64,000 nucleotides of DNA from a virus, in the IMG/VR virus record IMGVR_UViG_3300022925_002539, positions 37,580 through 101,579 of that record; one strand, 5' to 3'. The position numbers and the translations under genes are program-made. How positions within the stretch are numbered: position 1 is the stretch's first letter; the number at the start of each line of letters is the position of its first letter. The notes below the pieces were generated by a model. That model did not search any database. It was not told where the DNA came from and saw only the letters and a list, made by a program, of their open reading frames with translations. Positions 1 to 64,000 of this stretch are shown in pieces.

Positions 1-64
1 AAAAGACATCAGAAGAGTAAGTTTCATAGAGGCAATGAAACTGTATTAAATTATGTTAAAACAG

Positions 65-92
65 TTGACAAAGCATAATAAGACACTACTAT
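65..92 (+). promoter_or_regulatory. sigma70-like early promoter
   Basis: TTGACA-16 nt-TACTAT upstream of ORF 123. Confidence 0.6.
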
Positions 93-122
93 TAAACTTT
101 AACAAACCTAAAGGAAAATAAA

Positions 123-419
123 ATGGGACAAATTCTAGATCTTTTTGAAAACGACAACAACTCTACAGGTGTTAAACAAATTAGTATGCCAGCTTACCAA
201 ACAAGTGACGGGAAAATCTTTTATACAAAAGGAGAAGCAGAAGATTATGAAGCTAGTGAACAACTAATCAAAGATCTTGTTAACAACTATCAAACATGGA
301 ATAATCCAAATCAAGTTGGCGGATGGACTCTACGAGGTATGGGAGACGAATTTGTAAGAGCAGATTGTAATACTTTAGAAATATACACTCGTTATATTGT
401 TTCGCAAATAAAAGGTTGA
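123..419 (+). CDS. hypothetical protein
   Basis: 98-aa ORF with AAGGA SD after a promoter. Confidence 0.7.
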   Translation: MGQILDLFENDNNSTGVKQISMPAYQTSDGKIFYTKGEAEDYEASEQLIKDLVNNYQTWNNPNQVGGWTLRGMGDEFVRADCNTLEIYTRYIVSQIKG

Positions 420-443
420 CAAAACATAAAAAGGTGCTATAGT
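416..443 (+). promoter_or_regulatory. sigma70-like early promoter with extended -10
   Basis: TTGACA-16 nt-TATAGT with TG before the -10. Confidence 0.65.
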
Positions 444-471
444 AATAATATAGTTAGAAAACGGAGAGAAG

Positions 472-1053
472 ATGAAAAAGACGATAGTTGTAGATTGTGA
501 TGGAGTAATATGTAATTGGGAATATGCCTTTGATATTTTTATGGCAGAACTTGGATTTAAGAGAGTAAAAGATAGTAATTTAATTTACAACATTGGTGAA
601 AGATACGGTGTAGATAAAACACAAGGTAAGAAACTTATTAAACAGTTTAATGAAAGTGCAGCAATTGGTTACCTTCCTCCACTTAGAGATGCAGTACAAT
701 ATGTTACAAAGATGGCTGAAGAAGGTTGGGACTTTCATTGTGTTACAAGTTTGTCAACAAACAAATATGCACAGAAACTAAGGAAGATGAACTTAGCAAA
801 ACTTTTTGGAAAAGATACATTCAGTGTTGTAACTTGTATAGGCACTGGTGCAGATAAAGATGATGCACTTTCAGTTTACAAAGACAGTGGTTACTTTTGG
901 GTAGAAGATAAGCCTGAGAATTGTTTAGCAGGATTAAAGCAAGGAATGAAACCGTTGCTAATGGAGCATGGTTTTAATATGCATGATAAAGACTTTCCAT
1001 TAATGAAAAATTGGAAAGATATATACAACTATGTAAATAAGAACTTAGTATAA
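472..1053 (+). CDS. HAD-superfamily 5'-nucleotidase-like phosphatase (T4 gp30.2-like)
   Basis: DxDGV motif I (VDCDGV), VTS motif II, VEDK motif IV; GGAG SD. Confidence 0.8.
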   Translation: MKKTIVVDCDGVICNWEYAFDIFMAELGFKRVKDSNLIYNIGERYGVDKTQGKKLIKQFNESAAIGYLPPLRDAVQYVTKMAEEGWDFHCVTSLSTNKYAQKLRKMNLAKLFGKDTFSVVTCIGTGADKDDALSVYKDSGYFWVEDKPENCLAGLKQGMKPLLMEHGFNMHDKDFPLMKNWKDIYNYVNKNLV

Positions 1054-1063
1054 GGAATACATT

Positions 1064-1423
1064 ATGAACAAATTTATTGCAGACTGTTGGAATGCAGTGA
1101 TGAATGATAAACGTAATCCACTGGCTAATATTCCTGATCTAAACACTAGACACATGGTAATGCAGGTATTAGCATGGATGTGGTGTATTATTTTTTCAAT
1201 GAGTATAGGTAGTATTACAGTGTTTGCATACAGTGCAGTTGCTCATAGTCTACTGCTTGCAGGAATAGTAATCACAGTGGGCACGTTTGAATTAGCCAAA
1301 AGACGTCCTACATTCTTTTTAGATAAAAGGTACCATACACCTAGCAGAAGCAGAGGCTATATGTGGGTAAACGGTAAAAAAGTCATACTGGATAAAAATG
1401 ATCCAGGTGGCGAACACGAATAA
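1064..1423 (+). CDS. hypothetical membrane protein
   Basis: two hydrophobic segments; AAGGA SD. Confidence 0.7.
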   Translation: MNKFIADCWNAVMNDKRNPLANIPDLNTRHMVMQVLAWMWCIIFSMSIGSITVFAYSAVAHSLLLAGIVITVGTFELAKRRPTFFLDKRYHTPSRSRGYMWVNGKKVILDKNDPGGEHE

Positions 1424-1429
1424 AATTTA

Positions 1430-1506
1430 GCACCAGTAGCTCAGCTGGATAGAGCATCGGTCTACGAAACCGAGGGTCGGAGGTTCGAATCCTTCCTGGT
1501 GCACCA
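1430..1506 (+). tRNA. tRNA-Arg(ACG)
   Basis: canonical cloverleaf: GCACCAG/CTGGTGC acceptor, TCGGT-CTACGAA-ACCGA anticodon arm, GGTTCGAATCC T-arm, encoded CCA. Confidence 0.97.
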
Positions 1507-1513
1507 ATTTTTC

Positions 1514-2044
1514 TTATTCTAAAAACCCATTAGGTGCACGGAATAATGCTATTAAAGGACATGTAATAACAACACCATCATCGCCACCCCAAACGATAAT
1601 ATCATAAAAATCCCCAGAACTTTCGTTCCAGTCTGCAGGAATTTGATCTCCTGTAACATTAGTTGGTATAGTTCTTCCCTGAAAATTATCATAATTTGTA
1701 AAATCAGTAACTGTAACATCAGTTGTCCCATTATATGCTTTAAAAATTCCATCTGTGTCTTTAGTAATATATCTTATACCATTTATATGTACATTTCTAT
1801 CAGTATCTGAATCTACATAATAATCATTTACTAAAACTACTTTAATAGTACATGTCACACTTCCATCACTATTAGGATCAGGTAGTCCTGTAGCATCAAA
1901 AGAAACAATACTTGGTGTATCACGTGATTCAGCAGAAACTTCTGCTTCTGTTAATATTTGAGTATCATTTACGAAGACATTTATTTTAGCATTTTCGCTG
2001 CCTTCTTTATCTTGCCAACACCTTAGTGCAAATTTATAATCCAT
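1514..2044 (-). CDS. beta-rich protein with a putative Ca-dependent carbohydrate-binding motif
   Basis: NDYYVDSDTDRNVHINGI resembles the ND...DRNLxVDxI signature of Ca-dependent CBMs. Confidence 0.5.
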   Translation of the reverse strand: MDYKFALRCWQDKEGSENAKINVFVNDTQILTEAEVSAESRDTPSIVSFDATGLPDPNSDGSVTCTIKVVLVNDYYVDSDTDRNVHINGIRYITKDTDGIFKAYNGTTDVTVTDFTNYDNFQGRTIPTNVTGDQIPADWNESSGDFYDIIVWGGDDGVVITCPLIALFRAPNGFLE

Positions 2045-2081
2045 GAATTAAGTCTCCGGTTTTAAAAATGTTATAACACCA

Positions 2082-2825
2082 TTATTTATCGCCGTAGATG
2101 TCTAAAACTTCTGCAACTGCAGGATGTCTTTCGATATCTTCGTGATCAAATTTACTTACAGATATATATTCACTGTCTAAATAAGCATCGTATAACTTTT
2201 GAAAATCTAATAAGCCATTTTCATACTCTTTACGATCTGTTTGTGCTATATCACCTGTAACAACCATTCTACTGTCATCACCTATACGAGTGAGTAACAT
2301 CTTCATTTGACTAGGTGTAGCATTTTGCATCTCGTCTGCGATAACAAATGCATTTTTAAATGTACGTCCTCTCATAAAAGCAAGTGGACTAACTTCTATT
2401 ATACCCTCTGTAATCATAGTTTGTATTTGTTTTGCAGTATAATATTCTCTTACTACATCAAATATAGGCTTTGTCCAGGGTTCCATTTTTGCATTTAAAT
2501 CGCCAGGTAAAAATCCGTGTTTTTCATCATCTACACCAACTGCAGGTCTCGTAATAATTAACCTATCTATAGTCTGCTCTTTTAGTGCTTTCACTGCCGC
2601 CAACACTGCTAACATTGTCTTACCTGTACCAGCAGGTCCTGTAGCAAATATAATTGTTTGCGTCGGATCTAATAGTTTTTGTATGTAATCTTTTTGATTT
2701 GGGTTGCGACCATGTATATGGACTTGTTTTTGTTTTTGTGCTTGTGGTAGGTAGTGAACGTTATTATTGATGTATTCAGCATGAGTTTCGTGTCTATGTC
2801 TCTGCTTACGGTTTTTTCTAGCCAT
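2082..2825 (-). CDS. phoH: PhoH-family ATPase
   Basis: GPAGTGKT Walker A, TRPAV, GFLPGD, FMRGRTF, DEMQN, LTRIG, GDxxQ, RHP motifs. Confidence 0.97.
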   Translation of the reverse strand: MARKNRKQRHRHETHAEYINNNVHYLPQAQKQKQVHIHGRNPNQKDYIQKLLDPTQTIIFATGPAGTGKTMLAVLAAVKALKEQTIDRLIITRPAVGVDDEKHGFLPGDLNAKMEPWTKPIFDVVREYYTAKQIQTMITEGIIEVSPLAFMRGRTFKNAFVIADEMQNATPSQMKMLLTRIGDDSRMVVTGDIAQTDRKEYENGLLDFQKLYDAYLDSEYISVSKFDHEDIERHPAVAEVLDIYGDK

Positions 2826-2981
2826 TTATTTGCTATCTCCTGTTAATGTTATAGAGAAGCAAATTTTTTAATTGATTCATGAAGACTCTTGCCTCCCTTT
2901 CCTAACTGTATTTAAATCACACTATTAGTAGATATAATACCATATATTAGTTATATACGTATATAATGGATAAATAATTTT

Positions 2982-3515
2982 ATGCTTCCAGAATTAATAT
3001 TTTTTACAGGTGTGCCAGGCAGTCGTTGGAGTGGTATTGCACAGGAGATCAAACAAGACCCAGCTTACGATACAACAGACAGAGCGCCACATAGAGTTTA
3101 TACACACAATAAATTCTCAGGACATCGAGATGCTTATTTTGGCACAGGCATGGAGTTTGATTGTAGTTTATTTGCAAGCAACCTATATGCACCTTTTTCA
3201 GGTACAGGTACTAAATTACTAATGAGTCATGAGTGGCCATATTATTTTTCAGAAATACAATATCAATATCCAGATGCTTGGATACAACTAATATATAGAG
3301 CAGACCAACCTAGTATGGATTGGTGGTTACAAGCCGGAGGTTTTACAATTACATATCCTAACTATGAATGGTATGAAAATATAGATACTATGTGGGAAAG
3401 AATATGTGAACAAAATCAACTTATACTTGACTTTGCTCAGAAACATAAGTTACAATGGAAACAACATCATAAACACAGTGATATTTTCATTACTACATAT
3501 AAAGGTAAACCATGA
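2982..3515 (+). CDS. hypothetical protein, possible sulfotransferase-like P-loop fold
   Basis: N-terminal FFTGVPGSRWS resembles a P-loop/PAPS-binding start. Confidence 0.5.
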   Translation: MLPELIFFTGVPGSRWSGIAQEIKQDPAYDTTDRAPHRVYTHNKFSGHRDAYFGTGMEFDCSLFASNLYAPFSGTGTKLLMSHEWPYYFSEIQYQYPDAWIQLIYRADQPSMDWWLQAGGFTITYPNYEWYENIDTMWERICEQNQLILDFAQKHKLQWKQHHKHSDIFITTYKGKP

Positions 3516-4195
3516 ATCATAAAATCCTTAACAAACTAGAACAGATGATACACGTATCACCTCAACTTCTACGAAATCCAAATACCATGCGTCAAGCAAT
3601 ACAGGCCACATTTAATGTAACTGTAGAAGATGTTGAGTACGAAAACATTGGACAACTAGTAGATAGAATTGATGATAAAGTGTTGGGACATTATTTTGCC
3701 AATGTTTGGCAAGGAGAAATGTCAAAATACAAATACAGTGGTCCAGCACTAATAGATGAAATAAACAAACTGAAACCAAGACATGTTCTAGATATTGGAT
3801 GTGGATACCATGAGTTCAAAGGCAAGATAGACAATATTATAGGGATTGATCCATATAATGATCGTGCTGATTTACAAATCAAACTATTAGATTACTATCC
3901 AGAAGAACGTTTTGATGCAATACTAGCACTAGGAAGTATAAATTTTGGTAGTACAGATAAAATATTTGCTGAGCTAGAACATGCAGTGAGTTTGTGCAAT
4001 CCAGGTGCAGTACTATTCTTTAGAGCAAATCCAGGACTGCCACATGATAAAACAGAATCAAACTGGATTAGTTTTTATCCCTGGGACGCCAACTTTGTAG
4101 TAAATTGTGCTAATCAACTAGGTGTAGACATATTGGATCTACGTACAGACAGTCATAAAAATCGACTGTACTTCGTTTGGAGGACAAAACAGTAA
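3512..4195 (+). CDS. class I SAM-dependent methyltransferase
   Basis: VLDIGCG motif I, GIDP, FDAILA. Confidence 0.85.
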   Translation: MNHKILNKLEQMIHVSPQLLRNPNTMRQAIQATFNVTVEDVEYENIGQLVDRIDDKVLGHYFANVWQGEMSKYKYSGPALIDEINKLKPRHVLDIGCGYHEFKGKIDNIIGIDPYNDRADLQIKLLDYYPEERFDAILALGSINFGSTDKIFAELEHAVSLCNPGAVLFFRANPGLPHDKTESNWISFYPWDANFVVNCANQLGVDILDLRTDSHKNRLYFVWRTKQ

Positions 4196-4545
4196 TGAAG
4201 TGGGAAATATTCCAAAAGAAATATACAAACGTAGGCTTATCCCCAGATGATAGACTATGGGAATATGATGCAGATGGATCACAAATTTATCAACTAAAAT
4301 GTGGATTTGGGTTAAAAACACTATGGGACGGTGGTCGTGCTTATTGGGAAAAAGATTTTGCACAAAAATGGAAAGATGCAAATGAACTATACTTTGCAGT
4401 AAAAGGACAACTTATACCTGATAGTTGGAGCCAAAAAGACGTAGATAGAATGGTTGATAATTATACCGCAAGACTTTGGGGAAACTGTGAACGTTTACCT
4501 CGTACTTCAGAAAAGTTTGAATCTGTCTGGAAAGAACATAAATAA
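4195..4545 (+). CDS. hypothetical protein
   Basis: start moved to the ATG overlapping the upstream TAA (TAATG). Confidence 0.65.
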   Translation: MKWEIFQKKYTNVGLSPDDRLWEYDADGSQIYQLKCGFGLKTLWDGGRAYWEKDFAQKWKDANELYFAVKGQLIPDSWSQKDVDRMVDNYTARLWGNCERLPRTSEKFESVWKEHK

Positions 4546-4552
4546 AAACATA

Positions 4553-4637
4553 CTACAACTAACGCTCGAATGTAAAGAAGTTCAGTTGTAGACTCCCGGA
4601 AATTTTTAAGGCACATTCGCATGTATGCGACTGTGGA
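4553..4637 (+). ncRNA. candidate structured cis-regulatory RNA (pseudoknot versus SD-masking hairpin) in the tctA leader
   Basis: CTACAACT/AGTTGTAG 8-bp stem; loop CGAATGT pairs with ACATTCG; competing hairpin CACA-T-TCGCA-TGTA-TGCGA-C-TGTG. Confidence 0.5.
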
Positions 4638-4643
4638 TTCTCT

Positions 4644-6074
4644 ATGATTGAAATGATTACAGCTTTAATGGCTGGCGTACTATATGGATTACTAATAGGC
4701 ATAATACCTAGTGCAGGTGCTACTACAGGTTTGGTTGCACTGTTTGGTTTTATCAGTTACTTTGTTCATGAACCATATTTAGGTGTAGTATTCTTAATGG
4801 CAGTGGTTGCTGCTAGTACCACAGGCGATAGTTTTACTTCAATATTGTTAGGAATACCAGGAGCAAACAGTGCCGCTGCTACTATGGTAGATGGCTTTCC
4901 ACTTGCACAACAAGGCAGAGCAAGTTATGCAATCAGTGCCGCCGTTACCACTTCAACAGTAAATGGTTTAATTTGGGGTTGTTTAGTGTTCTTATTATTA
5001 CCTTGGTATACAAACTTATTGATGATTATTGGTGTACCTGAACTTTGGGCATTTACTGTACTTGCACTAGCAACAGTTGGATTTATAAGTACAAAATTTT
5101 GGTTCCGTAGTTTGTGTGCAATTTGTATTGGTATATTTTTAGGCATGGTAGGAGTTAACCCAGAAACAAATGAGCCACGTTTTACTGGTAGTTGGTTTTA
5201 TTTAGAAGATGGTATACAACTTATGCCAGTAGTTGCAGGACTATTTGCTATTCCAGAATTAATTAAAGGACTGTTCAATAGAACTAAGACTGCCACTATT
5301 GTAAAAAGCGAATTAACAGAAGGTGTCAAAGAATTTTGGCGTAATCGTTGGTTAGGACTACGAGGCGGTTTTATTGGTGCTTTTATAGGTTTACTGCCTG
5401 GACTAGGAGGTGCTATGGCAGATTGGATGGCATACGGAAGTGCAGTCGCTAGTAATCCAAATGAACGTTTTGGTAACGGCAATATTAAAGGTGTTATAGG
5501 ACCAGAAGGTGCTAATAATGCACAGAAAGCAACAAGTATGATTCCAACAGTTTTATTTGGTATACCAGGTGCACCGTTTGCGGCAGTTTTAATGAGTTTG
5601 TTTATGTATCTAAATTTTGAATTAGGCACACCAGATTTAGCCTACGACACAGAATTTTTTACAAGTATGACATTTGGCTTTTTAAGTGCAACAGTTATAG
5701 TTGCAATATTGTGTATATTTTTAATAAAGCCAATTAGTTATATTACCAGTGTCCCTTACAAATATTATTTTCCTATTTTACTAGCAGTAATTGTATGGAG
5801 TAGTATGCAGTATACAGGAGGCTGGGAAGATTTTGTAATGTTAGCTGTATTTTCCTGCATAGGATTTGTTTGCAGACATTACAAATTTAGTAGACCTGCT
5901 CTACTAATAGGATTTATATTATCCGAAAAAATAGAAAAACTTTCCATACAGATGTTTGCTTTGTATGACATTGAAAGTTTAATTACAAGACCGATATTTA
6001 TGGTATTAGTTATTTTTATTATAGGTATCTTTGCATATAGTTTTATAAAGAAAGGAAAAATCGATTATGCGTAA
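4644..6074 (+). CDS. tctA: tripartite tricarboxylate transporter large permease
   Basis: polytopic membrane protein with two G(I/L)PG repeats, SILLGIPG...DGFPLAQQGRA, FGNGNIKGVIGPEGANNA. Confidence 0.93.
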   Translation: MIEMITALMAGVLYGLLIGIIPSAGATTGLVALFGFISYFVHEPYLGVVFLMAVVAASTTGDSFTSILLGIPGANSAAATMVDGFPLAQQGRASYAISAAVTTSTVNGLIWGCLVFLLLPWYTNLLMIIGVPELWAFTVLALATVGFISTKFWFRSLCAICIGIFLGMVGVNPETNEPRFTGSWFYLEDGIQLMPVVAGLFAIPELIKGLFNRTKTATIVKSELTEGVKEFWRNRWLGLRGGFIGAFIGLLPGLGGAMADWMAYGSAVASNPNERFGNGNIKGVIGPEGANNAQKATSMIPTVLFGIPGAPFAAVLMSLFMYLNFELGTPDLAYDTEFFTSMTFGFLSATVIVAILCIFLIKPISYITSVPYKYYFPILLAVIVWSSMQYTGGWEDFVMLAVFSCIGFVCRHYKFSRPALLIGFILSEKIEKLSIQMFALYDIESLITRPIFMVLVIFIIGIFAYSFIKKGKIDYA

Positions 6075-7128
6075 ATTTTTAATTGCATTATTTTTAATGC
6101 TTAGTACACCAGCACTTGCTGATTATACAATGATAGTACCACAAAAGCCAGGAGGAGGTACAAGTGTGTGGGCACAGATCGTGGCTACAGAAATGGAAAA
6201 ATATTTAGATGAAAAGATTGTTATCAAACACATTAGAGGTGCTAGAGACATTCCTGGATTCAACAAGTTTCACAATGAACTCCAAAATGATCCAAAAACA
6301 ATAATGGTATCTCATGGTGGTAATGGTGTAAGTTTCTTAAACGAAAAGGTAGATTACAACTATGCCGACTATGAAAGTGTAGGATTAATGAATCTAAATA
6401 TTATTGTTGCATCACGTAAGGATCATAATCCATACGGTGGAAAGAAAACTGCTTTTGCTGCTGGTAGTGGAATGATTCCAGAAGGCATTGCAATGACATT
6501 ACTAAAGTGTGGAGCAGGACTTACTACAGAACAATACATTGACTGTTTCAAACGTAAAGTAAACTGGGTAAAAGGTATGTCAGGTGGCGAAAGACGTTTA
6601 GCATTTAAACGTGGCGAACTAGACGGTACTAGAGAAAATCCAGCTGCTTTTAAAAAACATGTTCAACCTACTATTGAACAAGGCGTTGCAGGATTATGGT
6701 TTCACCATGGGATACTACAAGCAGATGGTTCACATGCTGATGATCCAAATTATCCAGGATATCAAATGGAGCAATTATTCTATGCAGCAAATAGAACAAA
6801 ACCAGAAGGTGATTTATATGCCGCCTATAAACTTGTAAAAAGTTTCCGTGATGGTATGCAAAAAGCACTATGGGTTGGAAAAGGAAATCCAAATAAAGCG
6901 AAACTAATCGCAGCATTAAAACAAGTTGCTACAAATCCTGAAAGTGTCAGTGCAGTAGAAAAGAAAGTTGGCAAGTATCAATGGCTAATTGGCAATGCCG
7001 GTGATGCTCATAGAGATACACTGATGAAACTTATTACACCTGAAGCATTAAGTACACTTGTGAAGTTTAATAACGAAGCATTTGGAATTAAAGCTGTGTA
7101 TAAGGATACATTACTTGCCCAAAAATAA
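6067..7128 (+). CDS. tctC: TctC/Bug-like periplasmic substrate-binding protein (divergent)
   Basis: signal peptide ending ALA, IVPQKPGGGTS motif, RGELDG; overlaps tctA. Confidence 0.75.
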   Translation: MRKFLIALFLMLSTPALADYTMIVPQKPGGGTSVWAQIVATEMEKYLDEKIVIKHIRGARDIPGFNKFHNELQNDPKTIMVSHGGNGVSFLNEKVDYNYADYESVGLMNLNIIVASRKDHNPYGGKKTAFAAGSGMIPEGIAMTLLKCGAGLTTEQYIDCFKRKVNWVKGMSGGERRLAFKRGELDGTRENPAAFKKHVQPTIEQGVAGLWFHHGILQADGSHADDPNYPGYQMEQLFYAANRTKPEGDLYAAYKLVKSFRDGMQKALWVGKGNPNKAKLIAALKQVATNPESVSAVEKKVGKYQWLIGNAGDAHRDTLMKLITPEALSTLVKFNNEAFGIKAVYKDTLLAQK

Positions 7129-7354
7129 TAGTGGCATCGTAGTTTACGTTAAATATGCGAGTGCAGTGGTCATACTTATTGCTATGATACTGCATGTCGC
7201 AGGCGTAACTCCATGGAATAGCATACTGCAAATGATAGGTGCTAGTGGGTGGATTTATGTTGGTTTTAAATGGAATGAACGTGCAATTATTCTTAACTTT
7301 TTACCACAGTTTGCGATAATAGTTCCTATGTTAATTTGGATGTACTTATTATGA
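7115..7354 (+). CDS. small membrane protein
   Basis: about 3 hydrophobic segments; TTG start after AAGGA. Confidence 0.65.
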   Translation: MPKNNSGIVVYVKYASAVVILIAMILHVAGVTPWNSILQMIGASGWIYVGFKWNERAIILNFLPQFAIIVPMLIWMYLL

Positions 7355-8088
7355 GAAAATTTGTAAACAAAAAACTTGATGATCCTAACGACTATGCCAG
7401 TAGTTGGGATTGGACTGTTGCACATAGTGATTACCATTTTGATGACACTATACAAGACCAACCAGGTGATTGGTTTGAAGTGATTGGTAGATTCGAAGGA
7501 GATTGGAAAGCGGAACGTGATAGACTTGTCAAAGCAACACATCCTGTAAACTGGTCAACACGTAAACATTTTGCACAAAAGAAAAAAGATCCTGAAATGC
7601 TTACTCAGGAAGAATATGATATTGCTCAAGCAGGCGGGGATCCAAAAGGATTAATTCTTACTAACAAAAATAGTTTTTCAGATTGGTCAGATTATCCAAC
7701 ATTATATAAAATGATGGATTACTTTAAACTTACAAGTGATGGTGTTAGTTTAGTAAAGTGGCAAGCACATATACAAATGACTGGACAAATGTTTAACAAG
7801 CACATTGATAAATTATGGGACAGATGTCCAGACGATCCAGAACGTGTAGTACGAATAACTATTATGTTAGATGACTGGCAACCTGGACATTTTTATATGT
7901 ACGGAAACTGTATGTACGATCGATGGCGTGCCGGAGAGGTACATGTATTTGATTGGAGTAATGTTCCACATTGTACTGCTAATGCTAGTAGTCATCCACG
8001 AGCAGTATTACAAATGACTGGACTAAAGACAGATCGTACAAGAGAAATTCTAGATAATGCAAACAAGGATAATATCTTTAAAATATGA
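7351..8088 (+). CDS. 2OG-Fe(II) oxygenase / Asp-Asn beta-hydroxylase-like protein
   Basis: HID facial motif, WRAGEV.VFDW, PHCTAN, RAVLQMTG; ATGA-coupled start. Confidence 0.75.
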   Translation: MRKFVNKKLDDPNDYASSWDWTVAHSDYHFDDTIQDQPGDWFEVIGRFEGDWKAERDRLVKATHPVNWSTRKHFAQKKKDPEMLTQEEYDIAQAGGDPKGLILTNKNSFSDWSDYPTLYKMMDYFKLTSDGVSLVKWQAHIQMTGQMFNKHIDKLWDRCPDDPERVVRITIMLDDWQPGHFYMYGNCMYDRWRAGEVHVFDWSNVPHCTANASSHPRAVLQMTGLKTDRTREILDNANKDNIFKI

Positions 8089-8771
8089 CAGTATTAATAG
8101 CAGGCGGAGATAGTTTTACATATGGTAGTGAACTACCAAGCCAAGAACATACCTGGGCAAATTTACTAGCAAAACGAAAAGGTTGGAATATTTGTAATAC
8201 TGCAAAACCTGGTTACTCTAATAGTGCTATTAGACGTAATGTCATGAATGCAGTAAATCAATATAAAGACTTAGATATTTATGTAGCAGTTATGTGGAGT
8301 TTTCCTAATCGTTATGAGTTTAGATTTGCATACGATACAGGACAACGTGAAAGTCCTTGGTATAGTATTAATCCTTTTACACCTCCAACATTTACAAATC
8401 AAACACATACAGATAATGCAGACTCTAAAGGTATTACAGAATTTGTAGGCAATTATGTCAAAAATATAGCAATTGACCCATATTGGGAAATATATAATAG
8501 CTGGTGTGAAATTGTTATGTTACAAAATTATCTTATCAAACATAACATCAGATATGTTTTTATGACAGTAGATCATACAATTTTTAAGTCGCAATTAGTA
8601 TTAGACACAACACTTAAAACACTTATTGCTGATATAGATATGTCAAAATTTATTGACCAGGAAGGAATGTTTACCTGGGCAAAACGTACAAAACAGGAGT
8701 TTTATACAACTCATCCTAAAGAGTCTGCACATATAGAATGGATAAATATGTTATATGATAGGATTGTGTAA
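8085..8771 (+). CDS. SGNH/GDSL hydrolase-like protein
   Basis: GDSFTYG block I, PGYSN, C-terminal HP..H. Confidence 0.75.
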   Translation: MTVLIAGGDSFTYGSELPSQEHTWANLLAKRKGWNICNTAKPGYSNSAIRRNVMNAVNQYKDLDIYVAVMWSFPNRYEFRFAYDTGQRESPWYSINPFTPPTFTNQTHTDNADSKGITEFVGNYVKNIAIDPYWEIYNSWCEIVMLQNYLIKHNIRYVFMTVDHTIFKSQLVLDTTLKTLIADIDMSKFIDQEGMFTWAKRTKQEFYTTHPKESAHIEWINMLYDRIV

Positions 8772-9298
8772 TGGATATAGTTGATATTATCAAAAATACT
8801 AAAAGTATTTACATGAGTGAGAGCAGTCTAGAAACTATGATGGACATTGAACGTGTTGTAGATAGTTTAGACATATATGCTTTTAAAAATTGGAAAAAAG
8901 GTGAACTAGTAGAAGGCCCTATACGTAAGAAGCATTGGGTTGAAGCAACCTTTATGTGGCCTAAGAAACTTATGCCAGATCCTGACGGGGCAAAACGTTT
9001 GCTTGGGTACAATGCAAAAGTTACATACAGAGAAAGTACAGTTGCTACACCAGTTAAAGTAGAAGATTACAGTGACTTTAGACCTGGAACTAAGAAGCCT
9101 AAGTTACGTGAAGATCCAGTTTGGCTAGTAAATATTAAATTACCTATTGAACTTATAAAAGAATTTCGTGATGGATATATGGACATTGAAGGTAAAGAAA
9201 TAGACGTTTCTGAAATTGATGATGCATATGAAGAAGGCTTAGATCAAGCAGAACTAACAAACTTGAATAAAGACAAGGATGAATTTGATGCCACTTGA
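8771..9298 (+). CDS. hypothetical phage protein
   Basis: 175-aa ORF, TAATG-coupled. Confidence 0.7.
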   Translation: MDIVDIIKNTKSIYMSESSLETMMDIERVVDSLDIYAFKNWKKGELVEGPIRKKHWVEATFMWPKKLMPDPDGAKRLLGYNAKVTYRESTVATPVKVEDYSDFRPGTKKPKLREDPVWLVNIKLPIELIKEFRDGYMDIEGKEIDVSEIDDAYEEGLDQAELTNLNKDKDEFDAT

Positions 9299-9818
9299 TG
9301 AACAGGATTTAGAAGGTCGTATTGAGGAAACTGTACACTTTGATGAATACAAGCCTAAGATGGGAACTGATGATGCAATTATAGTTGCAACATTCAAAGT
9401 GTTTGGTAAACAACCTGCAATGGATCTTGAAAGTTTTATTGAAAAAGGATATGACTGGGTAATAGATGCAGAAACTAGTGCTGGTGAAATAAGCGAAGGC
9501 AAGTATATTGTATTCGTTGAAGCAGAACGTAGAACACATTATCCTGCAAAGTTTATGGGTCTAATTGAAGATCTTAAAAATATTACAGATGTAGAAAACT
9601 GGCAGTTTATGTATTTTGATAGACCTGAAAGTAGAAAAAATGCAACACTTCCTCTAACACAAACACAGTTGGCATCATCTATTCCACTTAGTCCTAAAAA
9701 ATATAGAGATGCTAAACGTGCAGTAGCAACAATGGAAAGTATTCTAAACAGTGCAAGAGTGCCAAGAAGCAAAGGCGATATAGAACAATTCAAACCTTAC
9801 CAACCAAAAGAGAGATAG
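9279..9818 (+). CDS. hypothetical phage protein
   Basis: 179-aa ORF; start may be 9288. Confidence 0.7.
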   Translation: MNLMPLDEQDLEGRIEETVHFDEYKPKMGTDDAIIVATFKVFGKQPAMDLESFIEKGYDWVIDAETSAGEISEGKYIVFVEAERRTHYPAKFMGLIEDLKNITDVENWQFMYFDRPESRKNATLPLTQTQLASSIPLSPKKYRDAKRAVATMESILNSARVPRSKGDIEQFKPYQPKER

Positions 9819-9821
9819 TCA

Positions 9822-10346
9822 ATGCAAGAAAATTACGATAAATGTATAGAAACAATACTACATCATGAAGGTGGATATGTAAATCATCCAAGCGATCCAG
9901 GTGGTGAAACTAACTTAGGTGTTACACTAAAAGTTTATGAAGCATGGTGTGCTGAACAAGATATAGAACAAAAAGATATGCGTGATCTTATTGTTGAAGA
10001 TGTTGCACCAATTTACAAAAAGAACTATTGGGATAGAGTGAAAGGTGATCAATTACCAGCAGGATTAGATTTATGTGTTTTTGATTTTGGTGTTAATGCA
10101 GGTACAGGACGTAGTGCAAAATACTTACAAACAATGATTGGTACAGTTGCAGACGGAGGCATTGGTCCAAACACACTTAAAAAATTAGATGAATATATAG
10201 AAGAAAACGGATTAACAGATACCATAACAAATTTTCAACAAGCAAGACAGGAATACTATGAAAGTCTTAGCACATTTGAAACATTTGGCAGAGGATGGAC
10301 TCGACGAGTAGATGAAACTACAGAACTAGCACTTAACATGATTTAG
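9822..10346 (+). CDS. endolysin, glycoside hydrolase family 108 with peptidoglycan-binding C-terminus
   Basis: HEGGYVNHPSDPGGETNLGVT, FDFGVNAG, FGRGWTRRV. Confidence 0.93.
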   Translation: MQENYDKCIETILHHEGGYVNHPSDPGGETNLGVTLKVYEAWCAEQDIEQKDMRDLIVEDVAPIYKKNYWDRVKGDQLPAGLDLCVFDFGVNAGTGRSAKYLQTMIGTVADGGIGPNTLKKLDEYIEENGLTDTITNFQQARQEYYESLSTFETFGRGWTRRVDETTELALNMI

Positions 10347-10356
10347 GAGAAAAAAG

Positions 10357-10605
10357 TTGGGATTCGCATTCGATACACCAGTAGACCCATACAGTGAAGC
10401 AATGTCAGAAAGTGATATTGATACATGGTGGGCAAGTAAAGATAGAACAATGGCACATGGGTGGGATGACGCACACGGATATATTATGCGTGATGTTAGC
10501 AGTCGTATTCCTAAAGGCCACACTATTAAACACGGCATTAATGATGCAGGTAACAAATATTACTTAACAATAAGTGGTCCTAATATAAACAAAAGTTGGA
10601 CATAA
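10357..10605 (+). CDS. hypothetical protein
   Basis: TTG start after AGGAG SD. Confidence 0.65.
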   Translation: MGFAFDTPVDPYSEAMSESDIDTWWASKDRTMAHGWDDAHGYIMRDVSSRIPKGHTIKHGINDAGNKYYLTISGPNINKSWT

Positions 10606-10606
10606 T

Positions 10607-10780
10607 TTGACAGTAGAAAATTACAAATCAACAAGTTGTGTAGTTTGTGGACATTATAGTCATTGCGGACAACCGCTATGGCTAGAAAATAAAGGCTATC
10701 CACAAGATGGCAATAACTTCTACAAGGCTTGCGAAAGTTGTAGTTGTGAAAAATGTAATAAAGGAGATTCAGATGATTAA
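10607..10780 (+). CDS. 57-aa Cys/His-rich putative metal-binding protein (not in the ORF track)
   Basis: manual translation MTVENYKSTSCVVCGHYSHCGQPLWLENKGYPQDGNNFYKACESCSCEKCNKGDSDD*; fills the intergenic gap. Confidence 0.7.
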   Translation: MTVENYKSTSCVVCGHYSHCGQPLWLENKGYPQDGNNFYKACESCSCEKCNKGDSDD

Positions 10781-10937
10781 GAAATTTATTACAAGTAGAT
10801 TAGAAGAAAGAACAACCTGGGACGGTGCTATGCTAATAGGCTTAGGTCTAATAGTTTTAATTGCAGGTCCGTTTGCAAAACTTGCAGCTTACATCGCAAT
10901 AGGTTATGGTGCTTGGACAATTTACAAGAGTGAATAA
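10773..10937 (+). CDS. small two-TM membrane protein, holin candidate
   Basis: ATG after AAGGAG; 54 aa with two hydrophobic helices; lies between endolysin and spanins. Confidence 0.6.
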   Translation: MIKKFITSRLEERTTWDGAMLIGLGLIVLIAGPFAKLAAYIAIGYGAWTIYKSE

Positions 10938-11437
10938 TGGCTAGACTGTATCTTGTTTTATTACTTTTAGGTGTACTAGGAGGCGTTGGTTACGGCGCCT
11001 ACGGGTACTATACAAGTACACAACAAAGAATACAAACTCTATCTGAAAATAATGCTAAACTAGAAGTAGCAATTGAACAAAGTGAAAAAAGTGTAAATTT
11101 ATTAAAAAGTGAAGCAGCAAAGAATGCAGAGCTTAGTAAAAATTTACAAGTACAATTACAAAAAGCAGAAGCATATGGAGACGATCTAAGAAATAGATTA
11201 AGGAAACTTGATCTACTAGCAGATGCTATTTCAAATGCTAAAAATTTAGAAGGACGTATGAATGGTGCAACAGCTAAACTGTGGCGTGAAATCATGGGCG
11301 AAACTGGCAACAATACTGGCAGTACTAGCGATCTTCCTTTCTGGTTGCAGCGGTCTAAAACCGGAACCGGAAGTGAAGGTAGTGACACAAGTACAAAAAG
11401 TGACAGTACCGATAGTAGCCAGACCAAAGCCGATTAA
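10937..11437 (+). CDS. inner-membrane spanin (Rz-like)
   Basis: N-terminal TM anchor followed by coiled coil; overlaps a lipoprotein gene. Confidence 0.8.
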   Translation: MARLYLVLLLLGVLGGVGYGAYGYYTSTQQRIQTLSENNAKLEVAIEQSEKSVNLLKSEAAKNAELSKNLQVQLQKAEAYGDDLRNRLRKLDLLADAISNAKNLEGRMNGATAKLWREIMGETGNNTGSTSDLPFWLQRSKTGTGSEGSDTSTKSDSTDSSQTKAD

Positions 11438-11687
11438 CCTTACAGATACACAAGTATATGTTGTAAACAAAGGTAATCTGGAAGCGTTTATTGCTGAGTT
11501 CACAGAGCAAAATGGTGAACTAGCCTTTGTTGCACTAAGCATTGACACATACGAAAACCTAGCACTTAATATAAGTGAACTAAGACGTTTCATAAATCAA
11601 CAAAATGAGATTATAGTCTATTATGAAAAAGCAATGACACCGGATGAAACAAACGAAAAAGATAAATCTACAATCAAAACTGACTGA
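11286..11687 (+). CDS. outer-membrane spanin lipoprotein (Rz1-like)
   Basis: signal peptide with lipobox IFLSG-C; Pro-rich mature start; overlaps the i-spanin in the +1 frame; GTG start inferred. Confidence 0.8.
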   Translation: MKSWAKLATILAVLAIFLSGCSGLKPEPEVKVVTQVQKVTVPIVARPKPINLTDTQVYVVNKGNLEAFIAEFTEQNGELAFVALSIDTYENLALNISELRRFINQQNEIIVYYEKAMTPDETNEKDKSTIKTD

Positions 11688-12465
11688 CACAATAAGTGGT
11701 AAAATGTTAATCTATATAGACGATCCTACAATAGGACGTAGTTTAGATTTATACGGCGAGTACTGTCAAGCAGAAATAGAATTACTTAAAAGCCTATCTA
11801 AAAAAAATACATGGTTCGTTGATATAGGTGCAAATATAGGTACACATACAATCCCACTTAGTTACAATGTAGAACGAGTACTAGCATTTGAACCTGACGA
11901 TGCTAATTTTGATTTGTTATCAAAAAATGTAGCAGGCATGTGTGCATTAAGAAAAAATGTTACTGCCACTAAAATGGCAATAGGTGATACTTTAGTAGAA
12001 GTTGATACAGAATTCGATTACGGAAAAACAAAAGTAGTACAAGGCACAGGTATAAAATCTGCACCACTTGATATACTAGGATTACCCAAAGTTGATCTGG
12101 TTAAAATTGATGTAGAAGGTCAAGAATTAAAAGTGTTAGTAGGAATGCGTAATATTTTACATACACATAAACCAGACATGCTAATAGAAATGCAAGACGA
12201 AACAACATATGCTGAAACTTATGACTTTTTAAAAAGTTGCAATTACAGTATGTATTGGTTTCCTGTAAGCACATATAATAAAAACAATCAAAAAAATAAT
12301 ACAGATGATATATTTGGGCCAAAACACGGAGTTATAAACTGGGTTTGTACTGCATATAAGTTAAATACAAAGTTAGAACCAGTAGTCGATAGAGATGATA
12401 CTGTAGAACGAATGGTATATAGGAGTAGAGAGAATGTGGGAAATGATAGAAAGGATGGCAGATGA
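11644..12465 (+). CDS. FkbM-family methyltransferase
   Basis: VDIGANIG, AFEP, KIDVEGQE, IEM motifs. Confidence 0.9.
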   Translation: MKQTKKINLQSKLTDTISGKMLIYIDDPTIGRSLDLYGEYCQAEIELLKSLSKKNTWFVDIGANIGTHTIPLSYNVERVLAFEPDDANFDLLSKNVAGMCALRKNVTATKMAIGDTLVEVDTEFDYGKTKVVQGTGIKSAPLDILGLPKVDLVKIDVEGQELKVLVGMRNILHTHKPDMLIEMQDETTYAETYDFLKSCNYSMYWFPVSTYNKNNQKNNTDDIFGPKHGVINWVCTAYKLNTKLEPVVDRDDTVERMVYRSRENVGNDRKDGR

Positions 12466-12721
12466 CCGTCTATGGATCTATACTGCAATAGTTGGATCAT
12501 TATTTGGAGCTGCATTTTTATTTTGGTTTAAAGACACACGTATGGCTACATGGGGTGTACAAAAGTTTGATGCTACACTAGAATATCTTGCAATACGTTG
12601 GGGCTGGACTTGGCTACAGAATGATCCAAATGCTTGGCGTATAAAATATCCTAAGATAACAAATAAAATTGACGAACTTGAAGCCAGAATTCAAGAATTA
12701 GAGGAGAGAAATAATGGCTGA
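12434..12721 (+). CDS. hypothetical single-TM protein with C-terminal coiled coil
   Basis: hydrophobic N-terminal helix; GGAG-like SD. Confidence 0.65.
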   Translation: MWEMIERMADDRLWIYTAIVGSLFGAAFLFWFKDTRMATWGVQKFDATLEYLAIRWGWTWLQNDPNAWRIKYPKITNKIDELEARIQELEERNNG

Positions 12722-13046
12722 AGAAATTAAACAAGCAGGTTTTCATCCTGCAGATACAAACGGTGACGGAAAAGTAACCGAAGAAGAACAGGCAATGTAC
12801 TTAGAGTTCAAACGCAAAGAACTAGAAGATGCAGATGCTATGCGTGATGCACAACGTAGCATGGCATGGTTTGCACTGTTTGGTATGTTGTTGTATCCTG
12901 CAATAGTACTAATAGCAAATATAATTGGCATGGATCAAGCTGCTAAGATATTAGGTGACATGGCTGCAGTATATTTTGTTTCTGTTGCTGCTATTGTAGC
13001 TGCATTTTTTGGTGCACAAGCAGTAGGCAATACTAAGAAAAAGTAA
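12714..13046 (+). CDS. EF-hand-containing two-TM membrane protein (holin-like)
   Basis: DTNGDGKVTEEE canonical EF-hand loop, two TM helices, basic C-terminal tail; GAGGAG SD. Confidence 0.7.
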   Translation: MAEEIKQAGFHPADTNGDGKVTEEEQAMYLEFKRKELEDADAMRDAQRSMAWFALFGMLLYPAIVLIANIIGMDQAAKILGDMAAVYFVSVAAIVAAFFGAQAVGNTKKK

Positions 13047-13084
13047 AAATTTATCTATAGTCCTAATATGACGTAAATAGACAT

Positions 13085-13894
13085 ATGAACTATTATGATG
13101 TATTAGGACTAAAAACTGATTGCAGTCCGCAAGATATTACAAAAGCATATCGTACACTAGCGAAAGAATTTCATCCTGATACAGGTGGTGATGAACAAAA
13201 GTTTCACGAAATAAGTGAAGCATATGACGTCCTTAAAGATCCACATAAACGTGCAAGATTTGATATGCATAATGCTAGACAACATACACTAAAAACAAAT
13301 GATATTTTCGATGATATGTTTACTGTGTTTGGAAGTGCAGGATTTCATCCTAGTAAGAGAGAATATACAAGAACAAAAACAAATAAAAATTTGGGCATTG
13401 TTATAGATTGCACACTAGAAGAAAGTTTTAGCGAACAAGAAAAAACTGTTAGTATTAAACATACAAATGGTACAAGACATTTAGTAAATTTAAAAATACC
13501 TCGTAGTGTTAATGATGGTACAAAAATAAAATATAAAGGCCTAGGAGATTTAAGATATCCTGATCTTCCACAGGGTGATTTAACTGTTACTGTAAAAATT
13601 ATTCCAGACGATGTGTTCATTAGAGAAGGCGATAATCTCAAAATACACTTGACAATAAACGCATGGAATGCTATAATAGGTACTGTTGTGCAAGTTACAA
13701 CAATTGATAAAAAGTTATTAAATTTAAATATTCCTGCAGGTACACAATTTGGTACAATACTGAAACTACCTAATTATGGAATGTATAATAAAAAAGACAG
13801 TAGAGGTGATTTACTTGTACAAGTACTTGTAAAAATACCAGAAAATTTATCAGAACAACAATTAAATATATGCAAGAAACTAAGAGACGAATAA
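13085..13894 (+). CDS. dnaJ: DnaJ/CbpA-like co-chaperone without zinc finger
   Basis: J-domain with HPD, EAYDVL; DnaJ_C GDL repeats. Confidence 0.92.
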   Translation: MNYYDVLGLKTDCSPQDITKAYRTLAKEFHPDTGGDEQKFHEISEAYDVLKDPHKRARFDMHNARQHTLKTNDIFDDMFTVFGSAGFHPSKREYTRTKTNKNLGIVIDCTLEESFSEQEKTVSIKHTNGTRHLVNLKIPRSVNDGTKIKYKGLGDLRYPDLPQGDLTVTVKIIPDDVFIREGDNLKIHLTINAWNAIIGTVVQVTTIDKKLLNLNIPAGTQFGTILKLPNYGMYNKKDSRGDLLVQVLVKIPENLSEQQLNICKKLRDE

Positions 13895-16168
13895 ATGAAA
13901 ACATCAAAAGAAGTTGATAAAGTTTTAAAAATTGCAACAGATATTGCATCTAAGTATGGTCATTCTTATATAAGCACTGAGCATATGTTGCTGGCTATTC
14001 TTAAAAATAATCAATTTTCAAAGTTACTATTAAAATTTGGTGTACAATTAGAAGAGATGAGTCTTGATTTAGAAAGTCACATTGTAAACCAATATGGCAA
14101 ATATACAAATAGCAATCCTGTAAAAACACAAAGTTTAGAACGTGTTTTCAACAGATCATTAACAAGTGTTCTTTTTAGTGGCAGAGATCAAGTACAAATT
14201 GTTGATATATTCGTAAGTCTAATGCAAGAGAACAGTAGTTACAGTAGTTATTTTTTAATGAAGTATAACATCGAAAGAGATGAATTTTTAGACTTTGTAA
14301 AAAAGAATGATAGAAACAGTGCAATTAGTAGACAACAGCAGCAATATTTAAATGGTATTGTAAATGAATTTTGTGAAGATTTAAACAAGGCTGCTGAAGA
14401 AAATAAACTTGATCCTGTTGTTGGCAGAGACGATGTAATAGATGATATTACACAAACATTTGCAAGACGAAATAAAAGCAATGTACTAATGGTTGGTGAT
14501 CCTGGAGTTGGTAAAACTGCAGTCGCAGAAGGACTTGCAGTAAAAATTGTAAACAAACAAGTTCCAGAATATTTGTATGACCATACTGTTTACAACCTTG
14601 ATGTAGCAAATATGTTGGCAGGTACACAGTACAGAGGACAGTTTGAAGAACGTGTAAAAGAAGTGCTTGAGGCTCTAATACAAAAAACAAAATGTATATT
14701 GTTTATAGACGAAGCACATACACTTAAAGGTGCAGGCTCTGGCGGTAATGGTGGTACAGATTTTGCAAATATGTTAAAGCCATATCTAGGAAGAGGCAAA
14801 CTTAAAGTAATTGCAAGTACTACCTGGGAAGAATATAATCAGAGTTTTGAAAAAGATCGTGCATTAATGAGACGTTTTTATCACATAACTGTTGATGAGC
14901 CTACACCTAAACTTGCAAAAGAAATACTTAAAAATAGTGCAAAGTATTATGAAGAATTTCACGGTTGCACAATTACTGCAGAAGCAATTGAATATGCAGT
15001 AGATTTAAGTGTACGTTATCTCACTGATAAAAGATTACCTGATAAAGCATTTGATATGATTGATAGTGCTAGTGCAAAACAACGTAGACTTGGTGTAAAA
15101 AATGCAATAATTGCTAAACATAATATACTTGAAGAAATTAGTAAGTATGCAAAAATACCTATTGAAAACTTAGATCAAAAAGAAATAACTGTATCTCCTG
15201 ATGCTGTTGAAAATAAAATTAAGAGCAAAGTATTTGGACAGGATACTGCAGTAGACGCAGTACTAGATAAAGTATGGATAGCAAAGGCTGGTCTAAACAA
15301 AAAAGATAAAACACTAGGTGTATTTGTGTTTACAGGTCCTACAGGAACAGGTAAGACAGAACTAGCAAAACAACTAGCAGAATCAAATGGAATGAAACTA
15401 TTACGTTATGATATGAGTGAGTATCAGGAACGACATACAGTTGCTAGATTTGTTGGTGCACCTCCTGGCTATGTTGGTTATGAAGATAGCAATTTAAGTG
15501 GTGGATTATTAATACGTGATATAGAACGTAATCCTAATAGTGTTATTCTGTTTGATGAAATCGAAAAGGCACATCCAGATGTTAGTAATGTATTACTACA
15601 ACTTATGGATGAAGGATTTGTTACAGGAAGTAATGGTAAACGTGCAGACGCAAGGAACTGTTTTATAATTTTAACTACAAATTTGGGTAGTGCAGATGCA
15701 GAAAAAAATACAATTGGATTTGGTGACTTAGAACAAACTGGTATAGAAGCGGAAGCATACAAGAACTTTTTTGCTCCTGAGTTTAGAAATAGAATAGACC
15801 AAGTTTGTACTTTTGGACCATTAAATGATTTGGCAAAACGTAAAGTAGCACTTAAATTTATACAAGAATTAGAAGCACAATTAAACGAAAAAGGATTAAT
15901 ACTAAGTGTAGATGAAGCAAGCATAGACTACATTTTAGAAAGAGGTTATGACAAACGTATGGGTGCAAGGCCTATGGCGAGAGCAGTGGATAACCTTTTA
16001 AGAAAGCCTATTGCTAAACAATTATTGGTTGACAAAAACACAAATGGCTGTAAAATTAAAATTAGAAATGTAAATAATAACTTACTAGTAAAGTTTAGGT
16101 ATACAGATGGATCATCAAAAGAAGTTGGAGGATCTGAGCAATCAGAATCGACTTCCGTTAACAACTAA
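13895..16168 (+). CDS. clpA: ClpA-type AAA+ unfoldase
   Basis: Clp N-domain, two AAA modules (GDPGVGKT, GPTGTGKT), LFDEIEKAHPD, IGF loop, no long ClpB M-domain. Confidence 0.92.
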   Translation: MKTSKEVDKVLKIATDIASKYGHSYISTEHMLLAILKNNQFSKLLLKFGVQLEEMSLDLESHIVNQYGKYTNSNPVKTQSLERVFNRSLTSVLFSGRDQVQIVDIFVSLMQENSSYSSYFLMKYNIERDEFLDFVKKNDRNSAISRQQQQYLNGIVNEFCEDLNKAAEENKLDPVVGRDDVIDDITQTFARRNKSNVLMVGDPGVGKTAVAEGLAVKIVNKQVPEYLYDHTVYNLDVANMLAGTQYRGQFEERVKEVLEALIQKTKCILFIDEAHTLKGAGSGGNGGTDFANMLKPYLGRGKLKVIASTTWEEYNQSFEKDRALMRRFYHITVDEPTPKLAKEILKNSAKYYEEFHGCTITAEAIEYAVDLSVRYLTDKRLPDKAFDMIDSASAKQRRLGVKNAIIAKHNILEEISKYAKIPIENLDQKEITVSPDAVENKIKSKVFGQDTAVDAVLDKVWIAKAGLNKKDKTLGVFVFTGPTGTGKTELAKQLAESNGMKLLRYDMSEYQERHTVARFVGAPPGYVGYEDSNLSGGLLIRDIERNPNSVILFDEIEKAHPDVSNVLLQLMDEGFVTGSNGKRADARNCFIILTTNLGSADAEKNTIGFGDLEQTGIEAEAYKNFFAPEFRNRIDQVCTFGPLNDLAKRKVALKFIQELEAQLNEKGLILSVDEASIDYILERGYDKRMGARPMARAVDNLLRKPIAKQLLVDKNTNGCKIKIRNVNNNLLVKFRYTDGSSKEVGGSEQSESTSVNN

Positions 16169-16793
16169 CGACAGACTATTCTTTTCAAAATATTTGTATA
16201 GATTAACTATAGAGTTATATTCTTACAGATATCCAGACTTGATGTATGTACAAACTGTTGATCACAATGCATTTACAGTTGATACGACTGCAGAAATAAA
16301 TTTTTTAAATGCTATTAGAAAATATGCAGGTAAAAATTCTGAACGAGTAAGATTAGAATATAAACACGTAATGTATTATACTAGCGATATTACGAGACTA
16401 GAAACTGTAATTGATTATGTCAAAAAACTAAAAGAAAAGGAAACTGGAACTGTTGATGAAAGGTTACTAGAACTTATAGACATAAAATATTTTCCAGGCG
16501 GTGAAACAGATTACAACATACGTTTTAGAAAAAGTCGTTTGCCTTATGGTAAATTTAAGTATCAAATACTAGGCGAAAGAATGGAATTTGATGAATTACA
16601 AGAATGGGAAAAATGGGCAATACAGTATCCTAATGATATTAAACTTAAAAAAAGCAAATATGGTAATATGATGTGGGGTACTTGGGCAGGCCAATCATTA
16701 GGATACGTCTCTAATGAAAAAATGTTACAGTTAATAAATTTTAAACTTGGGTCAAAAATTAACAAAATAATTGAATTTCAAATCAGAGGATAA
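16107..16793 (+). CDS. hypothetical protein
   Basis: 228-aa ORF. Confidence 0.65.
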   Translation: MDHQKKLEDLSNQNRLPLTTNDRLFFSKYLYRLTIELYSYRYPDLMYVQTVDHNAFTVDTTAEINFLNAIRKYAGKNSERVRLEYKHVMYYTSDITRLETVIDYVKKLKEKETGTVDERLLELIDIKYFPGGETDYNIRFRKSRLPYGKFKYQILGERMEFDELQEWEKWAIQYPNDIKLKKSKYGNMMWGTWAGQSLGYVSNEKMLQLINFKLGSKINKIIEFQIRG

Positions 16794-16794
16794 T

Positions 16795-17061
16795 ATGAAA
16801 CAAGAACTACTAGATACACTTGTAGAACGAGAATTAGTAAACCATAATACAATAGTTTATGCACAAGTAAAAGCAGAAGGGCTAGGTGGTAAACCTGTGT
16901 TAGTTAAAAAAGATGTATATTATAATAGAGATATTCCTGCAGGTGCTATATATGATATAGAAGGTATGGTACCTGAAAGATTTGCAAAAGCGTATGACAT
17001 TAAACCTGACGGATCTTATAAAGAATATAAAAAACGAGGTCGTAAATCTAAATACATTTGA
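16795..17061 (+). CDS. hypothetical protein with basic KKRGRK tail
   Basis: ATG after GAGGA; AT-hook-like C-terminus. Confidence 0.65.
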   Translation: MKQELLDTLVERELVNHNTIVYAQVKAEGLGGKPVLVKKDVYYNRDIPAGAIYDIEGMVPERFAKAYDIKPDGSYKEYKKRGRKSKYI

Positions 17062-17076
17062 GCATAAATACACTGT
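17061..17076 (+). promoter_or_regulatory. T4-like late promoter, copy 1 of a 16-bp repeat
   Basis: AGCATAAATACACTGT, identical to 19963-19978. Confidence 0.65.
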
Positions 17077-17088
17077 AAGGAGTATATT

Positions 17089-17274
17089 ATGGCAAAACTC
17101 AATGAACAAATGCTAGTAATCAAAGTAAGTGAATTACTAAAAGATAATCAACAAGCAAACGAAATCCTTAGTACAGATATTTTAGTACAGTTAGAAGCTG
17201 TTATTGCTGAACTTGCAGGTCCAGGTAAAGTAGTAGAAATTATACAGGAAGAGAACATTGCCAGCAACAACTAG
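17089..17274 (+). CDS. small hypothetical protein
   Basis: AAGGAG SD after late promoter. Confidence 0.75.
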   Translation: MAKLNEQMLVIKVSELLKDNQQANEILSTDILVQLEAVIAELAGPGKVVEIIQEENIASNN

Positions 17275-17632
17275 TGTAACATTATTACCAACAACTGCAT
17301 TTGGTACTTCAGCAGGAAACTATGACGGGTCAAGTGCCGCTTTTAACGGAGACAAAGTTAAAGGTGATGGTTACTATGGATTTAGTGACGGCGTACATAC
17401 TGTACAGACTCGTGTTACTGCACTTATAGGAACAGTCAAAATACAAGGCACACTAGTAAAAGACCCAGCAAGTACAGACTGGGTTGATATTGCAAGTATT
17501 GTTACTAGTGATGGAAGTACGGCAATTACTAACAGTTACTTTAATAATTTTACAGGAAATTTTGTTTGGATTCGTATTGCAGTAAGTGAATTTACTGCTG
17601 GATCTATTAACAATATTTTTATGGCACACTAA
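17258..17632 (+). CDS. putative virion structural / beta-sandwich protein
   Basis: Gly/Thr/Ser-rich beta composition, GNFVWIR; late context. Confidence 0.55.
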   Translation: MPATTSVTLLPTTAFGTSAGNYDGSSAAFNGDKVKGDGYYGFSDGVHTVQTRVTALIGTVKIQGTLVKDPASTDWVDIASIVTSDGSTAITNSYFNNFTGNFVWIRIAVSEFTAGSINNIFMAH

Positions 17633-17659
17633 AACACAACCAATCAATTAGGCGTATAT

Positions 17660-18865
17660 ATGATACAATGGTTGTTCGATAAAAGGAATCAGTATGGATT
17701 TCTTCCGAACTTAATTAAAGACGAGACACTACAACCAAACACAAAAAAATGGTGGGACCTTGCTATAACTCCACCGTTTAGTTTAGATTTTACTTTTTTA
17801 AAGTATTGTAGTTTGGACAAAATACCTCAGAATTGTTCATTAGTAAGTGATTACATTTCAGGTACACAGAGTGCTTACTATCCAATTAATATAAACTTCT
17901 TTGATGAGAATATTGATTACATCAGTTTAATGGATAATTACAGTAAGAATAGGTTTATAAATGGTGATTTCCGTATCTTATTTTATTATACAGAAGGTGA
18001 CAATCCAGATCCTGAAATAAACAATGGATTAAAAAAACTATATGACAAATACAATGTTAGTGAGAATAACATTAGATTTGTTACAGGTAATTACAAACTA
18101 AACAAAAAAACACCATTTGTGTTCTTTCCAGACATGGAACTTTATTATAGATACCTGCAAATATTAGAAAACAATTATGTAAAAGAGCATGTGGCAGACA
18201 AACGTGATAAAAAATTTACGTGTTTAATACGTGCAGATAAATTATGGCGTAAAATTTATGCCACTTATTTGTATCAACTAAATGTAATTGATAAAGGATA
18301 CTTTAGTTATACAGGGTACAATTACGAGACAAGTAGTAAAGGCCTAAATAATTTTGATGAATGGAAAACGTATGATGACACATTAATGCAAGATGTGTTA
18401 AGTTTTGGTTTGAAAGTGCCTTTTAGATGTGATGACTTAGACGATTATCAACATAATAATCATAAACTTGTTAATAAGGATTTTTTTACAAATGCATATT
18501 GGAATTTTGTAGTAGAAACGTTATTTTCTAACGATACTGTAGTCTTAAGTGAGAAAACATTCAAACCCATACTTAACCTACAACCTTTTGTTATAATAGG
18601 AAACCCTGGAAGTTTAGATTTACTAAAGGTACTAGGGTATAAAACTTTTCATGAAGTGATCAAAGAAGATTATGATAAAATAATAGATCATAAAGATAGA
18701 ATGAGCCAGTTAATTAAAAGTAGTTTTGACTTGATAAATTTAAGTGACAGGCATCATATTAGAATACAAGAAATTATTAAAGACACTCTTTTACACAATC
18801 AAACTAACTTTCTATCACCTAAGACTACTCGTATAAAAAACTTATTACAAGAATTGGAATACTAA
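17660..18865 (+). CDS. hypothetical protein, glycosyltransferase-like C-terminus
   Basis: VVET...SEKTFKPI...PFVIIG...LGYKTF...DYD pattern. Confidence 0.55.
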   Translation: MIQWLFDKRNQYGFLPNLIKDETLQPNTKKWWDLAITPPFSLDFTFLKYCSLDKIPQNCSLVSDYISGTQSAYYPININFFDENIDYISLMDNYSKNRFINGDFRILFYYTEGDNPDPEINNGLKKLYDKYNVSENNIRFVTGNYKLNKKTPFVFFPDMELYYRYLQILENNYVKEHVADKRDKKFTCLIRADKLWRKIYATYLYQLNVIDKGYFSYTGYNYETSSKGLNNFDEWKTYDDTLMQDVLSFGLKVPFRCDDLDDYQHNNHKLVNKDFFTNAYWNFVVETLFSNDTVVLSEKTFKPILNLQPFVIIGNPGSLDLLKVLGYKTFHEVIKEDYDKIIDHKDRMSQLIKSSFDLINLSDRHHIRIQEIIKDTLLHNQTNFLSPKTTRIKNLLQELEY

Positions 18866-19530
18866 TGACTAAGATACATTTTTTAACTCCTTGTTATGGT
18901 GGAAACATAACCGAAGTATGTTTTAGTAGTTACTTGGGTTTTACAATAATGGCTATGCAAAATGGTATAAACTTTCAAGTAGATACACTCAGTAACGAAA
19001 GTAATGTAAACAGAGCTAGAAATAGTTGTGCTGCAAAGTTTTTAAGTGGAGATTGTACACACCTAATGTTTGTAGATGCAGATATACAATTTAATCCACA
19101 AGATATTGTAAAGTTAGTAAGCCATGATAAAGATATAGTAGGTGGTATATATCCACAAAAAACATTACCTCCTAAAATGGTAGTTAACACATTAAACAAC
19201 GGCGAACAACAAGGTAACTTAATCGAAGTTGGTACACTAGGTACAGGTTTTATGATGATAAAACGCACTGTGTTTGAAAAGATGATTGAAGCTGGCGCTA
19301 TTCCTTATGTTGATGCTATAGGATTAAGCCCAGAAGAGAATGCAAATCAATATGATTTCTTCCAATGTACAATAGACAGTCAAGGAAGATACTTAACAGA
19401 AGACTGGAGTTTTTGTAGGCGTTGGAGACAGTTAGGTGGTAAAATATGGGCGGACAAAACTATAGGTTTGACACATGTAGGTTATTTTAGATTTCCACCA
19501 GACATGGAGCAATTAAATGGAACAAATTAA
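18865..19530 (+). CDS. GT-A fold glycosyltransferase
   Basis: TPCYGG, RARN, HLMFVDAD (DxD), GTGFMMIKR, EDWSFC. Confidence 0.85.
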   Translation: MTKIHFLTPCYGGNITEVCFSSYLGFTIMAMQNGINFQVDTLSNESNVNRARNSCAAKFLSGDCTHLMFVDADIQFNPQDIVKLVSHDKDIVGGIYPQKTLPPKMVVNTLNNGEQQGNLIEVGTLGTGFMMIKRTVFEKMIEAGAIPYVDAIGLSPEENANQYDFFQCTIDSQGRYLTEDWSFCRRWRQLGGKIWADKTIGLTHVGYFRFPPDMEQLNGTN

Positions 19531-19963
19531 ATTTAAAATCGATTTAGGTATTATCACTCATGATGATGTAGTGGAGCACCCTTTTGTAAACATAAGTGTA
19601 AATGGGTATCCAAAATTTGGAGAAATACTTGAAAAAGATAAAACTATAGAATTTAATTTAGAGGTTGAAGAAAATACAAAAAACAGTTTAACAGTTGAAT
19701 ATTCAAATAAAGATCCAAAAACAGATGTGGTATTTGATGGCGACAATATAATCAAAGATAAACGTATAGAAATAAAAAGTTTAACAATAAATGATATAGA
19801 ATTAGATTTTTTTACCTTTAATACAGAAGATACACTATCATATGAAAGTTTTGATGGTAAAGAAAAGCATACAGGGTTTCAAGCGAGTAAGCTAAGTTGG
19901 AATGGACGCACTACACTAAAATTTACAACACCTGTCTACATCTGGTTATTAGAAAACTTATAA
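19517..19963 (+). CDS. hypothetical protein
   Basis: 148-aa ORF with GGAG SD. Confidence 0.65.
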   Translation: MEQIKFKIDLGIITHDDVVEHPFVNISVNGYPKFGEILEKDKTIEFNLEVEENTKNSLTVEYSNKDPKTDVVFDGDNIIKDKRIEIKSLTINDIELDFFTFNTEDTLSYESFDGKEKHTGFQASKLSWNGRTTLKFTTPVYIWLLENL

Positions 19964-19978
19964 GCATAAATACACTGT
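19963..19978 (+). promoter_or_regulatory. T4-like late promoter, copy 2 of a 16-bp repeat
   Basis: AGCATAAATACACTGT, identical to 17061-17076. Confidence 0.65.
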
Positions 19979-19993
19979 GTTTAGGGATATATA

Positions 19994-21235
19994 ATGGATA
20001 CAGTTGTAATTTATCCGGGTAGATTTCACCCGTTTCATAAAGGACATAAGAGTGTATATGATACACTTGTAAAACGTTTCGGAAAGAATCGTGTGTTTAT
20101 TGCTACAAGTAATAAAGTTGATCCACCTAAATCCCCATTCACTTTTGAAGAAAAACGAGCAATGATTGCCCTAACAGGCATAGATCCAAGCCGTGTTATC
20201 CAAGTAAAAAATCCATACCAGGCAACTGAAATAACAGACAACTACGATCCCCAAAACACAATAGTGTTGTTTGCAGTCAGTGATAAAGATATGGCTGAAG
20301 ATCCTCGTTTTTCCTTCAAACCTCGCAAAGACGGAAACCCAAGTTATTATCAACCAGCACAAAAAGATATGCAGGGTTTTGATAAGCATGGTTACATAAT
20401 TACAGTACCTACATTACAATTTAATGTACTAGGAAAGCCAATGCGTAGTGCAAGTGAGTTTCGTGCAAACTTTGCTCGTGCAGATGCAGATACACAAAAG
20501 CAAATGGTAACAGATTTATTTGGCAAATATGATAGCAAAGTTCATAATATTATGACACAAAAAATTAATGAAACACTTGTACGTGCAGATGAAATATTAG
20601 ATAAACTTATTGAAATGGGTGCAGACGATCACTATATATTAGAAGCATGTCGTAGAGTAGATGCACTTGTTGAAAGTATGCAAGTTAATGAACTTAAAGG
20701 CAATGCAAGACTTGTTAGAAGTCCTGAAGAGATAGATAAAAGATTGACTTTTATAAAACCAGTAAAAGGATTGTCAAACTTAATAACACCTAAAAAGCCA
20801 ACAAGATTAATGAAACGTAGAGCATATAGTCAAATGCCTGAGGAAATTACAAAGTTTGATGATGCAGATCCTATGAGCAGTATAATTGCAATTAGAGGTA
20901 TTGGTACAATGACAATTCCTCAAGCATTAGATAAAGTTGCAGAAATGTCTAGTATGATTGCAGAAATAGCAAAATCATATGATGCAAAAGATGTACAGGA
21001 TAATGTTCCTTACTATATGAATTTACTAAAAACTTATAATGAAAGTATACAGGAAGCATACAGTGAATTAGCACAACAACGTAAACGTGGTGGCACAAAA
21101 AGTCGTGGCATAGATCCTGACATCACTGAGGATGAATTGACTGAAAAGTGCTGGCCAGGTTATGAAAAAAAAGGTATGAAGACACATTATGGAAAACGTG
21201 TACCTAACTGTGTAAAGAAAGAAAGTATAAATTAG
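19994..21235 (+). CDS. cytidylyltransferase-like (HxGH) multidomain protein with C-terminal CWxGY...VPNC module
   Basis: YPGRFHPFHKGH, SPFTFEEK, RSASEFR; C-terminal CWPGYEKKGMK..GKRVPNCV. Confidence 0.8.
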   Translation: MDTVVIYPGRFHPFHKGHKSVYDTLVKRFGKNRVFIATSNKVDPPKSPFTFEEKRAMIALTGIDPSRVIQVKNPYQATEITDNYDPQNTIVLFAVSDKDMAEDPRFSFKPRKDGNPSYYQPAQKDMQGFDKHGYIITVPTLQFNVLGKPMRSASEFRANFARADADTQKQMVTDLFGKYDSKVHNIMTQKINETLVRADEILDKLIEMGADDHYILEACRRVDALVESMQVNELKGNARLVRSPEEIDKRLTFIKPVKGLSNLITPKKPTRLMKRRAYSQMPEEITKFDDADPMSSIIAIRGIGTMTIPQALDKVAEMSSMIAEIAKSYDAKDVQDNVPYYMNLLKTYNESIQEAYSELAQQRKRGGTKSRGIDPDITEDELTEKCWPGYEKKGMKTHYGKRVPNCVKKESIN

Positions 21236-21846
21236 TGTTATTAGATAGTATACATAAACAAAATGTGTTCACTGAACAAGAAATACAAAGTCTAGAATCT
21301 AGTATTGCAGATATTTGTACAATATCTGAGCATGTTACAGATGGCAAAATGTATGCAAGAGTTTATGAATGGGATTTTTACAGTGAAAATGCACAGAAAA
21401 TAAAAAATATACTAGAACCCAAGTTGCCTGTAACAACTGTAACTCAAAGTCATATACTAGACAGTTTTTATCCTTATGAGATACACACAGACGTAAAACA
21501 TAACAACGATAAAGTTGATAGTGAATATACTGTTATTATACCTTTAGAAAACTATAATAGTGAAACAGTTGTATTTAATGAACATAATGAACACACTAAT
21601 GAGTTTGAAGATTTTAAACAATCTTATTCAGGATCACGTGAATTAAAAATTCCTATTGATATGTGTTTAAAACTTACTCATTTACATCCAAAAGATCTTA
21701 AATATCTGAGTATAAAAGAAACATTTCAATGGTCAAAAGGCAGTCTGTTTGCTTTCGATAGAAAATATTATCACTGTAGCGATAACCATTTAAAATCTTT
21801 AGACACTAGCAAACGTGCTATACTATTATGGACAAGTAAGCAATGA
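21235..21846 (+). CDS. 2OG-Fe(II) oxygenase-like protein
   Basis: HTD, YTVIIPL, WSKGSLFAFD..YHCS, KRA. Confidence 0.65.
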   Translation: MLLDSIHKQNVFTEQEIQSLESSIADICTISEHVTDGKMYARVYEWDFYSENAQKIKNILEPKLPVTTVTQSHILDSFYPYEIHTDVKHNNDKVDSEYTVIIPLENYNSETVVFNEHNEHTNEFEDFKQSYSGSRELKIPIDMCLKLTHLHPKDLKYLSIKETFQWSKGSLFAFDRKYYHCSDNHLKSLDTSKRAILLWTSKQ

Positions 21847-24188
21847 AATTAGATGAATTTGGTGTAGGAAAAATTACTGCACAAAATACAACTAAAGATG
21901 TTAAACCAGGCGAAACAGAACGTCAGGCAAAAAAACTTGGCTTAATGAATGGCAAAGCAAAGTTACTACATAAAACTGCTGCAAAGAATAGTGATCCAAA
22001 CACACTTTTTAATTTAGGAATTGCAGAAGATTATTCAAAAGATATGGATGAGAAATGGTTTAAAAATAATATTTCAAAAATTGCAAAAAAGTATAACATA
22101 GACCCAGACGTAGCACTTAAAGTATGGCGTAGTGAAGGCGGTATGAAATGGCAGAGCCAATTGAAACCTAAGACAACAAAAGTCAAAACTGCAGGTGGCA
22201 AAGAAGCAAGTTATGGTCCATTCCAATTGTATACAGGTAAAGGTGGACTTGGTAATGCTTGGGAAGAAAAATATGGCAAAAAACTTTCTACTGCAAATAG
22301 TCCGGAAGATGTATTAAGTCAAATAGATTTTGCATTGAGTACAGTTCCAAAACGTGGTTGGCAAGATTTTAAAGGTGCTGAAAGAGTAGGTATCAAACAG
22401 AATCAAGGCGTAAACATGTACAAAGATTTACCTAAACCTAAACCTACAGATTTAAAAAACAAAAGTATGTATAAAAAATTGGATAAGGTACAAACACAAC
22501 CTAGTGTTTTAGATCCTCGTCCACTAATAAAGAAAATACCAGATTTAGTTAATCCACTACCACTTGCTAGAACACTTAAAAAGCAAGGTCAAGACTTTTA
22601 CAAACAAAGTAAAAAAGAGTTAGACAACATTAGTGTAGACAAAGATAGTTTTACATACAAAAATATTGTTAAACCAGCTGGTAAAGCATATGATTACATA
22701 AGTAAAGGCTTTACAGGTTTTATGAAAGATTTAAAGAATAGTCCTGAGTATAAAGCTGCAGGTGAAAAAAATAAAAAACTATATGGACCTAAAAAAGAAA
22801 ACACAGTAAAAGAACTAAAAATACAAAAGCCAGATCCTAAAACTACACTAGGTATAAAACGTAAAGATATGCCACAGATTAAGAAAAAGGATTATGAAGA
22901 GTTTATAGAATACTTACAGAATAACGGTGCAAAGTTCCGTAAAGAAACAGTTCCTGCTAGTGAACTAAAAGCAATGCAAAGTGAATTTAGCGACAAAGGT
23001 ATTATTAAACAAATTGAAAAAAATTTAGATCAGGGTATTAATACAAAAGCAATTATTGTAAGTGAAGATGATTATGTTCTAGATGGACACCATAGATGGC
23101 TTGTTGCAAGTAATACAGGCAATGACTTAGACATTTACCGTATCAATATGCCTGCATATGAATTATATGATCTAGTAAAAGGTTTTGAAAAGACATATTA
23201 CAAAGATATGTATGACGAAACACGTGGCAGTATTGGCGTACCATTGTCCAGTGGATTAGTTGTAAGTATATTTCCACATCGTCCATTAAAAATAAAAAAA
23301 CCTACTAAAGGCAAATTGAATTACAATGAAGATTTAAACACACAACGTGGTAGACTAGAATACTTTTTAAAGCAACCTAGTATAAGTCAAGGTAGAGCAA
23401 TACATTTAGGCAAGTTACCAAAATACCACGATGGTGATGATGAACTTGCAAAATTAGTTCCAGAACGCAATGGTGTGTACGCATTGCATCCTGATGCGTG
23501 GGAAAGTACATTTTATAGTTTAACAAATAAAGACCTTAAAAAGATTACTCGTTACCAACCAGCAATTGTAAAAATACCTGAAGGTAGTATTGTTGCTGAT
23601 ATGGCAATTGCTAATCAGTTTTATAGAACAAACGATCCAGAAGAAAAAGAAAAGTTTGCAAAAGCATACAAAGACAGTATAGTGCCTTATGGTAGTGATA
23701 CTAGTCATATAAAGATGCCTGAAATTATTATGCCACGGCTAATAGAAAGCAAAATGAAAGGTGGTTCAGATTTTTATAAATTTATGGGATATAAACTTAA
23801 AGATTTAGATCCTGATAACATTAGACAACTTCCTAAAGTATTAAAAATAGATCCAGCCGTAGCAAAACCTAAACTTAAACCAAAAGTTGACCCTGAGGAT
23901 TTTGAAGAACAAATAGATGAAGATTTAAGAGATTGGTTCAAACAAAAATGGGTAAACATTGGTAAGAAGAAAAAAGGCGGTGGACATCCTGAGTGTGGCA
24001 CTAGTGGCGATAAACGTGGATATGCAAAATGCGTACCTGCTGCAAAAGCCGCCAAGATGACTAAGAAAGAAAAAGAAAGTGCAGTAAGACGTAAGCGAGC
24101 TGCACAGAATAAAAAAGGCAGAGGCGGTAAAAAGAAATCAGGTTCAGGTAAAAAGCCAATTCGTGTAAGTACAAAGGCTAAAAAATGA
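21843..24188 (+). CDS. multidomain probable internal head protein: lysozyme/transglycosylase-like, ParB-like and basic Cys modules
   Basis: KYNIDP..VWRSEGG...SYGPFQL; AIIVSEDDYVLDGHHRW; DLRDWFKQKWV..CG..KCVP. Confidence 0.7.
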   Translation: MKLDEFGVGKITAQNTTKDVKPGETERQAKKLGLMNGKAKLLHKTAAKNSDPNTLFNLGIAEDYSKDMDEKWFKNNISKIAKKYNIDPDVALKVWRSEGGMKWQSQLKPKTTKVKTAGGKEASYGPFQLYTGKGGLGNAWEEKYGKKLSTANSPEDVLSQIDFALSTVPKRGWQDFKGAERVGIKQNQGVNMYKDLPKPKPTDLKNKSMYKKLDKVQTQPSVLDPRPLIKKIPDLVNPLPLARTLKKQGQDFYKQSKKELDNISVDKDSFTYKNIVKPAGKAYDYISKGFTGFMKDLKNSPEYKAAGEKNKKLYGPKKENTVKELKIQKPDPKTTLGIKRKDMPQIKKKDYEEFIEYLQNNGAKFRKETVPASELKAMQSEFSDKGIIKQIEKNLDQGINTKAIIVSEDDYVLDGHHRWLVASNTGNDLDIYRINMPAYELYDLVKGFEKTYYKDMYDETRGSIGVPLSSGLVVSIFPHRPLKIKKPTKGKLNYNEDLNTQRGRLEYFLKQPSISQGRAIHLGKLPKYHDGDDELAKLVPERNGVYALHPDAWESTFYSLTNKDLKKITRYQPAIVKIPEGSIVADMAIANQFYRTNDPEEKEKFAKAYKDSIVPYGSDTSHIKMPEIIMPRLIESKMKGGSDFYKFMGYKLKDLDPDNIRQLPKVLKIDPAVAKPKLKPKVDPEDFEEQIDEDLRDWFKQKWVNIGKKKKGGGHPECGTSGDKRGYAKCVPAAKAAKMTKKEKESAVRRKRAAQNKKGRGGKKKSGSGKKPIRVSTKAKK

Positions 24189-25582
24189 GAATAGACCAGA
24201 TCACTGAAAAGTGGAGCCAAAAATATAAGCGAAGTATAGACTGTAGTAACCCAAAAGGTTTCTCACAGAAAGCTCACTGTGCTGGTCGTAAAAAGAAAAA
24301 GAATGAAAGTATCCGCGAATCATATGAAATAGAGTTTGTTTGTGTAAACCCTAAGTTCTGTGATGCCACTGAGCAAAAGAATCAAGATAGACTATTCCAA
24401 GCACTAAGAGCAGTACCAGGTATTATTGTATACAAGCAAGACTTTGATGAGCATAACAGTATGGCTGCTATTATTAAAGATGAAGCAGACACAGACGCAC
24501 CTAAACTAATACAAAAAATAGCACAACAACACAAAGTTGCTATTGATTTAGAAAATGATGTTAGCCAAAGTATGATGGATGATATTATCACTGGCAGACT
24601 TGAAGGACTCACAGACTATTATGATACAGATAGTTTGTCAGAAGCAAAAGCAAACGAATCTATACCAAGTCCCGATAAAATGGGTAAACCTACTTTACCA
24701 AGTTTACAAAATACAATTCAAGATCTAAACGACTTAATAAAAGACTTAGACAAAGGTAAACCACAACCTAAAGAAATAATACTTGATCCTGAAGATTACA
24801 GAGAGAAACGTAAGAAGTTTAAACAACAAGGTAAGCCTTATATGATTACTAAGGTTCAGGAAGTACAGGTTGACGAAGGTGTAAATGATCCGCACATTTT
24901 TAAAGCAGTGTTTATGGCAGGTGGTCCAGGCAGTGGCAAAAGTTTTGTAGCACAAAACATATTAGGTGGCACAGGATTACGTGCAGTAAACAGTGATGAA
25001 GTATATGAATTTTTATTGAAGCGTCAAGGTCTTTCTCTGGATCCAGACACAATTGCTTCTACCCAGGGCCAAGAAATCAGAGGTACTGCAAAAGACTTAA
25101 CTGCTAAAAGACAACAAAATTATATCGATGGCAGAATAGGATTGTTAATTGATGGTACCGGTAAAAATGTTAGTGTAATACAAGACCTAGCACAAAAATT
25201 AAAGAGCATAGGTTACAGTGTTAGCATGATATTTGTTAATACTAGTTTAGAAGTTGCACAACAAAGAAACAGACAAAGAGACAGAGTTTTGCCTGCTAAT
25301 TTAGTAGCAGACTCTTGGAATGAAGTTCAACAAAACCTTATGAAATATCAGCAAATCTTTGGTGCTGATAGATTTCATATCGTTGATAACAGTGGAGGAT
25401 TAGAAGATCTTGATAGACAAAAAAACTTTGATAAAGTATACAATGAAGTACAACGTTTTTTAAACACTCCACCTAAACATAAAAAAGCATTAGAGTGGAT
25501 TAAAAATCAAAAGGCACAGAACAATGCAAAACCAACAACCAACAGTGGAAAGTCTGATGGAGGAGTTACAAGCACTAACTGA
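24185..25582 (+). CDS. multidomain protein with zeta-toxin-like P-loop kinase domain
   Basis: FMAGGPGSGKS, VNSD, IDGTG, VAQQRNRQRDR; N-terminal KWSQKYKRSIDC..PKGFSQKAHC module. Confidence 0.75.
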   Translation: MRIDQITEKWSQKYKRSIDCSNPKGFSQKAHCAGRKKKKNESIRESYEIEFVCVNPKFCDATEQKNQDRLFQALRAVPGIIVYKQDFDEHNSMAAIIKDEADTDAPKLIQKIAQQHKVAIDLENDVSQSMMDDIITGRLEGLTDYYDTDSLSEAKANESIPSPDKMGKPTLPSLQNTIQDLNDLIKDLDKGKPQPKEIILDPEDYREKRKKFKQQGKPYMITKVQEVQVDEGVNDPHIFKAVFMAGGPGSGKSFVAQNILGGTGLRAVNSDEVYEFLLKRQGLSLDPDTIASTQGQEIRGTAKDLTAKRQQNYIDGRIGLLIDGTGKNVSVIQDLAQKLKSIGYSVSMIFVNTSLEVAQQRNRQRDRVLPANLVADSWNEVQQNLMKYQQIFGADRFHIVDNSGGLEDLDRQKNFDKVYNEVQRFLNTPPKHKKALEWIKNQKAQNNAKPTTNSGKSDGGVTSTN

Positions 25583-25808
25583 AGATTTACACGAAAGAAA
25601 GTCAAAACCCGGTAGTAGACCAGGTAGTTTAAAACGCAAAGCAGCACAATACTTAGGCAAGGGTGCAGGAGAAAAACTAAGTAAAACAGATTTAAAAAGA
25701 CTTAGAGCTAAAGCAAATAAAATGAAAAATAGCACTAAGAAATCTGAAAGAGATAGAGGCATACAATTAGCAAGACAAGTAAGTTTTGCATTTAATATGC
25801 GAGATTAA
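25524..25808 (+). CDS. small basic hypothetical protein
   Basis: Lys/Arg-rich 94 aa; acidic N-terminus with LTE/LHE. Confidence 0.65.
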   Translation: MQNQQPTVESLMEELQALTEDLHERKSKPGSRPGSLKRKAAQYLGKGAGEKLSKTDLKRLRAKANKMKNSTKKSERDRGIQLARQVSFAFNMRD

Positions 25809-25810
25809 AA

Positions 25811-26035
25811 ATGTTATTAGAAGCAAAACTAAAATGCGATAAAGATCATATTCCATATAGAATATATGTGAACGATGAACTAGTCACAGAACGCTTTTAT
25901 ACAATTGCTTCTAAAAATACTGTTAGTAATGATTTACAAATAGAACTAGTTGATGCTAATGACTATGATGTAAAAATAGAGAGTTTATCAGACACACCAG
26001 TGCATTTAGTTGATTATACAGTAAGGAAAATATAA
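25811..26035 (+). CDS. hypothetical protein
   Basis: 74-aa ORF in operon. Confidence 0.6.
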   Translation: MLLEAKLKCDKDHIPYRIYVNDELVTERFYTIASKNTVSNDLQIELVDANDYDVKIESLSDTPVHLVDYTVRKI

Positions 26036-26036
26036 A

Positions 26037-26249
26037 ATGAGAATACGTGAAATAACTGAAGCTGCAAGCAGTGGTGCAACTAGTAGTGGAAATATGGCTG
26101 CAGTTGCAAATCCTATACAAGCACATCAAAAATTAAAACGTGATAAAAATGGTATACCGGTTGCACCACAAAAAAAGAATCCAGATGGTACTGCTAAGAA
26201 TGCACTTGACGTAAAAGATAATGTTATGGGTACACCTATAAAACGATAA
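26037..26249 (+). CDS. small probable internal head protein
   Basis: MRIREITE leader, ASSGATSSGNMA. Confidence 0.6.
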   Translation: MRIREITEAASSGATSSGNMAAVANPIQAHQKLKRDKNGIPVAPQKKNPDGTAKNALDVKDNVMGTPIKR

Positions 26250-26282
26250 ATAACACTAACACATATTAATCAGGAACTAACT

Positions 26283-27152
26283 ATGCGTGATATTATTAGT
26301 AAATTAGAAGAATTAAATACTGACCAGCAACCAGTACAAGAAGTATTAAGTAGCAAAGGTAAGGATAATCTTATTAGAGCAGTACAAAACTTTGAAAGTA
26401 TGGCAGAAGATTTAAATTTAAGTGATCAAGCAATGGACGTTATTGCAATGCACCTAGATGATATGTTAGCAGATGTTATGGAAATTGAAGGTGTTAGAGA
26501 AAGTAAACAACCTGTAAAAGAAGGTAACATGAGTGACATGGCTCAAGAAGTTGAGAAAGATCACGAAGTACAAATGGCAAGAAACGACCTATACAAAAGT
26601 GCAAAATATGCAGTAGCAATCCATAAAATGATGAAAGACATTTCAGAGATGGAAGGCATAGATGGTTGGGTCGCAGCAAAGATTACAAAAGCTGCTGATT
26701 ACTTGGGTAGTGTAAAACACTATATGGAAGGTCAAATGATGGCTGATGTCGAACTAGCAGTTGTTCCTGTTGCTGGTGATATGACAGATGCAATGACTGT
26801 TCCAGAAGAAGAGGAAGCAGTTGAGGAAGTTCACGAAGAAGTCAAAGAAGATGCAATAGGTGATATAATAAAAAACTTACCTAAGAATAAAGCAACAAAG
26901 TCTACAACATCTAGCGATACAGGTATTATGAACCAAATATTAGATAAGCTAGATATGAATAAAGGTATAGACGGACCAGCAAAAACACAAACTAAACCTA
27001 GTACTATGCCATCAGCAGATCCTAAACAACCTGCAAAACCTCCTGTTCCGATGCAGAGAAAACAAGCAATAGCAAATAAAATGGCACGTGATCCTTACGG
27101 AGCAGACACAACTAAATCATTTGGTAGATTAAACGACTGGAGTAAAAAATAA
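26283..27152 (+). CDS. acidic probable prohead core/internal protein
   Basis: TAAATA upstream, AGGA SD; DHEVQMA...WVAAKITKAADYL module. Confidence 0.6.
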   Translation: MRDIISKLEELNTDQQPVQEVLSSKGKDNLIRAVQNFESMAEDLNLSDQAMDVIAMHLDDMLADVMEIEGVRESKQPVKEGNMSDMAQEVEKDHEVQMARNDLYKSAKYAVAIHKMMKDISEMEGIDGWVAAKITKAADYLGSVKHYMEGQMMADVELAVVPVAGDMTDAMTVPEEEEAVEEVHEEVKEDAIGDIIKNLPKNKATKSTTSSDTGIMNQILDKLDMNKGIDGPAKTQTKPSTMPSADPKQPAKPPVPMQRKQAIANKMARDPYGADTTKSFGRLNDWSKK

Positions 27153-27667
27153 TGGACTTCGCACAATTAGTAGCAAAAATGAATGAAATAGAAAACAGTA
27201 AAAAACCTGAAGAAGTAATTCAAGAATCTGGTACAACAAAAACAGAAGTAGGTGCAACTAAAGACTTACTTACAAAGTTTAATGAAATACAAGATGCTAA
27301 TCCTTATGAGCCAGTGGTAGAAGCAAAAGCTGAAGAAGTTGAAGAAACTATGCAGGATAGATTTGCAAAGTTTATGAAGGCAGAACGTAGTTCAGGTGCA
27401 GAAATAGATGCTATCAAAAGCACTATAGATGAAGGTACTACAGAATATGAATATGCAGATAGAGCTTTTAGTAAAATGGGCGAATTGATAGAGACTATGC
27501 AAAAAATGGTTAGTGAAGGCGGAATGCTAGGACGTAAAATCAACGAAGCAGGCGGTGACGCAAACGCACTAGTAGAAATGCAACAAGCATTAATAGTAGC
27601 AAGTGAAGCACTGTCAAGAGCACATGCTGATGCATTAGGAATAACAATAGAACAAACAGAAGAGTAA
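27152..27667 (+). CDS. acidic probable prohead core/internal protein
   Basis: Glu-rich with several I/V/L-x-E sites. Confidence 0.55.
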   Translation: MDFAQLVAKMNEIENSKKPEEVIQESGTTKTEVGATKDLLTKFNEIQDANPYEPVVEAKAEEVEETMQDRFAKFMKAERSSGAEIDAIKSTIDEGTTEYEYADRAFSKMGELIETMQKMVSEGGMLGRKINEAGGDANALVEMQQALIVASEALSRAHADALGITIEQTEE

Positions 27668-27669
27668 AA

Positions 27670-27876
27670 ATGCGTTTAAATGAATTTGCTATTCCAAAAT
27701 TAATTGAAACTATAAGTACTCTTACTGAAAAGAATACTCCTACTGATCCAGGAAAGTGGAGTTACTACAAGTCACAAGCAAAGAAAAAGTTTGAAGTATA
27801 TCCAAGTGCTTATGCCAATGCATGGGCTGCAAAGAAGTATAAAGCAGCAGGCGGTGGCTGGAGAAAAGGCAAGTAA
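27670..27876 (+). CDS. small basic phage protein
   Basis: MRLNEF leader; KKFEVYPSAYANAW..KYKAAGGGW. Confidence 0.7.
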   Translation: MRLNEFAIPKLIETISTLTEKNTPTDPGKWSYYKSQAKKKFEVYPSAYANAWAAKKYKAAGGGWRKGK

Positions 27877-28601
27877 TGCGTATTAAAGAATTTAATACTG
27901 TAGAAGATATAGATCCTAAAGGACCAGAAGTTACTATAGGTGATTATACAACAACACATTTTTATATGTGTGGAAGTGCAATCGAAACTGCTGAAAAACA
28001 TGCTGATAAACCAGGCATGGAAAAACTTATAAAACTACAGGATATGATATACAAACTAGAACGTGCAGTAATGGATGCAGGCGAATCCTCAGACGAAGCA
28101 AAGGAATTTGCACAAAAAGTACATATAGAAATTATGCAAACTGCAAGAGATATTGGTATAGATGACGAAGTGGCTGAATATCAAAATATGCATTTAGATA
28201 GTATCGTTAAAGGTGATCCTAAACCAGGATTTGGTCGTGTAGACATAGATGAGCAAGAAGAAATTACATTAGATGAAGATCAAGACTTTCATGAAGAATT
28301 TGGAATACTAGGATATAGTATAGACGATAATGATATGTTCGAAGCAGAGTATCGTGGACGTAAAGTTAAACTTAATAAACCTATGCAAGGTGATGTAAAA
28401 AAGTTTAAAGTATATGTTAAGAACAAAAAAGGCAATGTTATTAAAGTAAACTTTGGGCATGGTGGAACAAGTGCTAAAGGTAAGACAATGCGTATTCGAA
28501 AAAGTAATCCTAAAGCACGTAAGAGTTTTAGAGCTAGACACAACTGCGATAATCCAGGACCAAAGACAAAAGCAAGATATTGGTCATGTCGCAAGTGGTA
28601 A
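27876..28601 (+). CDS. two-domain phage protein with basic Cys/His C-terminal module
   Basis: MRIKEF leader; EAEYRGRKVKLNKP...RKSFRARHNCD..ARYWSC. Confidence 0.7.
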   Translation: MRIKEFNTVEDIDPKGPEVTIGDYTTTHFYMCGSAIETAEKHADKPGMEKLIKLQDMIYKLERAVMDAGESSDEAKEFAQKVHIEIMQTARDIGIDDEVAEYQNMHLDSIVKGDPKPGFGRVDIDEQEEITLDEDQDFHEEFGILGYSIDDNDMFEAEYRGRKVKLNKPMQGDVKKFKVYVKNKKGNVIKVNFGHGGTSAKGKTMRIRKSNPKARKSFRARHNCDNPGPKTKARYWSCRKW

Positions 28602-28680
28602 ACTTTGCTAAATAAAGCAACGGTAAAATAACAAGACTCAATTTTTTTTGAGCAAATTTTTTTTGACAAAAGGAAACAAA

Positions 28681-29523
28681 ATGACGCAACTAATAGAACC
28701 AAGTAAATTTACAGACACAGTAGGCCTTTTAAGGTCCTTTTTTTTGGACAAAGGATTTTTAGAAGTACATACACAAAACAGACTAAGCATACTAGCTGCA
28801 TGTGAAGATCCATTTAATGTAGCAACATACAATTACGCAGGCCAAGTATGGCCACTACCACAAACAGGCCAAATGTGGTTAGAACATGAATTATTAAGTA
28901 AGCCCGATAGTAAGGGCTTTTTTTGTGTGTCCACTAGTTACAGACAAGAGCCAAATGCTATACCAGGCAGACACGACATTATCTTTCCAATGTTTGAATT
29001 TGAAATGCCAGGAGACATAAATGACCTTAAGAAGATGGAATACGAATTATGTGAATACTTAGGCTTTCCAGCAATAACAGAAAAGACATATGCTGATTGG
29101 CAAAAATATTATGGACTTGCTAGTGATTATGAAATGACTGCTGAAGAAGAAACGAAAATGTACAACGAGTTTGGTGCCACTATGATAACAGACTTTCCAG
29201 AAATGACATCACCATTTTGGAACATGAGCAGATATCCAGGTGAAACCGAAAGTAAAAAGATTGATGTTATACTTGGTGGTATGGAAACAATAGGTAGTGC
29301 AGAACGTAGTACAGATGTAGACATGATGAGAGATACATTTCATACTATTACAGATGGTGCTTATAGTAACTTACTTTACAAACTGTTTGGCAAAGATAGA
29401 GTAGAAGCAGAACTGGAAGAGTTCTTAAAGTTTGACTTCTTTCCAAGAGTTGGTGGAGGAATAGGCATGACAAGAATGATTGCGGCTTTAGAAAAACATA
29501 ATGCACTAGCAAAGGCGGCTTAG
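28681..29523 (+). CDS. stand-alone class II aminoacyl-tRNA synthetase catalytic domain (Asp/Asn/Lys-RS type), no anticodon-binding domain
   Basis: motif 1 LRSFFLDKGFLEVHT, LPQTGQMWLE, motif 2 SYRQE..GRH..FPMFEFE, ETIGSAER, motif 3 GGGIGMTR; 280 aa from the ATG after AAGGA. Confidence 0.88.
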   Translation: MTQLIEPSKFTDTVGLLRSFFLDKGFLEVHTQNRLSILAACEDPFNVATYNYAGQVWPLPQTGQMWLEHELLSKPDSKGFFCVSTSYRQEPNAIPGRHDIIFPMFEFEMPGDINDLKKMEYELCEYLGFPAITEKTYADWQKYYGLASDYEMTAEEETKMYNEFGATMITDFPEMTSPFWNMSRYPGETESKKIDVILGGMETIGSAERSTDVDMMRDTFHTITDGAYSNLLYKLFGKDRVEAELEEFLKFDFFPRVGGGIGMTRMIAALEKHNALAKAA

Positions 29524-29530
29524 TTTATAA

Positions 29531-29631
29531 TCTGGGGTGATGAAATCGGTAGACATGCACGACCGTTTATCGTGTGTTAAATGTACTGCAATATATTTAG
29601 CGTGTAGGTTCGAGTCCTACCCCCAGAGCCA
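29531..29631 (+). tRNA. non-canonical tRNA with GUU (Asn) anticodon and 29-nt variable arm
   Basis: acceptor TCTGGGG/CCCCAGA + G + CCA; D-arm ATG/CAT with GG; CACGA-CCGTTTA-TCGTG; variable stem GTTAAATGTA/TATATTTAGC; GTAGG-TTCGAGT-CCTAC. Confidence 0.9.
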
Positions 29632-29652
29632 AACTGCAATATAAATAGAGTT

Positions 29653-30717
29653 ATGTACGCAGTTTATCAACATTGGGATCCACTAGAAGTATGTGTCGTT
29701 GGCAAAGCGTATCCTCCAGAATTTTATAGTTGGATTAAAGATATAGATACACGTAAAAAGTTTGAGCAAGTAGCATTAGAAACAGAAGAAGATTTTCAAA
29801 AATTAATAAAGTTACTGGTTCAATTTGATGTTGAAGTATTACGTCCAACTATACCTGACACATTTGAAAATTGCATGGTTGATAATATATGGGTACCTCC
29901 ACCAGTTACTCCAAGAGACTATTTTATTCAAATACATGATAAATGTTGGGTACCAGTAGTTCCAAATGCTAACCATGCACATAATGCTTTCAAAAAACAA
30001 AAGCAAAAAACATGGGCTCAGTTTCAATTGCATGACCAAAAGAAGCATAATAGAAAATTAGATTTTTATAAAGACATTTTTAAAAAATGCAATGTCAAAC
30101 CTACAGACTGTAGTTATATTTCTGGATGCTTTGTAAGTAGACTTGGAAACGATTTATTTTTTGCAACACAAAGTATATATGACGACTGGACTGCAATCCA
30201 AAAAAACGTAAATGAATTATTTCCTAATACAAATAATCATATAGTTGATGCACAAGGACACGGTGATGCAGTATATTGTCCTGTTGCTCCTGGATTAATT
30301 ATTAGTATTGCTAACGAAGACTATAAAGATAGTTTTCCTAATTGGGAAGTTGTGCATTTACCTGAAAGTCACTATGCCGCACATAAAATGTTTCAAGCAA
30401 GTATGAAACTGAATGCAGGCAAATGGTATATTCCTGGCTTTGATGAAAATCCTCTTATTACAGAAACTGTAGATAGTTATATGAATGATTGGATAGGTGA
30501 AGTAAGTGAAACAGTATTTGGTGTTAACATTTTAATTATTAATCCTACAAATGTAGTTCTTGCTGAATATAATAAACAAGCAGTTGATGCGTTAACTCGT
30601 CATGGCATAACTGCACATATTTCACCTTTTAGACACAAGTATTTTTGGGACGCCGGAATACACTGTGTTACAAACGATTTAAGTAGGCGAGGTTCATGCC
30701 AACGATACCATTTTTAG
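29653..30717 (+). CDS. amidinotransferase (glycine/inosamine-phosphate type)
   Basis: WDPLEVCVVG, TPRD, HGDA, C-terminal GIHCVTNDL catalytic Cys. Confidence 0.82.
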   Translation: MYAVYQHWDPLEVCVVGKAYPPEFYSWIKDIDTRKKFEQVALETEEDFQKLIKLLVQFDVEVLRPTIPDTFENCMVDNIWVPPPVTPRDYFIQIHDKCWVPVVPNANHAHNAFKKQKQKTWAQFQLHDQKKHNRKLDFYKDIFKKCNVKPTDCSYISGCFVSRLGNDLFFATQSIYDDWTAIQKNVNELFPNTNNHIVDAQGHGDAVYCPVAPGLIISIANEDYKDSFPNWEVVHLPESHYAAHKMFQASMKLNAGKWYIPGFDENPLITETVDSYMNDWIGEVSETVFGVNILIINPTNVVLAEYNKQAVDALTRHGITAHISPFRHKYFWDAGIHCVTNDLSRRGSCQRYHF

Positions 30718-31550
30718 AATTACAAGTAAACCAAGCATGTAATCTATCCTGTACAGGATGTAGTACCTTTAGTGACCTAAAGTGGAGTGGTTATTTTACT
30801 TGGGAAGAAGGACGTAGTTGGTTAGTGCCATGGATTGATAAAGTACACTTGCCTGCTATAGGATATATGGGAGGTGAACCTTTACTCAATCCTACAATAA
30901 AAGAATGGATACGTGGTGTAAAAAAATTATTACCTGATGCTCAACAACGTTTTGTAACAAATGGTACACTAATACAAAGACACTGGGACGTTTTTCACTT
31001 ACTAAGAGACATAGGAAACAGTGTTTTTAAAATTACATATCATATAAGTACACCAGCATTGGATGAAGCGATAGATAGAATATTCCAAAAATATGAATGG
31101 AAAAAGGTTACAGAATTTGGTATTGATCGTTGGCTAGAACCAAGTACTAATTTTAGATTACAGATTAACAAACCAGATACTTTTGTTAGAGTATTCAAAA
31201 ACGATTACAAAAACATGGCACCATTTGATAGTAATCCTGTTGAGGCATTTGATGCATGTTGCCAACAAAGATGTCCTTTATTATACAAAGGAAAAATATA
31301 CAAATGCGGACATCTTGCTTACTTGCCAGAATTACTTGACAGATTTGATAGACCTAATTATGATTTATGGCAACAGGCATTAGGATATGGACATAGTCCA
31401 GATGATAATATGGATGCTTTTGCTAACAATTTTGGTAAACCACACAAAATTTGTAAAATTTGTCCTACTAGCAAAGATACGGAACAATTTGTTGCACATA
31501 AAGACAACATAAAAATAAAAAGCAAACTACCAGTTGACATAATAGTATAA
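30696..31550 (+). CDS. radical SAM protein with C-terminal Cys cluster
   Basis: CNLSCTGC, MGGEPLL, VTNG, YKC, CKIC. Confidence 0.88.
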   Translation: MPTIPFLELQVNQACNLSCTGCSTFSDLKWSGYFTWEEGRSWLVPWIDKVHLPAIGYMGGEPLLNPTIKEWIRGVKKLLPDAQQRFVTNGTLIQRHWDVFHLLRDIGNSVFKITYHISTPALDEAIDRIFQKYEWKKVTEFGIDRWLEPSTNFRLQINKPDTFVRVFKNDYKNMAPFDSNPVEAFDACCQQRCPLLYKGKIYKCGHLAYLPELLDRFDRPNYDLWQQALGYGHSPDDNMDAFANNFGKPHKICKICPTSKDTEQFVAHKDNIKIKSKLPVDIIV

Positions 31551-31562
31551 ATCACATATAAT
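31534..31562 (+). promoter_or_regulatory. sigma70 consensus promoter
   Basis: TTGACA-17 nt-TATAAT. Confidence 0.8.
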
Positions 31563-31590
31563 AGTAAAGTTATAACTAAGGAGTAATCAC

Positions 31591-31848
31591 ATGAGTGATA
31601 GAGTGTTTTCTAGCGAAGAAAAAGCAAAACTTACACAACTAATAAATGAAGGCATTACAGTAATGCAAGAAGTAGAAGACCTTCAAGAAGGTTTATCTGA
31701 TACTGTAAAAGCAATTGCAGAAGAGATGCAAATTAAACCAACTGTTCTTAAAAAAGCAATGAGGACTGCTTACAAAGCAGACTTTGATAAACACAGTGAT
31801 GAGTATAGTGAACTTGAAAATATTTTGTCTACAGTTGGCAAAATATAA
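31591..31848 (+). CDS. small helical DNA-binding protein (T4 DsbA/GapR-like)
   Basis: 85-aa coiled coil, IKPTVLKKAMRTAYK; AAGGAG SD; upstream of polymerase. Confidence 0.55.
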   Translation: MSDRVFSSEEKAKLTQLINEGITVMQEVEDLQEGLSDTVKAIAEEMQIKPTVLKKAMRTAYKADFDKHSDEYSELENILSTVGKI

Positions 31849-32418
31849 ATGCAATATAGAATTCTGTTAGTTGCATTAGAAGCAGAACTTCCTTACAAAA
31901 AAGCACCTAGCAATTACAAAGTAATATACACAGGTGTTGGAAAAGTAAATGCTTCTATTGCCACTACAAGAGCTATTATGGAAGCACATGATTTAGGATT
32001 TCATCCTCGTGTTGTGAATTATGGCACTGCGGGTAGTTGTAGAGAAGATTTATCTGGTTTACATAGAGTAACTAGATTTATACAACGTGATATGAATGCA
32101 GAACCATCTGCTCCTCGAGGCGTAACGCCGTTTGAGGCAGGGCTACCTTATTTAGAATTCGGTGCAGATAGTATTGCTAACCCGTTTACATTAGGCACAG
32201 GTGATAGTTTTGTACATACTGAAGACCCATGGCTTATAGATAATAATATAGATATTGTAGACATGGAAGGTTATGCTATAGCACAAGTTTGTAAACAGAT
32301 GAACGTTGAGCTAACCTGTATGAAATATATTACAGACTATGTAGGCACACCGCATCAGTTTGATGTTTGGGAAAAAAATGTTGCACAAGGTGTAGAGGCA
32401 GTATTGGAAGTATTATGA
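31849..32418 (+). CDS. mtnN: MTA/SAH nucleosidase-like protein (PNP/UDP family)
   Basis: GVGKVNA, NYGTAG, TGDSFV, VDMEGYAIA, KYITD. Confidence 0.85.
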   Translation: MQYRILLVALEAELPYKKAPSNYKVIYTGVGKVNASIATTRAIMEAHDLGFHPRVVNYGTAGSCREDLSGLHRVTRFIQRDMNAEPSAPRGVTPFEAGLPYLEFGADSIANPFTLGTGDSFVHTEDPWLIDNNIDIVDMEGYAIAQVCKQMNVELTCMKYITDYVGTPHQFDVWEKNVAQGVEAVLEVL

Positions 32419-32696
32419 TAGGAATAAAAACATTTTGGGTAAACAGTTATACTAGTGATCGAATAGCATTTATATTTGAACTTATAAGTTTTATATTTAC
32501 AGTAGGCGCAAGTGCAATTCTTGCTATACAAGCAGACAATCCAAATATGTTAATTGTTTATCCTGGATTTTTTGTAGGAAGTGTTACACAACTTTATGCA
32601 AGTTGGCGTAGAGGAGCAGCATGGATCATGTTGCTTACTTTTTATTTCGCAATAATTAATGTCTTTGGTTATGGAGTTGCTGCACAATGGTGGTAG
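32415..32696 (+). CDS. small membrane protein
   Basis: three hydrophobic helices; ATGA-coupled start. Confidence 0.7.
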   Translation: MIGIKTFWVNSYTSDRIAFIFELISFIFTVGASAILAIQADNPNMLIVYPGFFVGSVTQLYASWRRGAAWIMLLTFYFAIINVFGYGVAAQWW

Positions 32697-32950
32697 ATTA
32701 CTATACATTACATTGGAGTGATATTGTAGGACAATGTGGTATGTTGCTACTAGTTGGTACTTACTTTTTATTACAAACAGATCGTATAGATGCAAAAGGC
32801 TTTTGGTATAGTTGCTTTAATTTAATGGTTGCTATTCTTTTGGGAATTAACTTGTATTATAAACCGGTAATTGCTAATATAACACTAGAGATATTCTGGG
32901 CCACAATGAGTATTTGGGGCATATATAAATGGTATAAAGGAAGAAAATGA
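32687..32950 (+). CDS. small membrane protein (CBU_0592-like)
   Basis: DIVG..G..LLV.TYFLLQ...Y...NL...LEIFW pattern. Confidence 0.65.
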   Translation: MVVDYYTLHWSDIVGQCGMLLLVGTYFLLQTDRIDAKGFWYSCFNLMVAILLGINLYYKPVIANITLEIFWATMSIWGIYKWYKGRK

Positions 32951-35604
32951 GTTACGTTGATGCATACATAGATAGAGAACGTGATAGGATACATGTTGTA
33001 GAAAGAGTGAATGGAAAACGTGAGTATCGTGAGTACCCTGCTAACTATGTATTTTATTATGATGATGCACGTGGCAAACATAGAACAATTTTTGATACAC
33101 CAGTAAGTAGATTTGCTACACGTAATCGCAAAGAGTTTCAGAAAGAAATAAAAATACAAGGACATACTACACTATATGAAAGTGATATCAACCCTGTATT
33201 TCGTTGCTTAGAAGAAAATTATTTAAATGCAGAACCTCCTAAACTGCATACTGCTTTTTTTGACATTGAAGTAGATTTTGATAAAGAGCGAGGATACAGT
33301 AACCCTGATGATCCTTTCAATGCAATAACTGCTATCACATTATATTTGGACTGGAGCGAGCAACTTGTAACACTTGCAATACCTCCAAGTTCAATGACTA
33401 TGAAGACTGCAGAAGATTTATGCAAACGTTTTGATAATACATATCTGTTTACTAGTGAAGCAGAAATGCTAAAGGTATTCTTGGACTTAATTGAAGATGC
33501 AGATATAGTTAGTGGTTGGAACAGTGAAGGTTATGATATACCTTACACAGTAAATCGTATTACAAAAGTACTAAGCAAAGACGATAATAGAAAATGGTGT
33601 TTATGGGGACAACAACCTAAGAAACGTACATTTGAACGATTTGGTAAAGAGAGTACAACATTTGATTTAGTAGGGCGTGTACATTTGGATTATATGCAAT
33701 TGTATCGCAAGTATACATATGAAGAACGTCATAGTTATACACTAGATGCTATAGGCGAGTATGAGCTAGAGGAACGTAAAGTACAATATGAAGGCACACT
33801 GGACCAATTATATAATCAAGATTTTGAAAAGTTTATTGATTATAATAGGCAGGATACATTACTACTAAACAAACTGGATAAGAAGTTACGTTTTATAGAT
33901 TTGAGTAACGTGTTAGCACATGAAAATACTGTGTTGTTAATGACAACAATGGGTGCAGTAGCAGTTACAGAACAAGCAATTATTAATGATGCTCATGCAC
34001 GTGGTATGGTTGTGCCTAATCGTAAGAATAGTGAAAAGAATACAACTGCAGCAGGTGCATATGTAGCATATCCTAAAAAAGGATTACATGACTGGATTGG
34101 TGCTATAGATATAAACAGTCTATATCCTAGTGTTATTCGTGCATTAAATATGGGTCCTGAAACAGTTGTAGGACAACTTAGACAAACAATGACTGAAAGT
34201 CGTATTAAAGACTTAATGTCACAAAAGAAAACTTTTGCAGATGCTTGGGAAGGTGAATTCGGCAGTAGAGAATATCAAGCAGTAATGAATATGGATCGTG
34301 GTACAGAAATAACTATTGATTGGGAAAATGGTGATGAAGATGTTTGTAGTGCATATGATGTATGGCGATTAATATTCGATAGTAACCAGCCCTGGACTTT
34401 AAGTGCAAACGGTACTATCTTTACATATGAACGTGTAGGCATTATTCCTGGTTTATTAGAACGTTGGTATGCAGAACGTAAAGAAATGCAGAAGGAATTA
34501 AAACGTGCAAAAGATGAAGATGGTGATGTAGAGTATTGGGATAAGCGACAGTTAGTAAAAAAGATTAACCTAAATAGTTTGTATGGTGCAATCCTAAATC
34601 CAGGGTGTAGATTCTTTGACGCTCGTATAGGACAGAGTACAACACTTACTGGTAGATGTATTAGTAAACGTATGGCAGAAGTTGTAAACAGTTTACTTAC
34701 GGGTAAAGAAGATCACATAGGTGATGCGATAGTTTATGGTGATACAGATAGTGTATACTTTAGTGCATGGCCTATGATGAAAGCAGACGTAGAAGCAGGT
34801 AAAACAGAATGGACAAAAGATATTGTAACAGCACTTTATGACAATATAGCAGATGAAGTTAACTTAGACTTTCCAGTTTTTATGGAACGTGCATTCCATT
34901 GTCCTCGTAAAAATGGTGAGATTATACGAGGTGGAAGAGAAATAGTTGCAACAAAAGGATTATATATAACAAAAAAACGTTATGCTGCACTAATATATGA
35001 TCAAGAAGGTTTCCGTTTAGATACAGAAGGCAAGCCAGGTAAAGTAAAAGCAATGGGTTTAGATCTTAAACGTAGTGATACTCCTAAAGTTATGCAGGAC
35101 TTTTTAAGTGAACTATTGCAAGATGTACTTACAGGCCATGGTAGAGAAGAAATTATTGAAAAAGTAAAAGAGTTTAAAAATATATTTCATGAACGTCCTG
35201 GTTGGGAAAAGGGCACACCAAAACGTGTGAACAACTTGACTAAGTATACTGCAGAAGAAAAACGTTTAGGCAAAGCAAATATGCCAGGGCACGTGAGAGC
35301 TGCAATGAACTGGAATAACCTACGTAGAATGAATGGTGACAAGTACAGCCAGGAAATTATGGACGGTGCAAAAACTATTGTTTGTAAACTAAAAGCAAAT
35401 CCATTAGGATTTACAAGTATAGGTTATCCAACAGATGAAACACACTTACCACAATGGTTTAAGGATTTGCCTTTTGATGATGGATTAATGGAAGAAACTA
35501 TTGTAGATCAAAAAATAGATAACCTGTTAAGTGTTCTTAATTGGGACTTAAAAGGTGCAACACAAACTGCCAATACATTTGATGATTTATTTTCATTTGA
35601 ATAA
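32947..35604 (+). CDS. DNA polymerase family B (gp43-like)
   Basis: exonuclease DIE, GWNSEGYD, YNRQD; polymerase DINSLYPS, KINLNSLYG, YGDTDS, KKRY; C-terminal clamp-binding-like FDDLF. Confidence 0.97.
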   Translation: MSYVDAYIDRERDRIHVVERVNGKREYREYPANYVFYYDDARGKHRTIFDTPVSRFATRNRKEFQKEIKIQGHTTLYESDINPVFRCLEENYLNAEPPKLHTAFFDIEVDFDKERGYSNPDDPFNAITAITLYLDWSEQLVTLAIPPSSMTMKTAEDLCKRFDNTYLFTSEAEMLKVFLDLIEDADIVSGWNSEGYDIPYTVNRITKVLSKDDNRKWCLWGQQPKKRTFERFGKESTTFDLVGRVHLDYMQLYRKYTYEERHSYTLDAIGEYELEERKVQYEGTLDQLYNQDFEKFIDYNRQDTLLLNKLDKKLRFIDLSNVLAHENTVLLMTTMGAVAVTEQAIINDAHARGMVVPNRKNSEKNTTAAGAYVAYPKKGLHDWIGAIDINSLYPSVIRALNMGPETVVGQLRQTMTESRIKDLMSQKKTFADAWEGEFGSREYQAVMNMDRGTEITIDWENGDEDVCSAYDVWRLIFDSNQPWTLSANGTIFTYERVGIIPGLLERWYAERKEMQKELKRAKDEDGDVEYWDKRQLVKKINLNSLYGAILNPGCRFFDARIGQSTTLTGRCISKRMAEVVNSLLTGKEDHIGDAIVYGDTDSVYFSAWPMMKADVEAGKTEWTKDIVTALYDNIADEVNLDFPVFMERAFHCPRKNGEIIRGGREIVATKGLYITKKRYAALIYDQEGFRLDTEGKPGKVKAMGLDLKRSDTPKVMQDFLSELLQDVLTGHGREEIIEKVKEFKNIFHERPGWEKGTPKRVNNLTKYTAEEKRLGKANMPGHVRAAMNWNNLRRMNGDKYSQEIMDGAKTIVCKLKANPLGFTSIGYPTDETHLPQWFKDLPFDDGLMEETIVDQKIDNLLSVLNWDLKGATQTANTFDDLFSFE

Positions 35605-35640
35605 TATGCTATTATAAATACAATGTATTAGGAGTGTTCG

Positions 35641-36561
35641 ATGAAACTTGTAGATAAAATGATTCTTTTCAATCAATTTTTGAGAGAGAACAAAAATCAC
35701 AAGTTTGATATAGATCAAGAACTGCAAAGACATAAAGACTATTTTGAAAAACAGAGCAAGTATTGGAAAGACAAGCATCTGTATGAATACATAGATGAAA
35801 CTCTCAATAACTTAATTAATTTAAGTAAAATCTATAGACAATCCATAGATAAAATAAATGATAAAACAAACGAACTACTAAGAGAACAAGAGCTAGTAGT
35901 ACTCAAACGTGACTATGACGATTACGAAACTAATGAACGTGATCTACAGTTAATACAAGAAAGAGCTAATTTAGACAAAGACTTAATTAAAGAAATTACT
36001 GCAGATATAGGATATTATAGTGATTGGCGTTATGCAGGAATAGAACTTAATCCTAGTACAGGAATACATACTGCAAGCATGTTAGCATGTGACCCATTAT
36101 ATCTATATACTGGAAACATAACAGATACTAAAAATATAAAAAACAAGTTTAACAATTTCTTTGCAGATAAACGTTTGTTGTTTTATAATGACTTTGATAA
36201 ACTTCCTCAAAATCAATTAGGATTAGCAACAAGTATTAACTGTTATGAGTTTTTGCCTATTGATCCTATTAAGGATGAAATGCGTAGTGTGTATAATATG
36301 TTACGCCCTGGTGGTTATTTTATTTTCACATTTAATGACTGTGAACAAGAAGCAAGTTTAGATTTTTTAAATGGGCCGGGTGCTTATAGAACTTACAATA
36401 CTAAAACACTTATGACAAGTATGGTACAAATGTTAGGTTTTGATATTATAAAACAAGAATGCTGGAGAGAATCACACAGTTGGATGGTGGTTAAAAAACC
36501 CGGTGACCTAACAAGTAAAAAACTTTCTGGACCACTTGTAAAAATTACAGATAAAATTTAA
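35641..36561 (+). CDS. coiled coil plus degenerate SAM-methyltransferase-like domain
   Basis: MLRPGGYFIFTF, WMVVKKPG; AGGAG SD. Confidence 0.6.
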   Translation: MKLVDKMILFNQFLRENKNHKFDIDQELQRHKDYFEKQSKYWKDKHLYEYIDETLNNLINLSKIYRQSIDKINDKTNELLREQELVVLKRDYDDYETNERDLQLIQERANLDKDLIKEITADIGYYSDWRYAGIELNPSTGIHTASMLACDPLYLYTGNITDTKNIKNKFNNFFADKRLLFYNDFDKLPQNQLGLATSINCYEFLPIDPIKDEMRSVYNMLRPGGYFIFTFNDCEQEASLDFLNGPGAYRTYNTKTLMTSMVQMLGFDIIKQECWRESHSWMVVKKPGDLTSKKLSGPLVKITDKI

Positions 36562-36567
36562 ATTTTA

Positions 36568-36596
36568 TTGACACTCGTCTAAATACCTTATATAAT
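36568..36596 (+). promoter_or_regulatory. sigma70 consensus promoter
   Basis: TTGACA-17 nt-TATAAT. Confidence 0.8.
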
Positions 36597-36628
36597 AATC
36601 ACATAATTGTAAAACAAAAGGACGTCTT

Positions 36629-37360
36629 ATGAAAGATTATCTATTAGATATAGTTAAGCATACACATTCGCTTGGCTTTATCAGTCTTGTTAAAGTAACA
36701 GGAACTGATGCAAAAACAACATTTGAAGGACTTGCAGAAGATCGTAGTGTTATTCTACAAGCAACAACAAAAACACCAGTAGCAGATTTTATGGGTACAT
36801 TTGGTATGCCTAATTTGGATAAACTTGGTGTTATTCTACGTATTCCAGAATATGCAGAAAATGCAAACATAAGCATTAATACTCAGGAACGTAATGGTGA
36901 AACGGTACCAGTAGGTATTGCATTTGAAAATGCTAGTGGTGATTTTAAAAATGACTATCGATTTATGGCAAGTGAGATTATTAATGAAAAACTTAAAACT
37001 GTAAAGATGCGAGATGTAAATTGGGGTATTGAATTCCAACCTACAGTAGCAAGTATACAACGTTTTAAATTTATGATTAGTGCAAACAGTGAAGAAACTA
37101 CATTCATTGCTAAAACTGAAGGCAATGATTTAAAATTCTTCTTTGGTGATCATAGTACACATGCTGGTAACTTTGTGTTCCAACCTGATGCAGGTGGAAA
37201 GTTAGAAAGAGCATGGAGTTGGCCTGTAGAACAAGTTAGCAAAATACTTAGTCTCGGTGGCGATACAACATTTAAATTTAGTGACGATGGTGTTGCTGAA
37301 ATAGTTGTTGATAGCGGACTAGCAGAATATAGATATTTACTTCCTGCACAAAGCAAATAA
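36629..37360 (+). CDS. probable DNA polymerase sliding clamp (gp45/PCNA-like)
   Basis: 243 aa with clamp-like alternating beta/alpha pattern, C-terminal YRYLLPA; near the polymerase. Confidence 0.6.
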   Translation: MKDYLLDIVKHTHSLGFISLVKVTGTDAKTTFEGLAEDRSVILQATTKTPVADFMGTFGMPNLDKLGVILRIPEYAENANISINTQERNGETVPVGIAFENASGDFKNDYRFMASEIINEKLKTVKMRDVNWGIEFQPTVASIQRFKFMISANSEETTFIAKTEGNDLKFFFGDHSTHAGNFVFQPDAGGKLERAWSWPVEQVSKILSLGGDTTFKFSDDGVAEIVVDSGLAEYRYLLPAQSK

Positions 37361-38842
37361 ATGACTGATCTCCCAACTAACCTAACAGAACTACAAAAAG
37401 ACTATGCAGTATTTTTACCTGCTCTTAGTAGTTTCTATGTAAATGTAACAGGCAAAATAAAACATACTGCAGGCACAAATGAACCAAGTGTCCTTCCTGA
37501 ACGTATACCTAAGCCTATTAGTGCAGATGTACGAGAACTTGACTACTTAAAACCTAATGCACTCTGGCACTATAAGTGGAGTCTACATAGTGCAGGTCAT
37601 GCTAGTTTAGATATAGAAAAAGACTTACCTCGTGAATATATGTATCGTCATCGTGATAAAACAAGTAGTTTTATGCTAGGTGATAGTGGTGGATTCCAGA
37701 TTGGTAAAGGCAAGTGGCCAGGTGATTGGAAGGCAAATAGTGGATGTCCACAAGCACAAAAGAAACGTGAAAGTGTACTGAAGTGGATGGACGAATATAT
37801 GGATTATGGAATGATCCTAGATGTTCCTGCTTGGTTAAGTCGTGAACCGGAAGGTGCAAAGGCGGCTCAGATTAGTTCATATCAAGAGGCAGTAGATGGA
37901 ACTGCATTTAACAATGAATACTTTGTAAACAATCGTAATGGAAATTGTAAGTTCTTAAACGTATTACAAGGTGAAAACCATGCACAAGCCGATGATTGGT
38001 ATAATGCAATGAAAAGGTTTAGTGATCCTAAAATTTATCCTGATGCACATTTTGAAGGTTATGGTATGGGTGGACAAAATGCATGTGATGTACATCTTAT
38101 ATTAAAAAGAATAGTAACCTTAATGCACGATGGTTTACTTGAAAAAGGTAAACATGATTGGATGCATGTTTTAGGAACAGGAAAACTTGAATGGGCTGGT
38201 GTACTGACTGCTATACAACGAGGTGTCCGTAAATTATATAATGAAAATTTTACTGTAAGTTTTGACTGTGCAAGTCCTTTTCTTGCAACAAGTAATGGAC
38301 AACAATATACACATTATCGTATGCCACACAATGGCAAGTGGAAATACATGATGGAAGATGCACCTGATGATAAAAACATGAGTAACAGTATACAAAGTTA
38401 TGATGAATATTGTGAAAGTATATATGATAAATGGATACCTAGTCCTATAACTGAACTAATGAAAGTTAAGGATATTTGTGTCTATGCACCTGGTGATCTT
38501 AACAAAATTGGTAAAGAGGGTAAAACAAGTTGGGATACATTCAGTTATGCACTTCTAATGAATCATAATATGTACTTACACATACGCAGTGTACAGGAAA
38601 CAAATAGACTATATGATGAAGGTCAGTATCCTAAAGAACTAGTTGATGATAACTTTGATCGTACTGAAGTAAAAGATGTAATTGCACACTTGTTTACAAT
38701 GGATGATCGCGACAAACAAAATAAACTAATAGAAGATCATAGTCGACTATGGATGAAAGTTATAGGAAGTCGTGGTGCAACTGGTAAAAGAACAGTAAAT
38801 GCAAGTACACAATTTGCAAGTTTATTCGAGGAAGTTAGTTGA
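37361..38842 (+). CDS. dpdA: TGT-fold 7-deazaguanine transglycosylase (DpdA-like)
   Basis: GDSGGFQ, MILDVP, NVLQG, GMGG, HVLG, SFDC motifs; no CxCxxC zinc site; located in the replication module. Confidence 0.78.
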   Translation: MTDLPTNLTELQKDYAVFLPALSSFYVNVTGKIKHTAGTNEPSVLPERIPKPISADVRELDYLKPNALWHYKWSLHSAGHASLDIEKDLPREYMYRHRDKTSSFMLGDSGGFQIGKGKWPGDWKANSGCPQAQKKRESVLKWMDEYMDYGMILDVPAWLSREPEGAKAAQISSYQEAVDGTAFNNEYFVNNRNGNCKFLNVLQGENHAQADDWYNAMKRFSDPKIYPDAHFEGYGMGGQNACDVHLILKRIVTLMHDGLLEKGKHDWMHVLGTGKLEWAGVLTAIQRGVRKLYNENFTVSFDCASPFLATSNGQQYTHYRMPHNGKWKYMMEDAPDDKNMSNSIQSYDEYCESIYDKWIPSPITELMKVKDICVYAPGDLNKIGKEGKTSWDTFSYALLMNHNMYLHIRSVQETNRLYDEGQYPKELVDDNFDRTEVKDVIAHLFTMDDRDKQNKLIEDHSRLWMKVIGSRGATGKRTVNASTQFASLFEEVS

Positions 38843-38866
38843 CAACCTAGTGTTATATGTTATTAT
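38839..38866 (+). promoter_or_regulatory. sigma70-like promoter
   Basis: TTGACA-16 nt-TATTAT with extended TG. Confidence 0.6.
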
Positions 38867-38897
38867 AATAGAATTATAACAACTTATAGGCAAACTA

Positions 38898-39665
38898 ATG
38901 AGCAAACCTACAACAAAACAAAAAGAAGATCTTATAGAAGCATTTAAAGGTCCACATTTCTATACTATTAGACTTTGGGGATATGGTGCAGAAACATCCT
39001 ATATAAACATTTCAAAAGAAGCACATGATTTTTGGAAAGCACACACTGACGAACATGGTGACGGTGATGCAGTTCATTATGTGATTGAAGCAGAAGATAA
39101 AAGCCCAGAAGACGTAAACAAAGATGAAGACTTTGATGAGTTAGATCCTGCAACAATTCCACGTGAAGCAATGTTTATGCATAATGAAGAAGGTGAAGGC
39201 AGTACATATTACGAACCCTGGGACCAGTTTGATGCTACTTGGGGAGTAGCACAGGATGCAGCATATCTTACAGTAGAAAAAGTAGACAGTGCAGATTATG
39301 GTGCAATGATACTTGAAGAAGTAATAGAACACGAAGATTTAAATGAGTTTTTAAACAAGGTAGGTGAAGATAGTGATTGGGAAGTTGAACCTTATGTTCA
39401 AGATCATGGGTATGGTGATAGATTTCCAGAAAAAGGACAACATATATGTCAGTTTATGAGCAGTGAAAAAGGAACTTTCTTTGAAGCAGTTATAGAAACT
39501 GCTTTACCTTTTGATCAAAATCTGTTAAAATTTTCAATAGCAGAAGCACCTAATGGTGAAGATTTAGTATATGCAGTTGAGTATGATGGCGTTGAACTTG
39601 ATAATGGTGGCGGTGATACTAACGGTAAAGGATATTTTGCATATTTTTATGAACAGGAATACTAA
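38898..39665 (+). CDS. acidic hypothetical phage protein
   Basis: 255 aa; LWGYGAE, SSEKGTFF, GGDTNGKG. Confidence 0.7.
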   Translation: MSKPTTKQKEDLIEAFKGPHFYTIRLWGYGAETSYINISKEAHDFWKAHTDEHGDGDAVHYVIEAEDKSPEDVNKDEDFDELDPATIPREAMFMHNEEGEGSTYYEPWDQFDATWGVAQDAAYLTVEKVDSADYGAMILEEVIEHEDLNEFLNKVGEDSDWEVEPYVQDHGYGDRFPEKGQHICQFMSSEKGTFFEAVIETALPFDQNLLKFSIAEAPNGEDLVYAVEYDGVELDNGGGDTNGKGYFAYFYEQEY

Positions 39666-40231
39666 TGGAACGGCACATTCAATACATGATGCGACGTCTT
39701 AAAGAAGAAGAAGAAAAGGAAAAAAGTATGGCAGGTGAAAGATTAGATATAGATCCAGAAACAGGACAGGTTACAGGAATTCATCCATCTCCAAATATAA
39801 ATGAAATACTTAATGAACAAAGAGATACTGCTCTAAAAGAATCTCTCTCACAAAGTAAACGTATGATTTGGGTAACTTTCCAAAAAGAAGGTATCCATAT
39901 GTATCCTGGTGCAGACAAAGATCCTAAACTTGCAACAGGCGATTGGGATGATGTGAGTTTCTTAGGTTATCCACATAGGCATATGTTTCATTTTAAAGTT
40001 ACTATAGAAGTATTTCATGATGATAGAGAAATAGAGTTTATACAGTTTAGTCGTTGGTTACAAAGATTGTTTAATGAAGATGTTGTACAACTGGATTACA
40101 AATCCTGTGAAATGATAGCAGATGATATGATTATAGAAATACGTAAACGTTATGGCACAAACAGAGATGTTGTTATAGAAGTAAGTGAAGATAACGAAAA
40201 TGGGTGTGTTGTAACGTATCCTGGGAGTTAA
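39665..40231 (+). CDS. QueD-paralog T-fold protein (DpdL-like)
   Basis: LGYPHRHMF (LxxxHRHxF), DREIEF, SCEMIA, VSEDNENG. Confidence 0.72.
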   Translation: MERHIQYMMRRLKEEEEKEKSMAGERLDIDPETGQVTGIHPSPNINEILNEQRDTALKESLSQSKRMIWVTFQKEGIHMYPGADKDPKLATGDWDDVSFLGYPHRHMFHFKVTIEVFHDDREIEFIQFSRWLQRLFNEDVVQLDYKSCEMIADDMIIEIRKRYGTNRDVVIEVSEDNENGCVVTYPGS

Positions 40232-40233
40232 CA

Positions 40234-41283
40234 ATGACAATTTATATAGTAGATATAGAAGCAGTTGATACTCGTTATACTAAGCAATGGAAAGAGCATC
40301 TTCCTAAACAACTTCAACGTGCTACTAACGTAGACGTAAAAGTTATAAGTGGAGGTGAAGTACCGCAATCTACTACACCAGGTGCATTTTTAAACTTTGG
40401 CGGAACGAACATATATAAGAGTAAGCAACTTGAACAAATAGGAGAAATGTTCTGTGCCGGCTCTATTAAAAATGGTGATTATTTTCTGTACACCGATGCT
40501 TGGAATCCTACAGTTATACAACTCCGTTACATGGCAGAGTTATTGGGTGTTAGGATTCGCATTGGTGGCATGTGGCATGCTGGTAGTTATGATCCGCAAG
40601 ACTTTCTAGGCAGATTAATTGGTGATAAGCCTTGGGTTAGAAATGCAGAACGTAGCATGTACGAATGTTATGATCACAACTTTTTTGCAAGTGACTTCCA
40701 TATAGATATGTTTGATGAAACATTCTTTATACAACAAGACAAAATACATCGTGTTGGTTGGCCTATGGAATATCTAAAGCATAGTTTAGATAGTTACAAA
40801 GGTATGAAAAAACGTGACCTTATTATTTTCCCACATAGATTAGCACCTGAAAAACAACCTGAAATATTTCGTGATTTAAAAGAACAGTTACCAGAATATG
40901 AATTTGTAATGTGTCAAGAACACAACCTCAGTAAAAATGAATATCATAATATGCTAGGAGAAGCAAAATTATTATTCAGTGCTAATCTGCAAGAAACACT
41001 GGGTATAAGTTGGTATGAAGGTGCTATTGTAGATACTATTCCTATGGTTCCTGATAGACTTAGTTACACAGAAATGGCTATGCAAGATTTCTTGTATCCT
41101 AGTATATGGACACAAGATTATAATAAATACTTGGAACACAAAAATTCAATTATAAATCAAATCAAAGATTATATGGAAAACTACGATAAGTTTCTTCCTG
41201 CTTTAAAAAACCAAGTTAAAAAATTAGATACACACTTCTTTAGCGGAAAAGATCTTTACAGTATAATAGGAAACAATAAATGA
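40234..41283 (+). CDS. GT-B glycosyltransferase
   Basis: FPHRLAPEKQPE, ETLGISWYEG..P.VPDRLSY.E (E-x7-E-like). Confidence 0.82.
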   Translation: MTIYIVDIEAVDTRYTKQWKEHLPKQLQRATNVDVKVISGGEVPQSTTPGAFLNFGGTNIYKSKQLEQIGEMFCAGSIKNGDYFLYTDAWNPTVIQLRYMAELLGVRIRIGGMWHAGSYDPQDFLGRLIGDKPWVRNAERSMYECYDHNFFASDFHIDMFDETFFIQQDKIHRVGWPMEYLKHSLDSYKGMKKRDLIIFPHRLAPEKQPEIFRDLKEQLPEYEFVMCQEHNLSKNEYHNMLGEAKLLFSANLQETLGISWYEGAIVDTIPMVPDRLSYTEMAMQDFLYPSIWTQDYNKYLEHKNSIINQIKDYMENYDKFLPALKNQVKKLDTHFFSGKDLYSIIGNNK

Positions 41284-41840
41284 GTAAACTTATTATTTTT
41301 GCTCCTAACACCGGTGGTAATCATATTGCAAACATTATAGGTGCAGGGCAAAATTTGGATAATTGTATAAACGATCAACTGTTATTACAAAATTATACTA
41401 ATAATAATAATATTAATTCTATTCATCATTTCAACAATTTATTTCTTCATCGTCAAACAAACATTAGAAATAATTGTATATACATAGGTCATTTAGATGA
41501 GGTATGGCAAAATTACAAAAAAATTAAAGGAATAATCCAAGACATTTTGATCATAACTATCCAAGGATATGCAACAAAAAAATTAAGAGGTTATTATACA
41601 TTAAGTTATTTAGAAGAAGCAGTTTATACAAAAGAATTTTTGGAAAATATTTTTCTGAATGAAAATTTATATACTATACCTTTTAATGATATCTTAAATA
41701 ATTTTGATGTGTTAAAATTTGTTTTAGATGATACACCTTTTCATATCGAAAGTAAGTACGAAAAACATCATAACTTATGGTTGAAAAATATTAAAAAAAA
41801 GAAAAATAGAATGCTGGTTAAAGAGGAAATACCAACATGA
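41280..41840 (+). CDS. hypothetical protein (visibly very AT-rich)
   Basis: 186-aa Asn/Ile-rich ORF, ATGA-coupled on both sides. Confidence 0.6.
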   Translation: MSKLIIFAPNTGGNHIANIIGAGQNLDNCINDQLLLQNYTNNNNINSIHHFNNLFLHRQTNIRNNCIYIGHLDEVWQNYKKIKGIIQDILIITIQGYATKKLRGYYTLSYLEEAVYTKEFLENIFLNENLYTIPFNDILNNFDVLKFVLDDTPFHIESKYEKHHNLWLKNIKKKKNRMLVKEEIPT

Positions 41841-43054
41841 AAATAGCATTTATTGGTTGTGGTAAATTAGGATTACCATGTGCTGAAGAAATAGCTAAAA
41901 AAGGACACACTGTTACAGGGTATGATATTGCAAAAGTTACTAGCGAACTAGTAGATATAAAACCGTCTATTGAACAAGCAGTACAAGATGCAAAAATAGT
42001 ATTCGTTGCAGTACCAACGCCACATAAACCTGAATATGATGGAAGATTACCTACAGCACATTTACCACCTGAAGATTTTAGTTATAGTATAGTTACACAA
42101 GTATTAACTGAAACAAACAAGCATATGGACAAAAGTCAATTGTTATGTTTAATATCTACAGTTATACCTGGCACTGTAAGAAGTATATTAGAACCATTAT
42201 GCACAAACACTCGTTTTGTTTACAACCCTTACTTAATTGCAATGGGTAGTGTAGCATGGGATATGGTTAATCCTGAAATGGTTATGATAGGAACAGAAGA
42301 TGGTACAGAAACTGGTGATGCAAAAGAATTAGTTGACTTTTACAAAACTATTATGGAAAATGACCCACGTTATGAAATAGGAACTTGGGACGAATGTGAA
42401 TGCATTAAAGTTTTTTATAATACATTTATAAGTGCAAAATTAAGTTTAGTCAATATGATACAAGATGTAGCAATGAAACAAGGCAATATAAATGCTGACG
42501 TTGTCTGCAATGCACTAGCACATAGTACAAAACGTATTATGGGCCCACAATATATGACACCAGGCATGGGAGATGGAGGTGCATGCCATCCTAGAGATAA
42601 TATAGCATTAAGATATATGGCACAGAAACTAAATTTAGGTTATGATTTATTTGATAGCATAATGAATGCAAGAGAAAAACAAGCACAAAATATAGCAGAG
42701 TTTTTAGTTAGCAAAGCAAAAGAAACTGATTTACCTGTACTAATACATGGTGTAGCATACAAACCTAATGTTGAATACCAAGACGGTAGTTATAGTGTTC
42801 TTGTTGCACACTATTGTGAAAAACTAGGTTACCATCCAATTATGGTAGATCCTATGACTCATCCTTTAAAAGGGCCTTTTAAAGCAGTTGCACTATTAGG
42901 TCATAGTGCTGAAACTACATATAGATACACCAATCAAAAATACAAAGATCAACTGTATTGTTATTTAGAACCAGGAAGTATAATTGTTGATCCTTGGCGA
43001 AAATTTAATAGTTCAGAATTTGAAGTAGTACATTATGGCAACACACGGAAATAG
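41837..43054 (+). CDS. UDP-glucose/GDP-mannose dehydrogenase family protein
   Basis: GCGKLG Rossmann, VAVPTP, STVIPGT, YNP, GDGGACHPRD, AYKP. Confidence 0.92.
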   Translation: MKIAFIGCGKLGLPCAEEIAKKGHTVTGYDIAKVTSELVDIKPSIEQAVQDAKIVFVAVPTPHKPEYDGRLPTAHLPPEDFSYSIVTQVLTETNKHMDKSQLLCLISTVIPGTVRSILEPLCTNTRFVYNPYLIAMGSVAWDMVNPEMVMIGTEDGTETGDAKELVDFYKTIMENDPRYEIGTWDECECIKVFYNTFISAKLSLVNMIQDVAMKQGNINADVVCNALAHSTKRIMGPQYMTPGMGDGGACHPRDNIALRYMAQKLNLGYDLFDSIMNAREKQAQNIAEFLVSKAKETDLPVLIHGVAYKPNVEYQDGSYSVLVAHYCEKLGYHPIMVDPMTHPLKGPFKAVALLGHSAETTYRYTNQKYKDQLYCYLEPGSIIVDPWRKFNSSEFEVVHYGNTRK

Positions 43055-43598
43055 ACATTTAGGTTCAGTTGTAATCCAAGACTATGGAAATTGGCATAGA
43101 GGATATATGAATCCTTTTTGGAGTAAAAACAGTTATACTAAATTAGACTATAAAAGACAACCTTTCAACAATACTAGTGATTTGAAAAAATGGCACAATC
43201 AAGGTTATACACACAAATATTATACAGGTTTATTATGTGATATGAATTCAGAACAACCTAAATATGTACCAGACTTTATAAATTGGTTTGCAAAAACATA
43301 TAATGCAAAGAACATAGGTGTTAGTTTTTATGAAATGCCCACAGGTGTAATACTACCAACTCATAAAGATACTTTCAAAAAGTATAGAAGTATATTTAAA
43401 TGCAAACTAAAAGATTGTGTGAGAGCAATAGTCTTTTTAGATAAATGGCAACCAGGACATTTTTTTGAGATAGATGGTCATAGTATTACAAATTATCGCA
43501 AAGGTGATTTTATATTTTGGAAAGGCAATACGCCTCACATGGCCGCTAATATAGGAATAAAAACAAGATACACTATGCAAATTACAGGCCACAAATAA
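43035..43598 (+). CDS. 2OG-Fe(II)/cupin-like oxygenase
   Basis: LPTHKD, RAIVFL..WQPGH, PHMAAN, RYTMQITG. Confidence 0.7.
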   Translation: MATHGNRHLGSVVIQDYGNWHRGYMNPFWSKNSYTKLDYKRQPFNNTSDLKKWHNQGYTHKYYTGLLCDMNSEQPKYVPDFINWFAKTYNAKNIGVSFYEMPTGVILPTHKDTFKKYRSIFKCKLKDCVRAIVFLDKWQPGHFFEIDGHSITNYRKGDFIFWKGNTPHMAANIGIKTRYTMQITGHK

Positions 43599-43600
43599 AA

Positions 43601-44113
43601 ATGACATATAGAATAGGACATATAAACCCATGGTGGGATACTAGTTTTAAAGATCTAGACTATGAATATTATCCTTTAACAAACGATGAAGATGAGAAAA
43701 ATTGGATTTCACAAGGATACAAAGGCCTTACATTAAACGGTGGAATTTATAAAATGCCGAAACCTATGCCAGAGTATGCTAAACCATTTTTTACTATGTG
43801 GGACTGGGAAAATGTTGGTTTAGCATTCTATAGACAAAATACTTTAGAAGCATTACCTTTACATTTTGACAAATACACAAGTTATGTTAAAATGTTTAAC
43901 ATAAAAGATCCTAATGTTATATGGAGGTGTATAGTATTTTTAGAAGACTGGCGTAGTGGTCATTATTTTGAAATAGGAGATTCTGCACATTGTAATTGGC
44001 GTGCAGGTGATTATATTTGTTGGAATAATGACGAGCCACATTTTGCTGGTAACTTCGGAATACAACCAAAATATACAATGCAAATTACAGGTATGCAATG
44101 CGAAAACCGTTAA
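43601..44113 (+). CDS. 2OG-Fe(II)/cupin-like oxygenase (paralog of the upstream gene)
   Basis: LPLHFD, RCIVFLEDWRSGH, PHFAGN, KYTMQITG. Confidence 0.7.
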   Translation: MTYRIGHINPWWDTSFKDLDYEYYPLTNDEDEKNWISQGYKGLTLNGGIYKMPKPMPEYAKPFFTMWDWENVGLAFYRQNTLEALPLHFDKYTSYVKMFNIKDPNVIWRCIVFLEDWRSGHYFEIGDSAHCNWRAGDYICWNNDEPHFAGNFGIQPKYTMQITGMQCENR

Positions 44114-44700
44114 GTTTTGATCTCCTATTGGAGTTTGAAAAAGAAATTAGTATATATACAGGTGCACCTTATGTTGTTCTTACAGATTGTTGTACTCATG
44201 CCTTAGAAATGTGTATACAATACATAAGTCCAACTAAATTATCTTGTTCAGCACACACATATTTGAGTGTGCCTATGATGTTACACAAGTTAAAAATACC
44301 CTTTACATATAATCATAAACCATGGCAGTTTGAGTACCAACTTAAACCAAGTAATATTTGGGATAGTGCTAGAGCATTCGATCAGGGAATGTATAGAAAA
44401 GGTTCATTACAATGTGTCAGTTTTGGACACAGTAAACGTTTAGAGATAGGACATGGAGGATGTATACTTACTGATAGTAAGAAAGATTATATAACATTGA
44501 AACAAATGGCGTTTGATGGTAGAGATCTTAATGTTAGCCCATGGCAAAACCAAAAAGAATTTAGAATTGGTTATCATTATTACATGAGATTAGAAGATGC
44601 ACAAAAAGGACTTGATATGCTTCGTAATGGAAAATTGAATAGTAAAGAATCTCAAATAGTGAATTACCCTGATTGTAGCAACCTTAACATTAAAATTTAG
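44098..44700 (+). CDS. shortened DegT/DnrJ/EryC1/StrS PLP aminotransferase
   Basis: FEKEI..YTGA, CTHAL, WDSA, SFGHSKRL (PLP Lys), GGCILTD, GYHYYM. Confidence 0.8.
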   Translation: MRKPLSFDLLLEFEKEISIYTGAPYVVLTDCCTHALEMCIQYISPTKLSCSAHTYLSVPMMLHKLKIPFTYNHKPWQFEYQLKPSNIWDSARAFDQGMYRKGSLQCVSFGHSKRLEIGHGGCILTDSKKDYITLKQMAFDGRDLNVSPWQNQKEFRIGYHYYMRLEDAQKGLDMLRNGKLNSKESQIVNYPDCSNLNIKI

Positions 44701-44714
44701 AGCGATATTATTTA

Positions 44715-45062
44715 ATGAGTACAAATATAATACCTTTCAAACCTAAAGAAATAGTAGAATATGAATTTAGGTTATCTGATAATGAAATCAACTTTATGGA
44801 TAGAGACAGTGTAAAAGCACTGCTCCCAGATATACTAAGCAGAGTTTTGGCAAGAAGTTGGATAGATGCTGAATACCGAGAACGTTTAGAAAAAGATGTT
44901 AAACACACACTAGCAAAAGGTGGAATATACTTGCCTGATGATTATGAATGCCAATATGTAAAAACAAGTGGACAACGTGCAAGAATTAGTATATTTGAAG
45001 TAAGTGGCAATTTAAAAGTAAAAGTTTGCAGTTTAAGTTTGACAATGGTAGCCACAAGATAG
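44715..45062 (+). CDS. protein with nitrile hydratase leader peptide (NHLP)-like domain
   Basis: VLARSWIDAEYRERLEKDVKHTLAKGGIYLP resembles ++ARAWxDxxF+xxLxxDPxxxLxxxG+xLP. Confidence 0.6.
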   Translation: MSTNIIPFKPKEIVEYEFRLSDNEINFMDRDSVKALLPDILSRVLARSWIDAEYRERLEKDVKHTLAKGGIYLPDDYECQYVKTSGQRARISIFEVSGNLKVKVCSLSLTMVATR

Positions 45063-45087
45063 TATACTAATAAAAAAGGTAAAAAAT

Positions 45088-45327
45088 ATGTGGTTTATAA
45101 TTAGTATGATTTATATGAATTCTGGAAACGTAGCACCTGAAATACTTGTGTACAAAACAGTTTACAAAGATAAAACAAGTTGCCAACGTATATATAAAGA
45201 CAACCCAAAACTATTCATAAACGAATTATCTAACCTTAAACCTCAAGCAAAAAGTATGTCAATTACATGTGTTAATGCAACACAGTTAAATGAACTAAAA
45301 ACACAAAACAAAATTAAAAACTTATAA
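45088..45327 (+). CDS. small hypothetical protein
   Basis: hydrophobic N-terminus, two Cys. Confidence 0.55.
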   Translation: MWFIISMIYMNSGNVAPEILVYKTVYKDKTSCQRIYKDNPKLFINELSNLKPQAKSMSITCVNATQLNELKTQNKIKNL

Positions 45328-45371
45328 AGTGACAGGTCTTAATGACACACCACTATAACTCGGAGAAAAAT

Positions 45372-46052
45372 ATGATAAGTGATATAATTAAGAAAAAACT
45401 AAAAAATGCCAATATAAGATATTGGGCAGGTGATAACATTAGTAGTGTACTCAACGAAGGTGATAAAGAAGCACTTATTGAAGAGCTTACTCCCAAGTTT
45501 GAATCAGTGTTAGATAGTTTAGTAATTGATAGACACAATGATCCTAATAGCATGGGAACTGGTAGACGTTTAGCAAAGATGTACGTTAATGAACTAATGT
45601 CTGGACGTTATAACCCTATGCCTAATGCAACTGCATTTCCCAATGATAGTATAGATAGATATGATGGCATGTTAGTAGTAAGAAGTGAACTTAAAAGTAT
45701 GTGTTCACATCATCACCAGCCAGTAACAGGTGTTGCATATATTGGAATAATAGCTGCTGAAAAACTTATTGGGCTTAGTAAATATACCCGTATTGCACAA
45801 TGGTGTGCTAGACGTGGCACACTACAGGAAGAACTTAACAATGTTATTGCTAATGAAATACAACGGGCAACACAGAGTGAACATGTAGGAGTTTATATAC
45901 AAGCAACTCATGGTTGTTGTGAAAACAGAGGTATTGGTGCCCATAGTAGTTTAACTCAAACAACTGTATTACGTGGTGCATTTAGTGATAATCCTAGTAC
46001 TAAAAAAGAGTTTATGGATAATATAAAACTACAACAAGAATTTGCCTGTTAA
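45372..46052 (+). CDS. folE: GTP cyclohydrolase I
   Basis: SMCSHHHQP, GLSKYTRI, QEEL, ATHGCCENRG; start moved to the ATG after GGAG. Confidence 0.95.
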   Translation: MISDIIKKKLKNANIRYWAGDNISSVLNEGDKEALIEELTPKFESVLDSLVIDRHNDPNSMGTGRRLAKMYVNELMSGRYNPMPNATAFPNDSIDRYDGMLVVRSELKSMCSHHHQPVTGVAYIGIIAAEKLIGLSKYTRIAQWCARRGTLQEELNNVIANEIQRATQSEHVGVYIQATHGCCENRGIGAHSSLTQTTVLRGAFSDNPSTKKEFMDNIKLQQEFAC

Positions 46053-46924
46053 TGATATCTACTAATAATGAATGGGACACATTAAAAAGTATATTTGTTG
46101 GTTCAGCATGGGGAGCAAATAAACCTCAAGGGTGCCATTTTGAAAAGACAGGTCCCTATCCTAGCATTGTGACTGCACAAGCAGATTTTGATTTAAATAA
46201 ATTGATTAATATACTACAGCAAGAAGGCGTACAAGTACATCGTCCAAAAAAGCATAGTTTTGTACCACACGGTATGTACAACTATTGTCCACGTGATAGA
46301 TTGCTCATTATTGGCAATACTGTAATAGATTGCAATATGCAATATTCTTGTAGGCAAGAAGAAATAAACTATATGCCTGAGGTAACAAAACATGGTGTAA
46401 TTAGTGTTCCTAGGGACGAAGGAATATTTTTTGATGCAGCAAACGTTTGTAGGTTAAATAACACTTTACTATACTTAATAAGTCCAAGTGGAAATGCAGA
46501 AGGTGCAAAATGGTTACAAAAACAATTTCCAAATCATGTTGTAGAAACTACTGAAACTTATAGTGGTATTCACATAGATAGTACCTTTGTTCCAGTAAGA
46601 AATGGACTAGTTGTAGTAAATAAGGACAGAGTATCAAGTAAGACACTTCCAAAGTGTTTTAAAGATTGGGACGTAATCTGGTTAGGTAAAGATGATTTAA
46701 AACAAAAAAGTTTTGTAGGCGAAGCATTTGCCAGTAATTACATACTATTAAATTTTTTAATGGTAAATCCAAAACTTGCAGTAATAGATGATTGTCCTAG
46801 ACTAGAAGAAGAATTAACAAAACATGGAGTAGTATGCATTACTGTTCCATTTAAACACAGTAGAACACTTGGTGGAGGTCACCATTGTGTTACACTTGAT
46901 TTGATAAGAGAGCCTAATGAGTGA
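46052..46924 (+). CDS. amidinotransferase (glycine/inosamine-phosphate type)
   Basis: NEWDTLKSIFVG, YCPRD, FDAAN, HIDS, GGGHHCVTLD; TAATG-coupled to folE. Confidence 0.88.
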   Translation: MISTNNEWDTLKSIFVGSAWGANKPQGCHFEKTGPYPSIVTAQADFDLNKLINILQQEGVQVHRPKKHSFVPHGMYNYCPRDRLLIIGNTVIDCNMQYSCRQEEINYMPEVTKHGVISVPRDEGIFFDAANVCRLNNTLLYLISPSGNAEGAKWLQKQFPNHVVETTETYSGIHIDSTFVPVRNGLVVVNKDRVSSKTLPKCFKDWDVIWLGKDDLKQKSFVGEAFASNYILLNFLMVNPKLAVIDDCPRLEEELTKHGVVCITVPFKHSRTLGGGHHCVTLDLIREPNE

Positions 46925-47102
46925 ATTCAAAATAAGACAAAAGCAAGAAAATGGAGTCATTAAACAAGAATTAATAACCTATCGTGTTGAAAGCGATGGA
47001 ATATTAAAAATTGAGACAGAGACTAGACAACTAAATGGCGATGATTGGCTAGATAGTTATAAGTCTGAGACTATCTCAACAAAAACACTGGGTGATGCAT
47101 AA
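46917..47102 (+). CDS. small hypothetical protein
   Basis: 61-aa ORF in operon. Confidence 0.55.
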   Translation: MSEFKIRQKQENGVIKQELITYRVESDGILKIETETRQLNGDDWLDSYKSETISTKTLGDA

Positions 47103-47136
47103 GTTAACGAACACCCTCTATGAGAAAGGAAAATAA

Positions 47137-48204
47137 ATGAAACTACTTCAACTATTGGCAGTACTTCTGTCAGTTATGTTTTTCAGTGTAGCACACGCTG
47201 GAGACAAAATCAAAGTAGGTTTTATCTACGTTGGTCCAATTGGTGACCATGGATGGACCTACAGACACGACATCGGAAGATTGGATGTCGAAAAACACTT
47301 TGGAGACAAAGTGGAAACTGTATATTTGGAAAATGTAAAATATGGTCCTGATAGTGAAAGAGCTATTAGAGCTATGGCAAAATCAGGTGCAGACATTATT
47401 TTTGCAACAAGTTTTGGTTATATGGAGCCTATGCTTAAGGTTGCTAAAGAATTTCCAAATGTAAAATTTGAACATGCTACTGGGTACAAGCAATCAAAGA
47501 ACATGGCAACTTATGGTTTAAGATTATATCAAGCAAGACACGTACAAGGTGTTATTGCTGGATTGATGACCAAAACTAATAAAATTTGTTATGTTGGAGC
47601 ATTTCCAATACCTGAAGTTATTCGTGAAATCAACACTTACTATTTAGGTGCTAAGACTGTTAATCCAGATGTTGACATTGACATTGTATGGGTAAACACA
47701 TGGTATGATCCAGGTAAAGAAGCACAGGCTGCAGACGTTATGATTGCTGAAGGTTGTGATATGGTTGCACAACACACTGATTCACCAGCACCTTTACAGA
47801 CTGCTGAAAAAGCAGGTGTACTTGGTTTTGGTCAAGCAAGTGATCAATACAAATTTGCTCCTAAGGCTCAATTAACTGCAACTATTGATAACTGGTCACC
47901 TTACTATATTAGTAAAGTACAAGCAGTAATTGATGGTAATTGGAAAACAGGTGATTACTTTGGACACATGAATGAAGACGTAGTACAAATGGCTCCGTTT
48001 ACAAACATGCCAGACAAAGTAAAAGCATTCGCACAAAAGATCAAAGATAGTATCAAGAACGGCAAATACTTTGCATTTACAGGTCCTATCAAAGATAATA
48101 CAGGAAAGATTCAGTTAAAAGCTGGAGAAATTGCTGATGATGCTCACCTCAATAGCATGATGTACTATGTTGAAGGTATTGATGCTAAAGTACCAGGAAA
48201 CTAA
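47137..48204 (+). CDS. BMP-family (PnrA-like) purine/nucleoside periplasmic binding protein
   Basis: signal peptide ending AHA, VGFIYVGPIGDHGWTYRH, ATSFGY, IPEVIR.IN, WYDPGKE, QHTDS. Confidence 0.9.
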   Translation: MKLLQLLAVLLSVMFFSVAHAGDKIKVGFIYVGPIGDHGWTYRHDIGRLDVEKHFGDKVETVYLENVKYGPDSERAIRAMAKSGADIIFATSFGYMEPMLKVAKEFPNVKFEHATGYKQSKNMATYGLRLYQARHVQGVIAGLMTKTNKICYVGAFPIPEVIREINTYYLGAKTVNPDVDIDIVWVNTWYDPGKEAQAADVMIAEGCDMVAQHTDSPAPLQTAEKAGVLGFGQASDQYKFAPKAQLTATIDNWSPYYISKVQAVIDGNWKTGDYFGHMNEDVVQMAPFTNMPDKVKAFAQKIKDSIKNGKYFAFTGPIKDNTGKIQLKAGEIADDAHLNSMMYYVEGIDAKVPGN

Positions 48205-48207
48205 AAA

Positions 48208-49065
48208 ATGATTCCAGTAATTGATTTTGAAAGCGAAACAGTACTGGACGAAATACGCGAAGCCTATACAACTGTGGGCTTCGCAGTATTCAAAAACTGT
48301 TTAACAGTACGTGACCAGCAAACAATGAGATACTGGTTTAAAAAAATGAAAAAGTTTTTTGAACTAGAACTAGAAGAAAAACAAAAATACAAATACCAAA
48401 CTGAAAACAATTTAGGATACAGTATTATGGGTGCAGAAAATGTAGATCCAACTGCTCCTAAAGACATGAAAGAAAGTTTCAATTATAATAATACACGTAT
48501 GCCTGCAGAACTTTGGCCTGAACTAAGCGGGTTCAAAAAAACTGCATTAGAATCCATAGATATAATGGATAATCTTACATTAGACATTCTAGAAAAATTT
48601 GACACAATATTAGATTGTGGTACTACACTTGTTGATGCACATCAAGATATGTATAATACTACAAGAGTTATTCACTATCCTGCTTATACAGGTCCACTTG
48701 AGGACAAACAAATGAGGATAGGTGAACATAGTGACTACGGCACCATTACATTACTCTGGCAGATAAATGATGTGCCAGGACTAGAAGTACAGGACTTAGG
48801 AGGTGTTTGGCATCCAGTACCATATCAAGAAGATGGTGTCGTAGTTAACATTGGTGATTTATTACAACGTTGGACTAATGACTATTTTGTCAGTACGAAA
48901 CATAGAGTAATAAATACTCATATACACATACCAAGATACAGTATGCCACATTTTGTTGACCCTACTCCAGGGACTATAGTAGCAAACTTAACAGACAATC
49001 CAAGTAAGTATGATCCTATCGAAAGTAAAGAATACTTGATGTGGCGGTTAGCACAAAGTTATTAA
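48208..49065 (+). CDS. isopenicillin N synthase-family 2OG-Fe(II) dioxygenase
   Basis: IPVIDF, DMKESF, HYP, HSDYGTITLL, NIGDLLQRWTND..STKHRV, RYS. Confidence 0.92.
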   Translation: MIPVIDFESETVLDEIREAYTTVGFAVFKNCLTVRDQQTMRYWFKKMKKFFELELEEKQKYKYQTENNLGYSIMGAENVDPTAPKDMKESFNYNNTRMPAELWPELSGFKKTALESIDIMDNLTLDILEKFDTILDCGTTLVDAHQDMYNTTRVIHYPAYTGPLEDKQMRIGEHSDYGTITLLWQINDVPGLEVQDLGGVWHPVPYQEDGVVVNIGDLLQRWTNDYFVSTKHRVINTHIHIPRYSMPHFVDPTPGTIVANLTDNPSKYDPIESKEYLMWRLAQSY

Positions 49066-49078
49066 TAAAAGGTAAAAT

Positions 49079-50011
49079 ATGAAAATATTACTTACAGGTA
49101 GCAGTGGCTTTATAGGCCAGGCTATGACTAAAAGATTAGAGAAAGTATATGATGTTCATCATTTATCTAGTGATCTTACACACCATAATGCAGTTAAGCA
49201 CGAAGTATTAAAAGCAAATCCTGATATTATCGTACACTTAGCGGCTAGAACTGAAGTTGAAAAAAGTTTTTATGAACAAATTACTTTTAGTGAAATTAAC
49301 TACGTAGGTACAGTTAATTTAATAGAAACTGCATTGCAATTACCAAAATTAAAAAACTTTGTTTTTGCAAGTACAATGGAAGTGTTTGGTTGGCAACCTA
49401 TAAGTGACGAAATAAAAAATAACTTGATACCACAAAAATTAATTGCTTTTGACGAACATACACAAGTACATCCAAGTGCTCCTTATGCAGTAGCAAAAAG
49501 AGGATGTGAATTATATTTAGAGTATGCACATAGAAGTTTAGGATTACCTTTTACAGCAATAAGACAGACAAATGCATATGGAAGACACGACAATGACTTC
49601 TTTGTAACTGAACAAATAATAAATCAAATGTTGCATAATGAAAATGAGATTAAACTAGGATACGGAGAACCCTATCGTAATTTTATTTACATTGAAGATC
49701 TACTTGATGCTTGGATGGCTATAATTGAAAATCCTAGTAAAGTAAGCAACGGAAGAATCCTGACTGTAGGACCAGACAATGCAATTAAGATAAAAGATTA
49801 TGTTAAAAAAATTGCTGATAAAATGGGCTGGAACGGAAAAGTTTTATGGAATACAAAACCTGAAAGACCAGGAGAAATATATTTGTTGAATAGCAATCAC
49901 AATTTAATTACAGAATTGCTAGGATGGAAGCCTAAAATATCATTAGATGAAGGGTTAGAGAATACAATTAATATTTGGGAATATATGCACAAGGAGGGTT
50001 TACATGTCTAA
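49079..50011 (+). CDS. NAD-dependent sugar epimerase/dehydratase
   Basis: TGSSGFIG, HLAA, AST.EV, YAVAK, RNFIYIED. Confidence 0.93.
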   Translation: MKILLTGSSGFIGQAMTKRLEKVYDVHHLSSDLTHHNAVKHEVLKANPDIIVHLAARTEVEKSFYEQITFSEINYVGTVNLIETALQLPKLKNFVFASTMEVFGWQPISDEIKNNLIPQKLIAFDEHTQVHPSAPYAVAKRGCELYLEYAHRSLGLPFTAIRQTNAYGRHDNDFFVTEQIINQMLHNENEIKLGYGEPYRNFIYIEDLLDAWMAIIENPSKVSNGRILTVGPDNAIKIKDYVKKIADKMGWNGKVLWNTKPERPGEIYLLNSNHNLITELLGWKPKISLDEGLENTINIWEYMHKEGLHV

Positions 50012-51149
50012 TCTTAGTGATATACACAAACATTGGGATAACAATACATTAAATTATGATTTAAAAAAATTCAATTGGCCAGAATGGGCATTAAGTGTAA
50101 TACAAGAAGTAGCACCAAGTGTAAAAGAATTAGAAACACTTCACGAAGTATTGACACCTAGCGAAATAGTAAAAGTTTCAAAACATGTACAAAATTCATG
50201 TAGTAGAATAGATTTTATGCAAAGATTTGATGCTTTTGTTGCTGAATATATACCTCCTTTAATTAATAACAAAAGATATATGATACAAAGACAAGGCACA
50301 CTACGTGTGGTTATACCTAATCAAGAAGAAGTTGGTAGACGTTTACAAATGCACCAAGGTATATTCGTTGGCAACGGAAGAGGTTGTAGAACTATATGGA
50401 CTCCTTTTACTGAAGCACGTGGTACAAATACAATGCAAATTTTACCTTTAGAAGAAAGTAGAGAAATAACAAAACGTGTACTTGAAGAAAAATGGGATTT
50501 AGATAAGTTTGAAGAAGAATGTTACAAACACGCATTTCCTGTTACTTTGAAGCCTGGTCAAAGTCATTTATTCTTTCAAGAGCATTTACATGGTAATTTA
50601 AATAATACAGAAGGTTATACAAGAGTAAGTATGGACATGCGTATCCTGATAGAGGGCGAAGAATACGGAAGAAGAAATCCAGGAGGATTTATGCGTTTTC
50701 CAGGTGATTATGAAGTGGCACAAACGTATGATTATACAAATAAACAGTTTATTACTTATGCTGGGTGGAATAGTGAGTTTACTAAAAATATTACATTACC
50801 TATGCAACGTGCAACTATTGATCAGTATTGTGAAAACAATAACATAAGATACAATAATTATGAATTTGAAAATGAACACATGGATTGGCAACCTAGTTTA
50901 GAGTATTTTATTAAACAAAAACCAGACGGAATTATTTTATGTAGTATGTATGCATTAACTGATGACACACAAAGACGTAATGAAATACTTAACATAGCCT
51001 TAGATAATAATGTAGAATTGCATTTTGCTAATGAACTTATAGCACTAAGAACAAAAGATGATTTAAACAAAATAAAAGACTATCTAGACTTTGCAGTTTA
51101 TCAAAAAGGCCCACAAGTATGGCAAGAGAATTGGCCTGAAGGAACCTAA
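50004..51149 (+). CDS. two-domain protein: StrG-like/2OG-Fe(II) oxygenase fused to a 'sporadic carbohydrate cluster'-like domain
   Basis: N-terminal Q..TLRV..P...H...IWTPFT...HGN.NN....RVSMDMR; C-terminal QR..I..YC...E...DGIILCSMYAL...ELHFANE. Confidence 0.6.
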   Translation: MSNLSDIHKHWDNNTLNYDLKKFNWPEWALSVIQEVAPSVKELETLHEVLTPSEIVKVSKHVQNSCSRIDFMQRFDAFVAEYIPPLINNKRYMIQRQGTLRVVIPNQEEVGRRLQMHQGIFVGNGRGCRTIWTPFTEARGTNTMQILPLEESREITKRVLEEKWDLDKFEEECYKHAFPVTLKPGQSHLFFQEHLHGNLNNTEGYTRVSMDMRILIEGEEYGRRNPGGFMRFPGDYEVAQTYDYTNKQFITYAGWNSEFTKNITLPMQRATIDQYCENNNIRYNNYEFENEHMDWQPSLEYFIKQKPDGIILCSMYALTDDTQRRNEILNIALDNNVELHFANELIALRTKDDLNKIKDYLDFAVYQKGPQVWQENWPEGT

Positions 51150-51152
51150 CTT

Positions 51153-52181
51153 GTGTATGAAGATTTAAGCAACTATCTATGCGGTGTTACAAGTCTACCA
51201 GTATTACCTAGTGCAATTGACATAGATTTAACAAATGTGTGTAATCAAGATTGTTTTTATTGTAATAGTGCAAACTTTAGAGCAAAATTCTTAACAACAC
51301 CGAATAAAGATAAATTTATTAAACTAATAGATCAATTAAGCACGTGGCGTGAACATACACCTCTTAGTGTAGGTACTGTAAGAAGCATAAACTTTACAGG
51401 AGGAGGTGAGCCAACTGTTCATCCTTATTATCATGAATTAGTAGAATATGCAATTGATAAAGGTTTTTTAGTTACTATTATAACAAATGGTAGTAAATTA
51501 CATAAACTTGCAAACTACTTACCAAGAGAAAAAGCAAATAAAATAATTTGGATTGGCGTAGATGTAGATAGTGGTATAGACAAAACTTATGAAGAAATAA
51601 GGCAAAGTTTAACTACTTATGATTTATTACCACGTGTAAAAGAAAATATTAAATTAGCAGTTGATGCAGGAATTAATGTAGATTTAAAAGCATTACTTAT
51701 GGAGCAAAATACAACCGATCAAGAACTATACGGATTGTTTAACCTAGTGAAAGAAACAGGTGCAAGAAGTTTACACATAAGGCCTTTGTTCGATTTAAAA
51801 ACAAAAAAGTTATTTGAAGTTACTGACAAGCTCAAAGAGAAAATACACAAAATATCTATTGAAACAAATGTTAAATATAGGTTACCTGAAAATAGAAAAG
51901 AACCCAGAACATATACTAAATGTCATCAAATGTTCTTATATACTATTATGGCGGCAAATGGAGACATTAATGTTTGTTGTGAAAGTAGAGGAGACAGAAC
52001 TTTTACAATAGGCAACTGGATGACTGAAGACATTAGAGATATATGGATGAAAGACAAACATCTTGAACTTTACAATAGTATAGACACTATGAAATGTGCT
52101 CCATGTAAACCTAACAAAATTAACAACATTATACAAACAGATATAGAAAATAATCAACTGCTTGAAAGGCAAATAATGTGA
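51153..52181 (+). CDS. radical SAM/SPASM protein
   Basis: CNQDCFYC, TGGGEPT, ITNG, C..GDINVCC..IGN..CAPC. Confidence 0.9.
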   Translation: MYEDLSNYLCGVTSLPVLPSAIDIDLTNVCNQDCFYCNSANFRAKFLTTPNKDKFIKLIDQLSTWREHTPLSVGTVRSINFTGGGEPTVHPYYHELVEYAIDKGFLVTIITNGSKLHKLANYLPREKANKIIWIGVDVDSGIDKTYEEIRQSLTTYDLLPRVKENIKLAVDAGINVDLKALLMEQNTTDQELYGLFNLVKETGARSLHIRPLFDLKTKKLFEVTDKLKEKIHKISIETNVKYRLPENRKEPRTYTKCHQMFLYTIMAANGDINVCCESRGDRTFTIGNWMTEDIRDIWMKDKHLELYNSIDTMKCAPCKPNKINNIIQTDIENNQLLERQIM

Positions 52182-53128
52182 TTGTATCACGTAGTCCATT
52201 ACGTATAAGTTTTGCTGGAGGCGGTACTGATTTGCCTCCCTTTGTAGACCAATATGGTGGTGCAGTTTTAAATGTAACAATTAACAGATATGCTTATTGC
52301 TCAGTCAAAGAATCTATATCTCATATATCTAATGTAGACGAAATAACTGATCATTGCTTATATTTTGTTAAAAGCAAATATAATAAAGATACAACACCTG
52401 TAGAAATTACAATACACAGTGAAACAGAAAAAGGCAGTGGTCTTGGAAGTAGTAGTGCGATAGTAGTAAGTTGCCTTAATGCATTATACAAATATTATAA
52501 TATTATAGTTGACAAATACCAACTAGCAAATGATGCATTGTATGTAGAAAGAAAACTTTGTGGATTTCCAGGAGGCAAACAAGATCAATTTGCAACTGTG
52601 TTTGGCGGATTTAATTATATAAGATTTTTACCTAGTGGAGATAATATTGTTACTCCTATTTCTATGAATCAAGAAAATACTAGGAAATTACTTTATAGTC
52701 TAATACTTTATAATATAGGCGTTAGTAGGACTAATAACACAGTTTTAGATAATAACATACAAGGTCTAACAAACGACAATAAAATTATAGATAATACAAA
52801 ATACTTATTAGCAAATTGCGAAGAAACAAGAAACAACCTACTTCGTTGTGATATAGATGCAATTGCAAAGAGTTTTGAAATAAATTGGCAAATTAAAAAA
52901 GATTTACATAGTGGAATAACAAGTAATCCTTTTGATGAGGTAAAATCTATAGGTATGCAACATGGAGCAATAGGTGCAAAAATATGTGGTGCTGGCGGTG
53001 GCGGCCATTTGTTATTTTTAGTAGATCAAAACAGACGAGCAGACTTAATAGATAAATTAGAGGATTTGCCTGGACATGTAGAATATTTTGATTTTAGTTA
53101 CACAGGATCAGAAGTATGGACACAATAG
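52178..53128 (+). CDS. GHMP sugar kinase (HddA-like heptose-7-phosphate kinase)
   Basis: PLRISFAGGGTD, GSGLGSSS, GKQDQ..GGFN, GAKICGAGGGG. Confidence 0.9.
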   Translation: MIVSRSPLRISFAGGGTDLPPFVDQYGGAVLNVTINRYAYCSVKESISHISNVDEITDHCLYFVKSKYNKDTTPVEITIHSETEKGSGLGSSSAIVVSCLNALYKYYNIIVDKYQLANDALYVERKLCGFPGGKQDQFATVFGGFNYIRFLPSGDNIVTPISMNQENTRKLLYSLILYNIGVSRTNNTVLDNNIQGLTNDNKIIDNTKYLLANCEETRNNLLRCDIDAIAKSFEINWQIKKDLHSGITSNPFDEVKSIGMQHGAIGAKICGAGGGGHLLFLVDQNRRADLIDKLEDLPGHVEYFDFSYTGSEVWTQ

Positions 53129-53466
53129 AAGAACATCCTAAAGGTTGGGGTAGAGAACTATGGATTGTGAATAATAAAGGATATTGCGGTAAAATATTAG
53201 AATTCAATAGAAACAAAAGATGCAGTTTTCATTATCACTTACTAAAAGACGAGACTTTTTACTTACAAGAAGGACTTATTGAACTTGTAACAAGTTGGGA
53301 AGATGATATTGAATCAGCAAAGAGCATTGTATTAAAACCTGGAGATAAACATCATATACCTCAAGGACTAAGACATCAAATGATTGCTTTAGAAGATAGC
53401 AAGTTATTTGAATTTAGTACAACACATTATGAATCAGACAGTTATAGAATAGTAAAAGGCGATTAA
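53116..53466 (+). CDS. cupin (mannose-6-phosphate isomerase-like)
   Basis: KGWGRE.W, SFHYH..KDETF, H.M..EFST. Confidence 0.85.
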   Translation: MDTIEEHPKGWGRELWIVNNKGYCGKILEFNRNKRCSFHYHLLKDETFYLQEGLIELVTSWEDDIESAKSIVLKPGDKHHIPQGLRHQMIALEDSKLFEFSTTHYESDSYRIVKGD

Positions 53467-53467
53467 A

Positions 53468-53848
53468 ATGGATTTATTTCAAGAATATGATTATGTAGGA
53501 CATGCAGGCGGTAAACTTACATGGAAAATAGAGTGTGATGCATTAAGCAATGCTGAATGGGAAGTTCTTGCAAACTTAATATTACACTATGAACGCAGAC
53601 CTTTTAGAGTTGCAGTTGGTATTCCAACAGGTGCTACACTATTAGGTGATATACTTAACAAACATGCAACAGGTCAACCACAACATCCTGTGCTTGTAGT
53701 TGACGATGTATATACTACAGGAACTAGTTTTAAAGAATTTAAAGAAGCAAACTACAAAGATGAACATGTAATACAATGGGTATGCTTTGCACGTAAACCA
53801 ACCACACATGATGTAAATGCACTTTTTACTATGCCTGCAGAGGTTTAA
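53468..53848 (+). CDS. small phosphoribosyltransferase (orotate PRT-like)
   Basis: GIPTG, VVDDVYTTGTS PRPP motif. Confidence 0.8.
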   Translation: MDLFQEYDYVGHAGGKLTWKIECDALSNAEWEVLANLILHYERRPFRVAVGIPTGATLLGDILNKHATGQPQHPVLVVDDVYTTGTSFKEFKEANYKDEHVIQWVCFARKPTTHDVNALFTMPAEV

Positions 53849-54250
53849 ATGATAGAAGATTTTGATTACGATAGAGCAGACTATCCTACGAGCAAGGTTG
53901 CAGATGTGTTTCCGTTTGAACTGAGTGAAAATTTAGGACACACATGGATTATTGATGTTGATGGTACAATAGCAGAAGTTAACCAATACCCATATGACGA
54001 TGATAAACTCTTACCTGGTGTAAAAGAAATGTGGAACAATATTCCTAGTGAAGACATGATTATAATAATGACTGCTCGTGAAGAATCTGTCAAAGAAAAA
54101 ACCTTAACATTTATAGAAAGTCATGGATTACGTTATGATAGTGCAGTTTTTGGTGTTCATCATGGCGAAAGAATTGTTGTAAACGACAACAAACCAGGCG
54201 GATTACAGACTGCAATTGCATGGAATGTAAAAAGAAATAAGGGGTATTAA
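53849..54250 (+). CDS. HAD-family phosphatase
   Basis: IDVDGT, MTAR, VND. Confidence 0.8.
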   Translation: MIEDFDYDRADYPTSKVADVFPFELSENLGHTWIIDVDGTIAEVNQYPYDDDKLLPGVKEMWNNIPSEDMIIIMTAREESVKEKTLTFIESHGLRYDSAVFGVHHGERIVVNDNKPGGLQTAIAWNVKRNKGY

Positions 54251-54251
54251 T

Positions 54252-54440
54252 ATGGAAAATAATAATATAGAAAAAATACTTGATAAACTAGAAATAATTC
54301 AATTACGTCTAGATAAAGTAGAACTCCAACAAAAGGAATTACTCAATAAATTTGGAGCTCATATAGATTTTATAAATGAAACATATGAAGGGTTACGTAA
54401 TCCTATCCAAGCAGCAAAAAGACTTTTAGGTAAAAAATGA
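54252..54440 (+). CDS. small coiled-coil hypothetical protein
   Basis: 62-aa ORF with GGGG SD. Confidence 0.6.
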   Translation: MENNNIEKILDKLEIIQLRLDKVELQQKELLNKFGAHIDFINETYEGLRNPIQAAKRLLGKK

Positions 54441-54961
54441 TTAAAGAATACATAAAGAGTTACAAAGACTTTCCTGTAAAAGGGGTAGATTTTAAATGTA
54501 CTGCTAGTTTGTGTGCAAGCGAAAAAGGGTTTGCTAGAACAAACAACTTTATATATCAAAATTTACTAAAGTATATGCCTGTAGATAAGATTATAGGATT
54601 AGATGCAAGGGGTTTTATATTTGCAAGTGTGCTATGTCATAGAACTAGAACACCTTTAGTATTAGCTCGTAAACAAGGCAAGCTACCAGGAAGTTTAATT
54701 AGTAAAACATTTGAATTAGAGTATGGCACTGCTACAATGGAAATACAAAGCGATAGTATTAATAGAGGCGACAGAGTTATAATTATAGATGACTTAATGG
54801 CAACAGGTGGCACTGCTCAGGCAGTAATAGATATGGTATATGAGTTGCATGCCACGCCTGTAGCAGTTGCATGTGCAATGGATCTAAGTTTTTTAGGCGG
54901 AAGTAAGAAAATTCGAGAACAAGGAATAGATTTTTATGGAGCAGTCGAGTACCAAGGATAG
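54437..54961 (+). CDS. apt: adenine phosphoribosyltransferase
   Basis: DFPVKGVDF, GLDARGF, RKQGKLPG, LEYG, IIDDLMATGGT. Confidence 0.92.
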   Translation: MIKEYIKSYKDFPVKGVDFKCTASLCASEKGFARTNNFIYQNLLKYMPVDKIIGLDARGFIFASVLCHRTRTPLVLARKQGKLPGSLISKTFELEYGTATMEIQSDSINRGDRVIIIDDLMATGGTAQAVIDMVYELHATPVAVACAMDLSFLGGSKKIREQGIDFYGAVEYQG

Positions 54962-55223
54962 AACATTAATTTTTGAACGTGCAAACGGCATTACATATGC
55001 AAGATATGCTAATGATCCAAGCACTTCTAGATGGCCAGTAGGTGGAAATACAAAAGGTTGGATACCAGGTACACAAATACAATGTCCAAAAGAATGGTAT
55101 GAATTTAATGATGTTAGACCTAACTTTGCTTTAATTGTAAAAAATAAAAAATTGCAAGATGCATACAAAAAATTCCTACAAGAACAAGAAAAGTATATAG
55201 TATGGGAGAGTTTACGTGACTAA
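54936..55223 (+). CDS. hypothetical protein
   Basis: LIFER..G.TYAR pattern. Confidence 0.6.
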   Translation: MEQSSTKDRTLIFERANGITYARYANDPSTSRWPVGGNTKGWIPGTQIQCPKEWYEFNDVRPNFALIVKNKKLQDAYKKFLQEQEKYIVWESLRD

Positions 55224-55404
55224 CGACTGGACACTAGGCACAATAGACATGCACGGTAATCCTATTTTTGAAAAAGTAAGAAGTGTAAAAGAAGACTTAC
55301 GTGAACAAGAATTACGAGAAAAACATCCAGATCTGAAAAAAGCATATGAAGATTATCAAACTTTACTTGAAAAGTACGGGTTCTGGGATGATATTACAAA
55401 ATAG
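55216..55404 (+). CDS. small hypothetical protein
   Basis: GTG start after GGGAG; LREKHPDLKKAYEDY. Confidence 0.6.
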   Translation: MTNDWTLGTIDMHGNPIFEKVRSVKEDLREQELREKHPDLKKAYEDYQTLLEKYGFWDDITK

Positions 55405-55405
55405 G

Positions 55406-55433
55406 TTGACACATATTTAATACATGTTAATAT
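55406..55433 (+). promoter_or_regulatory. sigma70-like promoter
   Basis: TTGACA-16 nt-TAATAT with extended TG. Confidence 0.6.
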
Positions 55434-55467
55434 AAGTTATTGTTTAATTGTAAGGTAGGAGTTACAT

Positions 55468-58400
55468 ATGAAAACAAAAGCATTAACAGGGTTAGCATTA
55501 GTCACTGCACTTTCTGCATGTGGAGGCGGTGGCGGCGGTGGAGGAACAAGTTTCACTCCAATCAAAGTAAGCGATTTAGGCAGTATTAACACTGCCGCCA
55601 TTAGTAACGGATTTGCAAGTGCTATACAAAAGATAGCAGGAGATGGATTAGTAGATGCTAAAGAAAGTTTAGAAATCTTTAAATGGGTAGATACTAACGA
55701 AAATATCAACACTACAGAATTAGCAAAATATAATGTTACTGTAAATGGCACAAAGATGTCTTTACAACGAGCATGGTTTATGCTGAAAGGCTACAAAGCA
55801 CTTTACTATGATGGTAAAGAAACCTTTTGGGAAAATATGATTGAAAATGAGCAGTATGATGATACTGATAGTACTTTTGTAGAACTTAAGGCACTTGCAG
55901 AAAAAGACGATCCTGATTATGCTGAAAAGATTGGTAAAGGTACAAAATCTGTAGAAGAATTCAAAAAGGAAAAAAGTGTTGTAACCCTAGTCAGTACATC
56001 AACAAGTACTATTACCACAGATAGTGATCCAGTTGTTGGTGAACCTACTGTAACTACTACATATGTTGATAGTAGTGCAGATACATTATTAGATGATGGC
56101 AGAACTAAAACTGAAGTCACTAGAACTTATACACATACTAGTAAAACTCCTAGTACAATAACTACCACTACTTATACATTGTATACCTATACTTATAGCA
56201 ATGGTACTACAAATGAAGTAAAAGGACCTGAAACGAAAACCCCTAACACAACTTATACAACTACAATAAGTACAGAAGAAAAAATAATAAGCACTAGTTA
56301 CACAGAACCAGCAGTTGTAGAAACTGATAGATCAGAAAGTTTTGATGTTAGTACAAAAGAAGAAACTAAAATTGTAGTGAGTGATCCTGTAGTTACTACT
56401 ACATATAGTGATGCAGAGGATAGTGGTGTTGCACAGGATAATGGTGATACATTATACACTACTACAAGAACATACACAGATAAATCGGTTGTTACTACTA
56501 CAACTACTATAACAAAAACAGAAACAAGTATTAGAAAAGTTACTATAAAATATAGTGATGGCACAACAGAAGTTGTTACTGACGATCCAGTAATAACTGT
56601 AACTCCTGTTACTACTAGTGAAGATACTGTAACAACAAGTACTAGAACAGAATTATTAAGCACTAGAACAGAGTCTGGTGTTATAGAAAGTGAATCTATA
56701 GTATATAGTGTTTCTTCTTATGAGGAAGATCCTGTTGTTATTGTTAATGATCCAGTCGTTACTACAACATACGTAGACACAGAAGATGCTGGTGTATTAC
56801 AGGATAATGGTGATAAGTTATTTACAACTACAAGAACTTATACAGACACAAGTACAACAAAAACTGAAACAACAATAACAACTGTACAAACAAGTATACC
56901 TACTAAAACTATTAAGTTTACAAATGGAAAAATTAAAAAAGTTGTAGGTGATCCAATAATAACAAAAAGTTCAGAAACAACAGTAAGTATAAGTGATCCA
57001 GTCATTACTACAAGAACAGAAGTGTTATCTACTAGGACTGTAGAAAAGTCAATTACAAAAACTACTGAAGAAAAAATAAAGACTGTTAGTGATCCTGTAA
57101 TAGGAGATTCTATTACTACATCTACATATGTAGATAATACTGAAGAAACTAATTTAGATGATGGTCGAACTAAAATTGTAGTTACACGAACTTACACTTA
57201 TACAACTAAGGTTCCTAGTACAATTACTACTACAGAATACATAAAATATACTAACACATATAGCGATGGTAGTGTAGTAATAGTAGATGGACCAAAGACA
57301 GTTACGCCTGTTACTACGTACACAGAATCAAGTAGTACAGAAGATAAGGTTATTAGTACTAGTTATATTGAAGCGACTGTAATAGATACTGTAGAAACAT
57401 ATGACATCAGCACTAGCAAAGACACAACTAGTATAGACGGTGATCCTGTAGTTACTACAACATACGTAGATGAAGAAGATGCTGGTGTATTACAGGATAA
57501 TGGTGACACCATATTTACTACTACAAGGACATACACAGATAAAACAACAGTTACTACTAGTACAACTATTACTACTACAGAAACTAGTGTGAAGACTACT
57601 GTAATAAAATATGCAAATGGTGCAACAAAAACAGTAATAGATGACCCAGTAATTACTGTGACACCTGTCACTACAACTAAAGATACTGTAACTACAAGCA
57701 CTAGAACAGAAGTAATTAGTACTAGAACAGTAGAAGCAGTTGTTGAACCTAGTGAGCCTACAGTAATTAGTACAAATACTTTTGTAGATAATTTAGTTTA
57801 TAGTCATTTAGATAAAACATATGGACCTGAAACTACAACTTCAGAAGACATAGTTACTTACAGTGGCAGTATAAAAACTACAACTAGACGTACTACTACT
57901 TGTATTGTAGAATATCATGAACATTTTGATAAACGTGAAACTATTACAAGGACAAAATACAGTGATGGCACACAAAAAGATGTTGTGGATAGCACAGAGT
58001 ATTTTACAAGAGGAAAAGTAAACAAAGGCGAAACTTGTAACAGTGAAGATACAGTTATAAGTGTTGAGAATACTGATGACGGTGTAATAGGTGATGACCA
58101 TGCTGATATGGGAACTAGAACACCTGGATACAACAGTGATGCAAGTTCATATATTACAGATGAATTCAATTACATTAACAACAAACAACTCAGTGCTAGT
58201 AACTTTAATGTTGCATATAGTAGAGGTTGGACTGGTAAAGGTAGTTTAGTCACTATTGCAGATACTGGTGCTAATGTAAATCATACAGATTTAGATGATA
58301 ATATAAAATATACTATAGATTATTCAGACACAAACGTAAGTGATAGTAGTTCGCACGGTACACACGTTGCAGGTATCGCTGGTGCAGAGAAGAACAGTTC

Positions 58401-60045
58401 AGGTATGCATGGTGCTGCATTTGATGTAGACCTAGCTATTGCAAAAGTTGCAAGTGGATACAGTTATAGTTTTAGCAATGCAAAGAAAGCAGCAGCTTGG
58501 GGAAGAGACAAAGGCTCTGTTGCTATAAATGTTAGTGCAGAAGTACGTTATGATACTGGATTTAGAAATAGTATTGTAAAGAAAACAGATGGTGAATGGT
58601 ATAGCACACACTGGTATTATGGCATAAATGGTTATAATGGTGCAGTAAATGAAGCAGTAGGATGGAAGAGTGCATTAGGCAATGAACAAGTACTTGTTAA
58701 GGCTGCAGGCAATGCAGGATATGATTATAGTGCTGGTATGAATCAAATGGCAACTGCTACAGACTCAGATGGCAATCTAATATTAGATGGTCAAATGATT
58801 ATTGTGGGTAATTGGGACGAAAACAACAAACAAATTAACGGTTCAAGCAATAAAGCAGGTACAGTATGTGCTACATATCAAAATAATATATGTATAGATG
58901 CAGCAAAAATAAAAGATTACTATATTATGGCAAACGGTACTAATATTACAAGCACTGCAGAAGATGGCGGATACGTAACAATGACTGGTACTAGTATGGC
59001 GGCTCCTGTAGTTACAGGCAGTATTGCAGTATTACATCAAATGTGGCCTCATATGAAAGGCAAACATTTAGTACAACTAGTTCTTGTAACTGGCAATAAG
59101 AATATTGCTGGTTATAATGAAAATGTTCATGGACAAGGATTACTTGACATGGACAAAGCAACACGACCAGTTGGTGCAACCGGGATTCCTACTACCGGTC
59201 GTACCAACGGTGGTGTAAGCAGTATTACTGGCGGAGCAAACATAAGTGGAGTTAGTGCAAGCCAAATGCAAGCACTTACAGGCATAATGGTTTTAGATAG
59301 TTTTGAAAGAGACTTTTACATAGACTTAGGAGATATGACACAGAGTGTTGATACAAGAACAGGCAGTGTTGCAAAACAAATGGGTGCTTTAAACTATTAT
59401 GGTAGTTATATGGATCCAAACAAACATGCAGTATTTCCAAAGTTTATACTAGATGATAATAGCAATATTGAAGTAGGATTTGGTACAAGTGATAAACATT
59501 ACTTAGGAAACAGTTTCTCAGGTACACTGGGCACTACAAAAGATAGTTCAACATTATATGCTAATTACAACTACAGAGATGGTGGCTTTTATGCACAGGC
59601 AGGACTAGGTTACAGTACTGTAAACTTTGATACTACAAACAGTCTGCTTAACACTAAGACTGCTAAGGTAATTAGTAGTACTGCTACTGTTGGATATGAG
59701 ATGAATCCTACAGATGGACATAAGTTTGGATTTGCAGTAAGTCAACCAGTGAACGTTGAAGATGCAAAATTAAACTATAATGTTCCAGTAGGACGTACAC
59801 TTGACGGTACAGTACAACACGAAAACAGAACAATAAACTTTAAAAATAACAAACGTGAAATAGATGTTGGAACATATTACACATTTAATATACAAAAGAC
59901 AGGCAATGCAGAAATAGATGCGATTACTAAAAAACTAGGTTTGCAAGGTACTGTTAATACTTTTGCAGAAATACGAACAGGAGTCAGTGCTATTAAAAAA
60001 GAGATTGAAAAAGTTGCTGGTTTTAGTGTACAATTAAAGTTTTAG
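55468..60045 (+). CDS. lipoprotein S8 subtilase with Thr-rich repeat stalk and autotransporter-like C-terminal beta domain
   Basis: lipobox LSA-C + Gly8; triad IADTG / HGTHVAG / GTSMAAP; GQGLLD; amphipathic strands ending in Phe; AGGAG SD. Confidence 0.88.
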   Translation: MKTKALTGLALVTALSACGGGGGGGGTSFTPIKVSDLGSINTAAISNGFASAIQKIAGDGLVDAKESLEIFKWVDTNENINTTELAKYNVTVNGTKMSLQRAWFMLKGYKALYYDGKETFWENMIENEQYDDTDSTFVELKALAEKDDPDYAEKIGKGTKSVEEFKKEKSVVTLVSTSTSTITTDSDPVVGEPTVTTTYVDSSADTLLDDGRTKTEVTRTYTHTSKTPSTITTTTYTLYTYTYSNGTTNEVKGPETKTPNTTYTTTISTEEKIISTSYTEPAVVETDRSESFDVSTKEETKIVVSDPVVTTTYSDAEDSGVAQDNGDTLYTTTRTYTDKSVVTTTTTITKTETSIRKVTIKYSDGTTEVVTDDPVITVTPVTTSEDTVTTSTRTELLSTRTESGVIESESIVYSVSSYEEDPVVIVNDPVVTTTYVDTEDAGVLQDNGDKLFTTTRTYTDTSTTKTETTITTVQTSIPTKTIKFTNGKIKKVVGDPIITKSSETTVSISDPVITTRTEVLSTRTVEKSITKTTEEKIKTVSDPVIGDSITTSTYVDNTEETNLDDGRTKIVVTRTYTYTTKVPSTITTTEYIKYTNTYSDGSVVIVDGPKTVTPVTTYTESSSTEDKVISTSYIEATVIDTVETYDISTSKDTTSIDGDPVVTTTYVDEEDAGVLQDNGDTIFTTTRTYTDKTTVTTSTTITTTETSVKTTVIKYANGATKTVIDDPVITVTPVTTTKDTVTTSTRTEVISTRTVEAVVEPSEPTVISTNTFVDNLVYSHLDKTYGPETTTSEDIVTYSGSIKTTTRRTTTCIVEYHEHFDKRETITRTKYSDGTQKDVVDSTEYFTRGKVNKGETCNSEDTVISVENTDDGVIGDDHADMGTRTPGYNSDASSYITDEFNYINNKQLSASNFNVAYSRGWTGKGSLVTIADTGANVNHTDLDDNIKYTIDYSDTNVSDSSSHGTHVAGIAGAEKNSSGMHGAAFDVDLAIAKVASGYSYSFSNAKKAAAWGRDKGSVAINVSAEVRYDTGFRNSIVKKTDGEWYSTHWYYGINGYNGAVNEAVGWKSALGNEQVLVKAAGNAGYDYSAGMNQMATATDSDGNLILDGQMIIVGNWDENNKQINGSSNKAGTVCATYQNNICIDAAKIKDYYIMANGTNITSTAEDGGYVTMTGTSMAAPVVTGSIAVLHQMWPHMKGKHLVQLVLVTGNKNIAGYNENVHGQGLLDMDKATRPVGATGIPTTGRTNGGVSSITGGANISGVSASQMQALTGIMVLDSFERDFYIDLGDMTQSVDTRTGSVAKQMGALNYYGSYMDPNKHAVFPKFILDDNSNIEVGFGTSDKHYLGNSFSGTLGTTKDSSTLYANYNYRDGGFYAQAGLGYSTVNFDTTNSLLNTKTAKVISSTATVGYEMNPTDGHKFGFAVSQPVNVEDAKLNYNVPVGRTLDGTVQHENRTINFKNNKREIDVGTYYTFNIQKTGNAEIDAITKKLGLQGTVNTFAEIRTGVSAIKKEIEKVAGFSVQLKF
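55980..57740 (+). repeat. five degenerate ~120-aa Thr/Val-rich repeats (order A-B-B-A-B) inside the subtilase
   Basis: A: LDDGRTK..VTRTYT (x2); B: DPVVTTTY.D.ED.GV.QDNGD..FTTTRTYTD (x3); 32-bp identity at 56782-56813 and 57475-57506. Confidence 0.85.
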
Positions 60046-60059
60046 TATAGGAAAAATAA

Positions 60060-60227
60060 ATGGTACCAAAACCTGCTATATTACTAGCATTACAAGAAGA
60101 AATTAAACATGCAAAAACTTGTTTAAGACCGTCTGCTACAGGGCATATCCATACTGCTATTAGTTGGATGGAGTATAGAGTAGAACAAATTGCAAAAGAA
60201 CTAAAGGAACAACATGGCAAAAATTAA
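60060..60227 (+). CDS. 55-aa hypothetical protein (not in the ORF track)
   Basis: manual translation MVPKPAILLALQEEIKHAKTCLRPSATGHIHTAISWMEYRVEQIAKELKEQHGKN*; AGGA SD. Confidence 0.65.
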   Translation: MVPKPAILLALQEEIKHAKTCLRPSATGHIHTAISWMEYRVEQIAKELKEQHGKN

Positions 60228-60684
60228 AAAAAGATATATTAGTCAAGACGAAATAAAACGTTACTGTCTAAATATAGTTAGTATGATGTTTAAAGATGAC
60301 TTTAAACCTGATATTATAGTAGGTGTCACTAGAGGTGGATTATGGCCTGCAATGATGCTAAGTCATTATTTAGATATAAAAATGTATACACTGGATGTTA
60401 GATTACGAGACGGTGATACAAAAGAAAATGCTACATTTCTTAAAACACAAATGGTAAAAGGCAAAAAGATTCTAATAGTAGATGATATAAATGATTCTGG
60501 TGCAACTTTTAAATGGATTGCACAAGATTGGGAAGTTGACAATGATAGTGAAGAAAGCAATGTAAAATTTGCTGCACTAATTGATAATATCCCTAGTGAG
60601 TTCGTCGTGGAATACAGCGGAACTGAAATCAACAAAGAAGAGAATCCTGAATGGATTGTTTTCCCTTATGAGGAGTGGTGGTAA
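60214..60684 (+). CDS. xanthine/guanine phosphoribosyltransferase-like protein
   Basis: IVGVTRGGL.PA, LIVDDINDSGAT, WIVFPYE. Confidence 0.85.
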   Translation: MAKIKKRYISQDEIKRYCLNIVSMMFKDDFKPDIIVGVTRGGLWPAMMLSHYLDIKMYTLDVRLRDGDTKENATFLKTQMVKGKKILIVDDINDSGATFKWIAQDWEVDNDSEESNVKFAALIDNIPSEFVVEYSGTEINKEENPEWIVFPYEEWW

Positions 60685-60920
60685 TGAGTAACTTTGATTG
60701 GCCTAGAATGCACAAAGATGAAGAGCATATTGAAAGAGAAGCATACAGTTGTGTGGAACATGCAATATGTCAGCACTATGGTATTGAAGATATAACTGAA
60801 CTAACAGAAGCACAATGGGAAGAAATACATGCTTGGCAGGAAGAAAATGTTAGTGAATATTCACCAATGAACATTGGATTCAGTGATGTGTATGCTTATT
60901 GGGAAATGGAAAATGAATGA
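60684..60920 (+). CDS. small acidic hypothetical protein
   Basis: TAATG-coupled ATG after GAGGAG. Confidence 0.6.
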   Translation: MSNFDWPRMHKDEEHIEREAYSCVEHAICQHYGIEDITELTEAQWEEIHAWQEENVSEYSPMNIGFSDVYAYWEMENE

Positions 60921-61483
60921 AAATATTAATAGTAGGCAAAAGCGATTTAGGTAATGCTTTAGCAGACCTTTGTGTTAATCATGATGTTACAATAGTTGGT
61001 CGTCCTGAATATGATTTATCAAGTCAGTATGAGTGTAATAGAATTGTACGAGAATATGAGGCTGATTGTGTAATTATAACACAAGGCAATATGGATGAAG
61101 ATGTCTGGAATAGCCTTACAATAAATTCTACAAGTGCAATTTATTTAATAACCGAATTTTATAAAAAAATGAATTACGGACAAATAATAGCAGTAAGTAG
61201 TGCTACTACTAATTGGCAGAGCTGGCCAGGAATAGATATACATAGGCTAATATATGCAACTGCAAAAACTTCCCTAAGTGAGTTTTGTAAACAAATGAAT
61301 AGAAAAAATATGCCAGGTGAAGAAGAAAAAGATGTAAGCATACAAGTATATGAACCAAACAATTTTTTGTCACGGACAGGTACTAAAAGCAAACAAGATA
61401 TAAATCCAATTGCACAGGAATTATTAAGTCTTGTATGTAATAGACGTATAAGTGTTTTACAAGGACTTAATAGAAATGTATAA
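60917..61483 (+). CDS. short-chain dehydrogenase-like NAD(P)-binding protein
   Basis: MKILIVG..DLG, VSS, YATAK. Confidence 0.75.
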   Translation: MKILIVGKSDLGNALADLCVNHDVTIVGRPEYDLSSQYECNRIVREYEADCVIITQGNMDEDVWNSLTINSTSAIYLITEFYKKMNYGQIIAVSSATTNWQSWPGIDIHRLIYATAKTSLSEFCKQMNRKNMPGEEEKDVSIQVYEPNNFLSRTGTKSKQDINPIAQELLSLVCNRRISVLQGLNRNV

Positions 61484-61504
61484 TTACGAGTTAGGAAATG
61501 AAAA

Positions 61505-62086
61505 ATGAGCAAACTGATTACGGAATATAAAGACTGGGTAAATGAAGAAGCCCTAAGAAATTTATGGGGTAGTACAGTATGTCAAGGACATTGGAAGTTT
61601 GGACAGAAGTCTAATGATGATACAGTCTATCCTATGTGGTTTCAAACATTCTTTCATACATTTCAGCAAGCATATATGGAACCTGTAAATGAATTTGCAA
61701 AAGAAGTTGGTGACCGTTTTTTAGAAACATGTGGTAAAGATTACACATTAGTTAGAAATATGTTAGCAGGAAATACTTTTGGTCAGGACGGTGACGTTCA
61801 TGATGACTGGCCCAACCTTGGAGAAAGTATTACTGGTGTACTGTATCTTAATCGTACCTGGAATGATAATTGGGGCGGTGAAACAATAGTATATGATAAA
61901 AACAACTTAGACTATTGTGAAATAAGCAAATTTCAAGCAGGAAAACTTATTGTATTTGATGGTGCAAATCCACATATAGGCAAAGGCCCTCAACGTGCTT
62001 GTGGAGAACTGCGTTCTATTATTGCAGTACAAGCAGTTAAAACAGATGCATGGAACAAATTACTTGACAGTAAGAAGCAAAAATAA
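61505..62086 (+). CDS. 2OG-Fe(II) oxygenase (prolyl hydroxylase-like)
   Basis: HDD, VLYLN..W..NWGGET, FDG..PH, R. Confidence 0.85.
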   Translation: MSKLITEYKDWVNEEALRNLWGSTVCQGHWKFGQKSNDDTVYPMWFQTFFHTFQQAYMEPVNEFAKEVGDRFLETCGKDYTLVRNMLAGNTFGQDGDVHDDWPNLGESITGVLYLNRTWNDNWGGETIVYDKNNLDYCEISKFQAGKLIVFDGANPHIGKGPQRACGELRSIIAVQAVKTDAWNKLLDSKKQK

Positions 62087-62092
62087 TATAAT
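62064..62092 (+). promoter_or_regulatory. sigma70 consensus promoter for queD-queE
   Basis: TTGACA-17 nt-TATAAT. Confidence 0.8.
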
Positions 62093-62098
62093 AAACAT

Positions 62099-62136
62099 AG
62101 ACGTCTTAGGTTCGTCCGTCTTTAAATATTCCGCCC
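62099..62136 (+). ncRNA. candidate preQ1-I-like hairpin in the queD leader
   Basis: AGACG/CGTCT stem, 13-nt loop TCTTAGGTTCGTC, tail TTAAATATTCCGCCC; begins at the predicted +1. Confidence 0.35.
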
Positions 62137-62155
62137 ATAACAATAGGAGAATATA

Positions 62156-62617
62156 ATGGCTTTTTATAGCACAAAAACATATGGACACAATATTGGACTT
62201 AGTGCAGTATTCAGACAACCTAATGCAGATCATTCACATTGTCAATTACTACATGGTTATAGTTTAGGATTTAAATTTACATTTGGTTGTAATGAACTAG
62301 ATAATAAAAACTGGGCAGTTGACTTTGGAGGCTTAAAGCCTTTGAAAGCATGGTTAGAAGAACAGTTTGATCATAAAGTCGTAATTGATAGTCAAGATCC
62401 ACATATGGAAGACTTTTACGAATTAGAGAAAAAAGGTTTATGTGAAGTAACAATGATGGATGGCGTTGGTGCAGAAATGTTTGCAAAACATGCATTTGAA
62501 TTTGCAGATGCCTTAATTAAAAAACAAACACAAGGAAGGTGTTTTGTTTATGAAGTAGAATGTAGTGAACATGGAGCAAATAGTGCAATTTATAGGATCG
62601 AAGATGCTAACAGTTAA
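62156..62617 (+). CDS. queD: 6-carboxy-5,6,7,8-tetrahydropterin synthase
   Basis: HCQLLHGY, VDFGGLK, FDHK, E.SE..NSA; AGGAG SD. Confidence 0.9.
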   Translation: MAFYSTKTYGHNIGLSAVFRQPNADHSHCQLLHGYSLGFKFTFGCNELDNKNWAVDFGGLKPLKAWLEEQFDHKVVIDSQDPHMEDFYELEKKGLCEVTMMDGVGAEMFAKHAFEFADALIKKQTQGRCFVYEVECSEHGANSAIYRIEDANS

Positions 62618-63551
62618 GGAAGCAGAAGATATGGTATCTAATGCTCCTAAACAAGCAAAACTAAGATATAGTGAAGCATTTTATAGTGTACAAGGTGAAG
62701 GCAAGTTTGTAGGAGTACCTAGTGTGTTTCTACGTACATTTGGTTGTAACTTTCGTTGTATGAACTTTGGTTTACCTCGTACTGAAGAAATGAGAGATGT
62801 AAAGCAAAAACAAGGCATAATACACAATCAAGAAGTACAAGGTTTACTGGATAACAAAGTACATGAAACTACAAAAGAATTTAATGACTTACCAATAATA
62901 CACACAGGTTGCGATACATATGCTAGTATCTACCCTGAGTTCAAACACTTCAATATGTTACGTACAGTTGATGAAGTAGTTGAACATTTAATTAGTTTAC
63001 TGCCAGAAGGCAAGTGGACAATGGATAATGGGCAAGACGTACACTTGATAATGACAGGTGGAGAGCCACTACTTGCTTGGCAAAGATTATATGAAGAATT
63101 GTTTGAACATCCAAAAATGAAGGACTTAAAAAATGTTACGTTTGAAACAAACACTACACAATTTTTACACAAAGATTTTAAAGATTACCTCAACAGACAG
63201 GACAGATTTACAGTCACTTGGAGTTGTTCCCCAAAACTTTCAGTTAGTGGAGAACCTTGGGAGACTGCTATTAAGCCTGAAGTGGCTTGTGATTATGCTA
63301 GTGTGGACGGTAGTGACATTTACCTCAAGTTTGTTGTCGCTGACAGGACCGATATTGATGAAGCTGGCAGAGCTGTTAGTGAATATCGTAGTGCAGGTTT
63401 GGAATGTCCTGTGTATCTTATGCCGTTGGGTGGTAGATCAGAAGAATACAACCTCAATGTCCAAGAAGTTGCGAACCTTTGCATGGAAAGAGGTTGGAGG
63501 TTCACTCCACGATTACATATCTCGCTCTTTGGCAATGCCTGGGGAACTTAA
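62604..63551 (+). CDS. queE: 7-carboxy-7-deazaguanine synthase (radical SAM)
   Basis: FYSVQGEG..GVPSVFLR.FGCNFRC, CDT, TGGEPLL, ETN, SPK, LKFVV, PRLH. Confidence 0.92.
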   Translation: MLTVKEAEDMVSNAPKQAKLRYSEAFYSVQGEGKFVGVPSVFLRTFGCNFRCMNFGLPRTEEMRDVKQKQGIIHNQEVQGLLDNKVHETTKEFNDLPIIHTGCDTYASIYPEFKHFNMLRTVDEVVEHLISLLPEGKWTMDNGQDVHLIMTGGEPLLAWQRLYEELFEHPKMKDLKNVTFETNTTQFLHKDFKDYLNRQDRFTVTWSCSPKLSVSGEPWETAIKPEVACDYASVDGSDIYLKFVVADRTDIDEAGRAVSEYRSAGLECPVYLMPLGGRSEEYNLNVQEVANLCMERGWRFTPRLHISLFGNAWGT

Positions 63552-64000
63552 ATTATTTAAGACATCTAAGTATAAATTAGAAGAATTAGATCATATTGAT
63601 TGTACAAAAGATCCTGTAAGACCCGAACTAGATGTAGCATTTAGAACTAGTGAAGGTAGAAAGATTTACGGACTTAGAGATCCAGAAGGTGACATTTGTG
63701 CTATTATGTGTTTTGCATTTACCGATGATGTGCCTACTACCGTTGAAGAAATGGATGTAATGAGTAAATCTGCAAGACTATCATCAGTACACAAAGCAGG
63801 ACAACAGGGTAGTATTGCTATTGCATATACTGTTTGGGCAGTAAAACGTGGTGGTGGGCGTAAGATTGTTAACGAAGTTTACAAAATGGTTAAGAAATCA
63901 AATAACTTAAATAGACTAGTAACACTAAGTCCTCTCACAGATATGGCACGTAAGTTTCATTTAGCAAATGGTGCAAAAGAATTACAAGTAAACGAAACAA
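63535..64000 (+). CDS. GNAT-like protein, truncated by the window end (not in the ORF track)
   Basis: open frame MPGELKLF...DPVRPEL...AIAYTVWAVKRGGGRKIV...VTLSPLTDMARKFHLANGA. Confidence 0.65.
   Translation, partial: MPGELKLFKTSKYKLEELDHIDCTKDPVRPELDVAFRTSEGRKIYGLRDPEGDICAIMCFAFTDDVPTTVEEMDVMSKSARLSSVHKAGQQGSIAIAYTVWAVKRGGGRKIVNEVYKMVKKSNNLNRLVTLSPLTDMARKFHLANGAKELQVNET

Follow-up and report, generated by a model that had tools for sequence, protein, structure and literature searches.

The question raised by this locus is what a long, folded mRNA leader does in front of tctA, a transporter gene carried by a phage. To our knowledge, only a few conserved structured RNAs are phage-specific, and the regulation of auxiliary transporters borne by phages has hardly been studied. 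The window (the whole 64,000-nt stretch of DNA that was analysed) is a part of a 101.6-kb viral record, the completeness of which is estimated at 29%. Records related to it include a complete genome of 328 kb with terminal repeats and another of 316 kb. The closest match of the DNA polymerase is that of Sinorhizobium phage Phosso (51% identical), and it is also near to those of Agrobacterium phage Atu_ph07 (48%) and of Rak2-like jumbo phages; the phages carrying the leader are uncultured marine jumbo myoviruses. On the plus strand, tctA (4644-6074) begins with an ATG at 4644 and encodes a product of 476 amino acids matching Pfam PF01970 (E 1.1e-96), and this tctA was not found in the cultured phages of our collection. 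Phage tctA has been recorded before among auxiliary genes with no assigned role (PMC4164917).

An earlier note, made from the sequence of the window, had proposed a riboswitch-like leader at this position, with a pseudoknot as one of two mutually exclusive folds. We found that the idea of a conserved, structured and gene-specific mRNA leader holds, while the pseudoknot and its toggle are not supported, the pseudoknot showing no covariation. The leader (4546-4646) belongs to an RNA motif of two hairpins, P1 and P2, and is a real and new folded element, specific to the tctA cassette and absent from Rfam: it is conserved, it covaries, it occurs once per genome next to one gene, and its Shine-Dalgarno (SD) element, hairpin and AUG keep a constant geometry. 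A tctA-based search of viral contigs gave the first set of homologues (80 loci), about a quarter of which had an alignable leader. A covariance model, R1, was built from 14 leaders and supplemented by scanning viral, metagenome and genome collections with sequence patterns. R1 matched 74 copies, 53 of them distinct, with scores of 67-96 bits, in IMG/VR, JGI and other metagenome contigs, and the N-terminus of TctA lies directly 3' of every one of the 53 distinct copies. Exactly one copy was present in each phage record, namely in the window, its full record and five others (including those of 316 and 328 kb).

No family of Rfam 15 matched the leader when 4300-4900 was searched with cmscan at E up to 10, and with E up to 1 the leaders of four variant loci gave no match either, which bears out the earlier remark that no known class could be recognised here. 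A bacterial origin of the leader was considered and rejected, as the 18 bacterial pattern matches are chance ones (best model score 17.6 bits, E 1.4). The "bacterial" relatives of tctA amount to only three MAG contigs, and the sole match of the leader in the bacterial collection, L323, lies on a phage-like contig that had been binned into a MAG and that shows the phage arrangement along with the leader.

The single-sequence fold of the window's leader is not exceptional (z of -1.06) and, together with a chance of about 4% for the loop complement discussed below, this means that the sequence of the window alone proves little. The weight thus lies on comparison. The covariation check on tctA leaders that had been proposed with the riboswitch idea was carried out, and both hairpins were found to covary across the 53 distinct homologues: 95% of cells in P1 and P2 are paired and double changes occur at 12 pairs. 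The covariation score of 0.305 was reached by none of 500 shuffles (0.118), and slid partners gave at most 0.052. RNAalifold, run independently, predicted P1 and P2 only. There are 46 G-U pairs in this alignment vs 14 A-C pairs, and this excess indicates that the fold belongs to the RNA of the plus (coding) strand. Neither an intrinsic terminator nor a sigma-70 promoter was predicted on the plus strand within the leader.

P1 (4553-4591) was first seen as a stem of 8 bp, in which CTACAACT (4553-4560) pairs with AGTTGTAG (4584-4591), extended by AAC (4561-4563) and GTT (4580-4582); both are indeed present, with C4583 bulged between the two helical parts. Above the AAC/GUU core, RNAfold places, in accord with the comparative data, a 2x1 internal loop (GC 4564-4565 vs A4579), followed by P1b, a short covarying helix of UC (4566-4567) and GA (4577-4578), and by an apical loop of 9 nt (4568-4576, GAAUGUAAA); the predicted energy of this architecture is -11.0 kcal/mol. 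The P1 helix is 99% paired in A4, with double changes at 6 of 10 pairs. Conservation is distributed very unevenly along it. AAC/GUU and the bulged C are invariant and the internal loop is always GC or GG opposite A, while the basal helix of 7-9 bp covaries freely in at least 10 distinct versions. The pairs of P1b covary as well (UA/CG/AU and CG/GC/UA) across 22 distinct loops, in such versions as UC/GA, CU/AG, UCU/AGA, UCC/GGA, AGAC/GUCU and UGAC/GUCA, and the apex is free to vary from a loop of 7-9 nt up to an extra stem-loop.

P1 is followed by a linker (4592-4607) consisting of an A-N-N-CCC(C) block (CCC at 4595-4597) and an A/U-rich run (4600-4607). CCCC is present in nearly all of the 53 distinct leaders that have P1 and P2 and is kept only partly in leaders that have P1 alone; no conserved pairing partner of the linker was found. 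Then comes the invariant AAGG (4608-4611), and directly after it P2 (4612-4635), formed by CACA-U-UCGCA and UGCGA-C-UGUG around a UGUA loop, exactly the hairpin that had been pointed out from the sequence. Its predicted energy in the window is -10.7 kcal/mol (-5 to -16 kcal/mol among the representatives), and 6 of 10 pairs show double changes in A2. The leader ends with a spacer of 8 nt, GAUUCUCU, and the AUG of tctA (4636-4646).

No nucleotide separates AAGG from P2 in 15 of 16 representatives, and from the end of P2 to the AUG there are 8 nt in 14 of them and 7 nt in one, even though P2 itself varies from 18 to 25 nt in length. The linear distance from the last G of AAGG to the AUG is 26-33 nt in 15 representatives, whereas the genes of this phage usually have AAGG or AGGA as their SD at 6-11 nt from the ATG. 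It had been claimed that GTGGA is the only SD-like element before the ATG; this is not so, given the AAGG directly 5' of the hairpin. The three divergent leaders L323, L327 and L328 were obtained without using the P2 sequence. In place of the GAUUC that commonly follows P2 they have AUAUAUCU, GUAUUCCU or AUUUGCU; GTGGA is absent, no purine-rich or SD-like element lies between P2 and the AUG, and the closing pairs of P2 are changed as well (CGC/GCG, CGU/GCG). All three retain AAGG, the hairpin and 7-8 nt to the AUG. In the leaders with P1 only, AAAGG is followed by 6-8 nt and the AUG, with no hairpin.

The explanation that we consider best, and somewhat more probable than improbable as a whole, is that the leader consists of two independent cis-acting hairpin modules, P2 bridging a split ribosome-binding site and P1 serving as a recognition hairpin, with the pseudoknot being a product of chance. 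AAGG at 4608-4611 would be the true SD element, located too far from the AUG (26-33 nt) in the linear sequence, and P2 would fill this gap, leaving an effective spacing of 7-8 nt. If P2 does bridge AAGG to the AUG, it would enable initiation instead of blocking it. This reading is favoured by the constancy of the AAGG/P2/7-8 nt/AUG geometry despite the changes in the length of P2: an overlong distance between SD and AUG is combined with a conserved stable hairpin that would restore the spacing.

A similar situation is known from the T4 genes 25 and 38, for which split ribosome-binding sites were demonstrated experimentally (Nivinskas et al. 1999; Malys and Nivinskas 2009; PMC3014915). There, too, a distant SD is brought closer by a conserved bridging hairpin (from 22 to 5 nt and from 27 to 11 nt, compared with 26-33 to 7-8 nt here), and the mRNAs are of the late type in both cases. 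On the other hand, genes 25 and 38 encode baseplate and tail-fibre proteins and not a transporter, the sites share no sequence similarity, the marine jumbo phage lineage is unrelated, and most copies of our leader contain a weak proximal GGA; moreover, the function was shown in T4, while here it is predicted from sequence. Should P2 work in this way, the split ribosome-binding site, described so far for T-even phages, would occur also in a distant lineage of marine jumbo phages.

Several observations speak against a split site. A weak GGA (4635-4637 in the window) lies 6 nt before the AUG in the window and in most relatives, and its predicted pairing with the anti-SD is as weak as that of AAGG, which, with a generic anti-SD, reaches about -3 kcal/mol and is no better than GUGGA. 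The wide conservation of GAUUC after P2 is left unexplained by the model. Finally, AAGG has been lost from leaders of the L030/L031 type, in which P2 is still present together with the old AUG. These leaders have gained a GGGGA and another start 15 nt downstream, and the old AUG opens a frame of 4 codons that overlaps this new start.

As for P1, its fixed core between variable helices suggests a hairpin recognised in a sequence-specific manner. A covariance model of P1 alone again found one copy per genome. In L002, L021, L006, L012 and L026, P1 occurs without P2; it lies there downstream of a methyltransferase gene and in front of a P-loop gene of the same cassette, with tctA coming after. 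In the window, the methyltransferase gene (3512-4195) is 80% identical to its counterpart beside the leader of L024, and unrelated genes are inserted between it and the leader both here and in L018, with P1 staying next to tctA. As P1 stays beside tctA, and TAAATAA persists ahead of the leader whichever of at least 8 different gene ends lies upstream, P1 can be assigned to the head of the transporter cassette and not to the upstream gene. It would thus mark the head of the cassette mRNA. However, P1 cannot form the transcript's 5' end in every case and must work inside longer transcripts too, because it begins only 2 nt after the CTAAATA or CTAAGTA motif in three of the P1-only loci and 3 nt after it in a fourth.

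Most likely, P1 is bound by a putative trans-acting factor that would control how stable or how well translated the mRNA of this single operon is. A protein is a more probable binder than a metabolite, since the apex of P1 is variable, no conserved alternative pairing was found and P1 does not touch the SD. Translational operators bound by phage proteins are known from T4, namely the gene 32 leader, the gene 43 operator and the RegA sites (PMC3014915). Like these, our leader has a gene-specific 5' structure followed by an A/U-rich stretch leading to the ribosome-binding site. It differs in that P1 is a bulged hairpin and the gene 32 structure a pseudoknot, there is no homology in sequence or structure, and the binding protein, which recognises the structure in the T4-type systems, is putative here. 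Being backed by covariation and having a defined core, the leader lends itself to in-line probing and to pull-downs of proteins.

A TAAATA motif had been noticed just upstream of P1, and it is present there as ATAAATA (4538-4544, plus strand), overlapping the stop codon of the upstream ORF (4543-4545). The sequence at 4537-4544, CATAAATA, resembles the consensus of T4-type late promoters, TATAAATA. ATAAATA is strongly avoided in the window (13 sites observed vs 44.8 expected), and 8 of the 10 sites on the plus strand lie 5-30 nt before a start codon. These are the properties of T4-type late promoters, i.e. a match to the consensus, avoidance elsewhere and a place just upstream of genes, and the avoidance together with the placement makes the 4538 site a plausible putative promoter of this type. 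With about 95-100 nt, the leader is exceptionally long by the standard of this phage, as opposed to the 5-30 nt that separate other ATAAATA sites from their start codons. Where the leader comes immediately after the methyltransferase gene, CTAAATA or CTAAGTA takes the place of ATAAATA, and neither looks like a promoter motif in the window.

The metabolite reading deserves a separate assessment. According to it, the leader represents a new riboswitch class, in which P1, perhaps with CCCC, is a putative aptamer for the transported solute or for a metabolite of the cassette, and ligand binding would alter how the mRNA of the tctA cassette is translated or how stable it is. The conserved and covarying structure with invariant unpaired nucleotides is what is expected of an aptamer, its linkage to one transporter cassette with one copy per genome is strict, no Rfam family was matched, and small aptamers made of a single bulged hairpin do exist, an example being domain 1 of NAD+-I (PMC7297122). 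Nevertheless, neither a conserved alternative pairing nor an expression platform was found (RNAalifold gave P1 and P2 only, and no terminator was predicted), the complementarity of the loop to the spacer and to P2 is not above chance, and the apex of P1 varies freely. In the P1-only leaders P2 is missing, CCCC is at most partial and P1 lies away from the SD. Only a single phage lineage has the motif, the bacterial searches having yielded no copy. We thus regard a new riboswitch class as unlikely, and the more specific proposal that the core of P1, possibly with CCCC, is the aptamer of an undescribed phage-only riboswitch sensing the imported solute or a cassette-modified metabolite as rather improbable too. 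If it were true, a jumbo phage would adjust an auxiliary transporter according to the infected cell's metabolic state, and a metabolite bound by P1 would identify the substrate of a widespread phage TctA system.

The known class most reminiscent of our leader is the NAD+-I riboswitch (nadA motif, RF03013), built of tandem bulged stem-loops with the C-rich ACANCCCC (PMC6859854, PMC7297122). Both have two tandem stem-loops, conserved bulges, a C-rich element and a second domain beside the ribosome-binding site. In our leader, however, CCCC belongs to the linker instead of a bulge, no internal nucleotides of P2 are conserved and the two domains do not resemble each other; it also has another gene context and another host group. 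Membership in this class was rejected, as cmscan gave no match to it at E up to 10.

Hairpins at gene boundaries and at 5' ends of transcripts commonly stabilise mRNA. P1 lies at a gene boundary or near a predicted 5' end, and in some loci it probably sits within a polycistronic RNA, so that P1 and P2 might passively serve mRNA processing or stability, as stem-loops that protect the RNA or as an RNase III/E site between cistrons, and take no part in initiation or in any specific regulation. An invariant core would be superfluous in such elements, whereas AAC/GUU, the bulged C and the GC-by-A loop do not change. One would also look for them at many gene boundaries, but the 328-kb genome has a single one; and the fixed AAGG/P2/7-8 nt/AUG geometry would have no explanation. 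A purely passive function is thus improbable in our opinion.

Far less credible is the toggle, in which an H-type pseudoknot would compete with the 4612-4635 hairpin masking GTGGA as the SD and thereby switch translation on and off. It is true that the CGAATGT of the P1 loop region (4567-4573) is exactly complementary to ACATTCG (4613-4619), that pairing between them (duplex of -7.8 kcal/mol) and P2 are mutually exclusive, and that the complement is kept in the closest relatives, L235, L267 and L286. The probability of finding a complement of the 7-nt loop by chance is, however, 0.037-0.043 (20000 shuffles), and across 53 sequences the pseudoknot columns are 69% paired, which is no better than the controls (64% in shuffles, 65% when slid by 2 columns). 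In relatives that share the P1 loop the 5' strand of P2 is changed, and the compensation occurs within P2: L253, L298, L239, L280, L234 and L260 change one side of the supposed pseudoknot uncompensated. The large L024 clade keeps the GAAUGUAAA loop and has no complement to it. L323, L327 and L328, for their part, have no GTGGA. We conclude that pairing between the loop and P2 in the window is a chance complement and unlikely to be a switch.

That P1 acts in DNA, as a site of recombination or cassette exchange (attC-like or of the T4-type promoter-stem-loop kind), is very improbable: for all its AAC...GTT core, extrahelical base, variable centre and an insertion hot spot for different genes just upstream, no tyrosine recombinase (PF00589) was found in G000, G001 and the complete G002, P1 is single in each genome with no cassette array, the surplus of G-U relative to A-C pairs is a sign of coding-strand RNA, and the insertions lie upstream of TAAATAA and not at GTT. 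An integron attC or a repeated promoter-stem-loop cassette was accordingly rejected (no integrase match, one P1 per genome).

A number of further candidates were tried around the two hairpins and set aside. An outer helix, formed by the A-rich 5' flank with the linker's U-run, can be drawn in the window and in the L024 type, while inspection shows none in types B and D; it was not credited because both flanks are simply A/U-rich. Pairing of CCCC with AAGG, as an anti-SD, would involve at most 2-3 pairs and is not conserved (inspection). For the P1 apical loop and the spacer or AUG, hinted at by GAAU and AUUC, duplex energies were compared with those of shuffled loops in 29 loop/spacer combinations, giving p of 0.01-0.92 with no trend. 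CsrA-type sites were rejected as well, since GGA lies in a hairpin loop in some types only and a second site is not consistently present. Short frames of a possible leader peptide are not conserved across types: the window has AUG-UAA at 4570-4575, and some type B loops contain a frame of 7 codons. Elsewhere in the window, a tRNA at 1430-1503 was the only match to Rfam 15 at the gathering threshold.

The interval between the methyltransferase gene and the conserved leader of tctA is a hot spot of gene insertion, occupied by unrelated ORFs both in the window (4195-4545) and on contig L018, which carries a related locus (L018:2242-2892). The inserted ORFs are 116-122 aa long in the window and 216 aa in L018, and there are others; when the upstream flanks of the leaders were compared, (N)TAAATAA was found to close at least eight different upstream ends at this place. 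The ATAAATA motif is itself depleted 3.4-fold in the window and its sites sit just 5' of genes, a combination which, judged from the sequence, is as would be expected for a late promoter. A 14-nt repeat, CATAAATACACTGT, is present twice in the window (17063-17077 and 19965-19979), each copy lying about 20 nt 5' of a start codon.

In the leader type of contigs L030 and L031, where the tctA start has moved 15 nt downstream, the ancestral AUG opens a frame of only four codons (L030:2975-3005; L031:1560-1576), which in L030 reads AUG GGG AAA UUA UAA; the stop of this frame shares bases with the new start of tctA (UAAUG). The tctA leader also has AAAGGCAC in common with a gene starting at 25524 of the window, where it stands directly 9 nt 5' of the ATG with no hairpin between them (AAAAGGCACAGAACA-ATG, 25503-25526). 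A start codon directly abutting a stop (AUG-UAA, 4570-4575 of the window) lies within the apical loop of hairpin P1; every leader that has the GAAUGUAAA loop keeps it, whereas it is absent from the other loop types, and it has no SD 5' of it.

Downstream of tctA lies a 353-aa ORF (6067-7128) for which Pfam gave no TctC match; its sole similarity, a weak one confined to the N-terminal ~110 residues, is to BugD (E 0.008 against 2f5x) and to a TctC (E 0.02 against 6hke). It is overlapped by a 90-aa ORF (7082-7354) matching DUF6552 (E 1e-11), and TctB was not recognised.

Two leaders stand in tandem on the minus strand of metagenome contig L261 (L261:1-620): a leader of the L037 type with the first ~43 tctA codons, followed by ...GAGCCATATA, and then a leader of the L246 type with a full tctA. 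Either the junction is genuine, arising by duplication or recombination, or the assembly has joined two strains into a chimera. Contig L323 (PBLX01000022.1; 61 kb), assigned by binning to a Legionellales MAG, has the phage arrangement of methyltransferase, leader and tctA, with a divergent leader and a TctA of 70% identity. A mis-binned phage contig is the probable explanation; alternatively, its place in the MAG is possibly a hint to the host.

Follow-up and report, generated by a model that had tools for sequence, protein, structure and literature searches.

A gene for a truncated aminoacyl-tRNA synthetase lying directly ahead of a tRNA gene raises the question of whether the two form a private charging pair for phage translation or serve some other purpose. 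We analyzed such an arrangement in a 64,000-nt window of IMG/VR record IMGVR_UViG_3300022925_002539 (positions 37,580 to 101,579 of that record; coordinates below are those of the window). The virus record is 101.6 kb long, with a completeness estimate of 29% (CheckV), and is that of a large marine phage that encodes a family B DNA polymerase along with numerous auxiliary genes. The two genes form a module on the plus strand. The open reading frame extends from an ATG at 28681 to a TAG stop codon ending at 29523 and encodes 280 amino acids; reading the sequence, we noted a Shine-Dalgarno-like AGGA (28671 to 28674) 6 nt upstream of the ATG. We preferred this start over a TTG at 28648 because homologs begin at the same MTQLI residues. 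The tRNA gene (29531 to 29631) follows 7 nt after the stop codon. Scans for consensus promoters and terminators around the locus gave chance-level results only, and a megablast search with a 6-kb region against phage records returned no match. In four salt-marsh metatranscriptome studies, RNA-library contigs carried the identical locus sequence and spanned the end of the reading frame, the tRNA, and the next gene, although carry-over of DNA into these libraries is possible.

The protein is a class IIb catalytic core with motifs 1-3; it starts at that core and has no OB-fold. Its sole domain is Pfam tRNA-synt_2 (PF00152, class II D/K/N), with residues 14-274 aligned to positions 29-296 of the 308-position profile (E 5e-17), and PHROGs places it in phrog_29758, a group with no function assigned there (E 1.5e-130). 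An AF2 model computed from a 40-sequence alignment had a pLDDT of 94.6, and in Foldseek superpositions it fell on the catalytic domain of 430-500 aa AsnRS and AspRS proteins, with TMq values of up to 0.78. Since the superposition covers only the catalytic domains of these enzymes, the N-terminal OB-fold is absent. An earlier note, made from the letters of the sequence and a list of its reading frames, had described just such a core followed at 7 nt by a tRNA with an asparagine anticodon, and both descriptions were borne out.

Scores against the NCBIfam equivalogs for AspRS, AsnRS, LysRS, and EpmA were all far under the cut-offs; the canonical AsnRS model (TIGR00457) gave 20.3 bits where its cut-off is 342.6, and the protein lacks both the OB-fold and the full length of that enzyme. 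We rejected identity with the EF-P lysine ligase EpmA/PoxA (NF006828, 12 bits against a cut-off of 264), and there was no Pfam match to AsnA. When a profile of the enzyme family was compared with the PDB, AsnRS was the best match (2XTI, 4e-14, 55.4 bits), followed by archaeal AspRS (1.6e-10), the archaeal AsnRS-like asparagine synthetase AS-AR (3P8T, 5e-5, 25.6 bits), and EpmA (6e-5). The pocket motif QTGQMWLE aligns with QSSQLYLE of AsnRS and not with QSPQLYKQ of AspRS, the lysine of which is missing. This motif, together with SYRxE..GRH, ETIGSAERS, and GGGIGxTR, is kept in all clades, including the ATP-binding and motif 2 and 3 residues, and the active-site motifs are alike in clades with and without a linked tRNA. 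The enzyme is acidic (pI 4.7). Comparing the motif-2 loop and basic residues of the tRNA-linked and tRNA-less clades, we saw no sign of a gained RNA-binding surface; basic residues are in fact fewer in the tRNA-linked clade.

The tRNA is real, functional, and constrained. It scored 41.6 bits against Rfam RF00005 (gathering score 29, E 5e-7) and 116.3 bits against a covariance model of its own family, while ARAGORN failed to call the window copy. The 101-nt molecule has a 7-bp acceptor stem that begins with U1-A72, a 3-bp D-stem, a tRNA-Leu-like D-loop of 11 nt, G73, and an encoded CCA. Its anticodon loop, CCGUUUA (29563 to 29569), holds the anticodon GUU at 29565-29567 between the non-canonical C33 and U37, and its 29-nt variable region (29575 to 29603) folds into a 10-bp stem closed by a CUGCAA loop, with covariation at the base of the arm. 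In an alignment of 50 distinct copies from related loci, standard pairing was found in 99.8% of cells and compensatory double changes in 18 of 23 pairs, so that the proposed covariation check came out in favor of the tRNA; the observed pairing was not approached in any of 500 shuffles or at any slid register. GUU, G73, and the first A/U pair did not vary in these copies, and the other six acceptor pairs all covaried. The type II body is Leu-like, as confirmed by the scores of 55-68 bits that the covariance model gives to phage tRNA-Leu genes.

The odd anticodon loop and oversized arm to which the earlier note had drawn attention are both present, although they do not have the same standing. 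Position 33 is U in relatives except for C in the window lineage and G in one other, so C33 is a peculiarity of this lineage. U37 and the long arm belong to the family as a whole: most copies have U at position 37 and some have A or C, and relatives have variable regions of 13 to 37 nt. Where the arm is long, in the window copy (29575-29603) and among its relatives, it retains a GCAA-containing loop (UGCAAU, CGCAAA, GGCAAA), and a clade with A1-U72 instead carries the loop UGGGAG; the loop may be a recognition or tertiary-contact element. Compared with bacterial tRNA-Asn, the molecule has the invariant GUU and G73, but its body is not of type I, its variable loop is not short, and the A37 that serves as the t6A site is missing. 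The anticodon is invariant even though the enzyme has no anticodon reader, and the selector must therefore be something else, either a host enzyme or the ribosome.

To what extent are the two genes bound to each other? The tRNA was present at 78 of the 80 closest enzyme loci in IMG/VR, mostly 4-11 nt past the stop codon. Among 80 more diverse viral enzyme loci, it was present at only 14 and absent at 66; the 14 include the clade with A1-U72, in which the gap is 250-270 nt. On the protein tree only 4 changes explain the tRNA trait, and one clade of 42 rows is without it. Three complete phage genomes of 290-318 kb from the tRNA-less clade had no such tRNA anywhere, and huge phages of 484 kb and 735 kb had no linked copy. 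For the reverse search we used a DNA pattern built from the tRNA alone. The enzyme lay directly upstream on the same strand at 77 of 79 pattern loci and the other two were cut by the contig end, so the tRNA occurred without the enzyme at 0 of 77 testable loci. It usually lies 4-17 nt behind the enzyme and never in a tRNA cluster, and the pair stays together in differing gene neighborhoods, as in P-SSM7 compared with P-SSM2 and P-SSM5. The linkage is thus strict among close relatives and in the reverse direction, but the majority of the more distant homologs, including those of complete jumbo-phage genomes and of 355 cellular genomes, do without the tRNA. The tRNA depends on the enzyme and not vice versa. 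A tRNA that is never alone, beside an enzyme that is often without it, is the pattern expected of an enzyme accessory.

Searches with single distant family proteins as queries gave no loci in viral contigs. Three tRNA-less family members lie on IMG/VR contigs binned as giant-virus MAGs (GVMAG); the enzyme family may also occur in Nucleocytoviricota, or these contigs may be mis-binned jumbo phages.

The cellular members of the family point to a function outside translation. They occur in 355 species genomes, among them DPANN, CPR, Dependentiae, Coxiellaceae-like Gammaproteobacteria, Kapabacteria, Chloroherpeton, and others. In eight proteins the core is fused to PyrD, and these fusions share 53-55% identity with the window protein across 95-99% of its length; a fusion of the core to PyrF also exists. 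The 146 immediate neighbors at 80 cellular loci were led in Pfam by Pribosyltran (18), DHO_dh (8), Dus (8), and OMPdecase (4), making PyrE, PyrD, and PyrF the commonest cellular neighbors of the family. In eleven of 25 family-bearing genomes PyrD and PyrF were strong, yet pyrB and both types of pyrC were missing, whereas pyrB and PyrD were found together in 14 of 14 control genomes. We did not find carB in 9 of the 11, which is weak evidence because the same search also missed carB in seven genomes with clear pyrB and pyrC. Canonical pyrB and pyrC stood alongside the family in 7 of the 25 genomes. From the fusions, the neighbors, and the phyletic pattern it follows that the family is not a housekeeping AsnRS, and, as far as gene associations can tell, it most plausibly feeds PyrD. 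The window protein shares the motifs of this PyrD/E/F-associated, AsnRS-like family.

We also recorded how these genomes obtain asparagine. Canonical AsnRS was found in only 10 of the 25 family-bearing genomes, and the rest have GatB. AsnB was present in 15 of 25, including some that have no AsnRS to use free asparagine; eight genomes combine an AsnB-type asparagine synthetase and GatB without a canonical AsnRS. Free asparagine with no obvious translational use in these eight would fit an asparagine-consuming enzyme, although AsnB paralogs with other roles are possible.

The enzyme gene adjoins neither PyrD nor PyrF in phages, and most carrier phages encode neither; pyrE is carried by P-SSM2 and P-SSM7, both of which bear the module. 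In the window the enzyme gene is flanked by a gene for an unknown protein and by an amidinotransferase-like gene, not by late pyrimidine genes, and no PyrD was found in the whole 101-kb record. A phosphoribosyltransferase encoded at 54437-54961 weakly resembles PyrE.

Several other genes of the window deserve mention. Directly 3' of the tRNA (29653-32418) lie an amidinotransferase-like gene, a radical SAM gene, and an MTA/SAH-nucleosidase-like gene, and the C-terminal 65 aa of the first product resemble StrB1, HsvA, AGAT, and SxtG. The three may form a small-molecule or nucleotide tailoring cluster, which is not kept beside the module in other phages. Besides the phosphoribosyltransferase, the products of unusual auxiliary genes include a TctA tricarboxylate-transporter membrane subunit (4644-6074) and a PnrA/Bmp-type nucleoside-binding ABC substrate-binding protein (47137-48204). 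We also noted a 757-aa Clp/Lon-like AAA+ protein annotated as an ATP-dependent protease (phrog_4871; 13895-16168), and a zeta-toxin/polynucleotide-kinase-like P-loop domain in a 465-aa protein (24185-25582). An ordinary tRNA-Arg(ACG) at 1430-1506, the sole tRNA called by ARAGORN in the window, is also present in related phages.

Taken as a whole, the comparative data suggest that the module is probably a metabolic enzyme with a tRNA helper of its own and not a private translation pair. The explanation that we tentatively place first, with reserve, is that the enzyme is an undescribed one that forms dihydroorotate and uses the tRNA as an asparaginyl carrier. Dihydroorotate is, in its structure, asparagine with a carbonyl bridge between its two nitrogens, and the formation of Asn-AMP is the ordinary first step of AsnRS. 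The enzyme, adenylate-forming and derived from AsnRS, would probably act in de novo pyrimidine synthesis, making dihydroorotate for PyrD and sidestepping carbamoyl-phosphate synthetase, aspartate transcarbamoylase, and dihydroorotase. We infer a possible course from the chemistry, and the reaction is our own proposal: asparagine and ATP would give Asn-AMP, the alpha-amine would take up CO2 to form an N-carboxyanhydride, and the side-chain amide nitrogen would then attack the new carbonyl, closing the dihydroorotate ring and freeing the alpha-carboxylate.

The part proposed for the tRNA in this scheme is that of a carrier that would bring the asparaginyl group to the enzyme as a pre-activated ester, and not that of a general decoder. 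The ester of Asn-tRNA would be activated much like Asn-AMP, and an AsnRS core would be expected to bind Asn-tRNA, its usual product. Host enzymes would build asparagine on the phage tRNA as a platform, an arrangement that would be useful where hosts make asparagine only on tRNA. A carrier role would explain why the tRNA is never alone, and it would explain the clades without it, whose hosts may have free asparagine. Anticodon and G73 are identity elements for AsnRS and the non-discriminating AspRS (ND-AspRS), U1-A72 is one for GatCAB, and t6A37 is an antideterminant against AspRS (PMC9976931, PMC1635274). The phage tRNA fits the Asx charging set (GUU, G73) and, in the main clade only, the GatCAB set (U1-A72); having no A37, it has no t6A. 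In its most specific form the proposal would have host ND-AspRS and GatCAB make asparagine on tRNA(GUU) and the phage enzyme turn the tRNA-bound or adenylated asparaginyl group and CO2 into dihydroorotate, replacing CarAB, PyrB, and PyrC by one enzyme and one RNA. We regard this full version as doubtful.

Several observations stand against a carrier. The Leu-like 11-nt D-loop and the long arm may make the tRNA a poor substrate for GatCAB or AspRS, and the second clade has A1-U72. The tRNA-less clades, with the same active-site motifs, show that the enzyme works without this tRNA; the enzyme is acidic, and the tRNA-linked clade has gained no basic residues. That the phage genes do not adjoin PyrD or PyrF, which most carrier phages do not encode, and that 7 of 25 cellular genomes keep canonical pyrB and pyrC, likewise weighs against a dihydroorotate-forming role.

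An alternative that retains a role in translation is the one put forward in the earlier note, that the OB-less enzyme charges tRNA(GUU) with asparagine through the acceptor end and variable arm; the tRNA would then decode AAY codons for the phage. In favor of this are the AsnRS-like pocket with intact adenylation motifs, a tRNA never found without the enzyme, and the conservation of GUU, G73, and CCA. Being of class II, the enzyme would meet the tRNA on the side of the long variable arm, for which the missing OB-fold and hinge would leave room. A supply of Asn-tRNA for translation is nevertheless at odds with the fusions, neighbors, and phyletic pattern, which indicate pyrimidine synthesis instead. 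Most clades, complete genomes among them, have the same active site and no tRNA; a tRNA that decodes ANN codons would typically have a purine, not U, at position 37; and the anticodon is invariant before an enzyme that cannot read it. We consider a charging pair for translation unlikely but still a serious competitor. Of the co-evolved pair that had been suggested, the association of enzyme and tRNA and the conservation of the tRNA hold, and the expectation that homologs would be linked to such tRNAs fails for a large part of the family.

The two genes might also have independent functions, the enzyme being metabolic and the tRNA an ordinary phage tRNA-Asn that is charged by the host, with adjacency arising from co-transcription or hitch-hiking. 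Phages often carry tRNAs, the invariance of GUU fits decoding, and the RNA-library contigs bridge the reading frame, the tRNA, and the next gene. In a variant of this explanation, the anticodon loop has perhaps been altered to evade host anticodon nucleases, and anticodon-loop changes that evade tRNA-targeting defenses have been published (PMC10264068). Independence is hard to reconcile with a tRNA that follows the enzyme gene in the same orientation at every one of the 77 testable loci, in varied neighborhoods and never alone or clustered, and it leaves the Leu-like body unexplained. We judge it improbable.

A third alternative is an asparagine synthetase resembling AsnA or AS-AR, which would convert aspartate, ammonia, and ATP into free asparagine in the manner of the truncated AsnRS paralog of archaea. 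An OB-less paralog of AsnRS/AspRS that acts as an asparagine synthetase provides a precedent (PMC9437257), and a tRNA-Asn lies beside the gene. We hold this very unlikely, since AS-AR is a far weaker profile match than AsnRS and Pfam detects no AsnA, the genomic context is PyrD, PyrE, and PyrF and not asparagine metabolism, and AsnB is already present in most of the family-bearing genomes inspected. That the core acts like GluQRS (YadB), a truncated synthetase aminoacylating an anticodon-loop nucleoside (G34 or Q34) of the tRNA that accompanies it, is hardly credible: an aaRS paralog without an anticodon domain does modify Q34 of tRNA-Asp (PMC9437257) and G34-U35-U36 is invariant here, but neither the tRNA-less clades nor the pyrimidine fusions would be explained.

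The dihydroorotate-forming enzyme with a tRNA carrier, our leading explanation, would have consequences well beyond this phage. Our literature search, which was not exhaustive, found nothing on the enzyme-tRNA pair or on an AsnRS-like pyrimidine enzyme; the module is annotated in cyanophage genomes, and we found no analysis of it in the literature searched. If dihydroorotate is made, cellular lineages in their hundreds (CPR, DPANN, Coxiellaceae-like and other Gammaproteobacteria, Dependentiae), together with highly abundant phages of the ocean, would enter pyrimidine synthesis by an undescribed route, with more than 8000 protein clusters at 90% identity. Should the tRNA serve as substrate or carrier, it would be a new addition to the tRNAs drawn into metabolism, and the natural enzyme-tRNA pair, with its unusual recognition rules, would be of interest for the engineering of orthogonal pairs. 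Either way, a testable function is offered for the "tRNA ligase" and "tRNA-Asn" of the cultured cyanophages P-SSM2, P-SSM5, and P-SSM7.

Among known systems, the class IIb domain of AsnRS (2XTI/2XGT, 8TC7, 1X54) is the closest, sharing the fold, motifs 2 and 3, and the Q..Q..LE pocket, and is the best match by both profile and structure. The phage enzyme differs in lacking the OB-fold, in having family motifs such as ILAACEDP, and in belonging to a family whose context is pyrimidine synthesis and not translation. AS-AR and AsnA, whose chemistry is ATP-dependent amide formation, are likewise stand-alone class II cores of about 290 aa that derive from Asx-tRNA synthetases and lack a tRNA-anticodon domain. 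Our family is less similar to them than to AsnRS, occurs in fusion with or next to PyrD, PyrE, and PyrF, and in phages is coupled to a dedicated tRNA. GluQRS (YadB), another aaRS core cut down to the point of having no anticodon-binding domain, still acts on one particular tRNA, but it is a class I, Glu-specific enzyme with no captive tRNA gene and no link to pyrimidines.

On the RNA side, the phage tRNA keeps published determinants of the ND-AspRS and GatCAB pathway, namely GUU and G73 and, for the main clade, U1-A72 (PMC1635274, PMC9976931). In contrast to the tRNA-Asn of that pathway, the phage molecule is of type II, with an 11-nt D-loop, U37, and a long arm, and is joined to an AsnRS-like gene. 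The nearest parallel to the module as a whole is in the Prochlorococcus phages P-SSM2, P-SSM5, and P-SSM7, in which the "tRNA ligase" gene (T4-GC 194) had been annotated and listed in a table without analysis (PMC3037559). Their tRNAs are 85-89 nt long and, unlike that of the window, have no encoded CCA, but the module is the same, with 66-68% protein identity and a gap of 8-9 nt between enzyme and tRNA.

Follow-up and report, generated by a model that had tools for sequence, protein, structure and literature searches.

We describe a tRNA gene of marine phages that joins, as read from its sequence, the body of a tRNA-Leu to the acceptor end and anticodon of a tRNA-Asn. In the window (the whole stretch of viral DNA analysed, 64,000 nt) this gene lies directly behind the gene of a protein that, judged by sequence and structure model, is an AsnRS-like catalytic core, intact but with no domain for binding the anticodon. 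Our tentative preference, held with somewhat less than even confidence, is that the tRNA and the upstream core form a phage-owned asparagine-charging pair that decodes AAY codons and in which the loop flanks of the anticodon are free to vary.

With a 29-nt variable hairpin and a 3-bp D-stem, the tRNA belongs to the class II (long-arm) type (Table 1). The stems, the CCGUUUA loop, the 10-bp variable arm, G73 and the encoded CCA that an initial annotation had reported for this gene are all present where it had placed them. It had also correctly pointed out that a standard tRNA-Asn has a short variable loop; the long variable region departs from this and thus marks the tRNA family as odd.

Table 1. 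Coordinates of the tRNA gene, its structural elements and the upstream enzyme gene, in positions of the window.
Feature	Position	Strand	Remarks
Open frame of the enzyme	start TTG 28648; stop TAG 29521-29523	+	
Predicted class IIb (Asp/Asn/Lys-type) synthetase catalytic core	28681..29523	+	280 aa; no N-terminal anticodon-binding OB fold
Class II tRNA	29531..29631	+	101 nt; anticodon GUU; CCA encoded; RF00005 41.6 bits, own covariance model 114.7 bits
Acceptor stem, 5' strand	29531..29537	+	partner strand 29621-29627; first pair U1-A72
D arm	29540..29556	+	3-bp stem and 11-nt loop with G18G19; tRNA-Leu type
D-stem strands	29540-29542 with 29554-29556	+	3 bp
Anticodon arm	29558..29574	+	5-bp stem and loop CCGUUUA
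Anticodon stem strands	29558-29562 with 29570-29574	+	covariation in 5/5 pairs
Anticodon loop CCGUUUA	29563-29569	+	C33 29564; G34-U35-U36 29565-29567; U37 29568
Variable region	29575..29603	+	29 nt; U, 10-bp stem, loop CUGCAA, then GU
Variable-arm stem	29576-29585 with 29592-29601	+	10 bp, 6-nt loop, -7.2 kcal/mol
T arm	29604..29620	+	stem GUAGG/CCUAC, loop UUCGAGU; pair 50-64 covaries
Discriminator and 3' end	29628..29631	+	G73 (29628) and encoded CCA (29629-29631)

Neither ARAGORN nor Rfam with default filters over the whole window calls the tRNA at 29531-29631. The Rfam match listed in Table 1 was obtained by cmscan on the local region, where it extends over the full length (E 1.2e-7; gathering score 29). 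Since an in-silico change of C33 to U does not restore an ARAGORN call, the long arm rather than C33 is the obstacle for this program. A single-sequence MFE fold recovers neither the D arm nor the anticodon arm; support for the cloverleaf comes from the covariance model together with covariation. In an alignment of 20 tRNA homologues, compensatory changes occur in 15 of the 24 predicted pairs. When the cloverleaf is written out for the same 20 homologues, 97.7% of the cells are paired and both-side changes are found in 14/22 pairs, while 0/500 shuffles are as good and slid controls pair at 37-60%. Covariation is present in all four cloverleaf stems, including five of the seven acceptor pairs (all seven of which are formed) and two of the three D-stem pairs. 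The pairing and the compensated pairs show selection on structure and bear out the earlier view of an intact, not a decaying, tRNA; the check for compensatory changes among homologues, which had been proposed along with it, clearly leaves the gene standing. In metatranscriptome contigs of four studies, for which DNA carry-over is possible and which carry no RNA ends, strand or level, the 3' end of the enzyme gene, the tRNA and the next gene follow each other with 0 differences, and editing at C33 is not seen.

The variation across the tRNA family was tallied over 54 distinct sequences. U1-A72, G73 and the anticodon GUU are invariant in all of them and CCA is encoded in 52, around which the loop takes several forms: CUGUUUA (22), UUGUUUC (12), CUGUUAA (10) and CUGUUCA (5), with CCGUUUA (2), CUGUUUC (2) and CGGUUUA (1) as the rarer ones. 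Position 37 is U in 39 sequences, A in 10, C in five and never G. Because it is thus a pyrimidine in 44/54, modification to t6A37 is impossible in most members. A pyrimidine at this position is almost unknown in decoding tRNAs, and t6A37 normally aids the decoding of ANN codons (PMC6103715). The motif U36-A37-A38-U39 is absent in 49/54 sequences, as counted from the loops and the first stem base. U32 occurs invariably together with C38, and position 33 is U in 51 sequences; C33 is restricted to the window and two further loci (L004 and L005). The initial annotation had called the loop odd on account of C33 and U37. Both bases are indeed there, but U37 is the family-typical base and no exception. 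The tRNA of L004 shares C33, yet two T-stem changes that together preserve the pair set it apart from that of the window. C33 is therefore an inherited variant of a tRNA still under structural selection, and neither decay nor a sequencing error.

Outside the anticodon loop, the variable region ranges from 11 to 37 nt and its stem from 3 to 10 or more bp, with a constant layout in which the hairpin is preceded by one unpaired U and followed by two unpaired bases. The family thus has neither the short (4-5 nt) variable loop of tRNA-Asn nor, apart from 10 of the 54 sequences, its A37. The family retains G18G19 and the UUCGA T loop in full, and the pair A51-U63 is invariant across the alignment.

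The assignment of the body to tRNA-Leu has three grounds: the best matches of the family model in five cellular genomes are tRNA-Leu genes (60-71 bits), the D-arm stretch of two members (L019 and L011) is identical to that of cellular tRNA-Leu(UAA) genes (L161 and L160), and the frame of the variable arm is common to the family and to bacterial tRNA-Leu. The D arm in the window is a few bases off this tRNA-Leu-type stretch. The acceptor end, in turn, reads as that of a tRNA-Asn, because U1-A72 and GUU are invariant alongside G73. This asparagine combination is found in 54/54 sequences, all of which carry G73 and GUU in place of the A73 and leucine anticodon of a tRNA-Leu. The features of a tRNA-Ser, namely a serine-type arm and G2-C71 with no C2-G71, are not those seen here; 13 of the 20 aligned tRNAs, and that of the window, have C-G at 2-71. 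In bacteria, the asparagine identity set consists of the anticodon and G73, U1-A72 is a mark for the amidotransferase GatCAB, C2-G71 is an antideterminant against E. coli SerRS, and G73 is an antideterminant against LeuRS and TyrRS (PMC9976931). The initial annotation had noted that G73 fits tRNA-Ser. The base is present as described, yet it is equally an asparagine determinant and, combined with U1-A72 and GUU, makes the acceptor end tRNA-Asn-like.

The upstream protein matches PF00152 (E 4.6e-17, residues 24-285) and starts at motif 1. NCBIfam models for AsnRS and AspRS give only 20-25 bits against cut-offs above 340, among them TIGR00457 for full-length AsnRS with 20.2 bits against 342.6. 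Class II motifs 1-3, including the arginines of motifs 2 and 3, are conserved across the enzyme family. In comparisons of an AF2 model (mean pLDDT 94.7) by Foldseek and VIA-align, the enzyme groups with class IIb cores; the top VIA-align scores belong to AsnRS cores (Z 27.8, 27.7 and 26.9), followed by yeast AspRS (24.6), GenX (24.2), AS-AR (23.3) and AsnA (20.6). Sequence profiles give a similar order, as the family profile matches AsnRS with E 9e-14 and AS-AR (3P8T) with E 1.8e-4 and does not match AsnA. The pocket motif Q-M-x-L-E aligns with Q-L-x-x-E of AsnRS and not with Q-L-Y-K-Q of AspRS. Two further properties were considered and set aside. Net charge is unsuitable as a test for RNA binding: the core has -6.4 per 100 aa, and the full-length AsnRS of the cellular genomes that encode a core are acidic as well (-1.1 to -4.0). 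Residues of the phage clade, for instance an Ala that replaces Pro in the loop of motif 2, could not serve as a signal given how shallow this clade is, and no residue pattern peculiar to it that would imply new RNA contacts was found. The cluster of the enzyme, PHROG 29758, is filed under unknown function, and cluster and Atlas names offer only generic labels for the family.

Enzyme and tRNA are linked in both directions. In marine data the enzyme family matches at least 8000 protein clusters and at least 597 IMG/VR stretches, from which 80 loci were taken. When enzyme loci were searched with a covariance model built from the 20-tRNA alignment, the tRNA was found behind the enzyme in 80/82 loci, one more being cut by a contig end. 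The linked tRNAs score 72.5-118.6 bits with this family model and all other tRNAs at most 59 bits. The gap between stop codon and tRNA is 4-10 nt in 78/80 loci, and 7 nt in the window. Conversely, a DNA pattern of the tRNA only led to 79 viral loci, two of them without room at the contig end, and in 77/77 testable loci the enzyme lies directly upstream on the same strand, so that a tRNA without enzyme occurs in 0/77. The functional tie to the neighbouring enzyme that had initially been suggested gains support from this linkage, part of which may stem from the two genes being inherited as one unit with 6-nt spacing.

The pair stays intact while its flanking genes vary widely by lineage, and no third gene is conserved beside it across the compared lineages. 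The order of enzyme gene and tRNA is also seen in the Prochlorococcus phages P-SSM2, P-SSM5 and P-SSM7, where a 'tRNA ligase' gene (gp198 in P-SSM2) is followed by an 85-86 nt 'tRNA-Asn'; the enzyme gene of the window matches the 'tRNA ligase' genes of P-SSM7, P-SSM2 and P-SSM5 at the DNA level. Although tRNA arrays often adjoin the pair, a standard tRNA-Asn is found in none of the flanks. In the complete genome of P-SSM2 the tRNA of the pair is the sole tRNA, and P-SSM7 has three more. Near-identical enzymes (e.g., L010, L011 and L012) carry mixed loop types and arm lengths, indicating that the tRNA part is exchanged or changes fast, always within the family. Within the phage clade, a single lineage, L054/L057, has retained the enzyme and lost the tRNA, and its 187-kb contig carries no family tRNA elsewhere.

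Beyond these phages, a scan of prokaryote genomes revealed 76 loci with the enzyme family. The tRNA is present on only six of them, marine MAG contigs with enzymes of 62-85% identity that are probably phage. It is absent beside the 44-60% identical genes of Weeksellaceae, Chitinophagales, Chlamydiota, Dependentiae, CPR, DPANN and Alphaproteobacteria, the Bacteroidota being among the cellular groups that hold a stand-alone core. Two huge phages with the enzyme have no family tRNA either, and a distant family protein (P0221) has no match among viral contigs. In the enzyme tree the 71 tRNA-linked enzymes all fall into one clade (support 0.97) that lies among the stand-alone ones, which indicates that the partnership with the tRNA had a single origin, in marine phages. 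The two groups do not differ in their catalytic and pocket residues. Their chemistry is therefore probably the same, and the stand-alone relatives imply that it needs no family tRNA. Around the core in cellular genomes lie housekeeping genes (PEPCK, DHODH, an antiporter), which offer no clue to its function. Among eight core-bearing cellular genomes checked, seven encode a full-length AsnRS and four (G002, G003, G042 and G048) have neither AsnA nor AsnB, while G005 combines AsnRS, AsnA, AsnB and the core. The co-occurrence of core and AsnRS in Chlamydiota (4/4) was dismissed as evidence, since the base rate is 55/81 and the chance of this outcome about 0.2.

In the mechanism that we favour, enzyme and tRNA would be co-transcribed and RNase P would release the tRNA a few bases past the stop codon. 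The core would activate asparagine and esterify the linked tRNA, which it would recognise by its acceptor end, and maybe also by its long-arm body, rather than by the anticodon, and the resulting Asn-tRNA would decode AAU and AAC. These two codons make up 5.7% of all codons of this phage, which has 34% G+C. LeuRS and TyrRS would be excluded by G73 and SerRS by C2-G71. The odd body may serve as a handle for a core without anticodon domain and at the same time ward off host enzymes that recognise class II arms. With charging independent of the loop, the flanks of GUU (positions 32, 33, 37, 38 and 39) would be free to change, and the C33 of the window would be one such lineage-specific change, expected to block queuosine insertion by Tgt. 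Changed flanks may also provide an escape from host nucleases that attack the anticodon loop, such as AriB of PARIS. The targets of AriB, which include tRNA-Asn, share U36-A37-A38-U39 by the cleavage site (PMC12409363), and T5 tRNA variants counter PARIS AriB (PMC12409363, PMC10264068). Nuclease escape is a plausible driver of change at positions 37-39. If the private pair exists, an assumption for which our confidence stays a little below the midpoint, it accounts for the two-way linkage, the odd body, the tolerance for loop and arm variation and the missing other tRNA-Asn. It leaves unexplained the stand-alone relatives, and the loss of the tRNA in the L054/L057 lineage speaks against it. 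So does pyrimidine 37, the most unusual trait of the tRNA, given its near absence from decoding tRNAs and the lack of t6A37 that it entails.

These two observations fit the main rival reading, plausible yet rather less likely in our estimation than the private pair, under which the core would be an asparagine synthetase that uses ammonia and needs no tRNA, like archaeal AS-AR or bacterial AsnA. The tRNA would be an ordinary decoder loaded by host AsnRS, or by ND-AspRS with GatCAB, and the two parts would stay together because each raises the level of Asn-tRNA for the Asn-rich proteome of an AT-rich phage. Homologues standing alone in cells and huge phages have identical catalytic and pocket residues, the L054/L057 lineage holds an enzyme without tRNA, and truncated AsnRS paralogues acting as asparagine synthetases do exist (3P8T). 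The share of asparagine codons, the full-length AsnRS in seven of the eight core genomes and the four genomes without AsnA and AsnB point the same way, and the nucleotides that never vary (GUU, G73 and U1-A72) are the very ones recognised by host AsnRS and GatCAB. Yet a mere supply of asparagine explains neither the tRNA-Leu body and the long arm nor why no standard tRNA-Asn has taken the place of this tRNA, and it sits uneasily with 0/77 loci that have the tRNA without the enzyme. In both sequence and fold the enzyme is nearer to true AsnRS than to AS-AR and AsnA, G005 already possesses AsnRS, AsnA and AsnB besides the core, and AsnRS accompanies the core in Chlamydiota no more often than its base rate (55/81) would predict. 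The claim of the initial annotation that host SerRS might take the tRNA by its long arm and G73, so that AAY is read as Ser, fares worst, and we give it hardly any credence. Arm and G73 are present as claimed; body and arm frame are of tRNA-Leu type, the acceptor end is of asparagine type and its U1-A72 does not belong to the serine features, the C2-G71 of most members is an antideterminant against E. coli SerRS, the number of arm pairs differs between members (3 to 10 or more), and the strictly linked AsnRS-like enzyme would have no role.

That the tRNA does not decode at all, being either a carrier loaded by the core for a non-ribosomal reaction or the site of a direct amidation of Asp-tRNA by the core, appears unlikely. 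In the carrier version, which on its own we rate as quite unlikely, the tRNA, charged by the core or by the host, would be kept off the ribosome and donate its aminoacyl group, as the staphylococcal np-tRNA-Gly does, or act as a decoy for a host defence that binds tRNA; the initial annotation had raised both roles. The acceptor might be a metabolite, a constituent of the cell wall, a protein or a hypermodification of DNA. Such a role would be marked by pyrimidine 37 and, in the window, by C33. The pyrimidine 37 of 44/54 members recalls the non-proteinogenic tRNA-Gly, in which the same A51-U63 pair that is invariant here weakens EF-Tu binding (PMC6103715), and sugar, deazaguanine and radical SAM genes are abundant in the window. 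Against this version, the family conserves U33, the 32/38 combinations, G18G19 and the T loop in the manner of decoding tRNAs, the loop of 10/54 members is CUGUUAA and so fully canonical for tRNA-Asn, the gene sits in tRNA arrays, and no third conserved gene accompanies the pair. A weak 51-63 pair is, moreover, also expected of a genuine tRNA-Asn. In the amidation version, host ND-AspRS would recognise GUU and G73 and load Asp, and the core would bind the Asp-A76 end, adenylate the side-chain carboxylate and amidate it with ammonia, replacing GatCAB as a single protein. Such a role would make sense of the invariant U1-A72, of the AsnA/AS-AR-like fold and of an anticodon that is kept though the phage enzyme would be unable to read GUU. 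We hold it to be very improbable: it is without precedent, the pocket is AsnRS-like, and seven of eight cellular core genomes have AsnRS and thus no need for transamidation.

Should the core charge the tRNA, the two genes would represent a natural, compact synthetase/tRNA pair of about 0.95 kb that works without anticodon recognition. The pair would probably be insulated from host synthetases, making it a candidate for orthogonal translation systems, and would offer an example of a synthetase that swapped its identity handle. It would also explain the single tRNA of P-SSM2 and amount to a novel form of self-sufficiency in translation, spreading among marine phages with differing hosts. The fast turnover of positions 32, 33, 37 and 38 around a fixed GUU suggests a testable tie to tRNA-targeting defences. 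In addition, the analysis brings to light AsnRS-like cores of CPR, DPANN, Chlamydiota and Bacteroidota that make up an uncharacterised family, and it illustrates that common tRNA finders overlook or mislabel long-arm forms. The genes of the pair are annotated in three phage records, and the enzyme appears as one table row ('tRNA ligase', T4-GC 194) in a comparison from 2010 (PMC3037559). Our literature search returned no paper on the pair, the body type, pyrimidine 37 or the linkage.

Several known systems share individual elements with the phage pair. Bacterial tRNA-Asn(GUU) has the same GUU, G73 and U1-A72, and CUGUUAA, the loop of 10/54 family members, is the loop of E. coli tRNA-Asn. Unlike it, the phage tRNA has a 3-bp D-stem, a variable arm of 11-37 nt, a pyrimidine at 37 in 44/54 sequences and an enzyme that appears to be its own. 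Bacterial tRNA-Leu (UAA, CAA, UAG) shares the D arm of L019 and L011 and the arm frame of U, hairpin and GU; in the phage tRNA, A73 is replaced by G73, G1-C72 by U1-A72 and the anticodon by GUU, and the T stem is another one. On the side of the enzyme, AS-AR (3P8T), AsnA (11AS) and EpmA/GenX (3A5Y) are likewise stand-alone cores of about 280-330 aa without OB fold, but the phage family is closer to AsnRS cores (Z 27-28), and we know of no truncated class IIb paralogue that is linked to a tRNA gene. The allo-tRNAs (Mukai et al. 2017) reportedly combine a long arm and non-Ser anticodons with an 8/4 or 9/3 geometry and serine identity. The phage tRNA has in common with them a long arm and the anticodon of a non-class-II amino acid, whereas its geometry is 7/5 and its acceptor marks are those of asparagine. 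The non-proteinogenic tRNA-Gly has lost the D-loop and T-loop consensus features that the phage family keeps. Pyrimidine 37 and A51-U63 are common to this Staphylococcus tRNA and the phage family (PMC6103715). The T5 tRNAs for Lys, Thr and Asn that act against AriB provide a parallel for phage tRNAs of ANN codons altered beside the anticodon (PMC12409363, PMC10264068). They differ in that they keep a normal body and are served by host synthetases, and the resistance of the present family is putative. Dedicated pairs in which a synthetase gene lies beside an odd tRNA that is expected to be out of reach of the standard enzymes are represented by ProRSx/tRNA-ProX of Streptomyces and PylRS/tRNA-Pyl. 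Compared with these, the phage pair would stand out by a core without anticodon-binding domain, by reading normal sense codons that already stand for its amino acid and by its phage carrier.

In the variable-arm hairpin of the long-arm tRNA(GUU) homologues, as at window positions 29586-29601, the GCAA loop and the 3' strand UAUUUA are kept in sequence; the 5' strand is variable and at times mismatched to its partner. Sequence conservation of the loop and 3' strand exceeds what base pairing requires.

ARAGORN either makes no call or gives a wrong name (tRNA-Asp(AUC), tRNA-Glu(CUC), tRNA-Ile(AAU), tRNA-Asn(AUU) or a four-base anticodon) on long-arm members of this tRNA(GUU) family, including those of the homologous loci L011, L040, L048, L055 and L067, and pipelines are therefore expected to under-report or misname the family. 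In the record NC_006883.2 (locus L002), the annotated tRNA-Asn feature falls within an unrelated CDS and the real gene directly follows the 'tRNA ligase'; the coordinates of the annotated feature seem to have been displaced.

Downstream of the window tRNA, an exact match to the T4 late-promoter consensus begins 9 nt past the encoded CCA and ends 5 nt ahead of the next gene, whose ATG is at 29653. The 354-aa product of this first gene has no Pfam match and belongs to PHROG 25854, of unknown function. Neither this protein nor the radical SAM protein after it is conserved beside the synthetase core/tRNA(GUU) pair in other lineages.

Coordinates of the tRNA genes and downstream features
Feature	Location	Remark
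T4 late-promoter consensus TATAAATA	window 29640-29647	sequence match
Two genes 3' of tRNA(GUU)	window 29653-31550	354-aa protein, then overlapping radical SAM protein
tRNA-Asn, as annotated	NC_006883.2 164094-164179
tRNA-Asn, real gene	NC_006883.2 162083-162168
tRNA-Ser(ACU)	G000 contig C1:22331-22419	outside the window
tRNA-Ser(ACU)	L031:873-962	related phage locus
'tRNA-Ile(UAU)'	L011:2819-2912; L035:1407-1500; L038:4364-4457	ARAGORN call, 94 nt

An uncharacterised family of AsnRS-like cores (~270-300 aa) that lack the anticodon domain is found in stand-alone form in cellular MAGs (L084-L159) and in LR756501.1 and LR756508.1. These cores occur in Chlamydiota, Dependentiae, CPR, DPANN, Bacteroidota, Alphaproteobacteria and huge phages, and motifs 2 and 3 are degenerate in some of them.

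Other unusual tRNA genes were observed. The tRNA arrays adjoining the synthetase core/tRNA(GUU) pair hold genes called 'tRNA-Ile(UAU)' that, being longer than a standard tRNA-Ile, may contain an intron or a long arm. A class II tRNA-Ser of 89-90 nt, found twice, carries the anticodon ACU in the loop UUACUAA; for serine the normal anticodon is GCU, and A34 is uncommon.
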